From positions 43,929 through 107,928 of IMG/VR virus record IMGVR_UViG_3300011115_000717: a stretch of DNA of 64,000 nucleotides, one strand, 5' to 3'. The translations under genes and the position numbers were made by a program. Of the stretch, positions 1 to 64,000 are shown piece after piece (within the stretch, counting starts at the first letter, position 1; the number at the start of each line of letters is the position of its first letter). This DNA is from a virus. The notes beneath the pieces are model-generated. The model saw only the letters and a program-made list of their open reading frames with translations. It ran no database searches and was not told the DNA's origin.

Positions 1-1
1 T

Positions 2-832
2 AATCCAAACTTTAAATTGGAATATTATGATTTAAACGATGCATCTGCTTGTTACAAATATATAAATCAATACCAACCCAACGAAATTTATAACCTTGCA
101 GCTCAGTCTCATGTAAAGGTTTCTTTTGATATCCCAACTAACACAGTAGATGGAATTGTTCATGGTACATTAAATTGGCTTGAAGCAATAAGAAATACCA
201 ATACTTCTATTAAATTTTATCAAGCATCTTCTTCTGAAATGTTTGGTGATAGTCCAATTACAGAAGATACAGGATATAATGAAGATTCACCTTTAGTCCC
301 TGTCTCTCCATATGCGGCTGCAAAAGTATGTGCACATAACTTGGTGAATATTTACAGAAGATCATACGGATTACACGCCTGTTCGGGTATTTTGTTTAAC
401 CATGAATCCCCAAGGCGTGGTGAGACATTTGTTACCAGAAAGATTACTCTTGCTGCAGCCAAGATAAAACTTGGTTTACAAAACAAACTATATTTGGGTA
501 ATCTAACAGCAAAAAGAGATTGGGGATTTGCTGGTGATTATGTAAAAGCCATGCATCTTATGTTACAACATCATATTCCAGCTGATTATATAATTGCAAC
601 GGGAAAAACACATTCTATTCAAGAATTTGTAAAAGAAGTATTTGATTATGCTTCGTTAGACTATAATGAATATGTTGTGGTTGATTCAAAACTTTTTAGA
701 CCAATTGAAGTCCCTTATTTGCTTGGAAATTCAAGTAAAGCTCAAACCGATTTAGGGTGGAAACCTGTGATTGATATGAAACAATTAGCGCACATGATGT
801 ATGATGCAGATTTAAAATTATTACAGACTTGA
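2..832 (+). CDS. gmd: GDP-mannose 4,6-dehydratase (5'-truncated by window edge)
   Basis: NLAAQSHV, FYQASSSEMFG, PVSPYAAAK, GILFNHESPRRGETFVTRKIT, RDWG motifs; frame open to window start. Confidence 0.95.
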   Translation, partial: NPNFKLEYYDLNDASACYKYINQYQPNEIYNLAAQSHVKVSFDIPTNTVDGIVHGTLNWLEAIRNTNTSIKFYQASSSEMFGDSPITEDTGYNEDSPLVPVSPYAAAKVCAHNLVNIYRRSYGLHACSGILFNHESPRRGETFVTRKITLAAAKIKLGLQNKLYLGNLTAKRDWGFAGDYVKAMHLMLQHHIPADYIIATGKTHSIQEFVKEVFDYASLDYNEYVVVDSKLFRPIEVPYLLGNSSKAQTDLGWKPVIDMKQLAHMMYDADLKLLQT

Positions 833-856
833 CATTTACACCATTTGTGGTATAAT
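829..856 (+). promoter_or_regulatory. sigma70-type promoter of gp55, leaderless
   Basis: TTGACA-16nt-TATAAT, ATG 6 nt after the -10. Confidence 0.75.
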
Positions 857-862
857 TGACTA

Positions 863-1441
863 ATGGCAAAGGACAAAATAAAAAAATCAAAGAAACCAAA
901 AAGCAAAGATGGAGATTACGTTGATAACTCTGTCTTGTATCAAGAGTTAGTTGAATATAAAAAGAAAAAGAATGATGCAGAAAACTCTGGTAAAAAGAAA
1001 CCAAAGTTACCTGATTATGTTGGTGACGCAATTTTAAAAATTGCAAACCGATTATCTTTTCGCCCAAACTTTGCCAATTATACCTACCGGGAAGAAATGG
1101 TATCGGATGCAGTTTTAAACTGTGTTACCTATATTGATAATTTTGATCCAGATATTTCTAAATCCCCATTCGGATATTTGACCCAGATATGCTGGTTCTC
1201 GTTTGTTCGTATAATCAACAAAGAGAAAAAAGAAAAGTATATTCAATTTAAAGTTGCTCAAAACCAAAATAACCCAGAGTTTCATAGATGGTTTAATGAA
1301 ACTTTTTCTGGAGTCGAAAATGGGTTTAAGGATGCATTTGGTATTGGTGAACCAGAAGTAGAAAAAATGGATAAACTGCTTGAAGGTAAAAGAAAAGGTC
1401 GAAAGAAGAAGACCCAAGATGGAGGTTCCTTGAATGTGTAA
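863..1441 (+). CDS. gp55: T4-like late sigma factor gp55
   Basis: YVDN, KIANRLSFRPNFANYTYREEMVSDA, NFDP..SKSPFGYLTQI; synteny 55-47-46. Confidence 0.93.
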   Translation: MAKDKIKKSKKPKSKDGDYVDNSVLYQELVEYKKKKNDAENSGKKKPKLPDYVGDAILKIANRLSFRPNFANYTYREEMVSDAVLNCVTYIDNFDPDISKSPFGYLTQICWFSFVRIINKEKKEKYIQFKVAQNQNNPEFHRWFNETFSGVENGFKDAFGIGEPEVEKMDKLLEGKRKGRKKKTQDGGSLNV

Positions 1442-2492
1442 AGCGATTATCTTGAATGATAGTCACTTTGGATTCAAAGGTGATTCCACTGTTGTAAACG
1501 AATACTTTATTCGGTTCTTTGAGGAACAACTGTTTCCTTATATCGAAGAACATAAAATTCAATATGTATTTCATTTGGGCGATTTGTTTGATCGCCGAAA
1601 GTATATTAATTTTAGAACTCTAAATCAAGTTCGAGAAAGAGTATTTGATGTCTTTGAAAAGTTGGGTACAGAGAACCACATTATCTGTGGAAATCATGAT
1701 ACCTTTTTCAGAAATAATAATTCATTAAATTCATTAACTGAAATGTTGTCCAAGTATAAAAACTGGACGGTATATTCGGAACCAACAGACTTACAGTTTG
1801 GTCCAAACAAAGAATATTCAGTAGCATTGCTTCCGTGGATCAATTCTGAGAATGAAGATCGATCAGGTACTTTTATCAAAGAAAGCAATTCTACGATCTT
1901 ATTGGGTCACCTTGAGTTAGCTGGCTTTCAAAGTATTCGTGGTGTCTTTATTGATGCGGGTTACGATCCCACATACTTTAGTCGTTATGAGTATGTGTTA
2001 ACCGGACATTATCATGTATCTTCTCGTAGAGATAATATTCATTATCTTGGTACACAATATCAAATGGCTTTCTCAGATGTATGGGAGAAAAAAGGATTCC
2101 ATGTATTTGATTTTGCAACCCGAGAACTTGAGTTCATTGAGAACCCAATGAAACTTTTTTATACCATAGACTATAACGAAGATGAGAAACTAAAATTAGA
2201 CTATGAAACATACAAAGATTCATATGTTAAAATCTTTGTAAAGAAGAAGACTAAACCACTTCCTTTTGAAAAGTTTATAGATAAATTTTATGAAGCCGGA
2301 GTTGCTGACTTATCTATCTCAGAAGAAGTTCCACAAACAACAGAAGCTCTTGATATTGATATAGAAAAAGATACTCTACAGTTGTTGTATGAAGAGATCA
2401 ACAACATAGAAGAGAAACTTGACAAAAACTTCTTACATGATATTATCACTACAACATATCAAACTGCACTCGTAGGTGACATAGATGATTGA
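1434..2492 (+). CDS. gp47: Recombination nuclease subunit gp47 (Mre11/SbcD-like)
   Basis: DSHFG, LGDLFDRRK, GNHD, GHLE, GHYH phosphoesterase motifs. Confidence 0.95.
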   Translation: MCKAIILNDSHFGFKGDSTVVNEYFIRFFEEQLFPYIEEHKIQYVFHLGDLFDRRKYINFRTLNQVRERVFDVFEKLGTENHIICGNHDTFFRNNNSLNSLTEMLSKYKNWTVYSEPTDLQFGPNKEYSVALLPWINSENEDRSGTFIKESNSTILLGHLELAGFQSIRGVFIDAGYDPTYFSRYEYVLTGHYHVSSRRDNIHYLGTQYQMAFSDVWEKKGFHVFDFATRELEFIENPMKLFYTIDYNEDEKLKLDYETYKDSYVKIFVKKKTKPLPFEKFIDKFYEAGVADLSISEEVPQTTEALDIDIEKDTLQLLYEEINNIEEKLDKNFLHDIITTTYQTALVGDIDD

Positions 2493-4206
2493 ATTCAAAA
2501 AAATACGTATTAAAAACTTTGGATCATTTGGTAACTCGTTTTCCGAGATTGAGTTGGATAACTATAAGTTAACTCTTGTAACAGGTACCAATGGACACGG
2601 TAAGTCATTTGCGTTTTTAGATTCAATAACCTTTGCACTCTTTGGTAAGCCATTTCGTCCTGTAAATATTCCTCAACTAATCAATAGTATCAATAATAAA
2701 AATTGTGTTGTTGAGATTGACTTTTTCAAGGGTAAGACCAAATATATGGTCAGACGGGGATTAGCCCCTAAAATTTTTGAAATCTATAAGGATGACATTT
2801 TATTAGACCAAAATGCCAAATCTAAAGATTATCAGGAGATGTTAGAGCAAAATATTTTAAGTTTTGGTTATGCTGCTTTTAAGCAGGTAGTTATTCTGGG
2901 GAAAAGCTCTTTTACGCCCTTCATGCAATTAACCCCCGCAGAGCGCAGAAAGATCATAGAAGGGCTCCTGGACCTCGATATCCTTGCTGAAATGGCAACG
3001 GTGGTGAAGGGCAAACTCTCAGATCTTAAAGGACACATTCAAACTACTCAAAGTTTGATGACCATTACGAATGAAAAATTAAAGTCCCAAAAAGAGATAC
3101 AAAAGCAGGTTAAACAAAATTACGATGATTTGATAGATCGAAATAATAATAAAATTGCAGAACTTCATGCAAAAGATAGTGTTCTGGTAGCCGCATATAA
3201 TACAGCAACCAGTACTTTAAATGATTTAAAGACTAAAAGTACGGAATTAGACAAAAAGATCTTTAAATTTAAGAATTTTGTTTCTATAGAAAGTAAATTG
3301 TCTGTACAATATGAGACGTTATGTGCAGAAATATTAACAACTGAATCACAACAGTCATGTAGTTGCTGTGGTCAAGATTTGACCGAAGCAGTTAAATGTG
3401 AAATTTTGAGTTCTAAGTATAGTAGACGAGACGAGTATAAAACGGCACTGGAAGAGGTTTCTGTAAAACTCAAAGAACTTACCGAATTGGAGGAAACAAA
3501 AGAGGAATTACAGACAGTGTTGAAGAAGGCAGTAATGGACCAGACCATGGCTACTAGGGAAAAGCAAATTCTCCAAAACCGTATTGAAGAATTAACGGAA
3601 GAAAATGCTGATCTTGAAACGAAGCATCTGGACAACAACGAAATTTATGATACAATCAAAACTACCGAGCAAGAGATTAAGAGTCAAACGAAAATTTATC
3701 AAACGGCAATCAAAGAGCAGATTCATTATGATGTTGTGTATGATCTTCTGCGTGATGGCGGCTTAAAAAGTAAGATCATTCGACACTATGTTCCGGTCAT
3801 CAATAATTTTGTTAATAAATATCTAGAGAAACTGAATCTATATGTTGATTTTAATTTGAACCAAGAATTCAAAGAAACAATCAAATCAAGATATAGAGAT
3901 GAGTTTTCCTATCTGTCCTTCTCAGAAGGAGAGAAGCAAAGAATTGATTTAGCAATTTTGATGACTTGGCGAGAGATAGCAAAGATGAAGAATAGTTTAA
4001 ACTGCAACCTATTGATATTTGATGAAATACTTGATTCATCATTAGATGCAACGGGAACTGAAAACTTCTTAAAGATACTGACCAAAATGAAAAACAAATG
4101 CTCAGTTTTTATCATCTCACACAAGAGTGATCAACTCATTGATAAATTTGATCAAGGAATACAGATAGAGAAGAAAAATAATTTCTCTAGAATAAAAACA
4201 ACGTAA
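2485..4206 (+). CDS. gp46: Recombination ATPase gp46 (Rad50/SbcC-like)
   Basis: Walker A GTNGHGKS, coiled coil with CxxC hook, FSEGEKQRIDLA signature, DEILDSSLD. Confidence 0.95.
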   Translation: MIEFKKIRIKNFGSFGNSFSEIELDNYKLTLVTGTNGHGKSFAFLDSITFALFGKPFRPVNIPQLINSINNKNCVVEIDFFKGKTKYMVRRGLAPKIFEIYKDDILLDQNAKSKDYQEMLEQNILSFGYAAFKQVVILGKSSFTPFMQLTPAERRKIIEGLLDLDILAEMATVVKGKLSDLKGHIQTTQSLMTITNEKLKSQKEIQKQVKQNYDDLIDRNNNKIAELHAKDSVLVAAYNTATSTLNDLKTKSTELDKKIFKFKNFVSIESKLSVQYETLCAEILTTESQQSCSCCGQDLTEAVKCEILSSKYSRRDEYKTALEEVSVKLKELTELEETKEELQTVLKKAVMDQTMATREKQILQNRIEELTEENADLETKHLDNNEIYDTIKTTEQEIKSQTKIYQTAIKEQIHYDVVYDLLRDGGLKSKIIRHYVPVINNFVNKYLEKLNLYVDFNLNQEFKETIKSRYRDEFSYLSFSEGEKQRIDLAILMTWREIAKMKNSLNCNLLIFDEILDSSLDATGTENFLKILTKMKNKCSVFIISHKSDQLIDKFDQGIQIEKKNNFSRIKTT

Positions 4207-4211
4207 CCGTC

Positions 4212-4400
4212 ATGAACCCAGAAAATTTTGAAAAATTTAATAACCGTCCGAATCAGAAGATGTTTAAGTCACAAAACGGAAAGAAGCGCAATCAGCGTGA
4301 ACGCCGTAATAATCGGTATCAAGTAAAAAATATAATAAATGACTTGATTGTTAATGTGGATCCAGTGTATAATAAGCCTAATCATAATGACGAAAACTAA
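4212..4400 (+). CDS. Small basic hypothetical protein
   Basis: Fills the gp46-gp45 gap in operon orientation. Confidence 0.55.
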   Translation: MNPENFEKFNNRPNQKMFKSQNGKKRNQRERRNNRYQVKNIINDLIVNVDPVYNKPNHNDEN

Positions 4401-5049
4401 ATTAAAACTATCGCGTACCACACTCAGTATTTTAAAAAATCTAGCCGGAATCAATTCTAACTTATTGATTAAGCCGGGTAATGTAATCAAGACGGTTTCA
4501 CCAAGCAAGACTTTGTTTGTTGAAGCCCAAGTCGAAGAAGACTTTCCGGTTGAGGTTGCTATCTGGGATCTTGGACAGTTCCTTGGAGTAGTTAGCCTGT
4601 TTCAAGATCCAGAGTTTGAGTTTGATGACAATTGTGTAACAGTTCAATCAAATAACTCTGCAGTAAAGTATTTCTATTCTGCTCCTGCCCTACTAACTGT
4701 TCCTACAAAGAACTTGATCATGCCTGCAGTATTGTATGAGTTTCCACTCACACAGGCTACTTTTTCTGAACTAAGCAAGGCATCTGCAGTGCTACAAGTC
4801 AGTGATCTTGAAATGCGTGGAGAAGATGGTGTAGTCTCTCTTACCGTATCTAAGAAGAATGATCCTAGTTCCAACTCATATACAGTAAATGTAGGCAAAA
4901 CCGACGGTGATTTTTCTTATACTCTTGATATGTCAAATCTAAAGTTACTTCAGGGTGATTACACTGTATCTCTAACCGATACTGTTGTAAGTCGTTTTGC
5001 CCATGATACTATGAGTCTGAATTATTATATCGCCGTCGAAAAGAACTGA
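4387..5049 (+). CDS. gp45: Sliding clamp gp45
   Basis: KLSRTTLSILKNLAGINSNL, IWDLGQFL, NLKLLQGDY, YYIAVE; start moved to ATG 4387. Confidence 0.93.
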   Translation: MTKTKLKLSRTTLSILKNLAGINSNLLIKPGNVIKTVSPSKTLFVEAQVEEDFPVEVAIWDLGQFLGVVSLFQDPEFEFDDNCVTVQSNNSAVKYFYSAPALLTVPTKNLIMPAVLYEFPLTQATFSELSKASAVLQVSDLEMRGEDGVVSLTVSKKNDPSSNSYTVNVGKTDGDFSYTLDMSNLKLLQGDYTVSLTDTVVSRFAHDTMSLNYYIAVEKN

Positions 5050-5056
5050 GGTAACT

Positions 5057-6010
5057 GTGAGTAATGTTTCCGATATTTCGGATTTGATTTGGGTCGAAAA
5101 GTATCGTCCAAAATCAATAAATGATTGTATTCTTCCCCATAGCCTGAAAAGCACATTTGAAGGCATTGTAAAAAACAAGAAGATGCCCAATTTGATGCTA
5201 TGTGGTAAACCCGGTACAGGGAAAACCACAGTAGCACGGGCTTTGTGTAATGAATTGGATATTGACTATATTATCATCAACTGCTCCGAGCAGAATGGTA
5301 TTGATACCCTACGAACAACAATTCGTTCGTATGCATCAACCAAAGCATTGAATGGTAACAAAAAGGTTATTATTCTTGATGAGTTTGACTATGCAAATCC
5401 TCAGTCTATGCAGCCAGCACTACGCGGTGCAATGGAAGAGTTTGCAGTCAATTGTAATTTTATTTTGACATGTAATTACAAAAGTAGAATTATTGATCCG
5501 ATTCACAGTCGCTGTACTGTTATTGATTTTGTATTCCCACCCAATGACCGATCTGTAATTGCATTAAAAATGCTTGGTAGATGTCAGCATATACTAAAGT
5601 CTGAAAAGATCAAGGGTGAACCAGAAGTTTTGGCGAGTCTCATTGTCAAACATTTTCCCGATTTTAGACGGGTTATCAATGAGATGCAAAGATATTCGGC
5701 ACATGGTGAGATTGATATCGGTATTCTTACCAATACAGAAGACAGCGATATTAAAGAATTGATTGCGTTCATGCGCAAGAAAGACTTTGGTTCTTGTCGT
5801 AAGTGGGTTGCTACGAGTTCAGAAACAGGCTCTCCTGATTTTTATAGAAAGATCTATGATATCCTGTATAACTGTCTCAAAAAGCCTTCTATCCCATCAA
5901 TGATTCTGATTATCTCGGATTATCAATACAAATCTGCATTTGTGGCTGATCAAGAAATCAATAACATGGCAATGATTTGTCAGTTAATGATGGAATGTGA
6001 GTTTGAATAA
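5057..6010 (+). CDS. gp44: Clamp loader AAA+ subunit gp44
   Basis: WVEKYRP, GKPGTGKTT, DEFD, SRC, FPDFRR. Confidence 0.96.
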   Translation: MSNVSDISDLIWVEKYRPKSINDCILPHSLKSTFEGIVKNKKMPNLMLCGKPGTGKTTVARALCNELDIDYIIINCSEQNGIDTLRTTIRSYASTKALNGNKKVIILDEFDYANPQSMQPALRGAMEEFAVNCNFILTCNYKSRIIDPIHSRCTVIDFVFPPNDRSVIALKMLGRCQHILKSEKIKGEPEVLASLIVKHFPDFRRVINEMQRYSAHGEIDIGILTNTEDSDIKELIAFMRKKDFGSCRKWVATSSETGSPDFYRKIYDILYNCLKKPSIPSMILIISDYQYKSAFVADQEINNMAMICQLMMECEFE

Positions 6011-6390
6011 TGCAATTAAAAGACTTTCTGAATAGTATCAATTCATCTAAAGAAAACCTATTAGATGCAGATGTCAAATCAGAAAAATTGTATTTACCGT
6101 TTATTGTAAATAAATGTCTATCATATTTTCCAGATACATTATTTACAGTAAATCAGATTAATCAGGTACCTCATATTGATAAAAAAATGCAATATGATTA
6201 TTTGTTATACTCTGTTCGAGCCAAGAAGCGATTTGCTCCTTGGATTAAAAAGGTAGAAGATTCTAAAATTGAGTTATTAAAACAAGCCTATCATATTTCT
6301 GAAAAGAAAGCCTTAGAGATAGCAGATTTGATTAATGAAGATCAATTAGCTGAAATCCTACAATCGCAGTATACTGGCGGACATAAATAA
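6010..6390 (+). CDS. gp62: Clamp loader small subunit gp62
   Basis: FLNSIN..K, YLPFIVNKCLSYFPDT, QYDYL, KKRFAPW; follows gp44. Confidence 0.9.
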   Translation: MQLKDFLNSINSSKENLLDADVKSEKLYLPFIVNKCLSYFPDTLFTVNQINQVPHIDKKMQYDYLLYSVRAKKRFAPWIKKVEDSKIELLKQAYHISEKKALEIADLINEDQLAEILQSQYTGGHK

Positions 6391-6411
6391 CTCTGTTACT
6401 GAGGAGTTATT

Positions 6412-6834
6412 ATGTCGATTAATAATGATATATTTAAAGGGGTAGGTGTCCCTGTCAAACTTTTAAAACCAGATAATTATTTGGTAATCAAAGAAACACT
6501 TGAACGTATTGGGGTTAGCCCCAAAAATAAAAAGGTTCTTTATCAATCATGTCACATTCTTCATAAAAATGATAATTATATAATTGCGCATTTTAAAGAA
6601 TTATTTAAATTAGATAATTTAAAATCAGAAGTATCAGAAGAAGATATATCCCGTCGTAATGCTATTATTAATTTATTAGAAGAATGGGATCTGATTGAAG
6701 TTCTTGATGAAAGTTTGATGGAAAATATCATGCCAATTAATGGACTAAAAATTCTTCAGTATAGTGAAAGAGATACCTGGGATCTTATCCCAAAATTTAA
6801 TACAGGAACCCTTAGAAAATTTTTCTCGGAGTGA
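6412..6834 (+). CDS. regA: Translational repressor RegA
   Basis: KETLERIGV, LYQSCHILHK, HFKELFKLD, RRNAI..LL.EW.L, W.LIPK. Confidence 0.93.
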   Translation: MSINNDIFKGVGVPVKLLKPDNYLVIKETLERIGVSPKNKKVLYQSCHILHKNDNYIIAHFKELFKLDNLKSEVSEEDISRRNAIINLLEEWDLIEVLDESLMENIMPINGLKILQYSERDTWDLIPKFNTGTLRKFFSE

Positions 6835-6837
6835 ACA

Positions 6838-8118
6838 ATGCATAAAATTACACTGTGTATGATCGTAAAAAACGAATCGCATATTATTAAAGAATGTTTG
6901 GAGTCAGTTGCAAAGTACATTGATTATTACGTAATCTGTGATACGGGATCAACCGATGCAACCAAGACTATTATTAAAGAGTATTTTGATTCAGTCAATA
7001 TTCCCGGTGAAATCCATGACCACGAATGGGTTGATTTCGGATTTAATAGAACAAAAGCATTTGACCAATGTCGTGGAAAGACAAAATGGGTCTTGATGAT
7101 TGATGCTGATGATTATATTGAAGGTAATATGCCTACAAACTTTGATGATACTATTGATGGTTATTCCGTTAATATCATGAGAGGTAATTTTCAGTGGAAG
7201 CGTGTTCAGATTTTTAATCTTGATAACAAGCACTGGAAATACGAAGAACCAATTCACGAGTATCCAATTGCTGAACTGCCAATGAATGTACATCACTTGA
7301 ATGGTGAATATGCATTCCAAGTTCGTACAGCAGGATATCGTACAATTTCTTGTGCAACTCAACAAGAAAAATATTGGAAAGATTATCTTCTATTAGAAGC
7401 AGCCTTACTTAAAGATCCAACCTCTTTACGTAAACAATTCTACCTAGCACAATCTGCATTTGATTGCCAGAAGTTTGATTTAGCTGAACAAGCTTATCAG
7501 AAGCGTGTTGATATGGGTGGGTGGAATGAAGAAGTTTTCTTTTCTCAACTTCGTGTAGCCTTTTGCAGAGAACTGCAAGGTAAACCTGTTGAAGAAGTTG
7601 CAGATGCTTTTCTGAAGTCATGGGAAATTCGACCATCAAGAGCAGAACCTCTTTATCATCTATCTTGTGTCTATCGCAAACACGGAAGACCAGCCCCAGC
7701 GTTTATGGCTGCTGTTCAAGCGTTATCGATTCCAAAACCAGAAAATGATATTTTGTTTGTAGATTCAGATCCATATATTTGGGGAATTTTAGATGAAATT
7801 ACTTCTACTGCACACAGTGTAGGTAAATTCCATTTAGGGTTACAGGCTGCAGATAGACTATTAAATGAAAGTTTGATTCCACCGGATCAAATTGAAAGAG
7901 TTCAAAAGAATCGGCAAGCATACTACAATAAAGTTATTGAGATTCAGGCACACATTGCTGAACAAAATAAAGCTAAAGTAGAAGCACAAGCTAAAGTAGA
8001 TACTAAAGTAATTCCATCTACTACATTAAGTTTGACAAAACCAACTGTAAGTATGTCACCTCCAACAAAAGTATATGGGCAGGAACATAAATTCAAGAAA
8101 AAGAAAGTAAAAAAATAG
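6838..8118 (+). CDS. Family 2 glycosyltransferase with C-terminal TPR-like repeats
   Basis: LCMIVKNE, ICDTGSTD, DFGFNRT, IDADD, PIHEY; FYLAQS and RPSRAEPLY helical repeats. Confidence 0.88.
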   Translation: MHKITLCMIVKNESHIIKECLESVAKYIDYYVICDTGSTDATKTIIKEYFDSVNIPGEIHDHEWVDFGFNRTKAFDQCRGKTKWVLMIDADDYIEGNMPTNFDDTIDGYSVNIMRGNFQWKRVQIFNLDNKHWKYEEPIHEYPIAELPMNVHHLNGEYAFQVRTAGYRTISCATQQEKYWKDYLLLEAALLKDPTSLRKQFYLAQSAFDCQKFDLAEQAYQKRVDMGGWNEEVFFSQLRVAFCRELQGKPVEEVADAFLKSWEIRPSRAEPLYHLSCVYRKHGRPAPAFMAAVQALSIPKPENDILFVDSDPYIWGILDEITSTAHSVGKFHLGLQAADRLLNESLIPPDQIERVQKNRQAYYNKVIEIQAHIAEQNKAKVEAQAKVDTKVIPSTTLSLTKPTVSMSPPTKVYGQEHKFKKKKVKK

Positions 8119-8162
8119 TATCTAGTACGATCTAAATATTATACTAAGCCATACATTTATGT

Positions 8163-10349
8163 ATGGCTAGTTCTTTTAATACCATGAATGATATATCTAA
8201 ATCTATTAAACTAATTAAAGAGTGCCAATATTTAACTATTGGTTCTGATTATTTTATAGTAGATCATGTCTCCAATCCAACTACAATTAAAATAGGACAT
8301 GGATTCGGTGAGATCAAATTAAAAGATACCAAAAATAATGAATTTATTTTAAATGGTAATTTAAATAAAATTGGACAATTATTTAAACCAAATAATCTCT
8401 TTGAGGTTGTTGGTGGTTCGTCCTATATTTTAAAAACTAATATTGATACTTTTCAATTAAATAGCGAATGGAAAGAATTTCCTACAGCCACTTTGGTTGA
8501 ACAATTCATTGATGTTGGTGTTGGTGTTTCAAGTAAAATATTTGTTGAAAAGTCTTCAAATAAAGTTGTTAAATTTGTTGGTAATTTAAATAAAATAAAC
8601 AGTTTATTTGAAGAAATTCTTATTGCTCCTGTTACACCACATCCTGTTTTAATCGTAGAACAACAAAGATCCGTAAGAACTAAAACAATTCCCGGACCAA
8701 TTGGTCCAGTTGGTTTAGCTGGCGTTCAGGGTGAGATGGGTCCAACTGGTATTATTGGTACACCAGGTACCAAAGGAGATACTGGAGAAAAAGGAGACAA
8801 AGGTGACCAAGGAGACAAAGGCGATCAAGGAGAAATTGGACCCGTTGGTGAAATTGGTCCACCTGGTATACAGGGCATACAAGGAATACAAGGTCCACCT
8901 GGACAAGATGGTAGTGTCGGTCCTCAAGGTGATGTTGGACCTCAAGGATTGGTTGGTCCGCAAGGTATCCAAGGTAAACCAGGATCGAATGGACAGAATG
9001 GCAAAGATGGAATCCAGGGCGCGATTGGACCTCAAGGTCCGATGGGCGAAAAAGGAGATCGCGGCGAGAAAGGCGAAAAGGGAGATCGAGGCCAAAATGG
9101 TCTACAAGGAATCCCAGGAGTTGCCGGTACAGTTGGACAAAAAGGCGATAAAGGTGACAAAGGAGAGATAGGTCCTATAGGAATATCTCCTGTCATAACA
9201 GCCGAATATCCTGTTATATTAAAAGAAGGAAAAATTTCTTTTGATGCTCAAAAAATAACAGCACTACTTGATCAATTTAAAAATCAAGATATACAAAAAG
9301 CAATTGATAGTTTTGCAAAAACTGCTACACCAGGTGGTGGTGGTTTAGGTATTTTATTCCTAGGATCCAGAGTTTTAAAATCAGTTAATGATATTAATTT
9401 TACTGGTAGCGGTGTTACAGTTATACAACGTGGTAAAGGTGTAGAAGTAAATATTCCTGGTGGATCTGGTGGAGGTGGTGCAGTAAATAAAATTATTGCT
9501 GGTAGTGGAATTTTAGTTTCTCCTTCTGGTGGTACTGGTGATGTAACTATAACAAATCTGATATCTGTAAAGGCTACTGAAGGAACTATTCAAGTTGCTA
9601 ATGGTAGTGATTTATTTGGAGACTCGGGATTTAGATATAATTATTCGACAGATGGTTCGTTACAGACACCAAAATCTTTTAAATTGGGAACCCTAGATCC
9701 AGATAGTTTTTTACAGTTTCATGATGGATCACAACAATTTACAGCTGCCAACACCTTTACATATGGAACAACTGCATCACCTGGATTTACTCATGGTGAT
9801 CGGTGGATGTCTTCCGATACCGGTATTGAATATGTTTATGTCAATGATGGTAATACTCCGCAGTGGGTTCAGCCTACTAATACAAGTGGTGGGCAAGCAT
9901 ATTCTCCAGTATATGGTTCATTCTATGACACCACAACTCAAGGTGCTACTTTAGGTAATACTGGATATGCAATGACGTTTAATTCAACAGATTACTCAAA
10001 TGGGGTATCTATTGTAAGTAATAGTCGTATAACATTAGATTATACTGGAATATATAATGTTCAATTTTCTGCACAGTTGAATAAATCAACTGCTTCAAAG
10101 TCCCATATTGATATTTGGCTAAGAAAAAATGGAACAGATATATCAAATACAAATACTTCAATGTCTTTAGCCGGATCAGATGCTAAAACAGTAGCGGCAT
10201 GGAACTTTTTTGTAGGAGTGACTGCAGGAGATTATCTTCAACTTATGTGGGCTACAGATGATACAAATAGTAATATTTTATATCAGACCGCAACTTCTGT
10301 GCACCCAGCCACACCTTCCATCATTTTAACCGTAAATAAAACAAATTAA
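8163..10349 (+). CDS. Collagen triple-helix fibre protein with C-terminal C1q-like beta domain
   Basis: Long Gly-X-Y tract (~8690-9180), GDRW..DTG.EYVY..DG...QWV fibre module, YGSFYDTTTQ...IWLRKNG...AAWNF head. Confidence 0.8.
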   Translation: MASSFNTMNDISKSIKLIKECQYLTIGSDYFIVDHVSNPTTIKIGHGFGEIKLKDTKNNEFILNGNLNKIGQLFKPNNLFEVVGGSSYILKTNIDTFQLNSEWKEFPTATLVEQFIDVGVGVSSKIFVEKSSNKVVKFVGNLNKINSLFEEILIAPVTPHPVLIVEQQRSVRTKTIPGPIGPVGLAGVQGEMGPTGIIGTPGTKGDTGEKGDKGDQGDKGDQGEIGPVGEIGPPGIQGIQGIQGPPGQDGSVGPQGDVGPQGLVGPQGIQGKPGSNGQNGKDGIQGAIGPQGPMGEKGDRGEKGEKGDRGQNGLQGIPGVAGTVGQKGDKGDKGEIGPIGISPVITAEYPVILKEGKISFDAQKITALLDQFKNQDIQKAIDSFAKTATPGGGGLGILFLGSRVLKSVNDINFTGSGVTVIQRGKGVEVNIPGGSGGGGAVNKIIAGSGILVSPSGGTGDVTITNLISVKATEGTIQVANGSDLFGDSGFRYNYSTDGSLQTPKSFKLGTLDPDSFLQFHDGSQQFTAANTFTYGTTASPGFTHGDRWMSSDTGIEYVYVNDGNTPQWVQPTNTSGGQAYSPVYGSFYDTTTQGATLGNTGYAMTFNSTDYSNGVSIVSNSRITLDYTGIYNVQFSAQLNKSTASKSHIDIWLRKNGTDISNTNTSMSLAGSDAKTVAAWNFFVGVTAGDYLQLMWATDDTNSNILYQTATSVHPATPSIILTVNKTN

Positions 10350-10368
10350 TAAAGATAAATATTAACAC

Positions 10369-12000
10369 ATGGCACTAGATTTCCCTACATCACCAGCACT
10401 GAATGAAATTTACACATATGGTGGTCGTTCCTGGAAGTGGAACGGAACTGCATGGGATGTTTATAGTACCGTAAGTGGTGATGTTGTAACAAAACTTAAT
10501 GGTTTGACTGGTGGTGTAACTCTTGCTGCTGGGTCAAATATTACTCTAACTCCAGTTGGTAATACCATTACTATTGCGTCTTCTGGTGGTGGTGGTACTG
10601 GTAGTGGTGCGACTGGTGCAACTGGAGCAACGGGTCCACAAGGAAACACAGGTCCAGTTGGAGATTATGTAAGCACATTCAATGGACTCACAGGTGCTGT
10701 AACTGGTGTAACTCTTGGTGGTGCAGCCTTTACAGGACTCGTATCTTCTACAGTTGGATTCTCTGGTCCTGGAACAAATCTCATAGGTAACGCATCTGGA
10801 TTGACTGCTGGTAGTGCTTCTAAAGTTCAAATTTCTGAAGCAGCAACAAGTACCGTGCATTATCTGGCTCTTGCAACTGGTACTGGTAACACTGGAATTT
10901 ATATTGATACATCTGCTCCAAGATGGACATATACTCCGAGTACAGGATTACTGACTACCCCAACAGGAATTTTAACAGCACCGACTATAAATTCTAGTGG
11001 CACTGTTTATACAAATAATATTAACACTTATGTTTATGGTAATCCAATTACTATTTCTAGTGATGGTGGAATTAATATAAATGAAACAAGTGGTACGGGT
11101 CTTGATGTGAATACCATTGGGACTATTCGTATGGGTGATATTTCTGGATTTGATAATGGTTATATTTTTGCTATAAATGAGAGTGCTGGAGAAGTAGACT
11201 TTAGTGGTATGAGCATAATAAATGCTGGAGGAGTAGTTACAACATTCAATGGACTATATGGTGCAGTTACTGGTGTCAGTAAATTGAATGGTCTTTCAGG
11301 TGGCGTAACTCTCGCAGCCGGTACAAATATCACACTGACTCCCGTAGGAAATACAATTACCATTGCGTCTTCTGGTGGCGGTGGTGGAAGTTCTGTATAT
11401 GGAGTTACTGCAAGTCTTGACTTCTCTGAAAATATTAATGGAATTCGATTGACGATTGGAGGAACTGGTAGCAATGGAACTGATCTTTCAGTAATAAATA
11501 AAGCAATTTCAATAGTTCCAACAATTTCTACATCGGGTGCAACATATTCATGTGTTTTTGTTTCTGCAACACCTTCATATTCCACCGCCACATCGCAGTG
11601 GGCTGCAAAATTAATTTTGAAACCACCATTTGGAACAGGTGTTACATCTGCCAGTACTATTATTGCTGCCCCAATAACACAAATTTCTTTATATGTTACA
11701 GGATTAACTGGAAATACATATACAGATAATTGGACAAATATTTCAGGATCTGATTTGTATCATCAAGACGCAACCTATGTAACTAAAACTCTCACAGGAA
11801 TTACATGGGTTTCAGATAGTATGTTCTTAAACTGCAAAGTTTTAGGACTCACATCAGCAGATCACACTCCAGAGGATGCAATTCTAGAGGGTGTTAATTT
11901 CGAGATAAATAATATACTGGGAGGCACAGGGTTCGACATAATCGGACATGCTCCCGAAGGCACATACGGTAAGTACACAATTAAATGTTTAGGTCAATAA
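10369..12000 (+). CDS. Tail-fibre-like protein
   Basis: MALDFPTSP...WKWNGTAW N-terminal module; repeated V.(T/K)(F/L)NGLTG.V motifs; G/T/S-rich. Confidence 0.75.
   Translation: MALDFPTSPALNEIYTYGGRSWKWNGTAWDVYSTVSGDVVTKLNGLTGGVTLAAGSNITLTPVGNTITIASSGGGGTGSGATGATGATGPQGNTGPVGDYVSTFNGLTGAVTGVTLGGAAFTGLVSSTVGFSGPGTNLIGNASGLTAGSASKVQISEAATSTVHYLALATGTGNTGIYIDTSAPRWTYTPSTGLLTTPTGILTAPTINSSGTVYTNNINTYVYGNPITISSDGGININETSGTGLDVNTIGTIRMGDISGFDNGYIFAINESAGEVDFSGMSIINAGGVVTTFNGLYGAVTGVSKLNGLSGGVTLAAGTNITLTPVGNTITIASSGGGGGSSVYGVTASLDFSENINGIRLTIGGTGSNGTDLSVINKAISIVPTISTSGATYSCVFVSATPSYSTATSQWAAKLILKPPFGTGVTSASTIIAAPITQISLYVTGLTGNTYTDNWTNISGSDLYHQDATYVTKTLTGITWVSDSMFLNCKVLGLTSADHTPEDAILEGVNFEINNILGGTGFDIIGHAPEGTYGKYTIKCLGQ
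10492..11388 (+). repeat. Internal duplicated module KLNGL(T/S)GGVTLAAG(S/T)NITLTPVGNTITIASSGGGG (two copies, ~10492-10596 and ~11281-11385)
   Basis: Near-identical peptide, many synonymous differences. Confidence 0.85.
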
Positions 12001-12010
12001 GGAGACTCTA

Positions 12011-13507
12011 ATGGGCGTTAATATCAAGGGCGGTAATAATTCAGCGGGTTTAGCAAATGTGAGTTCCACATACGAACTACAGGTGGTGACTCCTATAACT
12101 GAAGTCGATGCAGGTTTCGTACAGTTGAGTACGGAAATTGACGCGGGAGATGTCACAGGAACGCGTTCCGTGGTTGCACTTGAAGCCTCTGACGACTATC
12201 GCCTCCGTGTGGGTATTGACCAGACTGTGTTCAATGCTTCCTTTGAAGGCACAACACTCCTGACTACTACCTGGAGTCAGTTGCTAACTACAGCAACCAC
12301 TGCCCAAGCCAACGGATTTATGTCGCTTAACTCTACTCCAAGCACAGCCAGTGGTGCAGCAGCGTATGTGCGTACTCATCGACACTTTCCTACATTCGGA
12401 ACTTATCCCACCTACTGTGATATGTGGATTCGTGAAGCCAATACAGCGGCTACAAACTCCATCAGCGAATGGGGATTTCTGTATCTCACTGCACAGGCTA
12501 CACAACAACCCATTGACGGTATTTATTTCCGCCGCATTTCAGGCGGACAGTTGTACGCAGTAGTCACGAACAACTCCACAGATATTGCGTCAGCCGCCAT
12601 CACCACCACCAATGTGCCGCCCCGTGATGGTGTGGGTGCATTTGACGCAACAGAATCCAATCACTATATGCTTACCTACCACAATGATGTGGCTCGGTTC
12701 TGGATCAACGATGTCATCGTTGCAGAATTGGCTTGCCCTGCTGCTCAGGCACAGTTGACTTCTTCGTCCAATAATCCTGTTGGTTTCCGTGTTCTTAATA
12801 CGGGTGTTGCATCAGTTGGACGGCAACTTACTGTTGGATTTGTAAATGTAGGATTGGGTGATCAAAATGTCAATAAGCCGTGGTCTCATGCTCTCTGTGG
12901 TATGGGTAATGGTGCGTATCAGTTTGCAAACGGTAACACACCTGGTCCAACCGTGAAACGAACCGCTGGTACAAGCGGACACCCTGCAAGCGGAACTGTT
13001 CGTATTGCAGGTACATGGACTGCAACATCAGCACCCGCACTAAACGAACTTGGTGGATTGTGGACAACTCCTGCTATGTCAACACTAGCATCAGATGCTG
13101 ACTATCCTGTGTTTGCATTTCAGAATCCAACAGGTACGGCTGTACTGCCAGGTAAGACTCTGTATGTTACAGGTGTTCGTGTGGGTGAGGCGTTCGTCTC
13201 GGCTGCGGCTTCCACCAATGCCATGTTCCTGTCCTACATTATTGCGGTTGGAAACAGCGCATCGGGTACTGGCACAGCAGATGCAGCAACAACGGTTTCG
13301 GGTAAGTCTGTTACTATTGGTGGTCACGGATTCATTGCAACCGAAGTAGTAGGTAACTATAAACCAGGATTTGAAATGCGTTTTGATTCTCCACTAATGG
13401 TTCCTGCGGGTCAGTATTTTACATTCATTGTTCGTCCGTTTGGTACAGTAGCATCAAATACTCTTGTGATTACATGCAGTCTTGCAGTGAACGGATACTT
13501 TGAATAA
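12011..13507 (+). CDS. Putative virion structural/fibre protein, paralog A
   Basis: Colinear with 13813-15315 (LEASDDYRLR, FGTYPTY.DMW, NVGLGDQN.NKPWSH, AVNGYFE); AAGGAG RBS. Confidence 0.75.
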   Translation: MGVNIKGGNNSAGLANVSSTYELQVVTPITEVDAGFVQLSTEIDAGDVTGTRSVVALEASDDYRLRVGIDQTVFNASFEGTTLLTTTWSQLLTTATTAQANGFMSLNSTPSTASGAAAYVRTHRHFPTFGTYPTYCDMWIREANTAATNSISEWGFLYLTAQATQQPIDGIYFRRISGGQLYAVVTNNSTDIASAAITTTNVPPRDGVGAFDATESNHYMLTYHNDVARFWINDVIVAELACPAAQAQLTSSSNNPVGFRVLNTGVASVGRQLTVGFVNVGLGDQNVNKPWSHALCGMGNGAYQFANGNTPGPTVKRTAGTSGHPASGTVRIAGTWTATSAPALNELGGLWTTPAMSTLASDADYPVFAFQNPTGTAVLPGKTLYVTGVRVGEAFVSAAASTNAMFLSYIIAVGNSASGTGTADAATTVSGKSVTIGGHGFIATEVVGNYKPGFEMRFDSPLMVPAGQYFTFIVRPFGTVASNTLVITCSLAVNGYFE

Positions 13508-13788
13508 TGGCACTTCTTCAAATAATACAATCTCAAAATGGTGTTCCTGCCAATTATTGGAAAATTACATCTGTAGTTTTCAATTTGAGTGGATCGTGCA
13601 CCATAAGAGTTGATGGGTATTTTGATGAGACTGCTCGGAGAGATAATTATGATGCTATGAAGTATTTTTCCTACACAGTGGATTCTGCAAATATGGCAAC
13701 TGTATTTCCAACAGGATTCAATCTTATGGCTGCGTATGATTATGTGAAAACACAAGTAGAGTTTTCGTTTGGTTCTGTTGATGTGTGA
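13507..13788 (+). CDS. Small fibre-associated (chaperone-like) protein
   Basis: GVPANYWKI...AYDYVKTQVEF..SVDV pattern typical of small genes after fibre genes; TAATG coupling. Confidence 0.6.
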   Translation: MALLQIIQSQNGVPANYWKITSVVFNLSGSCTIRVDGYFDETARRDNYDAMKYFSYTVDSANMATVFPTGFNLMAAYDYVKTQVEFSFGSVDV

Positions 13789-13812
13789 TTATTTAATTGA
13801 GAAAGAATATAA

Positions 13813-15315
13813 ATGGGTATTAAACTTCAAGGTGGAAACGATTCAACTAATCTGACAAGTGTGGATGCTCTGAATCAACTCAGAGTAACTACACCATTAA
13901 CAGGAGTGTGTGCAGGATTTGTACAAGCCAGTGTTGAGAATGATGTGGGTGATGTGCTTGGATCTCGTGAAGTACTTGTACTTGAAGCCTCCGATGACTA
14001 TCGTCTTCGCAGTGGTCTAGATCAGACGGTATTTAATACTACCTTTGAAGGTACCGTTCTACACACTTCGATATGGTTTCAATCTTTGTCTGTTATGACT
14101 ACGGGAGTAGTCAATGGTTTTTTAACATTGAATGCTGGACTTAATACTGCTGCTGCTTCTGTTGCATATGTTCGTACCTACAGACAGTTTCCAGTCTTTG
14201 GAACTTATCCCACCTATGTTGATATGTGGGTTCGTGAATCTTTACCCGATACTACCAATTGTATTAGTGAATGGGGTCTGATCTATACAGTCGCATCTGC
14301 TACACAACAATTAACTGATGCTATATGTTTTCGCCGTACTTCAAGTGGTCAGTTACGAGTGGCTATTGTAAATAATAATATTGATGTAGAAGAAGAGGCT
14401 GTCAATGTGACAGGAGTTCCTTCTCGACATGGTGTTGGTATGTATGATCCATCACAATCTAATCATTATTTGATAACAGTCATGAATGATATAGTTCGGT
14501 TTTGGATTAATGATACACTCGTTGCAGAAATAAAATGCCCTTCTGCACAGGCAAATTTTTCATCTGCTTCTGCTCTGCCTGTTGGGTTTCGTGTCCTAAA
14601 TCTTGCTGCTACATCCACATCACGACAAATTTCAATAGGTTATGTGAATGTAGGCTTGGGAGATCAGAATACCAACAAACCGTGGAGTCATGTATTAAGT
14701 GGTATGGGTCAAGGCTCATATCAAGTACAACAGGGATCCGCAACAATTCTAGGAACAGTTACTCGCTCTGGTGCAGGATTAGCAGGACATCCAAATAGTG
14801 CAACTGTTCGTGCTGCTGGCACATTTACACAAAGTTCAGGTCCATCAACAGGTAGTCTTGGTGGACTGTGGACATCACCCGCAATGTCTACACTCACAAC
14901 AGAATTTGAGTATCCAATATTTTCTTATATAAATCCTGTGGGTACTGCTGCTATTCCAGGTAAGACTCTATATGTTACTGGAATTCGTATTGGTGAGACC
15001 AGTGCAACTGTGGCAGCAGCAGCGGGTGGTATGTTTCTATCTTACATTGTTATGCCTGAGTCATCAGGATCAAGTATGGCAACTACAGACTCAGTAACAA
15101 ACACATCGGGTAAATCTATAGTTATGGGTGGACAAGGATTTGCTTCAACTGATGTGGCGGGAACCATGAAGCCAGGATTCGATATGTCTTTTCCTTCTCC
15201 TCTTGTTATTCCTGCTGGTAAATATTTAATTATTGGAGTCCGTTTATCAGGAACTACAGCATTAAATACTCTTGTAGTAACGGGAAGCGTTGCAGTCAAT
15301 GGATACTTTGAATAA
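13813..15315 (+). CDS. Putative virion structural/fibre protein, paralog B
   Basis: Full-length paralog of 12011-13507. Confidence 0.75.
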   Translation: MGIKLQGGNDSTNLTSVDALNQLRVTTPLTGVCAGFVQASVENDVGDVLGSREVLVLEASDDYRLRSGLDQTVFNTTFEGTVLHTSIWFQSLSVMTTGVVNGFLTLNAGLNTAAASVAYVRTYRQFPVFGTYPTYVDMWVRESLPDTTNCISEWGLIYTVASATQQLTDAICFRRTSSGQLRVAIVNNNIDVEEEAVNVTGVPSRHGVGMYDPSQSNHYLITVMNDIVRFWINDTLVAEIKCPSAQANFSSASALPVGFRVLNLAATSTSRQISIGYVNVGLGDQNTNKPWSHVLSGMGQGSYQVQQGSATILGTVTRSGAGLAGHPNSATVRAAGTFTQSSGPSTGSLGGLWTSPAMSTLTTEFEYPIFSYINPVGTAAIPGKTLYVTGIRIGETSATVAAAAGGMFLSYIVMPESSGSSMATTDSVTNTSGKSIVMGGQGFASTDVAGTMKPGFDMSFPSPLVIPAGKYLIIGVRLSGTTALNTLVVTGSVAVNGYFE

Positions 15316-15316
15316 C

Positions 15317-15344
15317 TTGACTTTAATTTTCTTTATGCTATAAT
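15317..15344 (+). promoter_or_regulatory. sigma70-type promoter of dut, leaderless
   Basis: TTGACT-16nt-TATAAT, ATG 6 nt downstream. Confidence 0.75.
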
Positions 15345-15350
15345 AGTCAC

Positions 15351-15869
15351 ATGTTCTTAGACTACTTTAAAGTTTCTCCAAATATTCCAGATCCAAACTT
15401 TCAGACCAAAATGTCTGCCTGCTTTGATCTAGCCGCATATATTCCATCTACTGAAAAAGTAAAAATTTATGATGGAAAAAAGGAAAATTCCTTTCTTCCA
15501 GATCATGATGGAGAAAAAGGTCAAGATTACATCACCCTAATGCCTTCTGAAAGGGCTCTAATTCGCACAGGCTTGACTTTTAACGTGCCCCAAGGATATT
15601 CTGTCCGAATACACCCTAGATCAGGAATGGCTCTTAAATACGGTCTTACGCTTGCAAATTGCGAAGGCGTAGTCGATGAAGATTACACCTATGAGACCAA
15701 AATTATCATGATCAATACTAGCACAGATCCTGTCAGAATCTATAATAGAGATAGAATTGCACAGGCTGAACTCGTAAAGTATGAACAGCCAACGCTAATG
15801 GAAATTTATACAGAACCGAGTCTCAAGTCAGACCGTATCGGTGGGTTCGGTAGTACTGGAATCAGTTGA
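15351..15869 (+). CDS. dut: Trimeric dUTPase
   Basis: ACFDL, PRSG, GVVDEDY, RIAQ, RIGGFGSTG. Confidence 0.95.
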   Translation: MFLDYFKVSPNIPDPNFQTKMSACFDLAAYIPSTEKVKIYDGKKENSFLPDHDGEKGQDYITLMPSERALIRTGLTFNVPQGYSVRIHPRSGMALKYGLTLANCEGVVDEDYTYETKIIMINTSTDPVRIYNRDRIAQAELVKYEQPTLMEIYTEPSLKSDRIGGFGSTGIS

Positions 15870-16097
15870 TTTCTTTTTAGAAAATTTAATTGATTTAAAT
15901 TCTTTCCAGACTAACCAAACTACGAATACGACAACTGGAAAATACCAGAATGCCCATTCGGATGCTTTGTCTGGAGTATTGAAAAAAGAATTTTCAGAGA
16001 CTGTGTGAATATGTTCACCAGTCTTTGTCTTTAATGTGACAAATTCAGGACTAGTACATGAGGCGAGAAAGAGAATGATTGGAAGTAAATATTTCAT
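15828..16097 (-). CDS. Lipoprotein with C-terminal TM helix (candidate unimolecular spanin)
   Basis: MKYLLPIILFLASC lipobox; WAFWYFPVVVFVVWLVW helix followed by basic residues. Confidence 0.55.
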   Translation of the reverse strand: MKYLLPIILFLASCTSPEFVTLKTKTGEHIHTVSENSFFNTPDKASEWAFWYFPVVVFVVWLVWKEFKSIKFSKKKSTDSSTTEPTDTV

Positions 16098-16525
16098 TTG
16101 TTGCTCCCTGCTGCTGAACCAAAGTAGAACCCAACAACGGCAAGTAGAACTTGACGATTTTCTTCTGCTAAGAAATATCCTGGAATTTCAATAAAGTATT
16201 TACGAGTTGTTTCTGGAATGAATCCAAAGATAGCATCTGGTTGTTTCTGTGAAATTTCTACAAAGGTAGGAATACCAAAGAACGGTAAGACGAATGGAGC
16301 AGCCACAACTGCAAATAGGCAAGCAAGTACAATAAGACGACGAACATTCTTACCTACATCTATTGGAACTCGTTGAACAGCCTTATCTTGATTTTCAGTA
16401 GTTTGAGTATTTGCTTTGAGCATTTGCTCAAACATCTCTTTTTGATCCTGAGCCCGTTGAGCCCAGTACTTGAAAAGAAACCCAGTAGCAGTTCCACCAA
16501 TTAATGATATGAGTTGTTCAGACAT
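16094..16525 (-). CDS. Membrane protein (holin-like)
   Basis: 2-3 hydrophobic segments, C-terminal AVVGFYFGS motif. Confidence 0.6.
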   Translation of the reverse strand: MSEQLISLIGGTATGFLFKYWAQRAQDQKEMFEQMLKANTQTTENQDKAVQRVPIDVGKNVRRLIVLACLFAVVAAPFVLPFFGIPTFVEISQKQPDAIFGFIPETTRKYFIEIPGYFLAEENRQVLLAVVGFYFGSAAGSNK

Positions 16526-16533
16526 AATATACC

Positions 16534-17151
16534 TCAGTTCTTTTGATGTGAAAGTTGAATCTCAATCGACTCTTTGATAGCCTTAAAATGTTTCATTAAA
16601 ATTTCTTCTTCTAGTTGTGGCTCAAAGTCTTCATGCCATTGAAGTAAAATAAATCCAATATTAATACCTTTATTTTTTAAAGGAAGACATGCATAATCTG
16701 ATACATTTTCATCTTCAAAGAACCCTTTGGTGTAACTTTCAGGTAATGACCGAAGAGGATAAATTAAATTTTTATTATCTAAAACATGGACCAATAAGGG
16801 AATAAACATAGAACATAAACTTGCTTTTAATTTTATTACCTGTGAGTTGTATCCTTTATGAGAGGATTCATGTGTTACAGAAAATTTACGCATGGAAATT
16901 CCATCCATAAAATAATCTCCATTATGAAACTGTAAAATGCTTGCTCTCATGCACTTTGTGGTAACTCTAAGTTCTGTTAATAATTCGTGTATTTCTGTAT
17001 GAATTTCAATAAAATTATCTGTTTTTATTCTAGACTTTACAAATTTCATAATTCCATATACACCCCCGATCACACCTACCATAATAAGAGAAATAATGTC
17101 TATAAATTTGGTATAATCGATGAGAGATAACAGCATATATTGAAACTCCAT
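16534..17151 (-). CDS. Single-TM protein with GAF-like domain (T4 holin T-like topology)
   Basis: N-terminal TM, then RASILQFHNG...KFSVTHES...ACLPL....IGFILLQW; late promoter upstream; start 17151 or 17160. Confidence 0.6.
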   Translation of the reverse strand: MEFQYMLLSLIDYTKFIDIISLIMVGVIGGVYGIMKFVKSRIKTDNFIEIHTEIHELLTELRVTTKCMRASILQFHNGDYFMDGISMRKFSVTHESSHKGYNSQVIKLKASLCSMFIPLLVHVLDNKNLIYPLRSLPESYTKGFFEDENVSDYACLPLKNKGINIGFILLQWHEDFEPQLEEEILMKHFKAIKESIEIQLSHQKN

Positions 17152-17163
17152 TGGGCGCATTAA

Positions 17164-17202
17164 TATTTATATTCTTGACTATGGGGTGTAATGTGGTATA
17201 AT
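17164..17202. promoter_or_regulatory. Divergent promoters: late ATAAATA (-) and sigma70 (+)
   Basis: TATTTAT at 17164-17170; TTGACT-16nt-TATAAT at 17175-17202. Confidence 0.7.
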
Positions 17203-17209
17203 ATACACC

Positions 17210-17530
17210 ATGAATAAAGATGAATTGTTCCACCTACACGAAGACATTTGCCGTCGTGCCTTAGTTATAATGCGGGCAAAATCCGCCGATTACTCCTCTG
17301 GATCAGACCCTTTTGCTAACTTTAAGCGAGGAGAGATACTGGGGTTTGCGAGTGCCGAAGAGGGGTTAATGTTGCGAGTAGTCGATAAAATCTCACGTAT
17401 TTCCACTTTTCTTAAGAAGGGTGAACTAAAAGTGGGAAATGAGAGTGTTCAAGACAGTATTCTTGATGTTATTAATTATATGATTTTACTTCAGGGGTTG
17501 TTGACAGATAAAGAAACCAAATCATTATGA
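17210..17530 (+). CDS. Nucleotide-modification-associated (DUF1599/Nmad1-like, MazG-fold) protein
   Basis: K.ADY....DPFANF, RVVDKISRI, ESVQDSILDVINY. Confidence 0.75.
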   Translation: MNKDELFHLHEDICRRALVIMRAKSADYSSGSDPFANFKRGEILGFASAEEGLMLRVVDKISRISTFLKKGELKVGNESVQDSILDVINYMILLQGLLTDKETKSL

Positions 17531-20034
17531 AATTTTATACAGCATGTGCTCTTAAAGGGAACAAGGTTCTTGTTCGTGGATATCGTAATGGTGCCCGTTT
17601 TACGGACACTGTTTCATTTAAGCCCTCGCTGTACGTTCGTACCGACAAACCAACCAAGTATACCACTTTGACAGGTGTCAAGGTTGGTCGTATTGAGTTT
17701 GAGACATTATACGAATGTCGTAAATTTCTTGACCAATACAGAGAACTAGATGATTGCCCGATTTATGGAAACACTGATTTCATTACTCAATATATCATGG
17801 AGACTTATGCGTCTGAGGTGGAATACGATCTTTCCAAGATCAAAGTAGCCTACTTGGACCTTGAATGTGAGACGGAAGGTGGATTCCCTAATCTTGATGC
17901 GCCTAATGAACGCATCAACTTGGTGACGATTCGTATCTCTGGTGTTAATTATGTTATCACCATGAAGCCCGTCAAACTTCCGGACTGTAAAGTTATTTTA
18001 GTTGCTTCTGAAAAAGAATTGATTAAAAAGATTTTTGATATTTTGAAACACTGCGACCCAGATATTTTGACTGGGTGGAATATCAAACTGTTTGACATGC
18101 CTTATATCATTGGTCGTGCAAAACTATTCTTTGATGAAAAAGAAATTCAAGGATGGATGCCATTTGGGCTGATGAAAATGCGTATTACTAATATTGGTGG
18201 TAAAGATTATACACTATATGAGTTTCCAGGATATACTATTCTCGATTACATGGATTTGTATAAGAAGTTTTCCGGAACTAACCAAGAGAGTTATGCCCTA
18301 AATAATATAGCAAAGGTAGAACTAGATGAACAAAAACTGGACTATACCGAGTATGGGTCATTGCGTGAGTTTTATACGCAAAACTTTCAAAAGTTTGCTG
18401 AGTACAATATCCAAGACGTGGTCTTGGTTGAGCGACTTGAGGATAAATTAAAGTTAATTGATCTTGCTGTTTCGATTGCATATGAAGCCAAGATCACCTT
18501 TGATACAGTCTTCTTTGCTACACGTATTTGGGAAACCATTTGTTGTGACTATCTTGCCAAACAAAACATTGTTCCACCACTAAAGACTAAGTACGCCAAG
18601 GACGAGCAGTTCATTGGTGCATATGTCAAGGATGTTATTCCGGGTCTGTATAAAAATGTTGTGAGTTTCGATGCAACATCTCTATATCCATCTATTATCA
18701 TTGGTTGGAACATTTCACCCGAGACATGTATTGTCAAGAATTCATCATTGAATGCGGATGACTTTTTGCGTAGCAAGCGCAAAGAGATTCCAGACATGAT
18801 TCAAGATGCTGTTGATCAGAATGCATGTTTGGCATGTAATGGTTCAGTCTTCTCAAATACTGTTAAGGGATTCATTCCTACTTTGATTGAGATTACTTTT
18901 AATCAGCGTCAGGAAGCCAAGAAGAAGATGATCAAGTTGGAGAAGGAATACGAGATCTCGAAAGATAAGAATCTTATTCCATTGATTGCTGCGCTTAAGA
19001 TTCGCCAATCTGTGAAGAAGATTTTGGCTAACAGTCTTTATGGTTGTCTCGGTAATCCTGCCTTCACATACTCATCACCAGAACTTGCAACAGCAGTGAC
19101 TGTTACGGGTCAGGTTATCATTCGCTCTGCTGAAGAACAAATGAATGCTTATATCAATAAGGTGATGAAAAATAAAATTACAAAGGATTATGTCATTGCC
19201 GTTGATACGGATTCTGTTTATCTAAATCTTGAAGATATTATTTTTAGAGTCTCAGAAGGTAGTCCTATTAAAGATGTCACTTCCTTCATCGATAATATTT
19301 GTGAAAACAATATTCAAAAAGAATTAAGTGGGAGTATGAGCCTACTTACAACTAAATTGAATTGTCTCTCTAATAAAATTGTATTTAAGCGCGAAGCAAT
19401 TGCATCAGTTGGACTGTTTGTTGCCAAAAAGAAATATGCATTGCTGTTAAATGATCTTGAAGGTATTCGTTTTAGTGAACCTAAGCTAAAGATCATGGGT
19501 CTTGAATCTGTTCGCAGTAGTACCCCGGGTATCGTTAGAGCAAAACTCAAAGAGTGTATCATGATTATTATGACACAGAATGAGGACAAGTTACGTAAGT
19601 ATGTGAATACATTTTACGATGAATTTATCAAGTTACCTATTGAGGATATTGCATCACCAAGAGGAGTTAAAGGTATTTCAAAGTACACGAGTAATGCTGA
19701 TATATATAAAGGTGGTACACCAATAGCAACAAAGGCAGCACTGTTACATAATGCATATGTCAAAAAAATGCATATCGATAAAACAGTTCCGTCTATCAAA
19801 GAAAATGATAAAATTAAATTTGTCTTTGTAAAGGTCCCAAACCCATATGGAACCAATGGCAAAGATGGTGTGATGGGATTCATCAATAAATGCCCACCAG
19901 AATTTGAATTGAAAAAATATATTGATTTAGAGAAACAGTTTGAAAAAACCTTTTATGAACCTCTTGACAATATTTTACAAGTTATTAAATGGTCGATCAG
20001 TAACAAAATTACACTTGAATCTTTTTTTGGATAA
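17527..20034 (+). CDS. gp43: Family B DNA polymerase gp43
   Basis: Exo DLECE, TGWN..FD, YNIQDV; pol SFDATSLYPS, KILANSLYG, DTDS; ends LESFFG (clamp-binding motif). Confidence 0.97.
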   Translation: MKFYTACALKGNKVLVRGYRNGARFTDTVSFKPSLYVRTDKPTKYTTLTGVKVGRIEFETLYECRKFLDQYRELDDCPIYGNTDFITQYIMETYASEVEYDLSKIKVAYLDLECETEGGFPNLDAPNERINLVTIRISGVNYVITMKPVKLPDCKVILVASEKELIKKIFDILKHCDPDILTGWNIKLFDMPYIIGRAKLFFDEKEIQGWMPFGLMKMRITNIGGKDYTLYEFPGYTILDYMDLYKKFSGTNQESYALNNIAKVELDEQKLDYTEYGSLREFYTQNFQKFAEYNIQDVVLVERLEDKLKLIDLAVSIAYEAKITFDTVFFATRIWETICCDYLAKQNIVPPLKTKYAKDEQFIGAYVKDVIPGLYKNVVSFDATSLYPSIIIGWNISPETCIVKNSSLNADDFLRSKRKEIPDMIQDAVDQNACLACNGSVFSNTVKGFIPTLIEITFNQRQEAKKKMIKLEKEYEISKDKNLIPLIAALKIRQSVKKILANSLYGCLGNPAFTYSSPELATAVTVTGQVIIRSAEEQMNAYINKVMKNKITKDYVIAVDTDSVYLNLEDIIFRVSEGSPIKDVTSFIDNICENNIQKELSGSMSLLTTKLNCLSNKIVFKREAIASVGLFVAKKKYALLLNDLEGIRFSEPKLKIMGLESVRSSTPGIVRAKLKECIMIIMTQNEDKLRKYVNTFYDEFIKLPIEDIASPRGVKGISKYTSNADIYKGGTPIATKAALLHNAYVKKMHIDKTVPSIKENDKIKFVFVKVPNPYGTNGKDGVMGFINKCPPEFELKKYIDLEKQFEKTFYEPLDNILQVIKWSISNKITLESFFG

Positions 20035-20058
20035 TACATCAGAACGGAATGTTAAGAA

Positions 20059-20361
20059 ATGGTAAAGACCTTTAAATCTAGATATGGGGATGAACGAATC
20101 CTTAGAAAACGTAAAGACGGAAACTATACTCTCGAAGGTCACACCTTATTTTCTAGGAGTGGCGATGGTTTATTTGACTTTGAAGGTGGTCCATGCATTA
20201 TGGTTGGTGATAGACTACTTGACATTGTCAATGACGTAGATGACGTAATTATAGAATCAGTTACTATTGATGGCACTATAGTTGAAGAAAACTATATGCG
20301 TGTTATCATTACAACAAAACCTATTAAAAGAGGTAAGAATAAAAGTGACAAAAAAACCTAA
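20059..20361 (+). CDS. Hypothetical protein (paralog of 41773-42063)
   Basis: SRY...R...YTLEG.TLF.R...DFEGGP. Confidence 0.7.
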   Translation: MVKTFKSRYGDERILRKRKDGNYTLEGHTLFSRSGDGLFDFEGGPCIMVGDRLLDIVNDVDDVIIESVTIDGTIVEENYMRVIITTKPIKRGKNKSDKKT

Positions 20362-20728
20362 AGTTACTATTACTAAAACTATTCCGTGGCAATATGAATA
20401 CAATATTTTAAAAGTTCCATATCAGGAATTTTTAGAATCTATTGAAGAGATGCCATTCGCAATGTTATTATATGAACATAGGTCTCATTGTGAATATAGA
20501 GGTCACAAATTAAAAAATCATCCAAACTTTGGTGATGACAATAATCGTGATTTATATAATAGAATTCATGCTATTGAAAATGCACTTAAAGCACATTACT
20601 ACAGACTTGGTGATGCTATAGAGGCATCACAGTATTGGGAAAACGAAAACTACAAACACACAAACAAGAAGAAAGAAGAGAATGTCAAAGTATCTAACAA
20701 ATCTACTAAGCAAACTAAACAATCCTGA
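20345..20728 (+). CDS. Hypothetical protein
   Basis: ORF filling the gap before uvsX; start uncertain (GTG 20345). Confidence 0.55.
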   Translation: MTKKPKVTITKTIPWQYEYNILKVPYQEFLESIEEMPFAMLLYEHRSHCEYRGHKLKNHPNFGDDNNRDLYNRIHAIENALKAHYYRLGDAIEASQYWENENYKHTNKKKEENVKVSNKSTKQTKQS

Positions 20729-21704
20729 TGCAGCCATCGTAGCCGATGGTATTGATGGTGCAGATGTCACAGGATTCATTGATACTGGGTCATATGTATT
20801 GAACGCTTTGTTATCGGGATCTATATATGGTGGACTACCTGCCAACAAGATCTCTTGTCTTGCGGGAGATCCCGCTACCGGAAAGACTTTCTATGCAATT
20901 GGAATCGCTACTCAATTCCTTAAAGACCACAAAGACGGTGTGGTCATATACTTTGACACGGAGCAAGCAATCACTTCAGACATGTTTGCACAACGGGGAA
21001 TCGATTCCAAAAGAATTGCAGTTGTTCCTGTTGCAACAATCGAAGAGTTCAAGAACCAGGCTCTCAAGATCGTCAATGACGTACTTGAAACACCTGAAGA
21101 AGACCGCAAGCCAATCTTTATGGTTCTTGATTCTTTGGGAATGTTATCGACAAACAAAGAAATGAATGATTCGGCTGAAGGTAAGGATGTGCGTGATATG
21201 ACCAAGGCACAACTTACTAAGGCTACGTTCCGTGTTCTTACGCTCAAACTTGGTAAGGCAAAGATACCGCTTCTTCTGACCAACCATACATATCAAGTTA
21301 TTGGTTCATATGTTCCTACCAAGGACCTTGGTGGTGGTACAGGTATTAAGTATGCTGCCAGTAACATTATTATGTTATCAAAGAGCAAGGACAAGACTGA
21401 TGAAGGTATCGTTGGTAACTTTATTAAGTGCACCAACTACAAGAATCGTTTTGTAAAAGAGAATATGCATGTACAAACCAGATTGAACTATACTTCTGGG
21501 TTAAGTCGATATTATGGTTTGACAGACCTTGCAATTGAGTATAATATATTCAAGAAGGTCTCAACACGAATAGAACTCCCAGATGGTAGTAAAGCATTTG
21601 AGAAAAATATTGATGAAGATCCTGAAAAGTATTTTACAAAAGAAATTTTAGACAAACTAGACATTGAAATTCAAAAAGGGTTTAAGTATGGACAAGGCAC
21701 TTAA
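20682..21704 (+). CDS. uvsX: RecA-like recombinase UvsX
   Basis: IDTGSY.LNALLSGSIYGGLP, GDPATGKT, FDTE, DSLGML, TNHTY, GGG.G.KYAAS. Confidence 0.95.
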   Translation: MSKYLTNLLSKLNNPDAAIVADGIDGADVTGFIDTGSYVLNALLSGSIYGGLPANKISCLAGDPATGKTFYAIGIATQFLKDHKDGVVIYFDTEQAITSDMFAQRGIDSKRIAVVPVATIEEFKNQALKIVNDVLETPEEDRKPIFMVLDSLGMLSTNKEMNDSAEGKDVRDMTKAQLTKATFRVLTLKLGKAKIPLLLTNHTYQVIGSYVPTKDLGGGTGIKYAASNIIMLSKSKDKTDEGIVGNFIKCTNYKNRFVKENMHVQTRLNYTSGLSRYYGLTDLAIEYNIFKKVSTRIELPDGSKAFEKNIDEDPEKYFTKEILDKLDIEIQKGFKYGQGT

Positions 21705-22053
21705 AGACGTTTATATTATATTAGATGATGCATCTGAATATATGACATTAGATACAGTACCAATTAAAATTATAGTTGATCCGTATCTTGATGTAGAATT
21801 TAGATTTCAAAAAATCAATATAAAAATGGAAGAAGAAAATTTAAATATTAATTTTAATGTTGAACTTTTGAAAAATCCAAATAATGTTGATGTTGAATTA
21901 AATAACCAAGAGTTCATTGACTTCTTGGGTAGAATCCTGTATGATATGCTTGTTAACCGAGACGATATTATAACGAAGACTCAGGCGGAACCTGAGCAAA
22001 TTGATCTCGAAGATGATGTGCACAGTGACTCCTATGGAAAAAATTATTCTTAA
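21688..22053 (+). CDS. Acidic hypothetical protein at the T4 gp40 position
   Basis: Between uvsX and gp41; only positional support for gp40. Confidence 0.55.
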   Translation: MDKALKDVYIILDDASEYMTLDTVPIKIIVDPYLDVEFRFQKINIKMEEENLNINFNVELLKNPNNVDVELNNQEFIDFLGRILYDMLVNRDDIITKTQAEPEQIDLEDDVHSDSYGKNYS

Positions 22054-23437
22054 GAATCTTGCCAAGAACGAAGAATTTGCACGTAAAGTACTCCCCTTTA
22101 TTAAGGAGGAGTATTTTACTTCTAGAGCAGAAAGAGTCTTGTACATTAATATCGAAAATTTTGTTACTAAGTATACTTCACTTCCAACTAAAGATGCTTT
22201 GATTCTTATGATCGAAAAGTATAAAGGAATCAGTGAAGAAGAATACAAAGGTTCACTTCGGTTAATTACAGAAATTTTTGATAGCAATGATCGTGAAGAT
22301 CAAGAGTGGTTACTTGACCATACAGAGAAATTCTGTAAGGAGAAGGCTATTCATCTTGCAATCATGAACTCTATCAATATTCTTGATGGTAAAGATACCG
22401 AGTACACAGAATCTGCTATTCCAGAAATTCTTAGTAATGCTTTGGCTATTAGTTTTGATACCCGAGTTGGTCACGACTTTATTGAAGATTCTGATATTCG
22501 TTATCAATTTTATAACAAGACCGAAAAGCGTATTCCGTTTGACCTTGAATATTTTAATACAATCACAGGCGGTGGGACTCCAACCAAAACTCTGAATATT
22601 GTAATGGCAGGTACAGGGTGCGGTAAGAGTCTTTTTCTGTGTCATCATGCTGCATCATGTTTGATGCAAAATCTGAATGTTTTGTATATTACACTTGAGA
22701 TGGCGGAAGAACGTATTGCTGAACGTATTGATGCCAATCTTCTTGATACTCCCGTACAAGATCTTGCAAGTATGCCAATTGCGTCATACAAGAAGAAGAT
22801 GGAGCAACTCAAGAAGCAATCAACCGGTAGACTTATTATCAAAGAATATCCTACAGGTGGAGCTAATTCAAATCATTTTAGAATTCTTTTACAAGAACTT
22901 CGTACAAAGAAGAAGTTTAAGCCAGATATCATTTTTATTGATTATCTGAATATCTGTTCGTCATCGAGAATGAAGCAGGGTGGTAACACAAACAGTTACC
23001 ATTACATCAAGGCTATTGCTGAAGAACTCCGTGGGCTCGCAGTCGAGTTTGATCTTCCGATCTTTAGTGCTACTCAAGTCAATCGATCTGGGTTTTCAAG
23101 CACGGACGTTGGTTTGGAAGATACATCAGAATCGTTTGGTCTTCCCGCGACTGCAGATTTCTTCGTTGCTTTGATTCGTACCGATGAACTTGATGACTCT
23201 AAGCAACTAATGGTCAAGCAACTCAAGAATCGTTATAACACAACTGCTGTTAACAGAAAGTTTGTTATTGGTGTAGAATTCAACAAGATGAAACTACATG
23301 ATGTTGACGAAGGTACGCAGCCCGTAATGGTTAGTTCTAACCAAAGCAGCAACAAGGATAAGCGTAACAACGAAGATTCTTATTACAAGAGTATCTCAGA
23401 GTCATCAAAGCAACTTAGTTCCGGATGGCAGATGTAA
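22034..23437 (+). CDS. gp41: Replicative helicase gp41 (DnaB-like)
   Basis: AGTGCGKS, ITLEMAEERIAERIDAN, IDYLNI, SATQVNRSG, SESFGLPATAD, KQLKNRY. Confidence 0.96.
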   Translation: MEKIILKNLAKNEEFARKVLPFIKEEYFTSRAERVLYINIENFVTKYTSLPTKDALILMIEKYKGISEEEYKGSLRLITEIFDSNDREDQEWLLDHTEKFCKEKAIHLAIMNSINILDGKDTEYTESAIPEILSNALAISFDTRVGHDFIEDSDIRYQFYNKTEKRIPFDLEYFNTITGGGTPTKTLNIVMAGTGCGKSLFLCHHAASCLMQNLNVLYITLEMAEERIAERIDANLLDTPVQDLASMPIASYKKKMEQLKKQSTGRLIIKEYPTGGANSNHFRILLQELRTKKKFKPDIIFIDYLNICSSSRMKQGGNTNSYHYIKAIAEELRGLAVEFDLPIFSATQVNRSGFSSTDVGLEDTSESFGLPATADFFVALIRTDELDDSKQLMVKQLKNRYNTTAVNRKFVIGVEFNKMKLHDVDEGTQPVMVSSNQSSNKDKRNNEDSYYKSISESSKQLSSGWQM

Positions 23438-24423
23438 TGCAGACTGTTGTCGATAAAAAATATATTAATATGGTTTCTCCTTCTCTTGAAAAATTCAAGT
23501 GGAAGAAAGATAACATGGCAGCGTGTCGGTGTTTTAAGTGTGGTGATTCACAGAAAAATAAAACAAAGACTCGTGGATATTTTTATGTCAACAAGGATCA
23601 GTATTATTACAAATGCCATAACTGTGGATTCTGCTGTACTGTAAAGACAGTTCTAGAAAACTTGTCCCCACAATTGGCAAAAGAATATTCATTAGAAACA
23701 TATAAAATGAATATTGGTCGTAATATGTTTATGACAGTGGAGTCTCCGGTAAAGGAACGCATTGTACCAGACTATATTGGAAAATGTATTACAGATCTTC
23801 CTAAAGATCATTACGCTAGAGAATACGTAATGAAGAGACAAATCCCAGAAGACAAATTACATCTCTTATATTTTACAGAAGATTTTTCTAAGATTGCAGA
23901 GAAGTTTTTTAAAACTTCATTTAGAGAACCAAGACTTGTAATTCCGTTTTTTGATGATAAGGATAGAGTTGTTGGTGTTCAGGGTCGTTCATTCGAAGTC
24001 AATGCAAAGATTCGATACATTACATACAAGAGCCCACACATTGAGCGTTTATGGTATGGGCTGAACAACATTAATGCTTTGAAGCCAGTTTACGTAGTGG
24101 AAGGCCCGATTGATTCATTGTTTCTATCGAATGCCATTGCCATGGTAGGATCTAGTTATCCAGACCCACTACCCACAAAAATTGAAAATAGTAAATTAAT
24201 TTTTGTATTTGATAACGAACCTAGAAATATTGTCTTACACCACATGATGGAAAGGGCAATAAACGAGGGTCATAAAATTGTAATTTGGCCTTCTATGCCT
24301 GAAAAAGATATTAATGAAATTTGTCTTAAATATGGTGTAGAGAAGATGAAACAAATGCTAGATAGTAGTACCTATTCGACAAATGCTGCCAGACTAAAAT
24401 TTGGTGCGTGGAAAAGATCTTAA
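23425..24423 (+). CDS. gp61: DNA primase gp61
   Basis: C..CGDS.K.K.K.RG...CHNCG zinc finger, QGR, VVEGPIDS, FDNEPRN, KDIN. Confidence 0.94.
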   Translation: MADVMQTVVDKKYINMVSPSLEKFKWKKDNMAACRCFKCGDSQKNKTKTRGYFYVNKDQYYYKCHNCGFCCTVKTVLENLSPQLAKEYSLETYKMNIGRNMFMTVESPVKERIVPDYIGKCITDLPKDHYAREYVMKRQIPEDKLHLLYFTEDFSKIAEKFFKTSFREPRLVIPFFDDKDRVVGVQGRSFEVNAKIRYITYKSPHIERLWYGLNNINALKPVYVVEGPIDSLFLSNAIAMVGSSYPDPLPTKIENSKLIFVFDNEPRNIVLHHMMERAINEGHKIVIWPSMPEKDINEICLKYGVEKMKQMLDSSTYSTNAARLKFGAWKRS

Positions 24424-24424
24424 T

Positions 24425-24628
24425 ATGATAAAAGACAACTCAGACAATAATGATGGAATAGAAAAGAAAGTTTGCCAAGCTTTTTTACAGTTTAATAATT
24501 ATTTTAGTTTATATGTAAAAGAAGTAGATTTAGATTTATGGAATAGAGCAGTTGAGTTTGCCAAAGACAGCGTTGATGTCCCCGGTGTATCTTTAAAATT
24601 TATTGATAACGATAATACAGACGAGTAA
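24425..24628 (+). CDS. Hypothetical protein
   Basis: Fills gap; F..YVKE.D..LW..AVEFA. Confidence 0.6.
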   Translation: MIKDNSDNNDGIEKKVCQAFLQFNNYFSLYVKEVDLDLWNRAVEFAKDSVDVPGVSLKFIDNDNTDE

Positions 24629-24636
24629 TAAAAATT

Positions 24637-25356
24637 ATGAAACAAAGAATAACTGTCCTTGATAAAGGACACGTAGATCTTATTGATGTGATGGGTTCTG
24701 ATTTAACAGTCGCCAATGCAGCCCGAGTTTCTTTTAATAAAGAAAGTGAATGGGATACAGATCTTAATTGGCTTGATAAAACAATAGAGAAGACCTTATC
24801 CGCAAAAGATAAAAAATTAATTGCCTATCTTGCAAAACATAAACATTGGACACCTTTTGCTCACCCACAAATAACAGTAAGAATTAAGGCTCCTATTTTT
24901 ATTCGCACTCAACTTTTTAAACACAAAGTTGGATTTGTAGAAAATGAAGTAAGCCGTAGATATGTAACTGATACTCCAGAATTTTATATTCCAAGATGGA
25001 GATCAGCACCAACGTCCGGTGCAAAACAAGGGAGTACCGATTTTATTTTAGATTCTGTAGTTGAAGATAAACTGAATACAGAGTATAATATGGTAATCGA
25101 AGGAGCTTTGAAAACATATGAAAATCTTTTGGAACAGGGTGTCGCCCCAGAACAGGCGCGATCCGTCTTACCACAAGGCGCGTATACGGAGTGGTGGTGG
25201 ACTGGATCACTTGCGGGTTTTGCTCGGGTCTACAACCAACGAAGTGAGGCACACTCTCAATGGGAAGTACGTGAGTATTCCAATGCGATTGCCGCATCGA
25301 TTTCCCCGTTCTTCCCTGTATCTTGGGAACATCTGACTAGTAAGGACAACACATGA
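24637..25356 (+). CDS. thyX: Flavin-dependent thymidylate synthase
   Basis: ANAARVSF, HKHWTPF.H, QLFKH, NEVSRRYV, EQARSVLPQ, QWEVR. Confidence 0.95.
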   Translation: MKQRITVLDKGHVDLIDVMGSDLTVANAARVSFNKESEWDTDLNWLDKTIEKTLSAKDKKLIAYLAKHKHWTPFAHPQITVRIKAPIFIRTQLFKHKVGFVENEVSRRYVTDTPEFYIPRWRSAPTSGAKQGSTDFILDSVVEDKLNTEYNMVIEGALKTYENLLEQGVAPEQARSVLPQGAYTEWWWTGSLAGFARVYNQRSEAHSQWEVREYSNAIAASISPFFPVSWEHLTSKDNT

Positions 25357-27239
25357 CAAATTTATCACCATTTCAAGAATTTATTTTTATCTCTCGTTAT
25401 TCACGTTGGATCAACTCACAAAATCGCAGAGAGACGTGGACAGACTGCGTAGATCGTTGGTGGGATTACTTTACCACTAAAGTTCCATCGTTACTCGAAC
25501 GTCCCGATGTACGTGAAGCAATTCTAGCACTCGAAGTACTACCTTCCATGCGTAGTCTCATGACTGCAGGGAAAGCACTAGATCATGATAACACATGTCT
25601 TTATAATTGCTCGTACCTTCCTATTGATTCTATTGATTCATTTGCGGAACTGTTTGTTATTCTCATGAATGGTACAGGTACCGGGTATTCTGTTGAAAGA
25701 CAATACACAGATAAACTTCCAACTGTTGCCAACAAGATTGTAAAGAATTTTGATAAGGTAATCGTTGTTGAAGATTCAAAGGAAGGTTGGGGAGATGCAA
25801 TTAAAACATTATTCAGCGATCTCTATGCTGGTAAGCATCCTAAATGGGACTTGTCAAAAATTAGAGCATCTGGTGCACGACTTAAAACTTTTGGTGGTCG
25901 TGCTTCTGGTCCTGCTCCATTAGACAATTTATTCAAATTTATAGTAAAGGTCTTCTACAACGCACAGGGACGCAAACTTTCGGCTCTTGAGTGCCATGAC
26001 ACATGCTGTGCCATCGCTAATGCCGTAATCGTGGGTGGAGTCCGTAGATCAGCCATGATCTCTCTCAGTGATCTGGGAGACCGGGAAATTGCCCTGTGCA
26101 AGAGTGGCGCATGGTGGGAGCAAGCCGGGTTCCGGTCTTACGCCAATAACTCAGCCGTGTATCGCGGAAGACCCCCCATGGGACAGTTTCTTGAGGAGTG
26201 GACCTCTCTGTACAACTCCCACAGCGGAGAACGCGGTATGATCAATCGTAGGGCACTTCAAGAGCAAGCAGCGAAGTGTGGGAGAGACCCGGATTGTGAA
26301 TATGGTACCAATCCGTGTGCAGAAATTATTCTGAAACCTTTTGAATTTTGCAATCTTTCAACTGTGGTAGTTCGTACCGATGATACCGCAGCCAGCCTCA
26401 AGAAGAAGATTGAAATTGCCACTATTATTGGGACTGTGCAGTCTACTTTTGTGAAATTTCCTTATCTTCGTCCTGAGTGGAAGAAGAACTGTGAAGAGGA
26501 AAGATTGCTTGGTGTTTCCATGACAGGAATTTTTGATAATAAACTTACCAGTGGTCTTGAAGGTAAGCCAAAATTAGTTCGACTTCTTGAGAATCTTCGT
26601 GACCATGCAACGACAACGAATCTCAAATGGGCAGAGAAGTTGGGTATTAATCCTAGCAAGTCCATTACTTGCGTCAAGCCAGAAGGCACTACTTCTTGCT
26701 TGGTGGATTCTGCTTCAGGTTTACATCCACGCTATGCGGATTACTATTTCCGCAGAATCCGATTGGACAAGAAAGATCCTTTGTATAACTTGATGAAGGA
26801 TCAGGGAGTCCCGTGCGAGGATGATGTGATAAATCCAACTTCTACTGCCGTATTTACTTTTGCAATGAAGGCTCCTCGTGGTACTGTTACTACAGAAGAT
26901 CTTCGTGCACTTGACCATCTTGATCTGTGGAAAACATATCAAGAACATTACTGTCATCACAAGCCTTCTGTTACCGTCAACTATAAGGACAGTGAATTCC
27001 TTGAAGTAGGCAATTGGTTATGGGAGAACTTTGATATGGCAACAGGTATTGCATTCTTACCGGGTGGTGACAATCATACATACGCTCAGGCACCATTTGA
27101 GCAAATTGATTCTGCAACCTATGCAGCCCACCCAAAGGTCAAGGTTAATTTTAATGATCTCATGAAATATGAGATGGAAGATAATACAGAATCTGCTAAA
27201 GAATTTGCTTGCAGTGCAGGTGGTTGTCAGGTAGTATAA
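25353..27239 (+). CDS. nrdJ: Class II (B12-dependent) ribonucleotide reductase
   Basis: SRYSRW...RRETW, PSMR, YNC, GGVRRSA, GTNPCAEI, FCNL, CVKPEGT, C-terminal CSAGGC. Confidence 0.95.
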   Translation: MTNLSPFQEFIFISRYSRWINSQNRRETWTDCVDRWWDYFTTKVPSLLERPDVREAILALEVLPSMRSLMTAGKALDHDNTCLYNCSYLPIDSIDSFAELFVILMNGTGTGYSVERQYTDKLPTVANKIVKNFDKVIVVEDSKEGWGDAIKTLFSDLYAGKHPKWDLSKIRASGARLKTFGGRASGPAPLDNLFKFIVKVFYNAQGRKLSALECHDTCCAIANAVIVGGVRRSAMISLSDLGDREIALCKSGAWWEQAGFRSYANNSAVYRGRPPMGQFLEEWTSLYNSHSGERGMINRRALQEQAAKCGRDPDCEYGTNPCAEIILKPFEFCNLSTVVVRTDDTAASLKKKIEIATIIGTVQSTFVKFPYLRPEWKKNCEEERLLGVSMTGIFDNKLTSGLEGKPKLVRLLENLRDHATTTNLKWAEKLGINPSKSITCVKPEGTTSCLVDSASGLHPRYADYYFRRIRLDKKDPLYNLMKDQGVPCEDDVINPTSTAVFTFAMKAPRGTVTTEDLRALDHLDLWKTYQEHYCHHKPSVTVNYKDSEFLEVGNWLWENFDMATGIAFLPGGDNHTYAQAPFEQIDSATYAAHPKVKVNFNDLMKYEMEDNTESAKEFACSAGGCQVV

Positions 27240-27246
27240 ATCATGT

Positions 27247-27320
27247 TCCTTGGTAGCTCAGTTGGTAGAAGCGCGAAACTGTTAATTTCGATGTCGCTGG
27301 TTCGAATCCAGCCCGAGGAG
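27247..27320 (+). tRNA. tRNA-Asn(GTT)
   Basis: Acceptor TCCTTGG/CCGAGGA, anticodon arm CGAAA-CTGTTAA-TTTCG, T-arm GCTGG-TTCGAAT-CCAGC; CCA not encoded. Confidence 0.93.
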
Positions 27321-27328
27321 TTTAAATT

Positions 27329-27661
27329 ATGTTTGGATTGATTCTATTATCATTGATCGGTATCAGTATAGCAAATTGGATCTATGCTGATATATGCTAT
27401 TCTAAAGCATATGATGATAAGCCTTGGGTAGTTTATGGATTATGTATGTTGGCTGCATTCATTAGTACCAATGGTTGGTATTTTTTAATACGTAACATTA
27501 AAACCCCTAAAGATCTTTTGATTACAAATATTATATGGGATGTTGGTGCTACAATATTATGTGTTGTATTCCCGATCATGTTATATAACGTAAAATTTGA
27601 TATGAAAACAATAATAGGATGTATGATTGCAATCATTGGATTACTTATTGCAAAAATATAA
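27329..27661 (+). CDS. Small 4-TM membrane protein (SMR/EamA-like topology)
   Basis: Four hydrophobic segments in 110 aa. Confidence 0.65.
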   Translation: MFGLILLSLIGISIANWIYADICYSKAYDDKPWVVYGLCMLAAFISTNGWYFLIRNIKTPKDLLITNIIWDVGATILCVVFPIMLYNVKFDMKTIIGCMIAIIGLLIAKI

Positions 27662-27664
27662 ATC

Positions 27665-28099
27665 ATGGCAAAGAAACAAGTAAAAAAATTATGTATCACC
27701 TGTAAAAAAGATAAAGCACAGAAACACTTTAGAAAAAAAAGAGGTGCTTGTAGATCATGTGAAGCATATACTGCTAGACTTAGACGATACGACAACCCAA
27801 TTCGTTCTCTACTCATAGGCGCAAGAACTAGATCAAAGCGTAAAAATATAAAATTTGATATTGAGGAATCTGATATTATTATTCCCGAGGTATGTCCTGT
27901 TTTAGGAATACCGCTTATTCTTTTTGGTCCGCCTAATTCGCCACATCTACCATCTATAGATCGAATTGATAATAGTAAAGGCTATGAGAAAAACAATATT
28001 GCTATTATTTCTTTTAAAGCTAATACTTTAAAATCGAATGCTAGTTTAAACGAATTAAAACAATTAGTCAAATATTGCGAAGACCACACAAATAAATAA
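27665..28099 (+). CDS. HNH-type (homing) endonuclease
   Basis: CxxC..CxxC N-terminus, IPEVCPVLG, PSIDRIDNSKGY...N...S..AN..K. Confidence 0.85.
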   Translation: MAKKQVKKLCITCKKDKAQKHFRKKRGACRSCEAYTARLRRYDNPIRSLLIGARTRSKRKNIKFDIEESDIIIPEVCPVLGIPLILFGPPNSPHLPSIDRIDNSKGYEKNNIAIISFKANTLKSNASLNELKQLVKYCEDHTNK

Positions 28100-28122
28100 A
28101 TTAACATCCTATAAATAATAGG

Positions 28123-28683
28123 ATGTTTCATACAATTGTTGGTATCGATTATTCAATGAACTCTCCATGTATCTGTATGTTTGATACAAGGAGATCTTTT
28201 TGTTTTGAAAATTGTCAATTTTATTTTTTAACTGATGTTAAAAAATATGCAAATACATTTTTAAATAATATTCATGGTGAACCTTTTTGTGACTACAATT
28301 GTGACACAGAAAGATTTGATACAATATCATCATGGGCTTTAAATCTTTGCATAGGTGCAGCTGAAGTTTCCTTAGAAGGTTATGCATACAACTCAACAGG
28401 AAGAATCTTTAATCTAGCCGAAAATGTTGGTATACTAAAACACAAACTATACAAGAATGCTATTCCTCTTAGTGTTATAGAACCAAGTCGGGTAAAGAAA
28501 ATCGCAACCGGTAAAGGTAACGCAGACAAACAAATGATGTTTGATTGTTTTGAAGCCGAAACTAGAGTTGATTTGAAATCTGTATTGTCACAAAAAACAC
28601 TATCTAATCCTGTTACGGATATTATAGATAGTTTTTATATTGCCAAAATTTTGGCAGCAACCAAACTCAATCAAGAATCTTGA
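28123..28683 (+). CDS. RuvC-like Holliday junction resolvase
   Basis: VGIDYSMNSP, LEGYAY, LAENVGILK, VKK.ATGKGNADK, DIIDSFYI. Confidence 0.85.
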   Translation: MFHTIVGIDYSMNSPCICMFDTRRSFCFENCQFYFLTDVKKYANTFLNNIHGEPFCDYNCDTERFDTISSWALNLCIGAAEVSLEGYAYNSTGRIFNLAENVGILKHKLYKNAIPLSVIEPSRVKKIATGKGNADKQMMFDCFEAETRVDLKSVLSQKTLSNPVTDIIDSFYIAKILAATKLNQES

Positions 28684-29050
28684 CTGTGAATGATTCGACT
28701 AAAGGTGCTGGTAGGGATTTCTGGATCTCATAGTTTCCCCAATTCTCCTTCAATACTCCATCTTTTACCAGTTTGGCAAGTGTTGCATCTAGCTTTTTGT
28801 CTTTATTGCTAAATGATATATGTTTTTTGCCATTATCTAATGCTAGTTTGATTGCCATAGCAACGCTTTCCCCATAGGGATAATCGTCAAACTTTTTATT
28901 TTTAACATCTGGTAGGATATAGTGAAGAAATCCAGCTATGTCTGCTTTTGGAACGATAGCAGAATGTCTCATAGCACATGATGAAGATCCCATGTTAAAA
29001 ACACTGTGATCTTCCATAACATATTTTTCTATGATAAATCTGTTTCTCAT
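28667..29050 (-). CDS. Hypothetical late protein
   Basis: ATAAATA late motif just upstream (29059-29065). Confidence 0.6.
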   Translation of the reverse strand: MRNRFIIEKYVMEDHSVFNMGSSSCAMRHSAIVPKADIAGFLHYILPDVKNKKFDDYPYGESVAMAIKLALDNGKKHISFSNKDKKLDATLAKLVKDGVLKENWGNYEIQKSLPAPLVESFTVKILD

Positions 29051-29071
29051 TACGTAAATATTTATGTTTTA

Positions 29072-29359
29072 TTAATTACCCCTACGCTCAGTAGCCGCAT
29101 CTAGATTGCGTCTAAAGCGTTTGGGCATTCCGGGCTTCATCTTAGCCATTAATTCGTTCCAAGCTCCCCCAGTGGCTTTATTGGCACTTATAGTGGCATC
29201 CACAGCCATCGCCACACTCTCACCAACATAATTTCTTACTATTTTCTTCTTCTTGCATTTTGGGCAAGGATTGCTCAATGGAACTGTATTATCTTTCATA
29301 GATAATGTTTCATCAAAAGTATGTTTGCACGATTCACAGACAAAAGCATAGATTGGCAT
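29072..29359 (-). CDS. FmdB-family zinc-ribbon protein
   Basis: MPIY.F.C.SC...F.E...PCPKC. Confidence 0.85.
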   Translation of the reverse strand: MPIYAFVCESCKHTFDETLSMKDNTVPLSNPCPKCKKKKIVRNYVGESVAMAVDATISANKATGGAWNELMAKMKPGMPKRFRRNLDAATERRGN

Positions 29360-29853
29360 TATTTGGTTCTCATAAAAAATTTGATAGCATCTTCAAACAT
29401 AAAATTACGTGTAGGTTCTTTCGGTGTGTTTTCCAAAATCATATTTGCTTCTTTTGGTAACTTACTACCTTTATAAAGATTACACTCTCTGCAACATGCT
29501 ACCATGTTCACCCAAGTACTTCCTCCACCTTTATGGCGTGGAACAATATGATCTACAGTAGCAGATTTATTTGTGAGTTCAATATGGCAGTATTGACATA
29601 CATATTTATCACGTTTGAGAATATTCTTTTTACTCGGGAAACACTTTTTATTTGGTGTCTTCACATAGTACTTTAAAATCAAAACTCTTGGAATTTTGAT
29701 GGTTTCTCTTGCAGAAACAAATTTTAAGATTGATGTATGATTTTCTTCGTAATAGACTTTGTTCTTTCTCATCAAAGACAAAGCTCTGCGCATCGAAATA
29801 ATATTCAATGGGGATTGATCGTAATTCAGAAGAAGTACGGAAGTTTCAAGCAT
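29359..29853 (-). CDS. HNH endonuclease (McrA/HNH_5-like)
   Basis: VLLLN...PL, RDKYVCQYC, TVDHIVPRHKGGGSTWVNMVACCRECN..KG; start probably 29853. Confidence 0.9.
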   Translation of the reverse strand: MLETSVLLLNYDQSPLNIISMRRALSLMRKNKVYYEENHTSILKFVSARETIKIPRVLILKYYVKTPNKKCFPSKKNILKRDKYVCQYCHIELTNKSATVDHIVPRHKGGGSTWVNMVACCRECNLYKGSKLPKEANMILENTPKEPTRNFMFEDAIKFFMRTK

Positions 29854-30033
29854 CTTGGTTGTCAATGGTAAAAAACATGACACTATGCTTTTCTTGTGTT
29901 TGACAACAATATTTTTTATTTTTATACCCATAACTACCTAAAATACGTTCACTGACTGGGTTTGAGATAATCCACGGTACTTTGGGGGAATTGATCATTC
30001 ATTATTATTTATAGAATCCTAAATAATTTAAGT

Positions 30034-30243
30034 ATGAATCCTGTCATTTTAGCCCATTTGAATAATCTATGTCTTAAAGCTACCCAAAATACAGCAGGTA
30101 CTAATACCTACTACAAACCCGTTTCTCCCTTTTGTACCAACAAAGTACAGAAAATAAACGAAGAAACTAAGCTCAATACCTCTGAATCATTCCCGGAATC
30201 AATATTTAAAATTTATGAAAAATTTCAACCAACTCGTAAATGA
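30034..30243 (+). CDS. Hypothetical late protein
   Basis: CTAAATA at 30019-30025 precedes the ATG. Confidence 0.55.
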   Translation: MNPVILAHLNNLCLKATQNTAGTNTYYKPVSPFCTNKVQKINEETKLNTSESFPESIFKIYEKFQPTRK

Positions 30244-33200
30244 ATCCTCTGGATTAAAGCTAACAAGAGATTATAGCAGGTTTCTGTTGGAACAACAAGC
30301 TTTTGTTGCCAAGAAAACATGTGCTATACTTTTTGGTGAAGAAACCGATTATGATGGATCAGATGACAAATCAAATGATCCTCCATTTACTTCACACCTA
30401 AGTGGACAATTCTATGTTCATATTAACCTCGATGGTCGTAGAAAAATTAAAACTGCCAATACTGCACAAGAAGCAGCCTTGTTAACCAAAGATTATCCTG
30501 GTTCTGTGATTTATAATTTTAAGGGAGATGAAGTCGATCCGAACCAAGTTAAAATGACAGAATCTGTTGAAAGATTTAATATTTTTGAGGATGAGGCATA
30601 TGATTACACAAAAAGTGAATCAAAGAAAAGAGCACCAGAAGATGAAAGCGGAATTTTGAATTCCATTGCTAATGCATGGAGATCAAAAGAAAAAGGTGCA
30701 GCCGTTGCTATGGCAAACAATAATAGTTTCATAGCCCGTAATTTACAGAATCTACAAAATGCATTAACAGGAATTGGGGCTTTTGGTGCGGATCGTACAC
30801 CAGAACAAACCATGCAAGAAAGAGATGATGAAGTTAAAAAATTACGTGATAAATTAGATGCATATGAAATGGAACAACGTGGTAAAGGTTTTAGAAACGT
30901 AGAAGATATCCCATTATCAGATGAAGAGACAAAAGATGTTCAGACTTTTATAAAACAAAGACAAGAGCAACAAGATCGTGTAGGTCCAATGATGCCCGGT
31001 GTAACAGAGAGAGTTGTTGGATTACCAAGAGAACAACTCAAAGCTTATAAAGATTTTTATAAAACTGCAACAGCATATCAAGGCAAAGCTTTACAAGATT
31101 ATTATGATCAGAATCCAGACAAATATTCTGCCCATGAACCATATATGGATACCAAAACAGCTGTAGCTTTAAAACCTATATCTAGAAGCGAAGATGAAGG
31201 CTCATCTATGCCCGGGCGGTTAAAAGGTACATCATTCGATTCTGCTGCGAAAGTAGTTGCTGGCTTACCAGAAACTGCAGCTATGTTGGCTGCGGGTATT
31301 GTTGCACCAGAATTGGTTGGTGGCTTAGTTGGTGGAGCAGGAAGAATAGTTCCAGCGATTGCTAGAGTATCATCTGGTGCTGCAGCAAAGGCTGCAACAG
31401 CCCAAGCTATTAATACTGCAGTAGGGCTCGCTGGAGTAGATAAATTAGCAAATGCAAAAGATGTTGTTCAAGGTGCAGAAGGTGCCGTAATGGCTGCTGC
31501 TATTGGTGATCCACTTTTTAAATCAACATCACCAAATCCAGCAGCACATAAAAATGCTATAGATTTATGGAATGCAAAATTAAAAGCTGAACGCACTAGC
31601 ACTCTTGCTGGACAAAAAGGTGCATATGAAACAAGTGCAATGATTCGTAGAGAAGTACCAACTGGAGCAAAAGAAGGCGCAAAACGTACTGGCCCAAGAG
31701 GAGAATATCCAAAAGTAGCTGAGACACCACCAACAACTGAGTGGCCCGGTGTCAACACAAACCCAAGAACTATTGAAACCGGTGGTAAAGCTTCTGAGAC
31801 CGCTGGGCAAGTCGCTAACGAAGAAATTCCATTGCTGTTAAGAAATTTAGAAACAAGAGCGTGGCGTGACTATGAAACATTTGATCCAGCAGTTGTCCGT
31901 CAGGCTGCTAGAGATAGAGTAGCAGGTAGATTAGGAAGTGGACAACCTGAAGTTCCTGGAACACGCCCTAGTGTCCCAAGTGAAAATCCACCAGCTGCCA
32001 GAGAAACAGTACCATTGAGATTAACTGATACTGGGACATACAAAGAGCGAGAAAAAGAACGCAATAAAGCAGAAAATAAAGAAAAAGAAAGAATCGAAAC
32101 AGAAATGCGAAAGGGGCGAGTTAATCCTGAACAGACTTCTTCTCGTCCAAGTTTTGCTGATACAGTAGATGCACTCAAAGGAACAGTACAAAAAGCGGGA
32201 ACAGAGTTGGTAAATTGGATGAAACCAAAACCAGGAACTTCTGTTCAACGCAGATCACTGACACCTTCATCAGAACTAGCCTTATACCCAAAAAGAACAG
32301 CCAGTGAAGTTTTAGCTGACACAAAGTATGCAACTGAAAAACCACTTGGTGTGCTACGTCAAGCAGCAAAAGATATTTCTACTGGAGTGAAAGAAACCGG
32401 AATAGGAAAAACTACAGCACAAGTAGCCGCTGTGGCAACACAAGCTGCCCCTGCTGTTATGCCGGACTTAGCAACACCACCTGCTATTCGGGCAGCAGCA
32501 CCTGATGTCTGGAAACCATCAAGTAACATGGATCTAATGACTTCGCCCGAGCCAATAAAGGCACCAAGAGCAACGGCAAATCCTGAACCAATTAGTGTTA
32601 CACCTCAAGGGGAAGTAATTAGAGTTACACCAGAACCAAAACCTGTTGATCGCACTGCCATTGACAATTTATTAGTAAAACTTATTCCTACAGCGGCTAA
32701 TAGACCAGCTCCAGCACGTGATTCATGGAAACCAGCACCAAGTATAGCGCCAATGACGGTATCGGGTGATGGTGCACCTCCACCACAAACTAGATCCCCT
32801 GAAATATTTCAAAAACCAGAGAACTTTAGAGTTACACCAGAACCAACACCAGTTAATCGTGCTGCCATTGATTCTTTTGTAAAGTCTTTACTACCTTCTG
32901 CGGCTAATAGAACTACATCTACTCAACCCACTAACAATGTACCGCCACCAACAACAGCACCGTCAACACCAAGTGATACACCATCAGTTGCGACACCATC
33001 TAAGGTAAATGTTACAACGACAGCACCAACAACAGTTCCAGCACCAGCATCTTCAACAACCACATCTACAAGTACTGCACAAGCACCGGTAACAGCGCCA
33101 ACAGTAGCTCCAGCAAAGGCGACAGTAGATACTCCAGACACAGCTCCAGTAACTAATCCAGTAAATAATATTGCTCAAACTCTTATAGCAGCAGCTATTG

Positions 33201-33400
33201 GTGGGGGTTCCAAATTCCTTCCAGGTAAAAAGGGTGGTGGTGGTGGCGGCGGTGGCGGGGCTGGTGGTGGTATGGGAGGCGGTCCAGGATCTCAAGAAGA
33301 ACTTAAACGCCAACAACAAGACATGGAATCCAAAGCTAAAAATTGGGATCTCTTGGTAAAGAATATTTGGGGAAAGAATGTAGAAACCTTGACTAAATAA
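30215..33400 (+). CDS. Large low-complexity protein, candidate internal head/ejected protein
   Basis: N-terminus MKNFNQLVNES; A/G-rich hydrophobic stretch; repeated RVTPEP.PV.R.AID..V..L.P.AANR; P/T-rich tail. Confidence 0.75.
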   Translation: MKNFNQLVNESSGLKLTRDYSRFLLEQQAFVAKKTCAILFGEETDYDGSDDKSNDPPFTSHLSGQFYVHINLDGRRKIKTANTAQEAALLTKDYPGSVIYNFKGDEVDPNQVKMTESVERFNIFEDEAYDYTKSESKKRAPEDESGILNSIANAWRSKEKGAAVAMANNNSFIARNLQNLQNALTGIGAFGADRTPEQTMQERDDEVKKLRDKLDAYEMEQRGKGFRNVEDIPLSDEETKDVQTFIKQRQEQQDRVGPMMPGVTERVVGLPREQLKAYKDFYKTATAYQGKALQDYYDQNPDKYSAHEPYMDTKTAVALKPISRSEDEGSSMPGRLKGTSFDSAAKVVAGLPETAAMLAAGIVAPELVGGLVGGAGRIVPAIARVSSGAAAKAATAQAINTAVGLAGVDKLANAKDVVQGAEGAVMAAAIGDPLFKSTSPNPAAHKNAIDLWNAKLKAERTSTLAGQKGAYETSAMIRREVPTGAKEGAKRTGPRGEYPKVAETPPTTEWPGVNTNPRTIETGGKASETAGQVANEEIPLLLRNLETRAWRDYETFDPAVVRQAARDRVAGRLGSGQPEVPGTRPSVPSENPPAARETVPLRLTDTGTYKEREKERNKAENKEKERIETEMRKGRVNPEQTSSRPSFADTVDALKGTVQKAGTELVNWMKPKPGTSVQRRSLTPSSELALYPKRTASEVLADTKYATEKPLGVLRQAAKDISTGVKETGIGKTTAQVAAVATQAAPAVMPDLATPPAIRAAAPDVWKPSSNMDLMTSPEPIKAPRATANPEPISVTPQGEVIRVTPEPKPVDRTAIDNLLVKLIPTAANRPAPARDSWKPAPSIAPMTVSGDGAPPPQTRSPEIFQKPENFRVTPEPTPVNRAAIDSFVKSLLPSAANRTTSTQPTNNVPPPTTAPSTPSDTPSVATPSKVNVTTTAPTTVPAPASSTTTSTSTAQAPVTAPTVAPAKATVDTPDTAPVTNPVNNIAQTLIAAAIGGGSKFLPGKKGGGGGGGGGAGGGMGGGPGSQEELKRQQQDMESKAKNWDLLVKNIWGKNVETLTK

Positions 33401-33440
33401 GTTGTAATGTTACGTGTGTTTTGCTATAATAGAGATACAA

Positions 33441-34115
33441 GTGTTACCTGTTAAAAAATTTATACATAATCGTTTAGACATTAATGGTAGTCTTCAGGAA
33501 GAAACAACTCGCACTGGTCGCTCTTACAGCACACCAGAAGGAGTTTTTCCATCTGTGACTACTGTTGTTGGTTTTGAAAAACAAAAGTTTTTTGCTAAAT
33601 GGCGAGCAAATAATGCAACTGAAAGTTTGCGTGTAACTACACGGGGAACAGATTTTCATGGTATTATTGAAGACTACATGAATAATAAAGAGATTGACTT
33701 TGATAAAATGATGCCAAATATGGTAGATATTTTTATTAAAATTCAACCTTTGTTACACAGAATTGATAATATTAGATTACTCGAAGCTCCTCTATGGTCA
33801 TCTTTACTGGGTTTAGCCGGAAGAACAGATTGTATTGCTGATTTTGATGGTGAGTTATCTATTATCGATTTTAAAGCAAGCACCAAAACAAAAAGATCAC
33901 AAGACATTGAAAATTACTTTCTACAAGCAACAGCCTATGCTATGATGCTACAAGAAAGAACCTCAATTAAAGTAAATAAATTTTCTATTTTAATTGCCTG
34001 TGAAAATGGAAGTAGTCAAGTCTTTGAAGGCAAACCGATTACTTATGTTAAAAAATTAAAAGAAATTATAGATCGATATAAGGAACATCAATATGTACAG
34101 AACCAGAATAGTTGA
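33441..34115 (+). CDS. PD-(D/E)xK exonuclease (T4-like cyanophage type)
   Basis: R.Y.TPEG.FPSVTTV, RGT.FH, LAGRTDCIADFDGELSIIDFK, YFLQ.TAYA. Confidence 0.9.
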   Translation: MLPVKKFIHNRLDINGSLQEETTRTGRSYSTPEGVFPSVTTVVGFEKQKFFAKWRANNATESLRVTTRGTDFHGIIEDYMNNKEIDFDKMMPNMVDIFIKIQPLLHRIDNIRLLEAPLWSSLLGLAGRTDCIADFDGELSIIDFKASTKTKRSQDIENYFLQATAYAMMLQERTSIKVNKFSILIACENGSSQVFEGKPITYVKKLKEIIDRYKEHQYVQNQNS

Positions 34116-34725
34116 GATAGAAGAACGAGTAAACAAAAAGAATACCAAACTTTGGTTCATGATGAATGAAAATTCTCGTGCACCTTTACACAGACAACAA
34201 TTCGTTACTGAAAATGGTGGACTATTCTACCAAAATGACAGAGGCGATTGGATGTGGAAAAATGACTTTATTGTGAAGAACGGTTACTGGTTACGTAAAC
34301 GTGAAACTGGTAAAGAAGTATTTTTTGAAAATATGAGTGAATTTTGCCGGTTACATGACTTGTCTATAGTTAAGATATGTGAAGTCATGAATGGCAAGCG
34401 TAAGAGTTATAAGGACTGGGAAGCAGTAGAAGTTCGTCCTGTAAAAGACGGTCCTGGGGGCAAAAAGAACGTTGGAGAAAATCCAGAAAACCGCCCTAAA
34501 TTTGAAACAGTTACACAAACGGCTATCTTTAAAAACTGGAAAACCAATGAAATTGTATTGGTGACTAACATACCTCAATTTGCTGCTCGTATCAAGGGTC
34601 AGGAGAAAGAACTGTATCAAGTAGCCCGAGGACAGAAAAAATTCTATAAAGAATGGACTTTGGCTACATCTACTACTCCCCCTGCCTGTATGCTTCCTAA
34701 AAAAGCTCCCAAGAAGGAATCCTAA
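34093..34725 (+). CDS. Protein with two NUMOD1-like DNA-binding repeats
   Basis: F.NM.EFCR...L....ICEV.NGKRKSYKDW and NIPQFA......LYQVARGQKKFYKEW. Confidence 0.65.
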   Translation: MYRTRIVEIEERVNKKNTKLWFMMNENSRAPLHRQQFVTENGGLFYQNDRGDWMWKNDFIVKNGYWLRKRETGKEVFFENMSEFCRLHDLSIVKICEVMNGKRKSYKDWEAVEVRPVKDGPGGKKNVGENPENRPKFETVTQTAIFKNWKTNEIVLVTNIPQFAARIKGQEKELYQVARGQKKFYKEWTLATSTTPPACMLPKKAPKKES

Positions 34726-34737
34726 ATATTATGACAA

Positions 34738-37125
34738 ATGGATTTCAAACATCAATTATTAAAATATATCGCTGAAGCCAATGCACCCGCTACTCCTAAA
34801 ATAGGAGAGAGTATTCGCAAAGAAACTGCAACAGGTAGCGCAGGGTCTGCTAGAGAAAAAGATAGAAACCGTAAAAAAGTTGCACGGGCAAATGCACCAA
34901 AAAGAGACCAACTTCCTCAAGTAGAAATCCTTAAGCAGATTATTGCTGTAAAAACCACTGATGGTAAAACAGAACTAATTTATAAAGATTCGTTTAATAA
35001 TAGTTACCATGAAGTTCTGAATCCAGAAAAAGATTTATCAATAGAAGATGCCAAGGGACTTACTAAAGATCCGGCATTCACCCAAACACAAGCATCACAA
35101 CAATTATTTGGTGACCTTACTAAAAAGGCAGAATCCAAAGAATACTTTGGATCCAAAGAAAGAAAACGTGCAGCAGCCGAAACTGGTGGTAAAGCTGAAG
35201 GCGAAGAGGGTGTTGAAGATTTAGGTCCAGAAGTAGAGAAGAAAAAATTCATTAAACCCAAGAAAATGGGTATGCAAGATTTGTTAGCAAGTATGGCTAC
35301 CATGGATGGCACTCAACTTGGGTCAATTCCATTTGATTTGCGTCAAGAATTCTTTATGCAGAATCGTGATCCGATGGCAGCAAAGGATTTTGATGCCTTG
35401 ACATACGACTCTGTTGCAACTAAATTTGGTATAAGTGAGGTTGACATTCCATATAATGAGCAAGTTAAAAATGCTCTTATTATGATCTCTCGTTTGAAAG
35501 CTGGAGCATCTGATTCTGAATTAACCTTTGTAACTAATCTTAAGGGTGGAGCATTCACACAATTCGGAAGAGAAGCATTCGAGCAAGCAAAGAAAATTCT
35601 TTCTAAGGTTGGTGATGAGTGCATTCAAATGATGGTATCTGCATCGGAAGCTGGTCTTGCTGGTATTTCTGCCGAAGGTAAGACAGACTTTAAATGCGGT
35701 AATGTTAAATTTGCAGTAAATTCCCAAGGTGAAATTTCTTTATCCAGTGGTGATATGACCCAACTAGGAAAAGGAATAAAGAAAACTATTCAACGTAGTA
35801 TTATTCAAACTATGCAGGACCCAAGTCTTGCTGGAAAAGATCCAATATATAATACAGCGATTAATCAAGTCAATGATATTATGGCTAGTTCTGGGACAGG
35901 TTTGATGAGCGATGAATCATTTGCACAAGCAACCAAAGATCCATCTGTTCTAGCATTCATGCAGTCAGAACCAGTTATCAGTCCTACTGGTGAAAATCTT
36001 GGACCAATGGCTTTTCCAAATGGACAATTAAATCCTGCTATTTCCTTCAAGCAATTTGAAGATAATATGACACGAACCGTTGATAAGTTTATTGCACAAG
36101 AAAAAAGCAAGAAAGCACCTTTCATGCAATCTTTGATTCGCAATACAGTTGCTAATCATTTACGTGGTGATGGTGCAGTTGATCCAGAATCAGCTCCTTC
36201 TCATTTAGTAACAAACAATGGCATCTTTCCGATGAGTGATGATTACTTTGCAGATATTGCCGCAAATAGTGATATCACAATAGAGAGAACCAATAAGTCC
36301 TATTATAACAAGGCTAGCCGTATCGATAAATATAGTGTTGTTGTTGAGGATGCTGCCATGGTAGATCCATATCAACAGATTCGAGATATGGTTTCTGGTA
36401 TGTTGGTTCCTACTGGAAATTCACCGATTGAAGTCTTATCTAACACTTTAAATAAAAATTATAATTTTGATATGAATGTTAGTTTGTTACCAGGTATCAA
36501 ACCAAATGAAATTCATGGTGTAGAATATAATCTTTTAAGTGTTCAAGGTAAACGATATAAAATTCCTGTACTAAGAGACCAGGAACTAGTTGCAGCTAGC
36601 TTCGAAGAAAGCTATGTTGCAGCTAACAGTATTTTGCTTGAGAGTTTAACCAATGATGATGTTATTCGTGCATTATATGAAACAAATCTAATCACATATG
36701 ATGATGCAGAATGTATTGTTTATTCTCGTTATAATGATATGACAGTAGCACAACCAGTTTTGATTCCTATTTTACAAAGACTTGCCGAAAGTATTCACAG
36801 AGATCCCTCTCTTATTCAAATTTGTAAAACCAATTTGATCGAAGCAAAAGAACGTGTTAGAGATTATAAGCGTGAATATAAACTGTTCCATAGTAAACCA
36901 TCACAGATTAAAAATAGAACTGCCCGTACAACTGCTCGTCGAAGAGCAATTAAAAAAGGTAAAGTTCGTATCGGTGATAATAAAGATATAGATCATAAGA
37001 AGCCATTACGTAATGGTGGAAGTAATAAAGAGAGCAATCTACGTGTTAGAGATCGAAGCGCAAATCGTTCCGATAATGGTAAATATAAAGGACAGGCTCC
37101 AGATAAGCCACGCACCGACAAATGA
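34738..37125 (+). CDS. Large late protein with C-terminal HNH nuclease domain
   Basis: RDYKREY...R.ARR...KDIDHKKPLRNGGSN..SNLRV..RSANRS; CTAAATA upstream. Confidence 0.8.
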   Translation: MDFKHQLLKYIAEANAPATPKIGESIRKETATGSAGSAREKDRNRKKVARANAPKRDQLPQVEILKQIIAVKTTDGKTELIYKDSFNNSYHEVLNPEKDLSIEDAKGLTKDPAFTQTQASQQLFGDLTKKAESKEYFGSKERKRAAAETGGKAEGEEGVEDLGPEVEKKKFIKPKKMGMQDLLASMATMDGTQLGSIPFDLRQEFFMQNRDPMAAKDFDALTYDSVATKFGISEVDIPYNEQVKNALIMISRLKAGASDSELTFVTNLKGGAFTQFGREAFEQAKKILSKVGDECIQMMVSASEAGLAGISAEGKTDFKCGNVKFAVNSQGEISLSSGDMTQLGKGIKKTIQRSIIQTMQDPSLAGKDPIYNTAINQVNDIMASSGTGLMSDESFAQATKDPSVLAFMQSEPVISPTGENLGPMAFPNGQLNPAISFKQFEDNMTRTVDKFIAQEKSKKAPFMQSLIRNTVANHLRGDGAVDPESAPSHLVTNNGIFPMSDDYFADIAANSDITIERTNKSYYNKASRIDKYSVVVEDAAMVDPYQQIRDMVSGMLVPTGNSPIEVLSNTLNKNYNFDMNVSLLPGIKPNEIHGVEYNLLSVQGKRYKIPVLRDQELVAASFEESYVAANSILLESLTNDDVIRALYETNLITYDDAECIVYSRYNDMTVAQPVLIPILQRLAESIHRDPSLIQICKTNLIEAKERVRDYKREYKLFHSKPSQIKNRTARTTARRRAIKKGKVRIGDNKDIDHKKPLRNGGSNKESNLRVRDRSANRSDNGKYKGQAPDKPRTDK

Positions 37126-38153
37126 ATTTTAAACGTGCTTTAAAAGAATTAGTTTTAGAGAAAGTCTTTAGTTCCTCTGATACGAGCAAAACCAAAGACC
37201 GTTATGACGTAAATGGTAAAAAACTTGGAAAATGTGGTGAAGGTAAACCAGGTTCACAATTTAATGTTTGCATCGATAAACAAAAAGCCGAAACGCTTGG
37301 TAAAAAAGGTATTGCTAAGTTTGTAAAAAGAAAACAACTAGCCACAAATAAATCTAATACCAACAAGAAATCTAAACTCGAAGAATCATTCATACCGGAT
37401 GTTTTTGTTGTAGAAAATTTTGGTGGAACTAAAATTAGTTATCCAACTGTAACATCAGCAGATGCAGAAGCATATGATATTTTTATTACAAAAAACGGAC
37501 AGTTGTTTGAGATAAATGATATTAATGATAATGATGGCATCATCACAATGGACATCAAATATCATAATGGAATCAATGAAGGTTACGATGATCGCATTGA
37601 ATTTAAAATCAATGAAGAATTTGGTCTAGTTGGAGAAGGTCGATCTGGTTTTATTAATGAATACGGTGAATTAGAAGAAGCTTCCCAGATGGCTGGTAAA
37701 AAAGTTAAGCTTAATAAAATTATGCGTGGTGATGTAAAGAAATACAAAGTTTACACCAAGAATGATAAAGGTAATGTTGTTAAAGTAAACTTTGGTGACC
37801 CAAATATGGAGATTAAACGAGATGATCCTGCACGACGAAAGAATTTTCGTGCCAGACATAATTGTGAAGATCCAGGACCAAAATGGAAAGCCAAATATTG
37901 GGCTTGTAAAACTTGGAGTACAAAATCAGTATCATCTATGTTAAAAGAAGAAACAGACCCAACCATTACCAGAGAGTATAAAAATAAAAAGGGTAAATGG
38001 AATAAAGTGGCTGAAAACTTTATGAATAGCATATCTACCAATAGCCTATTGACAGAGTCAATAGCCATTAAACAGATAGAAAATACACTAGATGTTAACA
38101 AAATTGGGGTAAATCAGTCAATCGCGTACCTGAAGCAGTTTTTCTGCAAATAA
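37122..38153 (+). CDS. Multi-domain late protein with basic Cys/His modules
   Basis: KVKLNK.MRGDVKK.KVY.KNDKGNVVKVNFGDPNM.IKRD.PARRKNFRARHNC...YW.CK.W, a module recurrent in T4-like phages. Confidence 0.75.
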   Translation: MNFKRALKELVLEKVFSSSDTSKTKDRYDVNGKKLGKCGEGKPGSQFNVCIDKQKAETLGKKGIAKFVKRKQLATNKSNTNKKSKLEESFIPDVFVVENFGGTKISYPTVTSADAEAYDIFITKNGQLFEINDINDNDGIITMDIKYHNGINEGYDDRIEFKINEEFGLVGEGRSGFINEYGELEEASQMAGKKVKLNKIMRGDVKKYKVYTKNDKGNVVKVNFGDPNMEIKRDDPARRKNFRARHNCEDPGPKWKAKYWACKTWSTKSVSSMLKEETDPTITREYKNKKGKWNKVAENFMNSISTNSLLTESIAIKQIENTLDVNKIGVNQSIAYLKQFFCK

Positions 38154-38169
38154 ATAGAATAGGAATCAA

Positions 38170-38694
38170 ATGAAATTTAAAGATCTTCGCAAAAAAATAC
38201 AAAAACTCGTAGAATACTCAGGTGAAAGTTCAGAAGGCGGAAGCATTCAGGGAGGCGATCCACGCGGTGGACGTGTCTCTGCATTGTCTGACTTCGGTAC
38301 TCACCGTATTGAGCACGAAGCGATGCTTGACCGCATCAATGCATTCTTACATGCATATAGCGGTAAAGAGTTCCTAGACCCAGATGGTGCCATTAATATC
38401 ATCAAAACCAAACTTAATATCATTGGGTTTGATTTTAAACCAATGAAACTTGTTCCTGGTATGAATATTCTGAAGCTTTATCAATATGGTTCTCCTGGCA
38501 TGGGTGTCTTTGGTGTGTCCAAAGATCTCAAATGGGATGGAACAAAAGATAGTTTCAGTGCCACATCCGGTATCGATCCAGATTTTGACTACAACCTAGT
38601 AATCAACGTCACCAAAACCCCAAGCTATCTTATCAAATTTGATATGAAAGTTGTACATGGAGGCGAAGAAGTTGACTGTGGTTGCGAACATTAA
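38170..38694 (+). CDS. Conserved T4-like hypothetical late protein
   Basis: ATAAATA plus AGGA RBS; RINAFL...LDP..A...IKTKLNIIG. Confidence 0.7.
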   Translation: MKFKDLRKKIQKLVEYSGESSEGGSIQGGDPRGGRVSALSDFGTHRIEHEAMLDRINAFLHAYSGKEFLDPDGAINIIKTKLNIIGFDFKPMKLVPGMNILKLYQYGSPGMGVFGVSKDLKWDGTKDSFSATSGIDPDFDYNLVINVTKTPSYLIKFDMKVVHGGEEVDCGCEH

Positions 38695-38708
38695 AGTTAA
38701 AATCAAAG

Positions 38709-39103
38709 TGATCAATGACGAAGATGATGATGCTTTCTTAATTTTTGCCAAGAAACATTATTTTAATCCACATTGTACATCAAACAGTGAATTCTTTGAA
38801 GATCTCAAAAGAATAAAATATGTAAAACGATTGTTATTTCGTTTTCACAAAGCACGTAGTTTGAAGTCTATCAAGGAACGTCTTATCATTAACCACTTAA
38901 TAGTTTTAAGAAATGTATTTGGTGATCAACCAGCTGCTGAAATGTTATTCTTAAAGCATGAAGTTAAATTTCATAGTTATTTAAAAAGTTTTTTAGTTTT
39001 CTTAAATTTTAAACTTACGCCTATTGTAAATGTAGATTATCCACAGTTATCATGTGATCCAAGAATTGATAGAAAATTATCACTAATCACGGAAAAACAA
39101 TGA
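38709..39103 (+). CDS. Conserved T4-like cyanophage-type hypothetical protein
   Basis: FAKKHY.NPHC...EFFEDLKRIKYVKRLL...KERLIINHLIVL.NVFG; start uncertain. Confidence 0.8.
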
Positions 39104-39903
39104 ATCCATTAAATCTTATAATCCAACCATCAACAGTATACCATTTTGCTGAACTATTGAATAAACCATTTAATCAATATTCCGCATATACATCTGGTCT
39201 TATTGATAATAATGGTCAGATTACTAAAAAGAATGGTAGTATGGACGGTCTAGAGTACATTGCTATTCGTATGAAGTCTTTTCTAAAAGATCTTATGCCT
39301 GGTTCTACTAAATTCTTTTTACAGAGTTTATCGGGAACATTGAAGTTGTTTAACGAAGAGTTAAATCAAATGGGTATCGATAGAGATTCTGCAAATATGG
39401 TTTTAGAATGCTATCTTTTAGGCACCACAGAAGGTAAAGTTAGTTACCTTGATTATCTATTAGAAGAAGCTCAAGTAAGATATATCACAGAAGAGATGAG
39501 TGCAGGTGCTGCAGGTGGTATGGCATCTCCAGCACATACTAATTTACAAGGTGGTATTGGTGGAATTGATCGCCCCATGGGATTGATGTTTAATCGTAAG
39601 CGTCGAAGAAAAAGAAAATCTGCTAGAATTGTTGAAGCAAATATGGAATCCCCACAACAAAAGGCCAACCCTTATCTTCCGATTCAGGTTGACCCTTTGT
39701 ATTATGATGAACTAACGAGATCTCTTGCACCAGGTGGTGAACTTGACTTTGATCAAATTACTACACCAGAATTACAAAAATACTTAAAACGTCTTGGTGA
39801 GAGATCAAAGAACAAAACTGTATATGTGGTTGGAAATAACACACAACCACCTATGCAACTGAATCTTAATCGCTCAAGAAAGTCTTCGAAGAAACCTTCG
39901 TAG
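39100..39903 (+). CDS. Conserved T4-like hypothetical protein (gp30.3-like N-terminus)
   Basis: L.KPF....AY..GLID.NG motif; usually follows the preceding gene. Confidence 0.65.
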   Translation: MNPLNLIIQPSTVYHFAELLNKPFNQYSAYTSGLIDNNGQITKKNGSMDGLEYIAIRMKSFLKDLMPGSTKFFLQSLSGTLKLFNEELNQMGIDRDSANMVLECYLLGTTEGKVSYLDYLLEEAQVRYITEEMSAGAAGGMASPAHTNLQGGIGGIDRPMGLMFNRKRRRKRKSARIVEANMESPQQKANPYLPIQVDPLYYDELTRSLAPGGELDFDQITTPELQKYLKRLGERSKNKTVYVVGNNTQPPMQLNLNRSRKSSKKPS

Positions 39904-40114
39904 ACTCTTGATATAACGGATGCCCAGATAGATAAGATTTAGTCATTAAAGAGCTCTTCTCTTTTTCTATAATATCTTTGTGACAATCATTATATCCTTG
40001 TTGATATTCTTCCTGAAGACTCTTGAGTTCATTAGGAAGTGTTCTGATGCCACGACCAGTCATACGGTCATCCCAACCTTCACGATATAACTTTCCTGGA
40101 ACATAATCAATCAT
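39866..40114 (-). CDS. Hypothetical protein
   Basis: Y.EGW...EYQQGYND; coupled to upstream ORF. Confidence 0.6.
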   Translation of the reverse strand: MIDYVPGKLYREGWDDRMTGRGIRTLPNELKSLQEEYQQGYNDCHKDIIEKEKSSLMTKSYLSGHPLYQESTKVSSKTFLSD

Positions 40115-40476
40115 TTGTTGTTTCTTTCTGCCATTGAAGCAAGAATCTTATCAATAGTACCAACGTACTCTGGATAATTGTTCATCTTAAAAAAGCCACG
40201 CATCTCTAATAGATGCTCATAATCCTTTTCAAAGATAACTACAAGACCACCGGAACCTGCTCCAGAATTTTGTAATTTATCTTGAAAATCATCAACCATT
40301 TTATGCCACTCTTGTTTTGAGATATTGGTCTTGTGTCTCTTCATGAACTCATCAAACTGATCATTAGTATCCATATCTGTATCCTTTAAATATTGTTTAA
40401 TTCGATTAATGTGCTTATACTTTTTATTATTATTAAACTCATCCCATGGTGACATATCATGATTGGGCTTTGACAT
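40111..40476 (-). CDS. Hypothetical protein
   Basis: Overlapping operon geometry. Confidence 0.65.
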   Translation of the reverse strand: MSKPNHDMSPWDEFNNNKKYKHINRIKQYLKDTDMDTNDQFDEFMKRHKTNISKQEWHKMVDDFQDKLQNSGAGSGGLVVIFEKDYEHLLEMRGFFKMNNYPEYVGTIDKILASMAERNNK

Positions 40477-40786
40477 TTTTATCTTTCTGTGTAAGATCGA
40501 AGAAATTCTCGTAAATCACAGTACCATCAGATGTGGTAGCAGAAAGATATCTGATATGCTGATTGAGAGCTTCTTTGAGAGTTAAGGGGTGATTAACACC
40601 AAAAGAAAAGTTCTTGATCCATGCTGGGCAACCACCCAATGTTATACGAACTTCTGTTCCATCAAGTGAGTTACCATAAAAATCAAAACTAGAATTATCA
40701 CCATCATAATAGGTAAAGAAACATTCAATGTTTTGATATTTGACTTTTAACGAATCCAAATCAATGGATTTAAACGATTTCTTCAT
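40457..40786 (-). CDS. Hypothetical protein
   Basis: F.YYDG..SFDFYG; ATGA coupling. Confidence 0.65.
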   Translation of the reverse strand: MKKSFKSIDLDSLKVKYQNIECFFTYYDGDNSSFDFYGNSLDGTEVRITLGGCPAWIKNFSFGVNHPLTLKEALNQHIRYLSATTSDGTVIYENFFDLTQKDKNVKAQS

Positions 40787-40947
40787 AGTCTAGCTTTCTG
40801 TACGACAAATGGAAGCTTTCCTTCACCAAGAAGAACCTTCAATGTTGACTTTTTAGCATCCATCATGCTTACTATACGATTGCGACGTAAACGTTCTTTA
40901 CGATTTTTGTGCTTTTTACTAGTAAGCCTTTGTTTCGAATTAGGCAT
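40783..40947 (-). CDS. Small very basic protein (54 aa, not in ORF track)
   Basis: AAGGA RBS; MPNSKQRLTSKKHKNRKERLRRNR...; stop overlaps next ATG. Confidence 0.65.
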   Translation of the reverse strand: MPNSKQRLTSKKHKNRKERLRRNRIVSMMDAKKSTLKVLLGEGKLPFVVQKARL

Positions 40948-40992
40948 ATAAATCCTTTATATAAAACTTTTAAAAACTAACAACTCTGTCTA

Positions 40993-41325
40993 TTATTTAT
41001 CTTGTGCAGCAAGCTTACATTCCAAATCAACAAGACGATCTAATAGTTCAGATAATGTATCACTGTCAAAAGTTTGTAATTTTTCTTCGAGTGATACAAT
41101 TTTATTTTCAAGATTTTGAATTTTAGTAGTAAATTCTTTGCATTTATCGTGAAAATATTGTATAGCGTGTTTATTATAATGATCTGGGTCAAGACCTTGT
41201 TTGTAATAATTATATTTGTCAGAAGTTTTGGCGACATATGAATTTGTCATTATCTTCTTTACGATTTCTTTGGCTTCTGTGTCTTCTATTACCAAATCAT
41301 TAATTGTAAGGTCAGTCTCGTTCAT
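40993..41325 (-). CDS. Coiled-coil hypothetical protein, leaderless
   Basis: TTGACA-16nt-TATAAT (41360-41333), 7 nt before ATG. Confidence 0.7.
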   Translation of the reverse strand: MNETDLTINDLVIEDTEAKEIVKKIMTNSYVAKTSDKYNYYKQGLDPDHYNKHAIQYFHDKCKEFTTKIQNLENKIVSLEEKLQTFDSDTLSELLDRLVDLECKLAAQDK

Positions 41326-41363
41326 ATGTTATATTATACACGATATATTATAGGTGTCAATAA

Positions 41364-41389
41364 CAAAGCCCTGCTTTCACAGGGCTTTG
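41364..41389 (-). terminator. Hairpin closing the tmRNA coding piece
   Basis: CAAAGCCCTG-loop-CAGGGCTTTG 10-bp stem. Confidence 0.7.
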
Positions 41390-41685
41390 GGTCGATTCAG
41401 ATGCGGGAGACCAAACCCCACTGCTTTAAGCAGCCATTGCTAATTGGTTAGCAATCATGGTTTGCAACTGTTTATTTGCGTTTCTTGTTACCCGAAACGG
41501 ACATCTCCTTCATCACTACTACTTGCCAATCGATACCTTAACGGGCCCTTAAGAAATGCCCCACTGCGGCGAGGACTTGGTTCGGCTTATCAGAAGTCGC
41601 AGAACATTCTGAATACACCTAATGGACCCGAGGGGAGTCGAACCCCTGTGTTGTGCAACTCTCGTTCCGATATCAACAATGTCAA
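41364..41685 (-). ncRNA. ssrA: Circularly permuted two-piece tmRNA; tag (A)ANQLAMAA
   Basis: On - strand the T-arm/acceptor 3' half (AGGGG-TTCGACT-CCCCT-CGGGTCC-A, ends 41623) precedes the 5' half (GGGCCCG-TTAAGGTATCGA, starts 41548); G3:U pair; pk1; tag frame 41452-41426. Confidence 0.9.
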
Positions 41686-41768
41686 TGCAAGAGGAGGGAT
41701 TCGAACCTTCGTAGAAATAAATCATCACATTTACAGTGTGACCTCGTTGACCGCTTGAGTACTCTTGC
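41686..41768 (-). tRNA. tRNA-Tyr(GTA)
   Basis: Acceptor GCAAGAG/CTCTTGC-A, TCACA-CTGTAAA-TGTGA, long variable region, GGTTCGAATCC. Confidence 0.9.
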
Positions 41769-41772
41769 TTAA

Positions 41773-42063
41773 TTATTTAACAGTAATTTTAACTATGGCG
41801 TAATTCTTTTTATCTGATTCAACAAACATCAAAGAATCAATAATTCTATTGTCGGGAATAGATGCTTCTCTTGCTGACATACCAACTTCAAGATATGGTC
41901 CACCTTCAAAGTCAACCATAGTATTATCCGTAGTTCCTCGTGTAAACAAGGTTTCACCTTCAAGAAGGTAAGTGTAGCTATTCACCTTTCGAATTATTCT
42001 TTCGACGTGATAACGGCTTATGCTTCTTGCTATTACTGGATTTTCTTTTTGTGGCTTTAACAT
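41773..42063 (-). CDS. Hypothetical protein (paralog of 20059-20361)
   Basis: SRY..ER...Y.LEGETLFTR...DFEGGP. Confidence 0.7.
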   Translation of the reverse strand: MLKPQKENPVIARSISRYHVERIIRKVNSYTYLLEGETLFTRGTTDNTMVDFEGGPYLEVGMSAREASIPDNRIIDSLMFVESDKKNYAIVKITVK

Positions 42064-42157
42064 CTTTTTTAAAAATTTCATCCCAATTTTTACACCAGGA
42101 TGCATAATTCACATGTCGATATGAATCGCCTTTACCTGCACCATGGGTTCCTTCCAT
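41978..42157 (-). CDS. Small basic protein GKGD..R...NWD.IF family (59 aa, not in ORF track), leaderless
   Basis: TTGACT-16nt-TATAAT (42192-42165); MEGTHGAGKGDSYRHVNYASWCKNWDEIFKK. Confidence 0.7.
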   Translation of the reverse strand: MEGTHGAGKGDSYRHVNYASWCKNWDEIFKKDVKATKRKSSNSKKHKPLSRRKNNSKGE

Positions 42158-42195
42158 GATGTATATTATATACTATAACTCTTAAAAGTCAAGAG

Positions 42196-42426
42196 TTAAT
42201 TTAATTCGTATACAGCCATAGTACCAGTATTAGTAAAGGACTTTACATATACTGGAAAAATTGAATTTCCGACACCAAGAGCCAAAACAATTGTTGTGGT
42301 TGCCCCAGTAGCATCAATACAAGTAAAAGTAATTGATCCAGCCACAGTACATGTAACTAAAACACCTTTATTTGCGGGACTGCTTACACCTGACGATAAT
42401 GCTTTAATACGGCGATATGTTCTCAT
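42196..42426 (-). CDS. Small beta-rich putative virion protein
   Basis: KGVLV...AG.I...G...FPV.VK; late operon with 42439-42828. Confidence 0.6.
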   Translation of the reverse strand: MRTYRRIKALSSGVSSPANKGVLVTCTVAGSITFTCIDATGATTTIVLALGVGNSIFPVYVKSFTNTGTMAVYELN

Positions 42427-42438
42427 TTGTTATGTTCC

Positions 42439-42828
42439 TTAAAAGAAGACGTGAATTTTACAATTAGTGCCAACTGTATGATCTGGATATGCTGGGTCAG
42501 CGGCTACAAGTAACATAGGATAAAACGTAGTAGTTATAACACCTGCATTAGATAGTAATATCGAATTATCTTCTAATATACCTATACCAGCATTTAACCC
42601 CGCAGCAGATAAATTATATGAAGGATCAAAAGTACTAATAGCTTTATGTGCTACATTTGATTCAGTCCCTGTTGGACTTAAAACTGTTAAATTTAATGTA
42701 GCTTGGTTTCCACTACCATCAATACCAGGAACAACTAAAAAACCCTTCATATTGGGTTGTGTTATTCTAGTAAGTGTTGAAAAACTATATGTCTCTACTC
42801 TACGAAAGTATGATTCTTCTTCGTTCAT
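42439..42828 (-). CDS. Hypothetical late protein
   Basis: CTAAATA on - strand at 42837-42843; RR.......KG.LV N-terminal similarity to downstream gene. Confidence 0.6.
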   Translation of the reverse strand: MNEEESYFRRVETYSFSTLTRITQPNMKGFLVVPGIDGSGNQATLNLTVLSPTGTESNVAHKAISTFDPSYNLSAAGLNAGIGILEDNSILLSNAGVITTTFYPMLLVAADPAYPDHTVGTNCKIHVFF

Positions 42829-42836
42829 TGCACTAA

Positions 42837-42855
42837 TATTTAGCGATTATAAATA
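42837..42855. promoter_or_regulatory. Back-to-back late promoters
   Basis: CTAAATA (-) and TATAAATA (+) in a 32-bp intergenic gap. Confidence 0.7.
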
Positions 42856-42860
42856 ACTTC

Positions 42861-43193
42861 ATGGATCCATTCATTAAACAATACCAAGATCAAATTAACG
42901 AACTCAATGAACAAAATTTAGAGCTTGCAGAAGCTCTTGAAATTTATGATCAAATTTTAGAGTACATGGACCCCGTGTCTGATGCGATGTTAATCAACGA
43001 GGCGAATGACGAGAAACATAAATTTAAAGCCAAATCTAAGAAAAATGCTAAGATGGAAGAGGCTTTAAAGGATAAGAAAAAAAATCCTGTTGATTCAGAC
43101 AAACTCGAAAAGGCATCTAAGAAGAGTGGCAAAGTTGGTCGCAGAGCCAAACTCGCTCAGATGCTGAAGAACTTCTCTAAGAACAAAAAGTAA
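42861..43193 (+). CDS. Late protein, acidic N-terminal coil and basic C-terminus
   Basis: LINEA site; KLEKA.KK.GK.G.RA.LAQ.LK basic module. Confidence 0.7.
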   Translation: MDPFIKQYQDQINELNEQNLELAEALEIYDQILEYMDPVSDAMLINEANDEKHKFKAKSKKNAKMEEALKDKKKNPVDSDKLEKASKKSGKVGRRAKLAQMLKNFSKNKK

Positions 43194-43203
43194 TATAACA
43201 ACA

Positions 43204-43223
43204 AGGCCCCGTAAGGGGCCTTG
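43204..43223. terminator. Hairpin between convergent genes
   Basis: AAGGCCCC-GTAA-GGGGCCTT. Confidence 0.75.
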
Positions 43224-43228
43224 AGTGT

Positions 43229-43435
43229 TTAAGAGACGTTGGCGATTGCTCGGTTTATAGCCGAAGAAATTCGACACAACTCTTCTTTAGAGCCAGTAAT
43301 AAAAACAACGTTCTTTCCTTCACCTTCAATAACCAAGTCAAACATGGTTTTATTGTCGTATGAAGGTTTCACTGAAACAATAAAAAGTTCTTCTGTGGTG
43401 TGAATTGCACTGCAAGTAGTAATAGTATTAGCCAT
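43229..43435 (-). CDS. Hypothetical protein
   Basis: ORF with AGGA upstream. Confidence 0.5.
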   Translation of the reverse strand: MANTITTCSAIHTTEELFIVSVKPSYDNKTMFDLVIEGEGKNVVFITGSKEELCRISSAINRAIANVS

Positions 43436-43503
43436 TGGGAATTTTCCTAGAGTCAAGAAACATAACAAAGTAAAACCGAACGATAAACGAAAGTTTGTTA
43501 AAT

Positions 43504-43752
43504 TTATTTTTTATTGTTTTTATCATTGTGTGTAAGCCATGCTTGTGACTCCCAAAATTTTTCAAGAGGCAGTTGTTTGTCATTTGGGCTATTGTGCCAT
43601 ATGCACCGCATTATACCCCCTACATCACATAATACCATGGCACACCAATCATCACAGTATCCATATTTGTTGATTTGTACCTGTAAATTATGTTTAGAAA
43701 CTTCCGTTTTAAAAGTTTCATACATTGGCGGAATTGTCTTTTTTCTTGCCAT
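43504..43752 (-). CDS. Hypothetical protein, leaderless
   Basis: TTGACA-16nt-TATAAT (43787-43760), 7 nt before ATG. Confidence 0.7.
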   Translation of the reverse strand: MARKKTIPPMYETFKTEVSKHNLQVQINKYGYCDDWCAMVLCDVGGIMRCIWHNSPNDKQLPLEKFWESQAWLTHNDKNNKK

Positions 43753-43818
43753 AATGCATATTATAACAGAATTCTTCTATGTGTCAATACACTAAATAAT
43801 CATAAAGAGGACCACTTC

Positions 43819-46356
43819 ATGGACCATATGGCGAAATATTATAAGAATCTATCTGAGAACCTTTTAAACCAAAGAGATAATTTGGTTAGATTGTTAAATG
43901 AGAAAAGTGCTAGAACCAAAAAACAGTCCACAGAAACTGACGATCAGTTTAGGGAGCGTGTGTGGAATGATCCTGGCTCGGGGTTAAGTAAATTTGACGT
44001 AGATCCAAGATATGGTACCTATGATGCTCCCACAAATCCATCTGAGCCAGGTCCCAATGACCTAATAGATCCACCATCAGAGAACTACTCACCATACGCA
44101 AGAGCATCTGGTCAACGTGGTTTATTTAGACCAAGAACGAGTACTTCAACTCAAAGTCCAGCACCAATTCAAAGTGCACCTGTTCAAAATTATAATAGTC
44201 CAGTTATCCCACCACTATTAAACCAACCAGATTTGTTGACTCCAAATGGTCCAGAACCAATTCAACCACAACAACCACCACCTAATTACGTTACCAAACC
44301 TGATCCAAATGAAGTTCCTGGTTTGATTGGACTAGGTGAACCAGGTTCACCTGGTGTAGCTCCACTCCCACAAGATCCTAGAGATCTTCCAACATCACCA
44401 CCACCACCACCAGAAGACCGTAGTGCAGACTCTAGAGAAAATAATAGAGGCAAAGCACCTATTGCTCCAAATACGGAACAAGGTGATTATGAATCTGCAA
44501 GACGAGCTTATTACACAAAAAGAAATCAACAAACAAGAGATGAAGCAGCAGAAAATCTTGCACGAATGGGTGCACTTAACCCAAGCTCAAGTGCATCAAC
44601 AAATGCAGCTAGAGCTGTAAGTCAATTACGTTCTCAGAGAGCACTGAAGCAAGGTAATGATAAATTTAATCAAGCTGACATTGACAGAATGGTAAAGAGT
44701 GATTCAAAAGAACGCTTTATGAGTCAAGCAGATAAAGATGCACGAAAAGCCAGAGATGCATCAGCTGTTGCTGGATTAGAAAAAGCCGGACACGAGAAGA
44801 TGGGGCATACTCAAAACGCAAGAGGCGAATGGGTTGATGCACAAGGAAAGCCTGCTTCGCTTGCCACAACAATTGACAGATTGGGACCAGATACAATAAT
44901 TCAAGGAACGAGTATGACTCGTGGTGAATTTGAAAGACAAACTGGTCGTAAGTATAATGCATTAAACAAAGAAGACAGCACCCTGGTAAGTAGACTTGCA
45001 GGAGCTGGAAGATATGGTTCAGAAGCAGCAAGACAGGGAGCTCTTAGTTCTGATGCAATGAATCAAAAATATGGTGAAATAAATACCGATTGGGCAAAAA
45101 GAATTGGACAAAGTACACGAGACGTTGATGCAGCACAAATTGAGTTAGATCGTTTTAAAAATGATTCAAAATATCGTGAAAGCCAAAGAAATTTGGATTC
45201 AAAAGGTAATCCAATTAGGACTCCAGAACTTGAAGCTCAAATTGCTGCTGAAACAGAACGAGATGTTCAAGGTATTAAACAGAAACGTGCTACAGCTGGC
45301 ACAAATGCTAGGGTCAATCAAGCAGCAGAAGTCAATGCAGCTTTAAGAGCACAAGAACGTCTAGATGCAACACCAGCAGAAGTAGCTAAAAGAGCAGCTG
45401 CTGCAAAACGACAAGAAGCATTGGATGACAAAAATGCAAGAATTCAAAGTGGCAATGAACCAGGATTATCTGATACAGCAGCTGGACCAGCGGCTCCAGG
45501 TTTTCAAGAACTTGCTGCTGATAAACAAAGAGAGACTATATACAAAGAAAAAGAACTGGCTAAAGAAATGGAACAGCTTGGGTTGGATTCAAATGGCAAC
45601 CCTAAACCAACAACAGGTGGTCAGGTTACAAAAGCTGCAGCCAATATGACAACTGCTCCAGCTGCAGAACCTATTGCTTCGAGACAACAACCAATTGCTT
45701 CAGTACAGCAATCTGTAAGTACTGGTGGAATGAATCAACCGATGGATATTAATGATTTTCCAGAGGAAGAAAAACCACAGACAACACTACCACCTGTGAG
45801 TGGTGGTCAAGTTACAAATGCTGCCGCAAACATGACAACACAACCAGCAAAACCAACTCCAGCTGGAGCGAATAGTGCTGTTGGTCAACCACAGTTACAA
45901 ACAAGACAGGCAGCACCACCACCGGCATCAGCTCCGACATCTGTTGGACCACCAAGTTCTACAGGAACTCGGAATACAACTCCAGCAACGCAACCTACTA
46001 CAAGCCCTGTAAGTGGTAATCCTAACCCAGTGAAACCAACTGTCGCCCCTGCACGTAATGCAACAATCCCACAACCTACTGCAACACCAGCTCGACCACC
46101 CGTTCCGGCTGCACCACCAGTAGCAGTTGGGTCATCAGTAACAGCAAAAGCAGCAACAATGACTACCAAACCACAATTGGCTAGTGCTGGTGCTCCAATT
46201 GATCCACAACAAACAGGTGGACCAACTGCACAAAATCGAGGAATTCCAATTCCATCAGCCAATCCAATGGCTGATGCACAAGCAGGACCTCTGGGTGCCC
46301 CACTGAAGAAGAAACTAGTAACCACTACTGGTAGAACCCCTAACATGAGAGCTTAA
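43819..46356 (+). CDS. Large P/Q/A/T-rich late protein, candidate internal head protein
   Basis: CTAAATA plus GAGG RBS; MDHMAKYYKNLSENL...LLNE; repeated GGQVT.AAANMTT. Confidence 0.75.
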   Translation: MDHMAKYYKNLSENLLNQRDNLVRLLNEKSARTKKQSTETDDQFRERVWNDPGSGLSKFDVDPRYGTYDAPTNPSEPGPNDLIDPPSENYSPYARASGQRGLFRPRTSTSTQSPAPIQSAPVQNYNSPVIPPLLNQPDLLTPNGPEPIQPQQPPPNYVTKPDPNEVPGLIGLGEPGSPGVAPLPQDPRDLPTSPPPPPEDRSADSRENNRGKAPIAPNTEQGDYESARRAYYTKRNQQTRDEAAENLARMGALNPSSSASTNAARAVSQLRSQRALKQGNDKFNQADIDRMVKSDSKERFMSQADKDARKARDASAVAGLEKAGHEKMGHTQNARGEWVDAQGKPASLATTIDRLGPDTIIQGTSMTRGEFERQTGRKYNALNKEDSTLVSRLAGAGRYGSEAARQGALSSDAMNQKYGEINTDWAKRIGQSTRDVDAAQIELDRFKNDSKYRESQRNLDSKGNPIRTPELEAQIAAETERDVQGIKQKRATAGTNARVNQAAEVNAALRAQERLDATPAEVAKRAAAAKRQEALDDKNARIQSGNEPGLSDTAAGPAAPGFQELAADKQRETIYKEKELAKEMEQLGLDSNGNPKPTTGGQVTKAAANMTTAPAAEPIASRQQPIASVQQSVSTGGMNQPMDINDFPEEEKPQTTLPPVSGGQVTNAAANMTTQPAKPTPAGANSAVGQPQLQTRQAAPPPASAPTSVGPPSSTGTRNTTPATQPTTSPVSGNPNPVKPTVAPARNATIPQPTATPARPPVPAAPPVAVGSSVTAKAATMTTKPQLASAGAPIDPQQTGGPTAQNRGIPIPSANPMADAQAGPLGAPLKKKLVTTTGRTPNMRA

Positions 46357-46886
46357 TGAGTAAATATTTAAAATACTTTACAGAAACTAATGATCCAGGA
46401 AAAGAACCGAGTGTCTATCCAGGGGTAGATACGATTGACAGTGGTATTCCTGGTATGGGTGGATCCAATGTTTTTACGGATATCGTTGTTCGTAATCCAG
46501 CAGGAAAAGGTATTTCACCAACATCAACGACAGTAAAAAAACCTAGCTTTGGATTGGGTTTTGATCTCAGCCCATCTCTTGCTGTACAGGTTATGAATGT
46601 TATGCGTGCCCATGGTGATAAAGAAGCTAAAACTCGACTTGGGTTGAATGGTGATACTAATGATACAGAAAACCAATCTGATGAATTTGCTACCTGGCAA
46701 GATGTAAATCAGGCTATTGGAAACTACGTCAGAACGAGAGTAAATACTGATCTAAAACCCTATAAATTAGGGGCAGTTCCACTAAATCCAGTATCTGAAT
46801 ATGATGGTTTAAACACAACAAAAATGGGACTTATTGCTACCAAAAAAACAAAAGCAAAAGTAAAAATTAATCCTGCTAAATACTAA
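46356..46886 (+). CDS. Late hypothetical protein
   Basis: MSKYLKYFTE; TWQDVNQAIGNYV shared with 50104-50361. Confidence 0.7.
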   Translation: MSKYLKYFTETNDPGKEPSVYPGVDTIDSGIPGMGGSNVFTDIVVRNPAGKGISPTSTTVKKPSFGLGFDLSPSLAVQVMNVMRAHGDKEAKTRLGLNGDTNDTENQSDEFATWQDVNQAIGNYVRTRVNTDLKPYKLGAVPLNPVSEYDGLNTTKMGLIATKKTKAKVKINPAKY

Positions 46887-46924
46887 TACTAAAGTACTAT
46901 AGACTTTACACAAAGGAAAAAATA

Positions 46925-47512
46925 ATGAATTATCTGACACAATATTACAAAAATCGTTGTGACCAACTACAAGAACAAATTTCACAAATCAATAATGGAC
47001 TTCGTAATTTATCGGAGTACGCTGTTGCACAAGATATAGGCGTAGCCAAGCCAGGTCAATCCACCGGATCAGTTTATGGTGGTGGTGGACCTTCCGCTGA
47101 CGTTATTTCAGACTTCATGAGTCGCTGGGGTCAACCCGGTTATGATGGAGAAGGTCTGGGTCGTTTACTCGGTAGCATGGTCCAAGGTAACGATCAAACA
47201 GGCGAAGCACAAACCTCTGGTGGTAATGGTGTAGGTGCTGCTGCCCAAAGAATTATGGCTGGCAAGAACCCTGCTAGTATGTCACAAGCTGGTGGCGGAA
47301 ACGATGTTGATAAGTTCTTTGGTCAAATTGCTTCACAGGGTCAAGGTGGAAATGGTTCCGCATTCAGTGGTGCAGCTCTTGGTCAAATTCTTGCTGCTCA
47401 AGGTGGAGCCGCAGGTCAGGCATATGCAAATCAATTTGCAGCAGGTCAAGCTGGTAAGGGAATTCCACAAACCGCTGGATTCCGCCCTGGTGATAAACGC
47501 AGACGCGTCTGA
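46925..47512 (+). CDS. Gly-rich late protein
   Basis: MNYLTQYYKNRCDQLQEQ...LSEY; two DV..F......G..(Y/F).G..LG.(L/I)L repeats. Confidence 0.7.
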   Translation: MNYLTQYYKNRCDQLQEQISQINNGLRNLSEYAVAQDIGVAKPGQSTGSVYGGGGPSADVISDFMSRWGQPGYDGEGLGRLLGSMVQGNDQTGEAQTSGGNGVGAAAQRIMAGKNPASMSQAGGGNDVDKFFGQIASQGQGGNGSAFSGAALGQILAAQGGAAGQAYANQFAAGQAGKGIPQTAGFRPGDKRRRV

Positions 47513-47698
47513 TCACAAAAACAATTTAGTTTTACTTTTGAAGAGCTCATCAAAAATCTTGGTGAGCTCTTCTCTTTTTTTGCAACATTGGTTATACTCT
47601 TTTAACGTTTCTTTTCCATCAGTTTCAAGCCTACCAAGTTTATACATGACAGAACCAAATTCATAAATTTGTTCTTCAAGTTCTTTGTTTGACATCAT
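47513..47698 (-). CDS. Hypothetical protein, leaderless
   Basis: TATAAT 6 nt upstream of ATG. Confidence 0.6.
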   Translation of the reverse strand: MMSNKELEEQIYEFGSVMYKLGRLETDGKETLKEYNQCCKKREELTKIFDELFKSKTKLFL

Positions 47699-47749
47699 AT
47701 GTGTATTATACCCCAGAATTACCTTTAATCCAACAGAATAAATAGATAT

Positions 47750-50071
47750 ATGAGTGACCATGTTAATAAGAATTTTATATCCAGTATAACTGGTAAGCAT
47801 CTATTGACTGAATCAGATAAACGTTTAATTCTTAAAAAAGAAAAAGAAGCTGCTGAAATTTTACGTCTTCAACAAGTAAAACTTCAAGAGGAATCAAATA
47901 AACAAAGATTCATAGCAGCTCATTATGAAAAATTAAGAAATCCTTATATTCCATCATTAAATAAAAATTTTGCAAAATCTTTAAATGCATCTTTAGGAAG
48001 GCATTTTTCTAGATTACCTAAGCATCTACATGAACAAGTATCTGATCCTTCAGAGTGGATTCCACACACTACTCCTGTTGGGATATTTTATGTAAATAAA
48101 ACTACTGGTGAATGGATGAATTCTTTTGGTCATGTAGCACACAGTTTAGAAGATTTATTACATGCTACTGGTGAAGACATGCACTCTGATGTATCTCAAA
48201 GATCTACATCATCAGATATTATTCCAGATACAATATTACCAGAACCAACTTCTGCTTTAGATTATGCTGTATGGGCAACCACATTTGTAAATAGCCCAAC
48301 ATGGCAAACAGATACTAATTTTGCTGTAGTTCCGATGATTGCATTGAGTGGAAATAATAACAATGGTTTTAGATTAGCAAATGAACAAAATGCATCTAGT
48401 GTTGATTTGGCTTCATTAGTTGGTCAAATAACATTAGTTCCAGATACTCGTAGAGTTGTAAGTGTTTATTATCTGTGGGATGAAATGAGTTCATGGACGA
48501 TTGATAAACACAATTATTATAAACAAACTGCAGATGGATTTACTTATTCTAATGGTCGATTTTTAAACCCATGGACTGATGTTCAATATGAAGATGTAAA
48601 ACAAGCAGTTGTTTCTGTGTTAAATTATGCAAATACACAGAATGTTAATATTAATTATTTTTGTGATGACCATGAAACTACCGATCCTTTATATGGATTA
48701 CAGGGATACAATACTGGATATGGTTTAGTTAAACCAACTGATTTTGATGTTTCTGGTAACCCAATTCGTAATTTTCCATCAAGTGGTGGATGGACTTTAG
48801 ATGCCAGAATTATTCCAGCTTACATGCATGATCCAAGATTTAATGATTTTATAAACCCACAAAATAATAAATCCGTTGCCGAAGCTTTCTTAGATTACTA
48901 TAAAACATTTACTGTTCAACCTGGTTTGTCTGCAACAGCCGAACAAGTATTACAATTATGGTATGGTATAACACATCCAGGAGATTTTGAAATTGCTGGT
49001 CTTGACTATTATAGACAGTTTAGTTTTTTTGGTCCCAGTGGTCCAAAATCCCAAGCTGTAAAAACTGACGAAATCTATATTCGTGCTGCCATAGATGGTG
49101 CATTACATGAATTGGTAAATGGATATTATTCTACACGAGCGTTTACAGAAGCATTTGCTTCAATTCCTCGTTTTCAAAATAGTATTTATTCAAATTATGA
49201 AAATTATCCAATTGATGAAATCGAAGGGGAATATGCAAGAGACTCCAATGACAATGTATTTTTAAATCCTACATTTACAGCATGTAGTGGAGGCAAAGGT
49301 TTTTATGGTAATAATGGTAATATAATATGGAACTCTGGTGATAAAAATTATATATCTGGTTACATATCAAACCCAACAACAGACAGAGAACGATATAGTT
49401 GGTGTGGACACAATCAACTGACATATACTGGACCTGGTACTCTTGTTCGATATGCTAATGATAATAGTGATCCATTATGGGGTTCAAAAGTAGCACACAA
49501 ACAATTTATAGATGATGTAAAATGGGTGCGACATATGTTTAGAACAGATCCATCTTTTTGGCAAACACATACACCGTGGTTTGGTCCAGGGATGGGTTAT
49601 AGTACAAACAACAGTGGTAGATATTGGTATGAATTTTTCTATCATACAGTTCTCCATGGAGTTTTGTATACCATATTATTCCAGTATCCATATAGTGCAT
49701 TTTATACACTAAGACTTCAAGCTGCATTAGATGCATGGCGTGTAATAAGCAATGATTCAAAAGCTAGAGCATGTTCTAATAGTACAGGTGATATAAATTC
49801 TGTTGTAGATAGACTTGTATTGGCTGATGCCGTTCAAGGTATTGTGAAAAGTGGTGGAAAATTATTAAAATCAAATAAGTATCTTTGGAGGTTGACTGCA
49901 TCACATGCTCATGTTCGTACTAATAATACAATTGTATTCCAACGAGTAGGATCAGATTCTGATATTCCTGCACAAGTAATAGTTGACTGTAGCGATCAAA
50001 TGAATGGATATGGTATGTGGATAAAACGTAATATTTCCACTCCACCACAATACGTCATTGTACCAGAATAA
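47750..50071 (+). CDS. Large late protein, aromatic-rich globular region (possible glycan-active enzyme)
   Basis: ATAAATA upstream; basic N-terminus with LTE/LHE sites, then W/Y/D/N-rich domain. Confidence 0.7.
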   Translation: MSDHVNKNFISSITGKHLLTESDKRLILKKEKEAAEILRLQQVKLQEESNKQRFIAAHYEKLRNPYIPSLNKNFAKSLNASLGRHFSRLPKHLHEQVSDPSEWIPHTTPVGIFYVNKTTGEWMNSFGHVAHSLEDLLHATGEDMHSDVSQRSTSSDIIPDTILPEPTSALDYAVWATTFVNSPTWQTDTNFAVVPMIALSGNNNNGFRLANEQNASSVDLASLVGQITLVPDTRRVVSVYYLWDEMSSWTIDKHNYYKQTADGFTYSNGRFLNPWTDVQYEDVKQAVVSVLNYANTQNVNINYFCDDHETTDPLYGLQGYNTGYGLVKPTDFDVSGNPIRNFPSSGGWTLDARIIPAYMHDPRFNDFINPQNNKSVAEAFLDYYKTFTVQPGLSATAEQVLQLWYGITHPGDFEIAGLDYYRQFSFFGPSGPKSQAVKTDEIYIRAAIDGALHELVNGYYSTRAFTEAFASIPRFQNSIYSNYENYPIDEIEGEYARDSNDNVFLNPTFTACSGGKGFYGNNGNIIWNSGDKNYISGYISNPTTDRERYSWCGHNQLTYTGPGTLVRYANDNSDPLWGSKVAHKQFIDDVKWVRHMFRTDPSFWQTHTPWFGPGMGYSTNNSGRYWYEFFYHTVLHGVLYTILFQYPYSAFYTLRLQAALDAWRVISNDSKARACSNSTGDINSVVDRLVLADAVQGIVKSGGKLLKSNKYLWRLTASHAHVRTNNTIVFQRVGSDSDIPAQVIVDCSDQMNGYGMWIKRNISTPPQYVIVPE

Positions 50072-50103
50072 AGTATAACGATAAATAAGAAGGAATCAAA
50101 ATT

Positions 50104-50361
50104 ATGCTAAAATTTTCTCAGTTTATCAATGAATATGTTCAACCACCAAAGAAGAAAGATACTGCTTCTCAACTTGGTTTAGCGATTGAACCAGAAGAAG
50201 AAGAAGAATATTCAAATATTGTAAATTCTAATATTGATGATCCTAATACACCAGAAGTAGAAGCACAAACTGGAGATTTAAGTTGGCAAGATACCAATAA
50301 GTCTGTTAGTAATTATGTCGGTAAACAAGTTGCTGATATGAAACGAAAGGCTGGACTATGA
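50104..50361 (+). CDS. Small late protein with capsid-targeting-like N-terminus
   Basis: MLKFSQFINE; ATAAATA plus AAGGA. Confidence 0.7.
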   Translation: MLKFSQFINEYVQPPKKKDTASQLGLAIEPEEEEEYSNIVNSNIDDPNTPEVEAQTGDLSWQDTNKSVSNYVGKQVADMKRKAGL

Positions 50362-50879
50362 ACAACGACATTTACAGTGAATTGGGTTTAGATGCACATT
50401 CTTTGTATGAAGGATTAAAAAGAACCTTGCGTCGTTTAAAATCAAACAAAGATGAAGGTGCTCTTGATGCAGCTGAAAGAGAAGTAAAGCGTCAAGGTCA
50501 TAGATCCGGAAGAATAAAACATAACAAAGATACTCGTAAAGAATATGAATTTGATAAAGGAATTAAAACATCTTTACCAAGACATGAACTTAAACGAGAA
50601 GAAGAAAGTCTACGGGCTCTTAAATTCAATAGACAAGGAATTGCTCTAGCGGCATATCCAAATATTCCAGGTGATAGATTTGATCATTTCAATATGTCAG
50701 CGAAGTTAGATAGAACTGAATTATCTAAAATGGGTAAAGCTGCTGAAAGCAGAACTACAGCAGCAGCACGAGCAGAAGATATTTACAACGAACAACCTGT
50801 AGTGAAAGCCCAAGATGACAAAGCAAAAAACAATTGGCTTAAAACTATATTAAAGATGAAAGATTTAGGTCTTGCCTAA
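50358..50879 (+). CDS. Basic late hypothetical protein
   Basis: LYEG site followed by basic helical region. Confidence 0.65.
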   Translation: MNNDIYSELGLDAHSLYEGLKRTLRRLKSNKDEGALDAAEREVKRQGHRSGRIKHNKDTRKEYEFDKGIKTSLPRHELKREEESLRALKFNRQGIALAAYPNIPGDRFDHFNMSAKLDRTELSKMGKAAESRTTAAARAEDIYNEQPVVKAQDDKAKNNWLKTILKMKDLGLA

Positions 50880-50881
50880 AT

Positions 50882-51049
50882 TTATTCTTCTGTTGCTTTT
50901 AATTCTGATACCACATAGCCGACGATTGCGCCAACTGTAGAACCTATAAGAGCACCCATTGTGTTTAGTGTGTATAGATAACCTAACAGATTAAGTAAGC
51001 ACAAGAAACCAAACACTAATAAAATTTTTAAAGAGAAAAGACTTTTCAT
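50882..51049 (-). CDS. Small two-TM membrane protein (not in ORF track)
   Basis: MKSLFSLKILLVFGFLCLL...GALIGSTVGAIVGYVV; TAATG coupling. Confidence 0.6.
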   Translation of the reverse strand: MKSLFSLKILLVFGFLCLLNLLGYLYTLNTMGALIGSTVGAIVGYVVSELKATEE

Positions 51050-51468
51050 TATTTTGTTTCTTTCATTTTAATAAATTCTTCATCACACAGAGTAACTATA
51101 GGAATTTGTTTGGAACGAAGTGTTCCATGTTTTCCTGTTATCTGACATACATCATATGATTTATCTTCGTATTCCTGAATTATAGCATTAGCCTTGCCCC
51201 ACAGATCAGCATCTTCTGTGAGAAAACTACAATAGAATCGAAGACCACCAAACTTTTCTTTGATTTGATCAATAGTGATACCAATCATATAGTCTTCTTC
51301 ATTGGGTGGATGATTGGCATATGACTCAACAAGCAGAGGAGTCAATTTAGAACATAGTTCATCAACAAGATTCACCCAACCATCAGGAAGATCAGAGTAT
51401 GCTGCTTCTGACATATTAGCAAACACAAGTGGATGCTTCTCTGCAAGTTTTTTAATATTATCACTCAT
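51049..51468 (-). CDS. Conserved phage hypothetical protein
   Basis: DGW..LV.ELC, QIKEKFGGLRFY, S..VC..TG..G, TLC. Confidence 0.8.
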   Translation of the reverse strand: MSDNIKKLAEKHPLVFANMSEAAYSDLPDGWVNLVDELCSKLTPLLVESYANHPPNEEDYMIGITIDQIKEKFGGLRFYCSFLTEDADLWGKANAIIQEYEDKSYDVCQITGKHGTLRSKQIPIVTLCDEEFIKMKETK

Positions 51469-51646
51469 CAATGCCTTTACCCCATCCTGTTCCATGTTTA
51501 TAATGATTAATGATATCTTCTGTATACTTGCCAGTGGCTTTTAATACTCGAATTTCTTCAGCAGCATCACGACAAATATCGTAAACCTCTTGATTTACTG
51601 TGCGCCATTTATCCGCCATATTTCTTAGTCGTGTTTCTATATCCAT
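51461..51646 (-). CDS. Hypothetical protein
   Basis: DIETRLR...DAAEEIRVLK motif. Confidence 0.65.
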   Translation of the reverse strand: MDIETRLRNMADKWRTVNQEVYDICRDAAEEIRVLKATGKYTEDIINHYKHGTGWGKGIDE

Positions 51647-51759
51647 TTTAATTATCCGTTGGTAGTAGCATAAGACATAGTATGTATACAGTAAATCCAA
51701 CAGCAACCAATACATCTATACTTAAAATAATTATTCCGATTGTTGTGTTACTCATTCAG

Positions 51760-51834
51760 TGATCCTTACGGGATTTGAACCCGTGTTATAGCCTTGAAAG
51801 GGCTGTGTCCTTGACCGGGCTAGACGAAAGGACC
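51760..51834 (-). tRNA. tRNA-Glu(TTC)
   Basis: GGTCCTT/AAGGATC-A, AGCC-CTTTCAA-GGCT, ACGGG-TTCAAAT-CCCGT. Confidence 0.9.
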
Positions 51835-51836
51835 AA

Positions 51837-52079
51837 TTAGCTATTCATTTGTCTATTATATTGTTTTTGATACTGTTTATTTATTCTCATCATATCATCA
51901 ACTTGATTACGTGTCAACTTAGTTATATCTTGATTAAATATTTGTTTTACATCATCAGGCATAATAGCAAAATGTGGAGGATCAGGAAAATCTTTAGGAT
52001 TAGCAGGAGTTTGAAACTCTCGTCTATCTTTAAAGTCTTTCCAAACTTTTCCTTTTCGTACAGATCTATATCTTCCCAT
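51837..52079 (-). CDS. Hypothetical protein
   Basis: Operon geometry. Confidence 0.6.
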   Translation of the reverse strand: MGRYRSVRKGKVWKDFKDRREFQTPANPKDFPDPPHFAIMPDDVKQIFNQDITKLTRNQVDDMMRINKQYQKQYNRQMNS

Positions 52080-52081
52080 TT

Positions 52082-52351
52082 TTATTCTCTAGGAGGACAT
52101 TCACTTACGTGCATAGCCTCTTTGGCTAGATACAACTGATTTCGTTCTTCTCTCTCTGCATCTTTGGCATAGAATGTCATCTTCATCTCAAAGAAATCTC
52201 GTTCCTTGGTAAGAAACTGAATTCTGTCTGATGCTTCGCGCAACAGATCCCGTATTACTTTATTGGCAAAGTCAGAGTGTTCCTCTAAACGAGCCACAAG
52301 AGTAGTTGCATCATTTATCGGTGCATTATTATTTGTTGGTGGTATTATCAT
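52082..52351 (-). CDS. Hypothetical protein
   Basis: LVARL...LLREASDRI..L, similar to 51461-51646. Confidence 0.6.
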   Translation of the reverse strand: MIIPPTNNNAPINDATTLVARLEEHSDFANKVIRDLLREASDRIQFLTKERDFFEMKMTFYAKDAEREERNQLYLAKEAMHVSECPPRE

Positions 52352-52577
52352 TGATATTTTCTTTGCGAAACTTATTCATAAATTCACATTTACAATGCTT
52401 AAACTCAACGTCATCTCTGTGAATGAGAAGCCCGTCCCATGCATCACACCAATGCCACCCATTTTTGAGTTCATCTGCTGTGAGCATGACAATAAAATCT
52501 TCATCATCAAATGGCTGCATCAGAAAGTCAAATCGTTCCTGAGTCATTCCGTGTTTTATAAATTCTCCATCAGCCAT
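52329..52577 (-). CDS. Hypothetical protein
   Basis: LT.DE...GWHWC..WDGLLI.....EF..C.C. Confidence 0.7.
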   Translation of the reverse strand: MADGEFIKHGMTQERFDFLMQPFDDEDFIVMLTADELKNGWHWCDAWDGLLIHRDDVEFKHCKCEFMNKFRKENINDNTTNK

Positions 52578-52905
52578 TGATTTTATCTTCCTGTGCTAAC
52601 TTTTCAAAAAGATCTTTATGTTTGGTAGCAATCTTTTTGTAACTATTTGCTACAGATTCACTGCGTTGATCTAATGATTTAAAGCAATCCCAGTCATTGT
52701 CATTGGCATAATCTTCTGCTTTCATTTGGCAACCTGTTGGCTGTGTTCGTGTGTACATATCGCAAAGATTTACTCTAGCCTCATCACGTTGCTGAGTGAG
52801 TTGAATCACATCTTGACGAAGTTTTGTAATCTCTGCCCATAACGTAACGGACAAAGGAATACCTGCATTACCATGATCATTATCGCCTACGAAGTTAATA
52901 GCCAT
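52570..52905 (-). CDS. Hypothetical protein
   Basis: LTQQRDEAR...C...WDCFK motif. Confidence 0.65.
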   Translation of the reverse strand: MAINFVGDNDHGNAGIPLSVTLWAEITKLRQDVIQLTQQRDEARVNLCDMYTRTQPTGCQMKAEDYANDNDWDCFKSLDQRSESVANSYKKIATKHKDLFEKLAQEDKING

Positions 52906-53452
52906 TATTTTCCTTTGAGTAAAGTTTAGCAACACGATTGCGTATCTCATCGATACTTATAGGAGTATACCCGATTCTCTCCACACAGCAAGAGAAATAT
53001 CTCAGATCTGTCACACCTTCGGCAAGCATCACTTCTTCGGCATGAAGATGTGCATGAATATTTAACCAAGAAGTATTTCTCTTGGCTCTCCACAGAGACA
53101 CAGGATGAAGAGGAATATGCGAAAGAATTTCATTGTCTAACTTATGATATGCACGAACATCACGAAAATACTTTGCATATTTTGAGAGTTCTAGAGTATC
53201 ATGGTTGCCCTTTATAAGAATTTTTGAACCATTGAGTGATTCAAGAATTTTTAAATCTTTTGGTGTGAATGCAACATCACCCATGACATAAACTTTGTCA
53301 CCTTTGGAAACAGTCTTGTTCCAATTCTCCACCATGACAGCATCACCTTCTTCGGCTGATGCATATGGACGAACCTTCTCGCCATTTGCACGAGTGAAGC
53401 GATACATTGCTTCGTGTCCAAAGTGTGGGCAACCAATGAAGTATGTACTCAT
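52895..53452 (-). CDS. Calcineurin-like metallophosphoesterase
   Basis: PHFGH, NWN..V...D.VY.MGD, KGNHD, LSHIP, HAHLH. Confidence 0.9.
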   Translation of the reverse strand: MSTYFIGCPHFGHEAMYRFTRANGEKVRPYASAEEGDAVMVENWNKTVSKGDKVYVMGDVAFTPKDLKILESLNGSKILIKGNHDTLELSKYAKYFRDVRAYHKLDNEILSHIPLHPVSLWRAKRNTSWLNIHAHLHAEEVMLAEGVTDLRYFSCCVERIGYTPISIDEIRNRVAKLYSKENNGY

Positions 53453-53732
53453 GCGTTTCCTTGAAAGGCGCGAATAGCAATGGATAAAACAATGGCAACG
53501 ACAATAGATAGTAATGCAAGTCCAATTATAAGCGTAGCCATGATAGCAATAAAACTTACAAAATTAGTCATTAGAATCCAATTTTATGGTAGAAGCACAG
53601 GCTGTTGAAGATTACGCAAAAGACAACTACCTTTGCAACAAAGATTGCTGCATCTATCCCAATAACAATCCAATCTTGTGTAGTATCAGTGTGCAAAAAT
53701 TTGTATAATATTTGAGTTAACTTATTCATAGT

Positions 53733-53921
53733 TTACTTTCCAACAGTAATGGTAATCTTCTGACACAGTTGCAAACTCATGAGAAACAATGTACTGGCAG
53801 CAAACGTGAGCATGGCTAGAATAGCCAAGTCAAGCAGTACAGAGAATGCACCCGGTGGGGGCATGAGAGAAAGAATGTAACGCTTAGGGGCAGGCTTAGT
53901 GATTTTCTTTTTAGTAGTCAT
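53733..53921 (-). CDS. Small membrane protein
   Basis: Basic N-terminus, then long hydrophobic helix. Confidence 0.55.
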   Translation of the reverse strand: MTTKKKITKPAPKRYILSLMPPPGAFSVLLDLAILAMLTFAASTLFLMSLQLCQKITITVGK

Positions 53922-53922
53922 G

Positions 53923-54159
53923 TTATTTCCAATTCTTGTTAATAAAAGTATAGTGCCCGTCATTACGAATGAACTTAAGAATGTCATCAGCAAACTTCTT
54001 GTTACCATCAAAAAGAATGGTAAAGGAATCTTCAAGCCTAATGTAGTTGTATTCAAACTCAGGCTTCACCTTATACATCCATTCAATGAACATATATTCA
54101 TTGCCGCTAAAGGTGGCATGGTTACTCCCAATCTTTGATGTCTTGGTTGTCGTGTTCAT
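53923..54159 (-). CDS. Hypothetical protein, leaderless
   Basis: TTGACA-16nt-TATCAT (54193-54166). Confidence 0.65.
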   Translation of the reverse strand: MNTTTKTSKIGSNHATFSGNEYMFIEWMYKVKPEFEYNYIRLEDSFTILFDGNKKFADDILKFIRNDGHYTFINKNWK

Positions 54160-54189
54160 ATGTATATGATACCTTGTTTAAACCAAATG

Positions 54190-54621
54190 TCAAGCAATTC
54201 TTTGTCTTTTTAAGAAACATAGGGCAGCGATACCAAGTATCACTAGAACGCCCGGAGATGGCACAGGAGGGGCATTACCCACCAATGGCATGGTTTGGAT
54301 TGCCCCCATACAAACGCTCTCTACACGATCATACATTATTGGAATAGCAAACTGTTGATCAACCATTTGAACTGTCTTAACTAGCACTCCACCATTGTAA
54401 AGTTTATAGACCCATAGCCCATCAGCAGTTCCCATGAACAAATTTGATGAAAAGTTTGTAACAGCAACTGTTGGAGGTTCAATGGCATTACCCAATGGTT
54501 CCATCATGGTATATGCAGAATCAAATTTTAAAATATCTTTATATGAAACTTCAACATACATAGAACCCTGATACACAGAATCATGAAAGATTTGCCCAGC
54601 AGAGTATAAGGTGGAGATCAT
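54190..54621 (-). CDS. Protein with C-terminal PEP-CTERM-like (VPxPG) exosortase signal
   Basis: Ends VPSPGVLVILGIAALCFLKRQRIA: motif, TM, basic cluster; own TTGATT-17nt-TATAAT promoter. Confidence 0.75.
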   Translation of the reverse strand: MISTLYSAGQIFHDSVYQGSMYVEVSYKDILKFDSAYTMMEPLGNAIEPPTVAVTNFSSNLFMGTADGLWVYKLYNGGVLVKTVQMVDQQFAIPIMYDRVESVCMGAIQTMPLVGNAPPVPSPGVLVILGIAALCFLKRQRIA

Positions 54622-54669
54622 TTGTATATTATACCATTAAGGACATCTAGAATCAATAAATATTATACT

Positions 54670-54897
54670 ATGAATCATATAACTCGTCATTACAAAAATT
54701 TAGCGGAACAACTCGAAAACCAATTAAACCAATTGATTGAGGGTATCAAAAAAGTAAAGAAGCAACTTGACCCAGTAGGCAAGGAAGATCAAGATATTGA
54801 CAACGATGGTGAACGAAACGACAAAGAGGATAAATTTATAGCACAACGTCGCAAAAAGATCTCTCAGGCAATAAGACTTCGTGGTAGAAATAAATGA
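54670..54897 (+). CDS. Small late protein
   Basis: MNHITRHYKNLAEQL...LIEG; LDPVGKEDQDIDNDG...D.FI..RRK.I module typical of T4-like head proteins. Confidence 0.75.
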   Translation: MNHITRHYKNLAEQLENQLNQLIEGIKKVKKQLDPVGKEDQDIDNDGERNDKEDKFIAQRRKKISQAIRLRGRNK

Positions 54898-55298
54898 AAA
54901 AATTTAAAGAATTTTTAGCCGAATCTAGTGACCTTTATGAAGAGAAGGATGCCTGTTACAAAAAGGCAATGGCTTCATATGGTAAGTGGTCAGCAAGAGC
55001 AGCCCAAGCAACGGCAAAATGTCGTAAAGGCAAGGGCAAGGTTAAAAAGTCTAAGGCAGGGGCAAACTTAAAGAGATGGGAAGCAGAAGATTGGGTAGAC
55101 ACCAAGTCAGGTAAAGATTGTGGTGCAGGGGGAAAGAATGAATATTGCAGACCAAGCAAGAGAGTCAGTAAGAAGACTCCAAAGACAGCCTCAGAGATGT
55201 CTTCCAAAGAGTTAAAGAGTAAGAAGGCAGAGAAGTCAAGAGTCGGAATGCAGGGAGCAGGGGGAAACAAAGTTTCACCCACACAGAGAAACACATGA
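54894..55298 (+). CDS. Basic Cys-containing late protein (DUF5872-like from memory)
   Basis: MKKFKEFLAE; KDACY, LKRWEAEDWVD.KSGK.CG...YCRPSKRVSKKTPKT..E. Confidence 0.8.
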   Translation: MKKFKEFLAESSDLYEEKDACYKKAMASYGKWSARAAQATAKCRKGKGKVKKSKAGANLKRWEAEDWVDTKSGKDCGAGGKNEYCRPSKRVSKKTPKTASEMSSKELKSKKAEKSRVGMQGAGGNKVSPTQRNT

Positions 55299-55588
55299 AA
55301 AGTTTTAAAGAATTTTTAGAAGAATCTGGTGCATGGCAACGCAAAGAAGGAAAGAACCCTGAAGGGGGACTTAACAAAAAGGGTGTTGCTGCATATCGTA
55401 GAGAGAACCCAGGTTCCAAACTTCAAACTGCTGTAACCACAAAGCCATCAAAATTAAAGCCTGGGTCAAAGGCAGCAAAGAGAAGAAAGTCATTCTGTGC
55501 AAGAATGGGTGGAATGCCTGGACCAATGAAGGATGAAAAGGGAAGACCTACAAGAAAAGCCTTATCACTACGAAAGTGGAACTGCTAA
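55295..55588 (+). CDS. Basic late protein (DUF6321-like from memory)
   Basis: MKSFKEFLEE; AWQRKEGKNPEGGLN.KG...RRKSFCARM.GM.GPMKDEKGRPTRKAL.LRKWNC. Confidence 0.85.
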   Translation: MKSFKEFLEESGAWQRKEGKNPEGGLNKKGVAAYRRENPGSKLQTAVTTKPSKLKPGSKAAKRRKSFCARMGGMPGPMKDEKGRPTRKALSLRKWNC

Positions 55589-55776
55589 TGAAGAATTTTA
55601 TTAATTTTGTAAACGAAAGCAAAGTATGGAAAGCAACAGTCAAGGTATCGAAAGATGGAAAGACTGTAGAGATTCCTGTAGAGTCAGGAGAGAGCATTCG
55701 TAAGGCAGTACATGGTAAGGTAGCAGAGTTGAGTAAAGAGGGGTATAAACTTGAGAAAGTTGATTACGAACAATGA
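55588..55776 (+). CDS. Small late protein with capsid-targeting-like N-terminus
   Basis: MKNFINFVNES; TAATG coupling. Confidence 0.65.
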   Translation: MKNFINFVNESKVWKATVKVSKDGKTVEIPVESGESIRKAVHGKVAELSKEGYKLEKVDYEQ

Positions 55777-55840
55777 AGAAGTGAGTGGGGGTAAATGGGG
55801 TATGGAAGGGATGGAGAGAGGGTAAAAGGAAACTTTGGAA

Positions 55841-56154
55841 AATTTTTGAATCCTGTCCTACAAAAACATATAGTAGACCCTCTCAGACTCGTTTACAACA
55901 GCCCTGAGAGCCTCTCTAAGCCCTTTTAGCCCTCAAAGGCACTCTACAGACCTTCAAGACCCTCCAAGAGCCTATAAACGATTCTACTGAGACAATCTCT
56001 ATACAAAATTTATCATATTTTTTGAATCCTGTCCAATGCCCCCCTCCAAGAGGGCTCACAACGTACATTATACCACAGTATTTTACCAAATCAATACAAT
56101 TTTTCTTAAATACTGTCCATATTCTTACAATCCTGTCCTTTTTGAATCCTGTCC
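55841..56154 (+). repeat. Direct repeats TTTTGAATCCTGTCC (x3) plus a partial copy
   Basis: ~55844-55858, 56020-56034, 56140-56154; AATCCTGTCC at 56129-56138. Confidence 0.85.
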
Positions 56155-56351
56155 GTGTCTTTTGTGATATCTGCTGTTGCATTCACGTGCATACGTATCT
56201 GAGAGGATTGAAAGTGCATTATTCTTCCACCGTCCTTTAAAGCCACACACCAAATGTCATTGGCGAATGTGCCACCGTCCCTTACGTATACCGTCCATCC
56301 ATCTCCCATAGGTGTTACTACTGGGAGTGGATATCGAAATTCATTAAACAT
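56106..56351 (-). CDS. Conserved small phage hypothetical protein
   Basis: EF..PLPVVTPMGDG...YV.DGG.FANDIWCV...GG..HF.S.QIR...NAT. Confidence 0.65.
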   Translation of the reverse strand: MFNEFRYPLPVVTPMGDGWTVYVRDGGTFANDIWCVALKDGGRIMHFQSSQIRMHVNATADITKDTDRIQKGQDCKNMDSI

Positions 56352-56640
56352 TTGAATTCTGTCCGAGCCGATAGGCTGATAGTACATTGGCTGATAATAC
56401 ATCTGTTCTCTGCCCATGGATACCCTCTCGGATACCGTCCACAGGAGTTTCAATATACACCAAGGTATCAAGTGATACCATGGGCAGAGGCAGATGCGCC
56501 GAAGTAGCAGAAGATTGGTCTTGCAGAACTCTAGAGAGTTCTGGGTTCACGCTCTCAAGCCCAGACTGCGAGGGGCGAGAGGTGGTTGGTCTGGTAACAC
56601 TCATATACCATATTATACCACATATCAAACTTATTACAAT

Positions 56641-56802
56641 AGTCAAGGTCAAACTTTAGGTTATCACAGATTTTTTTAAATTGTTTCTGATATAGTATTA
56701 TTGGACGCGACCTATCGGCTTTTTGGGGCGTGCAGTAACTATATTCTACCATATGGGGAGTGCTGTGTCAAGGTCCAAATTTTAGTTATCACAGATTTTT
56801 TT
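56641..56802 (+). repeat. ~36-bp direct repeat GTCAAGGTC(C)AAAnTTTAG(G)TTATCACAGATTTTTTT (x2), each upstream of a minus-strand promoter
   Basis: ~56642-56677 and ~56767-56802. Confidence 0.8.
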
Positions 56803-56898
56803 GTTGATAGGCTGGGGGCTGATAGGACAACGTCCGATAATTATTATTTTTTTATTGGAAACACCCAGGCGCTCTCCCTGGGTGGAGATAAAATAAAA

Positions 56899-56926
56899 CC
56901 ACCTAGACTCTTGACAGTCTAGGTGG
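56899..56926. terminator. Hairpin downstream of the VWA gene
   Basis: CCACCTAGACT-loop-AGTCTAGGTGG, followed on - strand by TTTTATTTTAT. Confidence 0.8.
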
Positions 56927-56953
56927 CGAACCCTCTACGGTTACTGTGTATCT

Positions 56954-59140
56954 CTACCGCTTGCCCTTCTTGGGCAGATGACCTGCCACAAGGTTGGCGA
57001 AGCGGTTCAAGAAGACTCGACTGACCATACGATTGGTCATGCTCTTGATGAAAGTATTGCGAATCTTGGTAAGTGTCCCGGTCAATTCAGGCATGACATC
57101 AGCAGCAGGACGCAAAGGACGAACGATGTAATACTCATGGAAACCCGGAGTCAACTCAGGAAGAGCAGGATAGAAGTTGTCCGTGTTGTACTCACGGTTG
57201 ACCTCTGACACCTCTGCCTTCTGTGCTTCCGCATAGTCCTTGCGTGACATATTGCTTGGGTAGACCTTCTTGGGATTACGAATCAATTTCGTATACAACG
57301 ATGCACCCACGCCCGTCATACCACCGATGGAGAACCCGATGGTAGTAACACCCATCTTCTGAATCTCCGATGCCATGAAGTATTGCAACTGAAGCCCAAG
57401 ACTGTCCACGCCCGTGCGAGTATCCGATGGCATGGTGACCGTCCGACCTGTTGCCATGTGCTGAATACGCAATCCCTTGACTGCATTGTATGACCGCTTG
57501 CCCGTGATACTCTGATGATTCGGTTCACCGTCCGTGACCAAGATCAGCGAAGTGATCTGTGATCCGGTCTTGTTGATGAACTTCGGCAGGTAGTCGTGCA
57601 GAATCATCATGGCTTCCACCGTAGGCGTTCCACCCATGTGCAATGCTGACGGCATCACTTCATTGATTGCGTAAGTGTAGTTCGTACGATTGCTGCTGCT
57701 ACCACCTGCCAACCACAGCAATTTTTCCATCTCCTTCTGCTCTGCATCCGTCATGGTGCTGCTGAGAACCTGCACCAAATTGGTATGAACAAAGTTTAGG
57801 GAATCCTTCTCATCCTTTGCATTACCAAAGGTGGAATGACGAGAAGGGTGGTTTGGATAAATCTTTTTATAAATCTCTGCCTTCTCTGCTTCCATACGAG
57901 CAGTCTCCACAGCACCGGGAATCTTCTGTGTCTTGTCCTGAACATCGGTGTACAGGAACACTTCGTATGGAATCTTGACCTTACGGCAGAAGCCAACGAG
58001 CAGCAGAGTCTGCCGAAGCACATTGTCTGAACAGCAGGACATACTGCCTGACCAATCAATCAGGAACACCATGCCATGCTTCTTGCCTTCAAACTTCACA
58101 AGATTGCGAAGGAAGATATCGTCATGGGTACGGTACTGATGCAGACGATCCGGATTCAGGTTTCCGCTCTCCTTCATGCGCTCATTGCGAATCTCTGCTG
58201 CTGCCTTACGGCGTTCAAACTGAGCAGCCAATTCCTTGATGCTCTTGTCCACTTCCTTGCGGAAGGTTGACAATTCAACCTCTGTGGAGGCGATCATGGT
58301 ACGAACCTCTGAGATCCAATCCTTGTTCTTGCGTGGATTGTCCGTGAGTCTTTCCATCTTGAAGGCATGGTCATCAATGACCTCCTGAAAGCCAACGATG
58401 CAAAGCGATGAATCCACCTTGGGTAGCGAGTACGACATATACGGAAAGTCTTCACGCTTTGTGCTGTACGCATCAGCGTCCGTCAAATCCTTGCCATCAC
58501 GCATGAACTTCTTGTCCATCAATTCGCCAAGATCATTGGATGGGGATGAATCAGGCTTCTCGTCCATCTCATCCTTTGCCAACATGAACAGATCGTCTGC
58601 GATCTTGACCACTTCGGCATAAGTCTTGACAGTCGCTACGCGATCAATGATCTTCTGTTCAGCAGGGCTGAAGTCAAAGGACATCAGACCGAAGACTCCA
58701 AACTTGAAGTACAGGTTGATGCGATCAATGATCGACATCGTGCTGACCGGAGTATCCTTCAGTTCAAAGATGTCAAGGGCGAGAATCTCCTTGTAGCCTT
58801 CAAAGAAGTCACGCCGACATCCGGGGAACTTCTCCTTGATCATGCGCTCGATACGAGCATCCTCGATACTGTTGATACAGGCTTTGTATCCTTGGGGATG
58901 AAGTTTGCGCTCCCTTGCGTTGTCGAGCGAGGCAAGGAACTCCTCTGCGGGAGTGTACAGGGCATGACCGACCTCATGGGCGATGATCATATCCTTGAGT
59001 GCTTGGGATGTCTTCCAATCCGGAATGGTCAGAGTACGACTCTCCATATCGAAGGAGGCGGTAGGGGCAGCGGTGTCGAGGTTGACGAAGATGTTCTCGC
59101 TTGCGAGGGCACGAGCGAACAATGATGTAGAGGTGTTCAT
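56954..59140 (-). CDS. CobT-like protein: N-terminal HExxH metallopeptidase-like domain plus VWA domain
   Basis: TASFD...R.L.IP.W, AHEVGHALYTP, IEDARIE; DWSGSM, GGTP, VTDGE MIDAS; leaderless TTGACC-16nt-TACCAT. Confidence 0.9.
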   Translation of the reverse strand: MNTSTSLFARALASENIFVNLDTAAPTASFDMESRTLTIPDWKTSQALKDMIIAHEVGHALYTPAEEFLASLDNARERKLHPQGYKACINSIEDARIERMIKEKFPGCRRDFFEGYKEILALDIFELKDTPVSTMSIIDRINLYFKFGVFGLMSFDFSPAEQKIIDRVATVKTYAEVVKIADDLFMLAKDEMDEKPDSSPSNDLGELMDKKFMRDGKDLTDADAYSTKREDFPYMSYSLPKVDSSLCIVGFQEVIDDHAFKMERLTDNPRKNKDWISEVRTMIASTEVELSTFRKEVDKSIKELAAQFERRKAAAEIRNERMKESGNLNPDRLHQYRTHDDIFLRNLVKFEGKKHGMVFLIDWSGSMSCCSDNVLRQTLLLVGFCRKVKIPYEVFLYTDVQDKTQKIPGAVETARMEAEKAEIYKKIYPNHPSRHSTFGNAKDEKDSLNFVHTNLVQVLSSTMTDAEQKEMEKLLWLAGGSSSNRTNYTYAINEVMPSALHMGGTPTVEAMMILHDYLPKFINKTGSQITSLILVTDGEPNHQSITGKRSYNAVKGLRIQHMATGRTVTMPSDTRTGVDSLGLQLQYFMASEIQKMGVTTIGFSIGGMTGVGASLYTKLIRNPKKVYPSNMSRKDYAEAQKAEVSEVNREYNTDNFYPALPELTPGFHEYYIVRPLRPAADVMPELTGTLTKIRNTFIKSMTNRMVSRVFLNRFANLVAGHLPKKGKR

Positions 59141-59235
59141 GTTGTTTATGGTATCAGAATTGGAATGCGGGTCAAGAGGGGAGAGCAGAAAATTATGATA
59201 ATTTCTACTCTCCCCACCGCGAAGCAATCAGAGGA

Positions 59236-59514
59236 TCAGACGGATGCTGCTGTACTGGCAGCGATCAGGGCGGACATATCGTACATCTTGGCACCTCGTG
59301 AGAGGTTGGTGATGTCAGTAGCGCAATCTTTCAGAACCCATGTTGGAACACCCTTCATACCAATCTTGTTGGCGATGGCAAGCAGTTCCCACTTCTCGAA
59401 CAGGTAACTTGCAGGTTCATTGCGTGCGATACGACCCGGACTAGTGGGACGATTGTTCTCCGCGAAAGACTTTGCGGCTGCGATATAACGATTTCTCTTG
59501 TTGACATACGGCAT
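59236..59514 (-). CDS. Hypothetical protein
   Basis: AAGGAG RBS; P.WV.......RG..Y pattern resembling the N-terminal domain of phage CobS-like proteins. Confidence 0.65.
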   Translation of the reverse strand: MPYVNKRNRYIAAAKSFAENNRPTSPGRIARNEPASYLFEKWELLAIANKIGMKGVPTWVLKDCATDITNLSRGAKMYDMSALIAASTAASV

Positions 59515-59529
59515 GGTAGTGACTCCTTA

Positions 59530-60498
59530 TTAGATACTGACTGTAGTAGGCATGGTGGTTTGCTTAACCACTTCTTCGATGACCGGGGCAGACGGAACGA
59601 CCTCTGCCACCGGGATTGGATTGATCGTTGGATCAATCTTTGTGTAAAGATTCCAAAACGCTTCCTGAGTGTCTCTGTCGAACCGATTCAGGGACAGGCG
59701 AACAGCCTTCTCCTTGTCGTGGAACACAGCGTAACCCTTCACGATTCCAAGCAGACGGCGAGTGGAGACGATCTTGTCCAAGGCACCTTCCGCATACCCC
59801 TTACGAATGGTTTCAGCCCACTTCGTAAGGTAGTTGGCGAAATCGTCATCCCGACAGTTGCGCTCGGACATCATCCGAATCACAATGCGAGTCTCGACTG
59901 CACGAGGAGCGTACTCCTGCTCGTAGGTGTAATCGAACCGATCCAAGAACGCTTCGTTCTGAACCCGTGTTCCCACGAACATATCGTCCCCACCACCGTC
60001 ACCCTTAGTATTGGCAGTTGCCACAATCATGAACCCCGGAGCAGGGCGCACGAACTCCGAAATCTTCTTGATGAAGATACCCTTGCCCTCCAAGACTGGC
60101 TGCAAGCACATGATGCGCTCAGAGGCGAGATCGACCTCATCCAAGAGGAGAACAGCCCCACGCTTCATTGCTTCGATGGCAGCACCGTACACGAACACGG
60201 TCGAACCATTGTGAAGACGGAAACCACCGATGAGATCGTCCTCGTCAGTCTCTGCTGTGATGTTGGCACGAATGCACTCACGATTGGCATTGGCACAGGC
60301 TTGCTCAACCATAGTGGTCTTACCATTACCGGACAGCCCGGTAACATACAGAGTGGTAAAGTCGTTGTTGCGGACGAACTTCTCTACATCATCGAAGTGA
60401 CCCCAAGGTACATACGATGGCGTGATGGCGGGAATCAGGCTTCCCTTCTCTCCGGTCAGGTTGCTGTTCATTGCGAGATTGATCTGTGAGTCTGTCAT
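59530..60498 (-). CDS. MoxR-family AAA+ ATPase (phage CobS-like)
   Basis: YVPWG.F, GLSGNGKT, ETDEDDLIGGFRL, LLLDEVD, ATANTKG, NEAFLDRF, STRRL. Confidence 0.93.
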   Translation of the reverse strand: MTDSQINLAMNSNLTGEKGSLIPAITPSYVPWGHFDDVEKFVRNNDFTTLYVTGLSGNGKTTMVEQACANANRECIRANITAETDEDDLIGGFRLHNGSTVFVYGAAIEAMKRGAVLLLDEVDLASERIMCLQPVLEGKGIFIKKISEFVRPAPGFMIVATANTKGDGGGDDMFVGTRVQNEAFLDRFDYTYEQEYAPRAVETRIVIRMMSERNCRDDDFANYLTKWAETIRKGYAEGALDKIVSTRRLLGIVKGYAVFHDKEKAVRLSLNRFDRDTQEAFWNLYTKIDPTINPIPVAEVVPSAPVIEEVVKQTTMPTTVSI

Positions 60499-60641
60499 AC
60501 GGTTCCTTCTGTTGCTTCGGCACAAGGACGATCCTCGTGATGTGTATATGGTAACCGAACTTGCACAAGATTGCTAGTCAATACCTCGCAATATTGTCAA
60601 GATTCATAAAAAAATATATTTGAAATCCGAGGAGATTTTTC

Positions 60642-60730
60642 TTGACATCTGTGTGCTTTGTGGTATAATGCGCCATCCTGGCCTATCGGCGTTGCTCCGC
60701 AACATTTTAGCCGATAGTACGTCCGATAAT
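60642..60730 (+). ncRNA. Promoter-driven small hairpin element, copy 1
   Basis: TTGACA-16nt-TATAAT, then CCTATCGGC-GTTGC-TCC-GCAAC-ATTTTA-GCCGATAG-TA-CGTCCGATAAT; no + strand ORF follows. Confidence 0.55.
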
Positions 60731-60776
60731 AAAAATTAATAATAAATTAATATAAAATAATTTTAAATAAAATAAC

Positions 60777-60807
60777 CCCACACCGACTCTGACTTCGGTG
60801 TGAGGGG
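60777..60807 (-). terminator. Hairpin terminator after 60828-61091
   Basis: CACACCGA...TCGGTGTG stem followed by T-rich tract on - strand. Confidence 0.7.
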
Positions 60808-60827
60808 AAAGCGGGAGTTGAACAACC

Positions 60828-61091
60828 TTACGAAGGGTATTCGTTCATGCAGCATGAACTCTTTTCGCATTGTTCGCTCATACGAACCAGAGTGTTCTCG
60901 ATTCGATTAAAGCGTTTGTCATTCGTCAAATGATTATGCTCTAATTCACGACTGAGTCCCAGGTCAATTTCCTCAACGCGCTGAAGAACCTCTGACCGAA
61001 AGTTCTTTGCCATCGACTTGATGTAGTACGCTACGAACACAACAACCATCAAACCTGCAACAATCCATCCAATGTTATCTGCTGTAACCAT
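60828..61091 (-). CDS. Single-TM coiled-coil protein
   Basis: N-terminal TM; AAGGAGACACT RBS. Confidence 0.7.
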   Translation of the reverse strand: MVTADNIGWIVAGLMVVVFVAYYIKSMAKNFRSEVLQRVEEIDLGLSRELEHNHLTNDKRFNRIENTLVRMSEQCEKSSCCMNEYPS

Positions 61092-61129
61092 AGTGTCTCC
61101 TTTGTAAAAGTAAGTAACTCAATCACGAA

Positions 61130-61205
61130 TAGAAGGGGCGGGAGTTGCACCCACATATTCGCGCTTATAAGGCACGCGCTCTAACTACAATTCAGCCACC
61201 CTTCT
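61130..61205 (-). tRNA. tRNA-Ile(TAT)
   Basis: AGAAGGG/CCCTTCT-A, CGTGC-CTTATAA-GCGCG, GTGGG-TGCAACT-CCCGC (atypical T-loop). Confidence 0.8.
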
Positions 61206-61374
61206 GTATGACACTACTCTTACGGCGAGTGTCCAACCGGGCAACCATAGGTTACCTCTATACGGTTCCTAACCCGCTTCACGCTTGTCAGTTATGCCGT
61301 CAACCCGAATAAAGTATTATATTTTTTGTGGTGATATACATTACATTGTACCCTCTCCTATGTTGAAAGTCAAG

Positions 61375-61448
61375 CATTCCCGGTTGGACTCGAACCAACG
61401 ACATACAGATTAGAAATCTGTTACTCTATCCAACTGAGTTACGGGAAT
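61375..61448 (-). tRNA. tRNA-Arg(TCT)
   Basis: ATTCCCG/CGGGAAT-G, ACAGA-TTTCTAA-TCTGT, GTTGG-TTCGAGT-CCAAC. Confidence 0.92.
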
Positions 61449-61453
61449 AGAAG

Positions 61454-61526
61454 TAGCGCGGGTGGGACTCGAACCCACACTTGACAGATTTTAAGTCTGT
61501 TGACTCTGCCGTTGGTCTACCGCGCC
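61454..61526 (-). tRNA. tRNA-Leu(TAA) with short variable loop
   Basis: GGCGCGG/CCGCGCT-A, ACAGA-CTTAAAA-TCTGT, 5-nt V-loop, GTGGG-TTCGAGT-CCCAC. Confidence 0.88.
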
Positions 61527-61531
61527 ACACA

Positions 61532-61795
61532 TTATACCAATTCGTACTCGATTGGTTCCCACTTCTTGATGGTGGTCAGAATCACGCTTCGCCACTCACC
61601 GATGTCAAGATCGTAGATTCGCTGAACACCGGGCGAGTCTGCCTTCTTGTTGTCCTTCGATGGGTGGTCAACCTTGGGAACCTTCTTGAGATCGGTGGTT
61701 CCGTTCAGAGTGCGAGTGGTTCCGTCCTTCTTACGAAAGACAACCTTGACGATCAGCCCGTCATTCAATGCTTTGACAAATCCCGATGATGGCAT
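61532..61795 (-). CDS. WYL-like / SH3 beta-barrel (DUF2693-type) protein
   Basis: V.V.FRKKDGTTR.L.GT.D...YDLD.GEWRS. Confidence 0.8.
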   Translation of the reverse strand: MPSSGFVKALNDGLIVKVVFRKKDGTTRTLNGTTDLKKVPKVDHPSKDNKKADSPGVQRIYDLDIGEWRSVILTTIKKWEPIEYELV

Positions 61796-61796
61796 C

Positions 61797-62072
61797 TTAG
61801 TCCTCCGTGCGGTAGTAGTCAGCGTCTTCTTGGTGACTGATTTGGTGCGAGATGATGGCTTCCGTGGCTTCTTCTTCGTCTGCATAGGTTTCGACATTCT
61901 CAATTTCTCCGCTAAGGTGGTTCTGAAAGATAACAAGGATCTCCTCGTTACCAAGGGTGTACGCCGTGGCAAACATATCTCCCAAGTCTACTTCGCCCAT
62001 ATCCCACTTGTCAGCGAGATCAGGGTTTGCGAGAATGTCTTCAGCCAATTCAAACAGGTCGATCTCTTTCAT
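61797..62072 (-). CDS. Highly acidic small early protein, leaderless
   Basis: 26 D/E vs 3 K/R in 91 aa; TTGACA-17nt-TATCAT. Confidence 0.7.
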   Translation of the reverse strand: MKEIDLFELAEDILANPDLADKWDMGEVDLGDMFATAYTLGNEEILVIFQNHLSGEIENVETYADEEEATEAIISHQISHQEDADYYRTED

Positions 62073-62103
62073 ACGAGTATGATATCCGATTTAGGGGTGA
62101 ATG

Positions 62104-62400
62104 TCAACGAATAATTGGAAAAGTTTTGAAATGTTCGATCAGGGGTTCAAGGTAGTCGAAGTACTCTTCGCTCAGGTAACTCTCTGTGCCTCGCAGCCCA
62201 ACAGAGACACAACTGACATCTTCAAAGATTGGAAGATTGTCCTCACCAAACCTACAGTCAATGCAGAGGTCACTACCGCTGTTCAGAATGAAGTAGTAAA
62301 ACTCACCCACACGCTTCCAACTGTACTCTGTCTCTCCTTCGGTGTAGTCACCCTTGAGCGGAATGTCGTAAACGATTTGTGTTGTTTCTTTGTCTGTCAT
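62104..62400 (-). CDS. Acidic hypothetical protein
   Basis: GGAG RBS, operon geometry. Confidence 0.65.
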   Translation of the reverse strand: MTDKETTQIVYDIPLKGDYTEGETEYSWKRVGEFYYFILNSGSDLCIDCRFGEDNLPIFEDVSCVSVGLRGTESYLSEEYFDYLEPLIEHFKTFPIIR

Positions 62401-62404
62401 TGTG

Positions 62405-62614
62405 TTAACTCCGTTCCATGTAGCAGCAGAAGGAACACATCACGGCGGGTGATCCTGCGGGCTTTCCATCACGAATACCCTCCGCAGCGGGAATGTCGCG
62501 AGAAAGTTTGGCGATCTTATTGCTGGTCTTCTCCGTCAACGTCTGCTGGCAGTAGTCGCACTTCAGTTTGGCGGTCGGGTTTGCTACGATTGTGAATACT
62601 GGGAATACTGACAT
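62405..62614 (-). CDS. Small zinc-finger protein
   Basis: CDYC...CSFC; AAGGAGACACT RBS. Confidence 0.65.
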   Translation of the reverse strand: MSVFPVFTIVANPTAKLKCDYCQQTLTEKTSNKIAKLSRDIPAAEGIRDGKPAGSPAVMCSFCCYMERS

Positions 62615-62624
62615 AGTGTCTCCT

Positions 62625-62792
62625 TTAGAATCCAATGGCGAACTCGCCATCCTTATCCATTTTAGTGAGTTGTTTACTAGCCCAATGATGAATGTCGTTT
62701 GCTGAATCGTAGATGACTACGGGACGATACCGTAGATCCGGATCCTTGTCGATTGCTTCATTGATTATTTTTAATATTGTGTCGTATGTCAT
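62625..62792 (-). CDS. Small hypothetical protein (55 aa, not in ORF track)
   Basis: AAGGAG RBS; MTYDTILKIINEAIDKDPDLRYRPVVIYD... Confidence 0.6.
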   Translation of the reverse strand: MTYDTILKIINEAIDKDPDLRYRPVVIYDSANDIHHWASKQLTKMDKDGEFAIGF

Positions 62793-62805
62793 TGTATCTC
62801 CTTAG

Positions 62806-62878
62806 TGGGATCGGTGGGGCTCGAACCCACGACCAAGAAATTAAAAGTTTCCTGCGCTACCAACTGCGCTACGATCCC
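62806..62878 (-). tRNA. tRNA-Lys(TTT)
   Basis: GGGATCG/CGATCCC-A, GGAAA-CTTTTAA-TTTCT, GTGGG-TTCGAGC-CCCAC. Confidence 0.93.
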
Positions 62879-63032
62879 AAACTTGGAGACCCTGTTTCAG
62901 CCGGGTCTCCACCCGCTCACCTGCTTTGTACGGCTCACTAGGATTTTAGTGGCTACGGTTGCCCTGAATACAGTCTTCATTTCGAGCATCTACTGCGCTC
63001 TAGTTTAACTGACTTACATCAAGGCTAGTGGT

Positions 63033-63335
63033 TTATGCGCCCTCCACCATGATTGCCAACTGACCCAATGCCATCAGGTTGATGATCAACGCCTTCTCGA
63101 CCGGAGTGAACATATCCGGAGTGTTGTCCTCCATCATCTTGTTGATGGAGCGAAGAATCAGTTCGCGGCACTCAGCATCCTGATACCAAACCATGCCACT
63201 CTCGTCCACGGCGGACAGAACTGCGTACTGAATGGAGGCGAGGATCTCGCTGATCTGTGGCTTACGGTTGCTGTTTGCTGCTGCTACGATTGTCGATTGC
63301 AACTGTGCAATCTCGCTGTCACTTAGAATCGGCAT
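63033..63335 (-). CDS. Hypothetical protein
   Basis: AAGGAGACACT RBS. Confidence 0.65.
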   Translation of the reverse strand: MPILSDSEIAQLQSTIVAAANSNRKPQISEILASIQYAVLSAVDESGMVWYQDAECRELILRSINKMMEDNTPDMFTPVEKALIINLMALGQLAIMVEGA

Positions 63336-63344
63336 AGTGTCTCC

Positions 63345-63488
63345 TTAGTCGTTGTCGAGGTTATCAATCAGGGATTCAATCTCATCGTCTACGGGTTCCC
63401 AACGCCCCTGTAGACAGGCTTCGTCTTCGATGTGGTCTGTGTCTTCGTCGTCATCGTCCCAATCCATTGCTACTTTGGTGATCTTCAT
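63345..63488 (-). CDS. Very acidic micro-protein (not in ORF track), leaderless
   Basis: MKITKVAMDWDDDEDTDHIEDEACLQGRWEPVDDEIESLIDNLDND; TACCAT -10 just upstream. Confidence 0.55.
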   Translation of the reverse strand: MKITKVAMDWDDDDEDTDHIEDEACLQGRWEPVDDEIESLIDNLDND

Positions 63489-63548
63489 GGCGGTATGGTA
63501 TCCTATGTAAGAGGTTTGTTCAACAACAATATCGAAACTTTGTAAGAT

Positions 63549-63836
63549 TTATCCACGGTTCAGGTAGCGTTCGTAGGATGAATCATCCATCGATTCACCT
63601 GTACCGCTGTAGTAGCGGTCATCACGACCTTCATCTTCAGGTGGTTCTAGTGTACCTGCTGCCTCTGCTGCTAGGTATTTTTTGGTTCGAAACAAATCAC
63701 GCAAGCGTTTAGGTTGTAGGTCAGCGGCTCGGTCTGCGGCTTCGATGCAGCCCGGGCACAGCCCGTCTACATATGCTTCAAAGGTTGAGCAGGTGCATGG
63801 CATTTCATCGGCGGGGGTTGTTGGGGTGATGTCCAT
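63549..63836 (-). CDS. Hypothetical protein with CxC...CxxC, leaderless
   Basis: TTGACT-16nt-TACCAT (63870-63843). Confidence 0.65.
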   Translation of the reverse strand: MDITPTTPADEMPCTCSTFEAYVDGLCPGCIEAADRAADLQPKRLRDLFRTKKYLAAEAAGTLEPPEDEGRDDRYYSGTGESMDDSSYERYLNRG

Positions 63837-63926
63837 GCGAGTATGGTAACACAATTCAAAGTAGAGTCAATACTATTCTTCAATATTCGATCAAAAAGAT
63901 TTTCTATAAATCTTGGCGGAATTGTC

Positions 63927-64000
63927 TTGACATCCAAACTTAAGTGGGTATACTCCCATCCCGCGTCCTATCGGCGTTGCTTCGCAACATTATAGCCGAT
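63927..64000 (+). ncRNA. Promoter-driven small hairpin element, copy 2 (truncated by window end)
   Basis: TTGACA-16nt-TATACT, then CCTATCGGCGTTGCTTCGCAACATTATAGCCGAT, near-identical to 60682-60715. Confidence 0.55.

Follow-up and report, generated by a model that had tools for sequence, protein, structure and literature searches.

A probably functional two-piece tmRNA in an uncultured freshwater T4-like myovirus

Organisation of the tmRNA locus

The stretch of viral DNA analysed here (64,000 nucleotides; hereafter the window) carries on its minus strand a tRNA-Tyr gene and, immediately downstream of it, a circularly permuted tmRNA gene at positions 41365-41685. The window has a G+C content of 36% and corresponds to bases 43929-107928 of an IMG/VR virus record of 107,928 bases, with a CheckV completeness of ~59%. 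The ARAGORN prediction of a permuted tmRNA spans 41335-41715 (minus strand), and the general permuted tmRNA covariance model of Rfam (RF04321) is matched over its full length (model positions 1-213) with 73.2 bits, above its gathering cut-off of 47 (window E-value 3.8e-12). The match to two-piece tmRNA is far above chance level, and 13 scanned relatives from the same subfamily score 71-82 bits with this model. A phage-borne circularly permuted tmRNA had been proposed in an initial annotation made from the letters alone; the two detection methods agree with it, and each anatomical element that it listed was found in place on the minus strand in a letter-by-letter check.

All features of the transcription unit lie on the minus strand. 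A predicted sigma-70-like promoter (TTGACT-16-TATAAT, an 11/12 match to the consensus) is located at 42192-42165, and an open reading frame of 110 amino acids (42105-41773) lies between this promoter and the tRNA-Tyr gene. The tRNA-Tyr (anticodon GTA; 41686-41768), identified by tRNA detectors, belongs to the type with a long variable arm, does not have an encoded CCA and abuts the acceptor piece of the tmRNA with no spacer. Compensatory changes among relatives are present in its anticodon stem.

The tmRNA gene itself is arranged in the order acceptor piece, intervening segment, coding piece. The acceptor piece (63 nt; 41623-41685), which is nearly invariant in close relatives, contains the 5′ strands of helix 2 (GACAT, 41683-41679, and TTGCACAA, 41658-41651), the T-arm AGGGG/TTCGACT/CCCCT (41647-41631), the 3′ acceptor strand CGGGTCC (41630-41624) and the discriminator A73 (41623). 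TTA comes next, hence CCA is not encoded. The intervening segment (74 nt; 41549-41622), predicted to be excised during maturation, is diverged and variable in length in relatives. The coding piece (41389-41548) comprises the 5′ acceptor strand GGGCCCG (41548-41542), the corresponding helix 2 strands (41529-41523 and 41504-41500), the pseudoknot pk1 (CGTTTC/GAAACG plus GTAAC/GTTGC; 41499-41464), an 11-nt spacer, the tag reading frame, a stop-codon hairpin and a 3′ element. Between the two pieces, the acceptor strands form a stem of 7 bp including G3:U70, and TTGCACAA pairs with TTGGCAA in helix 2.

Beyond the coding piece, a terminator hairpin (AAAGCCCTG-TGAAAG-CAGGGCTTT, then GTTATT) occupies positions 41365-41388; relatives have a different hairpin and T-run. 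A perfect sigma-70 consensus promoter (TTGACA-16-TATAAT; 41333-41360) would serve the next gene (41325-40993) and would mark the end of the tmRNA unit.

Subfamily relatives and structural covariation

To gather relatives, the tag end GCAATGGCTGCTTAA was searched for in viral contigs and the matches were examined with ARAGORN, which yielded many permuted phage tmRNAs; this sample, selected by sequence patterns, is biased. With blastn, more than 25 viral contigs show 68-97% identity to the gene in the window. For the analysis of covariation, 16 distinct sequences were cut into acceptor and coding pieces, each piece was aligned with MAFFT, and the proposed pairs were counted.

The proposed secondary structure is well maintained across this set. 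Canonical pairs fill 98% of the pair cells in the 16 sequences, and compensatory double changes are found in 13 of the 46 proposed pairs, distributed over the acceptor stem (3), T-arm (2), helix 2a (3), helix 2c (2) and pk1 stem 1 (3). In slid controls, where the 3′ partner was moved by 1-3 columns, only 37-47% of cells pair and the number of compensatory pairs falls to 0-1. The acceptor stem exists in four variants, all able to pair, and pk1 stem 2 contains a change from U-G to C-G. The alanine identity elements G3:U70 and A73 do not vary (16/16 sequences). CCA is encoded in 0/16 parsed subfamily sequences, the discriminator being followed by TTA or TTC.

The proposed stop-codon hairpin and 3′ element (AGCAGUGGGG...UCCCGCAUCUGAA) are invariant in the 16 sequences. 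The post-stop stretch at 41389-41425 (AGCAGUGGGGUU ... UCCCGCAUCUGAA) is identical in all 16, and the helix that surrounds it covaries, being GGUC/GACC in the window and CCCGGUUUU/AAAACCGGG in others. This invariant stretch may form a pseudoknot or bind a protein.

A separate observation concerns the sequence directly upstream of the acceptor piece, where four relatives (L340, L356, L274 and L304) have CTAAATAAAAAT, a TAAATA box resembling a T4 late promoter. The window is without this box, its tRNA-Tyr abutting the tmRNA at this point, and expression may be timed differently from one relative to another.

The resume codon and the tag peptide

An alanine resume codon follows pk1 after a short single strand of 11 nt and opens the frame GCT AAC CAA TTA GCA ATG GCT GCT TAA (41426-41452, minus strand), which encodes ANQLAMAA, a tag with a hydrophobic ..AA end, and a stop. 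The distance between pk1 and the tag is 10-11 nt in the subfamily (10 in more distant relatives, 11 in the window), with GCU or GCC for resumption. The ANQLAMAA frame is supported because this spacer indel keeps only the frame GCY AAC ... GCA ATG GCT GCT TAA; as the only frame to survive in relatives, it supports the 8-codon tag first proposed. Variants of the tag are ANQLAMAA, ANELAMAA, ANEMAMAA, ANYMAMAA and AAPMAMAA, all of 8 codons, which follow the pattern A-N/A-x-L/M-A-M-A-A with conservative amino-acid variation.

Two other reading frames were considered and rejected. The 17-codon tag reported by ARAGORN, (A/V)NKQLQTMIANQLAMAA, begins with the codon GTA in 7 of the 8 closest sequences, and its frame is broken by a 1-nt indel in distant relatives. 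Aligning the gene to the betaproteobacterial model would give the frame GCA AAC CAT GAT TGC TAA (ANHDC*); the same indel breaks it, and its GCA falls within pk1 stem 2. The ARAGORN tag is thus wrong for the window and its closest relatives, a correction of benefit to annotation.

The intervening segment

The length of the intervening segment falls into several classes among relatives (39, 71-74, 95-98 and ~167 nt; for example L279, L340, L274 and L283:5323-5489). In the window it is predicted to fold into two hairpins, one with CUGCG in its loop and the other with CGCAG. Spacers of 71-98 nt have in common two hairpins with complementary loop motifs, CUGC and GCAG, and compensatory changes in their stems; those of 39 and 167 nt are without the two hairpins. 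The fold energy of the segment in the window is ordinary (z = -0.94), and comparison of the segment with Rfam gave no family match.

Relationship to known tmRNAs

Two-piece tmRNAs in phages have been described before. Buchholz et al. (2022) reported a two-piece ssrA gene in Melnitz, a phage of OM43 (Methylophilales) (PMC9004378), and isolate phage genomes contain 53 unique two-piece tmRNAs, of which 50 are aquatic (PMC9004378); a 2025 tmRNA database lists 79 phage sequences. The novelty implied by the initial annotation is therefore not upheld. The phage-borne two-piece tmRNA is of a kind already known, and the ANx(L/M)AMAA subfamily is a sizeable, uncultured part of it.

Melnitz, the pelagimyophages and some cyanophages resemble the virus in the window in having a permuted ssrA in an aquatic T4-like phage, with an early-type promoter and no integrase context (PMC9004378). 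Further parallels with Melnitz-type phages are the presumed use of host SmpB and a gene that is common, yet not universal, in the phage group (PMC9004378). In contrast to ssrA of the Melnitz type, the gene in the window is not alpha-type, has an 8-codon tag, does not encode CCA and comes from freshwater. As for the glutamine riboswitch, a Melnitz-type feature (PMC9004378), no riboswitch reached the gathering score in the window, and none was seen at E values up to 10 in 41200-41850. The present locus adds a well-supported freshwater case to the published marine phages with their own ribosome-rescue RNA.

Lineage-specific covariance models do not recognise the gene at their gathering scores. 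The alpha model (RF01849; gathering 50) has no match on the strand of the gene, its best score being 4.7 bits elsewhere. The cyanobacterial model (RF01851) gives 32.2 bits against a gathering score of 70 and the beta model (RF01850), still the best of the lineage models, 44.4 bits against 84. The scanned subfamily relatives likewise reach the gathering score of RF04321 alone, and 0 reach that of RF01850. Other phage copies do pass the lineage models: those passing the beta model have the tags ANDNYYAMAA, ANDSAFAMAA and ANANDYALAA, and those passing the alpha model ANLNFAMAA and AEFNFAMAA. Among 50,697 GenBank phage records, no member of the subfamily was found and no sequence match extended beyond the T-arm. 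For annotation, the 8-codon tag, the lack of an encoded CCA and the failure of clade-specific Rfam models to detect the gene are useful hallmarks of the subfamily.

Betaproteobacterial two-piece tmRNA was reportedly described by Sharkady and Williams in 2004. This form (RF01850) and its phage-borne copies share with the gene in the window the gene order, the ..AMAA end of the tag, and a hairpin and terminator hairpin after the tag; this post-tag layout can be aligned to the beta model. They differ in that the beta-type phage copies parsed encode CCA and have 10-codon ANDxxxAMAA tags, neither of which is true of the gene in the window. When profile HMMs built from the two pieces of the subfamily were used with nhmmer, the top match was L314, a beta-type two-piece phage gene that passes RF01850 with 109 bits, at 38.9 and 34.9 bits. 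Second place was taken by one-piece phage tmRNAs that carry the 8-codon tag ANTYAMAA, at 30.1 and 25.8 bits. The weight of evidence, taken from these sequence comparisons, favours descent of the subfamily, as a divergent branch, from beta-type two-piece tmRNA.

One-piece tmRNAs of phages, such as those of the mycobacteriophage Bxz1 group and Bacillus phage G (PMC4131195), are likewise phage-borne ssrA genes; they differ in their standard gene order and in retaining a pseudoknot-rich 3′ domain. Members of the ANTYAMAA group (L308, L310, L311, L326, L334, L345 and L351) carry no encoded CCA and have a TTA trailer.

Several features of this group could be explained by a permutation that arose within phages from a one-piece phage tmRNA, independently of the alpha, beta and cyanobacterial events and with the same mode of action. 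Its members have in common with the subfamily the CCA-less end with TTA trailer, the 8-codon tag style, the spacer ahead of the resume codon including AAUAAUU, the tag region, part of helix 2 and ~58 nt of the 3′ end, and the failure of the subfamily with all three lineage-specific models would also be in keeping with such a fourth event. However, the HMMs of both pieces rank the beta-type L314 above the one-piece group, the beta model is the best covariance lineage model, with the post-tag layout aligning to it, and the likeness to one-piece genes is explicable by shared host constraints or by exchange of modules between phages; the sample of relatives, drawn by pattern, is moreover biased. 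We therefore regard an independent permutation, raised as a possibility in the initial annotation, as unlikely, since the sequences outside the subfamily that come closest to it are two-piece phage tmRNAs of the beta type. A low probability likewise attaches to a broader proposal, in which the ANx(L/M)AMAA subfamily would be a phage-born fourth two-piece lineage, permuted from an ANTYAMAA-type gene and refitted to a CCA-less tRNA route, with the spacer as a site of exchange (39 to ~167 nt), at times filled by a structured RNA that has a function in its own right.

The tmRNA type of a phage need not equal that of its host, as found for Melnitz (PMC9004378), and in Planctomycetota, raised as a possible host group in the initial annotation, 1914 standard tmRNAs are listed against 1 permuted (PMC11915505, Supp. 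Table 2). A motif scan of genome contigs with a 24-mer from the T-arm and acceptor region returned no credible permuted bacterial copy; ARAGORN recognised no tmRNA in most of the matching stretches, which lie in many phyla, and a few were one-piece tmRNAs. The matches labelled 'Gammaproteobacteria' come from tiny genomes in which beta-type tmRNA is absent. The subfamily may explain stray 'beta-type permuted' tmRNA calls in metagenome-assembled genomes of unrelated phyla.

Maturation and proposed function

We consider it likely that the locus encodes a functional two-piece tmRNA of an uncultured freshwater T4-like myovirus, belonging to a phage-only subfamily closest to the beta-type. The experimental model for this proposal is the two-piece tmRNA of Caulobacter (RF01849), in which one precursor gives rise, after excision of a segment, to two base-paired pieces that are active in tagging; it is described as processed and active in work that is cited here through a later paper (Keiler, Shapiro and Williams, 2000, via PMC9004378). 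The gene in the window differs from it in having no detectable match to the alpha model.

By analogy, tRNA-Tyr and the tmRNA would share one transcript, probably initiated at the sigma-70-like early promoter (42192-42165) and ending at the hairpin at 41388-41365. Host RNase P would cut 5′ of G1 (41548), and cuts of the RNase Z/BN type after each discriminator would free the tRNA-Tyr, thereby exposing the acceptor piece at its 5′ end, and would trim the 3′ end of that piece at A73 (41623). CCA would then be added by the CCA-adding enzyme of the host, as for the CCA-less tRNAs of the phage itself, and the acceptor stem and helix 2 would hold the two pieces together. Judged from its sequence, the tmRNA unit looks early in expression, as reported for Melnitz (PMC9004378).

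The predicted maturation has a parallel in phage T4, whose tRNA cluster likewise yields CCA-less tRNA-like ends within a polycistronic stable-RNA transcript. These ends are finished by host RNase P, RNase BN/Z and the CCA-adding enzyme, and the CCA-less T4 tRNAs require host RNase BN and the CCA enzyme. To our knowledge, T4 has no tmRNA. In the virus studied here, 7/7 phage tRNA genes have no encoded CCA, and T-rich trailers follow most of them (27246-27321, 41686-41768, 51759-51834, 61130-61526 and 62805-62878). The phage would therefore rely on a CCA-adding enzyme, for which no gene was found in the 108 kb of this ~59%-complete record. The CCA-less end and TTA trailer of the tmRNA match these seven tRNAs, and the tmRNA would therefore fit the phage's own route of tRNA maturation.

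Once mature, the RNA would be charged with alanine by host AlaRS via G3:U70 and A73 and delivered to stalled ribosomes by host SmpB. The reliance on host SmpB that had been suggested at the outset is plausible: no SmpB gene was found in the 108 kb of the ~59%-complete record, and a phage SmpB elsewhere in the genome is possible. Translation would resume at GCU 41452, and the added ANQLAMAA would end in ..AA, as do C-terminal degrons recognised by Clp-type proteases. The likely benefit would be to keep ribosomes free during the degradation of host mRNA at the time of infection. That the RNA may also stand in for a cleaved host tmRNA, as the initial annotation put forward, is conjectural. Knowledge of trans-translation itself is unchanged by the finding.

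RNA-library contigs from three libraries touch the gene, which indicates presence only, as contigs cannot show RNA ends. One short contig among them (X15; 41391-41656) still contains the spacer and represents either precursor or carried-over DNA. Contig ends at 41391 were considered as RNA ends and rejected, since they coincide with a variant branch point.

A natural variant without the tmRNA was found in a close relative, L149 (IMGVR_UViG_3300042465_004012, 8303-8487). Its flanks are 94-95% identical to those in the window, and it has the tRNA-Tyr, 4 bases and the same terminator hairpin, and is precisely without the equivalent of window positions 41391-41683, the whole 293-nt tmRNA. This absence is most simply a deletion, because more distant relatives have both tRNA-Tyr and tmRNA. 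As L149 is near-identical and yet without the gene, the tmRNA is therefore accessory and dispensable. The two near-identical phages, which differ in the presence of the 293-nt gene, form a natural pair in which the advantage of a phage-borne tmRNA could be cleanly assessed.

Dispensability is also in keeping with a decoy, an RNA whose main effect would be to sequester SmpB or AlaRS of the host or to inhibit its trans-translation, with tagging irrelevant. The tag is very short, and there is precedent for an inhibitory phage molecule consisting of the tRNA-like domain only (PMC4131195, PMC11915505), a gene of this kind in mycobacteriophage DS6A having been proposed to act as such a decoy (PMC4131195). 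Nevertheless, conservation extends to pk1, the 10-11-nt spacer, the reading frame, its alanine resume codon and the ..AMAA end, where changes are compensatory or conservative, and a decoy would not need these tagging parts; this role is accordingly quite improbable, and a tmRNA active in tagging is preferred.

Independent assemblies bear on the reality of the permuted order itself. At least 8 IMG/VR contigs assembled from different samples show this order, and the layout of tRNA-Tyr and permuted tmRNA is shared by 7 of them besides the window. The initial annotation had raised the possibility of a mis-assembled one-piece gene, and here a Logan DNA contig spans acceptor piece, spacer and coding piece with 0 differences to the window; both spacer variants occur in independent assemblies. 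In an alignment of close relatives the two pieces are almost invariant, and the intervening segment is diverged and, in one group, 35 nt shorter. That the gene is a mis-assembled one-piece gene or a decaying pseudogene, for which its loss from L149 might be cited, is scarcely credible and already contradicted by the same order in many independent assemblies, strong purifying selection and covariation.

Genome context and distribution

The gene content points to a T4-like (Straboviridae/Kyanoviridae-type) myovirus, as a replication module of T4 type is present. The polymerase is of the gp43 type (phrog_262, E = 2.5e-256), with at most 42% identity to cyanomyophage gp43, and the contig also encodes an SbcC-like gp46 nuclease, a DnaB-like replicative helicase, RNR and tail-fibre proteins. 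The tmRNA stretch was found in lake, river and freshwater viral metagenomes from at least 10 studies. On these grounds, the carrier is assigned to the uncultured freshwater T4-like myoviruses.

Comparison of the small open reading frames flanking the tmRNA with PHROGs yielded no function. They stand in a larger minus-strand block (39866-43752) of small open reading frames without PHROG matches, interspersed with near-consensus sigma-70 promoters (42192-42165 and 41360-41333), which looks like a T4-style early region set between plus-strand genes. Elsewhere in the window, at 33414-34725, a gene for a Cas4/RecB-like exonuclease (phrog_298, E = 1e-60) overlaps the open reading frame after it, which encodes an HNH endonuclease (phrog_2081).

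Follow-up and report, generated by a model that had tools for sequence, protein, structure and literature searches.

The early genes of a T4-like freshwater phage are divided into blocks by a repeated control cassette, in which a terminator and a forward (gene-direction) promoter are joined by a strong backward promoter that reads into a conserved hairpin. By their sequence organisation the cassettes match the promoter-early stem-loop (PeSL) kind, with the backward promoter and the inverted repeat as conserved parts previously undescribed in the portions of the PeSL literature considered here. The window, i.e. the whole 64-kb stretch of DNA that was analysed, is the terminal part of a 108-kb (107.9-kb) T4-like, cyanophage-related contig, and comparison of CobS identifies T4-like cyanophages as the closest cultured relatives.

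Architecture and copy number

In gene direction, a cassette consists of the terminator of the upstream operon, an A/T tract (in four of seven copies), an inverted repeat of 8–9 bp, the backward sigma-70 promoter, an A/T-rich spacer of about 57 bp and the forward promoter of the next, usually leaderless, mRNA. Every copy has the terminator and the gene-direction promoter, and the 150–250 nt between them hold the inverted repeat and the backward promoter. The following features are present in the window:

60548–60584, minus strand: forward promoter region of copy 1, with TTGACT at 60583–60578 and TACCAT at 60556–60551, 5' of the CobS-like ATPase gene (59530–60498)
60642–60669, plus strand: backward promoter of copy 1, TTGACA-16-TATAAT (12/12), with TG preceding the -10 hexamer
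60682–60717, plus strand: type A hairpin of copy 1, with outer stem CCTATCGGC/GCCGATAG, inner GTTGC-TCC-GCAAC and 3' bulge ATTTTA
60725–60775, no strand assigned: near-pure A/T tract of 51 nt between hairpin and terminator of copy 1
60776–60807, minus strand: intrinsic terminator of the upstream gene (60828–61091, minus strand), with a T-run on the minus strand only
63834–63870, minus strand: forward promoter of copy 2, TTGACT-16-TACCAT, then 6 nt and the ATG at 63836; start of a leaderless mRNA
63927–63954, plus strand: backward promoter of copy 2, TTGACA-16-TATACT (11/12)
63967–64000, plus strand: type A hairpin of copy 2, ending in GCCGAT at the contig end
56711–56841, plus strand: split third copy, with 5' arm CCTATCGGC at 56711–56719 and 3' arm GCTGATAGG with flank ACAACGTCCGATAAT at 56818–56841
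56367–56385, plus strand: arm remnant GCCGATAGGCTGATAGTAC, with neither promoter nor partner arm

Both promoter-hairpin pairs lie where the initial annotation had placed them (60642–60669/60682–60717 and 63927–63954/63967–64000), the minus-strand motif GTATTGACT..GTTACCATA that it had seen in both is real, and no plus-strand ORF follows copy 1, as it had stated. Copy 2 is truncated at position 64000 because the contig itself stops there; in relatives, its hairpin continues into AGG, an A/T-rich stretch and a terminator. A 34-nt core has two matches in the window and two in the entire 107.9-kb contig, with none expected from 100 shuffles.

The proposed scan of the whole contig and its relatives yielded the split copy, the arm remnant and five more intact copies, the latter lying past copy 2 in close relatives. 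Fuller close relatives thus carry seven intact copies plus a split one and a remnant, and the seven intact copies of relative G001 are all antisense to genes. All copies are oriented against minus-strand early genes, which are mostly leaderless, and the view of a multicopy divergent-promoter cassette opposite to early genes is therefore borne out by the copies in the window and in the relatives. Between the copies lie chiefly small ORFans encoded on one strand, besides tRNAs and CobS, which places the cassettes where PeSL elements are found, between small early ORFs in the variable (hyperplastic) region of a T4-like genome. In the split copy, the roughly 100 nt between the arms contain a minus-strand promoter, TTGACA-17-TAGAAT (56771–56743), and the backward promoter is degenerate.

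Most first genes begin 6 nt after the -10 hexamer and lack a leader, and the -10/N6/ATG layout of copy 2 is repeated across the genome. The exception is copy 1, in front of CobS, where the hexamers are an atypical 22 nt apart and the gene is preceded by a leader that contains a ribosome-binding site. At 60527–60532, RNA contigs of three lake studies come to an end, which weakly hints at a nearby mRNA 5' end.

A/T tracts of 38–75 nt follow the hairpin after about 8–10 nt in copies 1–4 and are missing from copies 5–7. They are near-pure, in contrast to the roughly 50% G+C of the early region, and the T-run of the converging terminator makes up part of each tract. T4 oriF and oriG combine a promoter with an unwinding element, and the cassettes could likewise be R-loop origins, in which the transcript, hybridised within the A/T tract, would prime leading-strand synthesis. 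Copies 1–4 would provide the required layout, but the lack of a tract in copies 5–7, the contribution of the terminator T-run to the tract, the unusual number of seven or eight origins in 17 kb, and the contig ends described below, which are symmetric on both strands rather than confined to the strand primable by the backward transcript, make this reading highly doubtful.

The backward promoter

Within 56–64 kb, the backward promoter of copy 1 (12/12) is the best match of a promoter scan, while that of copy 2 (11/12) shares second place with two minus-strand sites. Among the seven paralogues, the -35 hexamer is 100% and the -10 hexamer 90% identical, whereas the spacer, constant at 16 nt, is only 46% identical. 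Between orthologues, none of 84 hexamer columns varies, versus 11 of 168 in spacer and leader and 199 of 1542 elsewhere. This distribution in aligned DNA shows purifying selection on the hexamers, and the promoter looks functional. RNA polymerase-driven DNA entry as its purpose is not favoured, as the promoters are internal and scattered in a T4-like early region.

The inverted repeat

The hairpin starts 4–14 nt past the -10 hexamer, at or near the predicted RNA 5' end, and in copy 1 it folds with -15.6 to -16.7 kcal/mol (z = -3.2). The two differences between copies 1 and 2 fall into loop and bulge, i.e. unpaired positions, as had been noted, and differences among strains in the copy 1 hairpin are likewise restricted to loop and bulge. 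Of the stem pairs, seven do not vary and one has undergone a compensatory G-C/A-U change; search patterns that could also catch non-complementary R/Y combinations in the stem found none. Variation that breaks pairing had been named as a point that would refute the proposal, and pairing is kept.

What is conserved are the arms of 8–9 bp only, identical in sequence across paralogues, while interiors and tails vary among copies. Two interior types, A and B, form the hairpin family. In type B, two 3' repeats are available as alternative partners of the 5' arm, one of the folds leaving GCCGAUAG single-stranded, and in an A/T variant of this type all three repeats change in concert.

A role of the small hairpin as intrinsic terminator was rejected, as a U-run is missing on either strand; behind it, the plus strand reads AGTAC/AGGCC with A-rich sequence and the minus strand GGCC... 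A minus-strand peptide starting inside the hairpin (MLRSNADR..) was also rejected, since it lacks both a ribosome-binding site and a promoter, its ATG is absent in a G003-type variant with an extra A, and the frames of both copies part immediately downstream.

The Rfam search suggested by the initial annotation, run at gathering and E-value thresholds, returned only tRNAs and a tmRNA in the window and no family at the cassettes, where the best overlapping hits (E = 0.15–2.3) are well under gathering scores. An exact-pattern search for the type B motif across 185,579 bacterial and archaeal genomes (one per species), which inexact mimics would escape, gave no match, and mimicry of a host repeat or CRISPR repeat (an RNA anti-CRISPR) is accordingly unlikely.

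These data bear on the idea that the product is a multicopy trans-acting small RNA (decoy, sponge or regulator), which would be produced in large excess from seven strong early promoters and whose conserved hairpin would bind a host or phage factor. Consensus promoters under selection, a hairpin conserved at the RNA 5' end, the lack of an ORF behind it, and the alternative pairing and concerted repeat changes of type B are all in line with such an RNA. It is nevertheless improbable, given that the copies share only the 8–9-nt arms and differ in interiors and tails, that neither Rfam nor the 185,579 genomes (exact type B pattern) gave a match, and that a strong backward promoter is missing from the split copy, from the remnant and also from the hairpin of the more distant contig L012. 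The earlier suggestion of an antitoxin or decoy is likewise not favoured; no partner was found, the hairpin interior varies by copy, and the exact search found the type B motif in no bacterial genome.

Module exchange between copies and indels between relatives

Comparison of strains shows that hairpin and terminator modules have, to judge from the aligned sequences, been exchanged between copies. Three different hairpin interiors occur at the c6 position among strains, and in G002 the c6 terminator is joined to a tail of the c7 kind by a deletion of about 1.1 kb. Indels between close relatives are likewise shown by the alignments to terminate at cassettes. Of four gaps between aligned blocks of G001 and G002, three of which were inspected, two begin at the terminator of a cassette, one after c4 and one at c6/c7, and another is a gene-level indel within an operon. 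G001 has a 409-bp insertion after c4 that is bounded by a GGAGTAGGT box. The option of a recombination cassette, raised in the initial annotation, fits both the module swapping and the cassette-bounded indels.

L012, whose CobS is 65% identical, has dense leaderless forward promoters, and no backward promoters were found in it; a related hairpin is nonetheless retained behind the orthologous gene, and the hairpin thus may not require a backward promoter. L086, L092 and L093 from the metagenome scan stem from an unrelated organism and were set aside, and matches to a degenerate pattern in a scan of the sequence collection were due to chance only.

Contig ends at the arms

Nine of 20 inspected contig termini lie exactly at CCT^ATCGGC in the arms. 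They belong to eight of 13 cassette-bearing contigs, which come from different samples and independent assemblies. Each of these contigs retains the whole hairpin core and reads 5'-ATCGGC inward, and left and right fragments are both observed, e.g. at c5. One contig (L088) terminates exactly at the 5' arm of the split copy, and other contigs cross up to eight cassettes without a break.

A general assembler bias toward foldable ends was tested and not found: only two of 116 termini of unrelated contigs can fold likewise. Illumina adapter trimming and k-mer repeat confusion were rejected by reasoning, with a shared stretch of only about 6–9 nt; since a repeat- or strain-caused break would be expected after GCCGATAG and is observed after GCCGAT, repeat confusion during assembly does not account for the position. 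The distribution of termini in the assembled sequences suggests that the ends at the arms are real DNA ends.

The inverted repeat could therefore be mainly a DNA target, at which a nicking or junction-cutting nuclease would cut each strand at (C/A)CT^ATCGGC. Staggered nicks or resolved cruciforms would then produce double-strand ends at every early-operon boundary and feed recombination-dependent replication and module shuffling, and divergent transcription could unwind the repeat. The recurrence of one exact base on both fragment sides argues for this reading, as do the sequence-invariant arms, which at 9 nt should be too short to mislead k-mer assemblers. In the split copy the two arms are about 100 nt apart, and the terminus there speaks for nicking at a specific sequence rather than for the cutting of a cruciform. 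The T^A position would agree with T4 endonuclease VII, whose cuts lie a few nucleotides 3' to a junction, and an HNH/endonuclease VII-like ORF, common to G001 and G003, is present at 29359–29931, but without any link to the site. Neither an HUH/Y1 nuclease (PF01797, five related contigs) nor a GIY-YIG nuclease was found in the available 9–59% of these genomes. The evidence consists of assembly ends, the affected contigs are all JGI-type assemblies, so that a pipeline-specific artefact is possible, the intact contigs across up to eight cassettes speak against a DNA target, and cleavage alone would leave the conservation of the backward promoter unexplained. We regard a mainly DNA-level role as possible, if on balance unlikely.

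That the arms are the target of programmed site-specific cleavage, whether both strands are nicked at CCT^ATCGGC or a hairpin extruded by transcription is resolved, appears rather unlikely. The backward promoter would in this case serve to open the repeat, leaving double-strand ends at each early-operon boundary, and such cleavage, if true, would supply a physical mechanism of PeSL-type shuffling, or of the start of recombination-dependent replication, in T4-like phages. Real DNA ends at this position would make breakage during module shuffling directly testable. In practice, metagenomic assemblies of these phages become fragmented at the cassettes.

Transcription and proposed function

The explanation that we tentatively prefer, and which comes close to an even call, is that each copy represents one PeSL-type intergenic cassette specific to this lineage, with backward transcription acting mainly in cis and the repeats providing homology for shuffling. 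Host RNA polymerase would fire the backward promoter right after infection and produce a non-coding RNA of about 60–135 nt, with the hairpin first, which would run into the converging terminator. In the plus direction a U-run is missing from most terminators, and the RNA 3' end is therefore uncertain. Backward transcription could protect the next forward promoter from occlusion by polymerases that have passed the upstream terminator, or supply this promoter with negative supercoils. The repeated cassette would, in addition, serve as homology for the shuffling of early-gene modules, and the inverted repeat may additionally be a DNA break point. A DNA target and the cis-acting cassette are compatible and not mutually exclusive.

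The preference for the cis-acting cassette is weakened by the arms, whose identity exceeds the need of a 5' stabilising hairpin, and by the contig ends within them, which point to a DNA-level event. In four metatranscriptome runs, 7–13% of sampled words are present, and the contigs cover minus-strand genes. Contigs of three lake RNA runs cover the neighbouring genes and not the copy 1 cassette, which is uninformative for an RNA of 60–135 nt. X1 contigs that cross intergenic DNA possibly reflect DNA carry-over or read-through. If the backward transcript is the point of the cassette, a large share of early promoter strength goes to non-coding antisense RNAs, which needs an explanation.

Comparison with known systems

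The OOP RNA of phage lambda is a short convergent antisense phage RNA, encoded in single copy, with a demonstrated transcript and target. The cassettes resemble it in having a strong promoter directed against an operon and a short, non-coding, structured predicted transcript that overlaps the 3' end of the upstream gene; they differ in their seven to eight copies, a transcript that is predicted only, and an overlap confined to the terminator region. T4 oriF and oriG have a promoter followed by an A/T-rich unwinding element; in four of seven copies the backward promoter is followed by an A/T tract that could be such an element, whereas the tract is missing in three and the copies are many.

Site-specific nicks in the DNA of T5, phiKMV-like and tf-like phages are confined to one strand and have no association with promoter cassettes. 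DNA ends at a fixed, recurring sequence position link the cassettes to these nicks and to cruciform cutting by T4 endonuclease VII, and the cut in the cassettes would lie 2–3 nt inside the stem; in the cassettes, however, the ends occur on both strands of the inverted repeat and are deduced from assemblies only.

REP/BIME elements are extragenic palindromes associated with RAYT transposases, and REPs carry the foot GTAG. The cassettes likewise contain multicopy imperfect palindromes after genes, with a conserved short foot, here GTAC. They differ by the lack of a Y1/HUH transposase in the available contigs (9–59% complete), by the welding of the palindrome to a promoter, and by its confinement to a phage clade, the type B motif being absent from bacterial genomes in an exact search.

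PeSL elements are composites of terminator and promoter between early ORFs that adjoin indels (PMC2839356, PMC4122927). Mini-circles formed through recombination of adjacent cassettes are a further feature ascribed to them. Their order is stem-loop, promoter, Shine-Dalgarno sequence and start codon, all in gene direction (Arbiol et al. 2010, PMC2839356; Comeau et al. 2014, PMC4122927). The parts of these two papers compared here describe neither a backward promoter nor an inverted repeat, and the word 'antisense' is absent from the main text of the 2010 paper (PMC2839356). As far as the elements are characterised in those parts, the cassettes share with them the repeated terminator and sigma-70 promoter motifs, the small early ORFs, the hyperplastic region and an A/T-rich part, and copies that recombine mutually and adjoin indels and gene swaps between close relatives. 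They differ by the inverted repeat and the consensus backward promoter between terminator and forward promoter, and by most first genes being leaderless, whereas a PeSL element ends 3' with a Shine-Dalgarno sequence and the start codon. PeSL cassettes have been proposed to drive the shuffling of early genes in T4-like phages, and to these this clade adds a consensus backward promoter, an inverted repeat, and assemblies from several samples that end at one exact base.

Organisation of the cassette

The 107,928-bp IMG/VR phage contig, whose final 64 kb form the window, stops at window base 64000, within the second of two copies of a cassette located between early genes. By CobS comparison, the phage groups with T4-like cyanophage relatives. 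The minus strand holds every gene of ~56-64 kb, including those for a CobS-like AAA ATPase, a WYL_2 protein, four tRNAs and small ORFans, and each cassette contains a backward promoter on the + strand, directed against the genes, and a forward promoter in gene direction. Both copies lie where the initial annotation had placed them, with promoter and hairpin as it described. An ORF search shows no + strand ORF 3' of the backward promoters, as it had noted for copy 1. The 34-nt core has two matches in the window, two in the whole contig and none in 100 shuffles.

Cassette parts in the window; part numbers follow one unit in gene (minus) direction
60807-60776, minus: part 1, upstream gene's terminator, with a run of T confined to the minus strand
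60775-60725: part 2, 51-nt nearly pure A/T tract
60682-60717, +: part 3, copy 1 hairpin (inverted repeat), CCTATCGGC-GTTGC-TCC-GCAAC-ATTTTA-GCCGATAG
60642-60669, +: copy 1 backward promoter, next to the repeat, TTGACA-16-TATAAT
63927-63954, +: copy 2 backward promoter, TTGACA-16-TATACT
from 63967, +: copy 2 hairpin
56711: 5' arm of a split copy
56818-56841: 3' arm and flank of the split copy
56367-56385: arm remnant

The backward promoter follows the repeat; past it, an A/T-rich spacer of ~57 bp forms part 4, and the forward promoter is the final part. In copy 2 it reads TTGACT-16-TACCAT, 6 nt, ATG, so that the predicted mRNA is leaderless.

Copies in related phages

Exact-pattern scans confine the element to a tight clade of seven IMG/VR contigs, this one included, and six JGI lake metagenome contigs. 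The fullest relative, G001, carries seven intact copies (c1-c7) in ~9 kb past the CobS gene, spaced 0.9-2.8 kb apart and all oriented against the genes. Hairpin interiors fall into two types: in type A (c1, c2) the nested stem is GTTGC-TYC-GCAAC and the bulge AUUWUA, and type B (c3-c7) reads TATCGGC-GGCTAC-GCCGATT(C)-GCCGATA, in which the two 3' repeats would allow the 5' arm to pair with either. A long A/T tract and then a terminator lie 3' of the hairpin in c1-c4, and in c5-c7 the hairpin leads directly into a long G+C-rich hairpin. These long hairpins (GCGACAGCACCCGG..CCGGGTGCTGTCGC; contig L007, 2100-3050, minus strand, and paralogues) have a T-run on neither strand and are therefore only putative terminators.

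In the split copy, the ~100 nt separating the arms hold a minus-strand promoter. It is one of two that occur in tandem, 125 bp apart, at 56642-56802, each with an upstream box (AAAAAAATCTGTGATAAC..TTGAC). Contigs L086, L092 and L093, from an unrelated organism, contain TATAAT, 10 nt and a hairpin with identical 8-nt arms (CTATCAGCCCG..CGGGCTGATAG), a likeness that is probably due to chance.

Conservation of the backward promoter

Among the seven paralogues, the -35 box is identical and the -10 box 90% identical; spacer length is fixed at 16 nt, with a spacer sequence that is only 46% identical. In orthologues across samples, variable columns number 0 of 84 in the hexamers versus 11 of 168 in spacer and leader and 199 of 1542 elsewhere, counts that are partly biased because some search patterns contained the -10 box and the arms. 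The -35 box was in no pattern that first retrieved contigs and was used solely in a later confirmatory scan. At the sequence level, this pattern is the signature of a backward promoter maintained by selection.

Leaderless forward starts

Numerous early genes begin 5-7 nt past a sigma-70 -10 box (TTGACA-16/17-TAYNAT-N6-ATG), which predicts leaderless mRNAs, and the -10/N6/ATG arrangement is frequent genome-wide.

Examples of leaderless starts
62107-62070, 63870-63834, 54193, 43787, 42192, 41360: minus strand
15317, 17175: plus strand

In the contig L012, a relative whose CobS is 65% identical, a stretch of 6 kb contains 13 forward promoters of the leaderless kind, often straight after the preceding stop codon. 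The backward promoter is absent from the same 6 kb, and a related hairpin (ATCAGCC..GGCTGATAGTAG) is retained 3' of the orthologous gene.

Hairpin folding and covariation

The hairpin folds with an energy of -13 to -24 kcal/mol, and longer constructs give z = -3 to -7 versus shuffles. Seven stem pairs are invariant. One pair, otherwise G-C, is A-U in 2 of the 17 distinct sequences, and these variants have an altered type B proximal repeat too. Variation leaves the pairing intact, as the initial annotation had noted for its two copies: non-complementary combinations were permitted by the search patterns, and none was found. Covariation of the stem is modest, and the strongest signal in these sequences is the invariance of the arms, which could reflect sequence recognition or gene conversion among copies.

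Contig ends at the arms

Nine of 20 inspected termini, from 13 cassette-bearing contigs, fall exactly at the arms (CCT^ATCGGC / GCCGAT^AG), and all nine retain the whole hairpin core and read inward 5'-ATCGGC. The contigs derive from different samples; among 116 termini of unrelated control contigs, 2 were able to fold likewise.

Arm-ended termini of IMG/VR and lake contigs
c2: G000 (window 64000 = contig end), G003
c3 and split copy: L088, both ends
c4: L089
c5: L090, L094, 3300044641 contig
c6-type copy: G006
Side of the contig: end in L003 and L054; start in L089, L090, L094 and L071; both in L088

Two assembly artefacts were considered and rejected. The 9-nt arms are too short to confuse an assembler at k of 21 or more, and a break from a repeat or strain difference is expected after the shared GCCGATAG, whereas it is observed after GCCGAT.

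The most interesting possibility, albeit a doubtful one, is that the arms have a role in DNA cleavage, which is compatible with a regulatory and recombination cassette. The pattern is that expected for filled-in 5' overhangs with both strands cut at (C/A)CT^ATCGGC; run-off replication at nicks in this sequence, or cruciform resolution 2-3 nt within the stem, would produce identical ends. The sole candidate nuclease found is an HNH/endonuclease VII-like ORF of 190 aa (window 29359-29931, minus strand), common to G001 and G003; HUH and GIY-YIG enzymes were not found in the related contigs, which are 9-59% complete. Since every affected contig is a JGI assembly and the ends are known from assemblies alone, the pattern is a strong hint of real DNA ends, short of a finding.

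Transcripts and proposed function

Four metatranscriptome runs hold small portions of the region, and their contigs span minus-strand genes. RNA-library contigs of three lake studies end at 60527-60532, near the predicted forward start, which the TACCAT box upstream of CobS places 12-17 nt further on. The copy 1 cassette is uncovered in three lake RNA runs, but such data are not expected to capture an RNA of 60-135 nt, and the non-coverage is thus neutral on a small RNA. A trans-acting small RNA or decoy is unlikely, and a function as R-loop origins more unlikely still. The most likely reading, put forward tentatively, is a regulatory and recombination cassette of the promoter-early stem-loop (PeSL) type, in which the RNA from the backward promoter would be short and non-coding, start with the hairpin and act chiefly in cis.

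Module exchange and comparison with PeSL cassettes

Two papers describe the PeSLs of T4-type phages as terminator-promoter composites that separate early ORFs, recombine and adjoin indels (PMC2839356, PMC4122927). As in these descriptions, the cassettes of the present clade recombine and adjoin indels. The c6 position holds three distinct hairpin interiors across strains, one of which is the c5 hairpin with its terminator. The relative G002 lacks ~1.1 kb, c7 included, and its deletion junction lies inside the c6 terminator, which there ends in a c7/c4-like tail. G001 carries an additional 409 bp 3' of c4, bordered by the conserved box GGAGTAGGT, which is the junction mark of indels in G001 versus G002 (L007/G001, L005/G002).

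In several cassettes, this box (CCTACTCC on the gene strand) is found between stop codon and terminator, and it is placed just past each long terminator hairpin, e.g., at G001 window-orientation 13760-13790. Two small genes at 62397-62787, one with a zinc-ribbon-like motif, are missing in G001, and the matching deletion is bounded by start codons sharing GTCATTGT.

The term 'antisense' is absent from the main text of the 2010 PeSL paper (PMC2839356). Compared with the PeSLs, as far as the available portions of their descriptions extend, the present clade is distinguished by its backward promoter, its inverted repeat and its leaderless starts.
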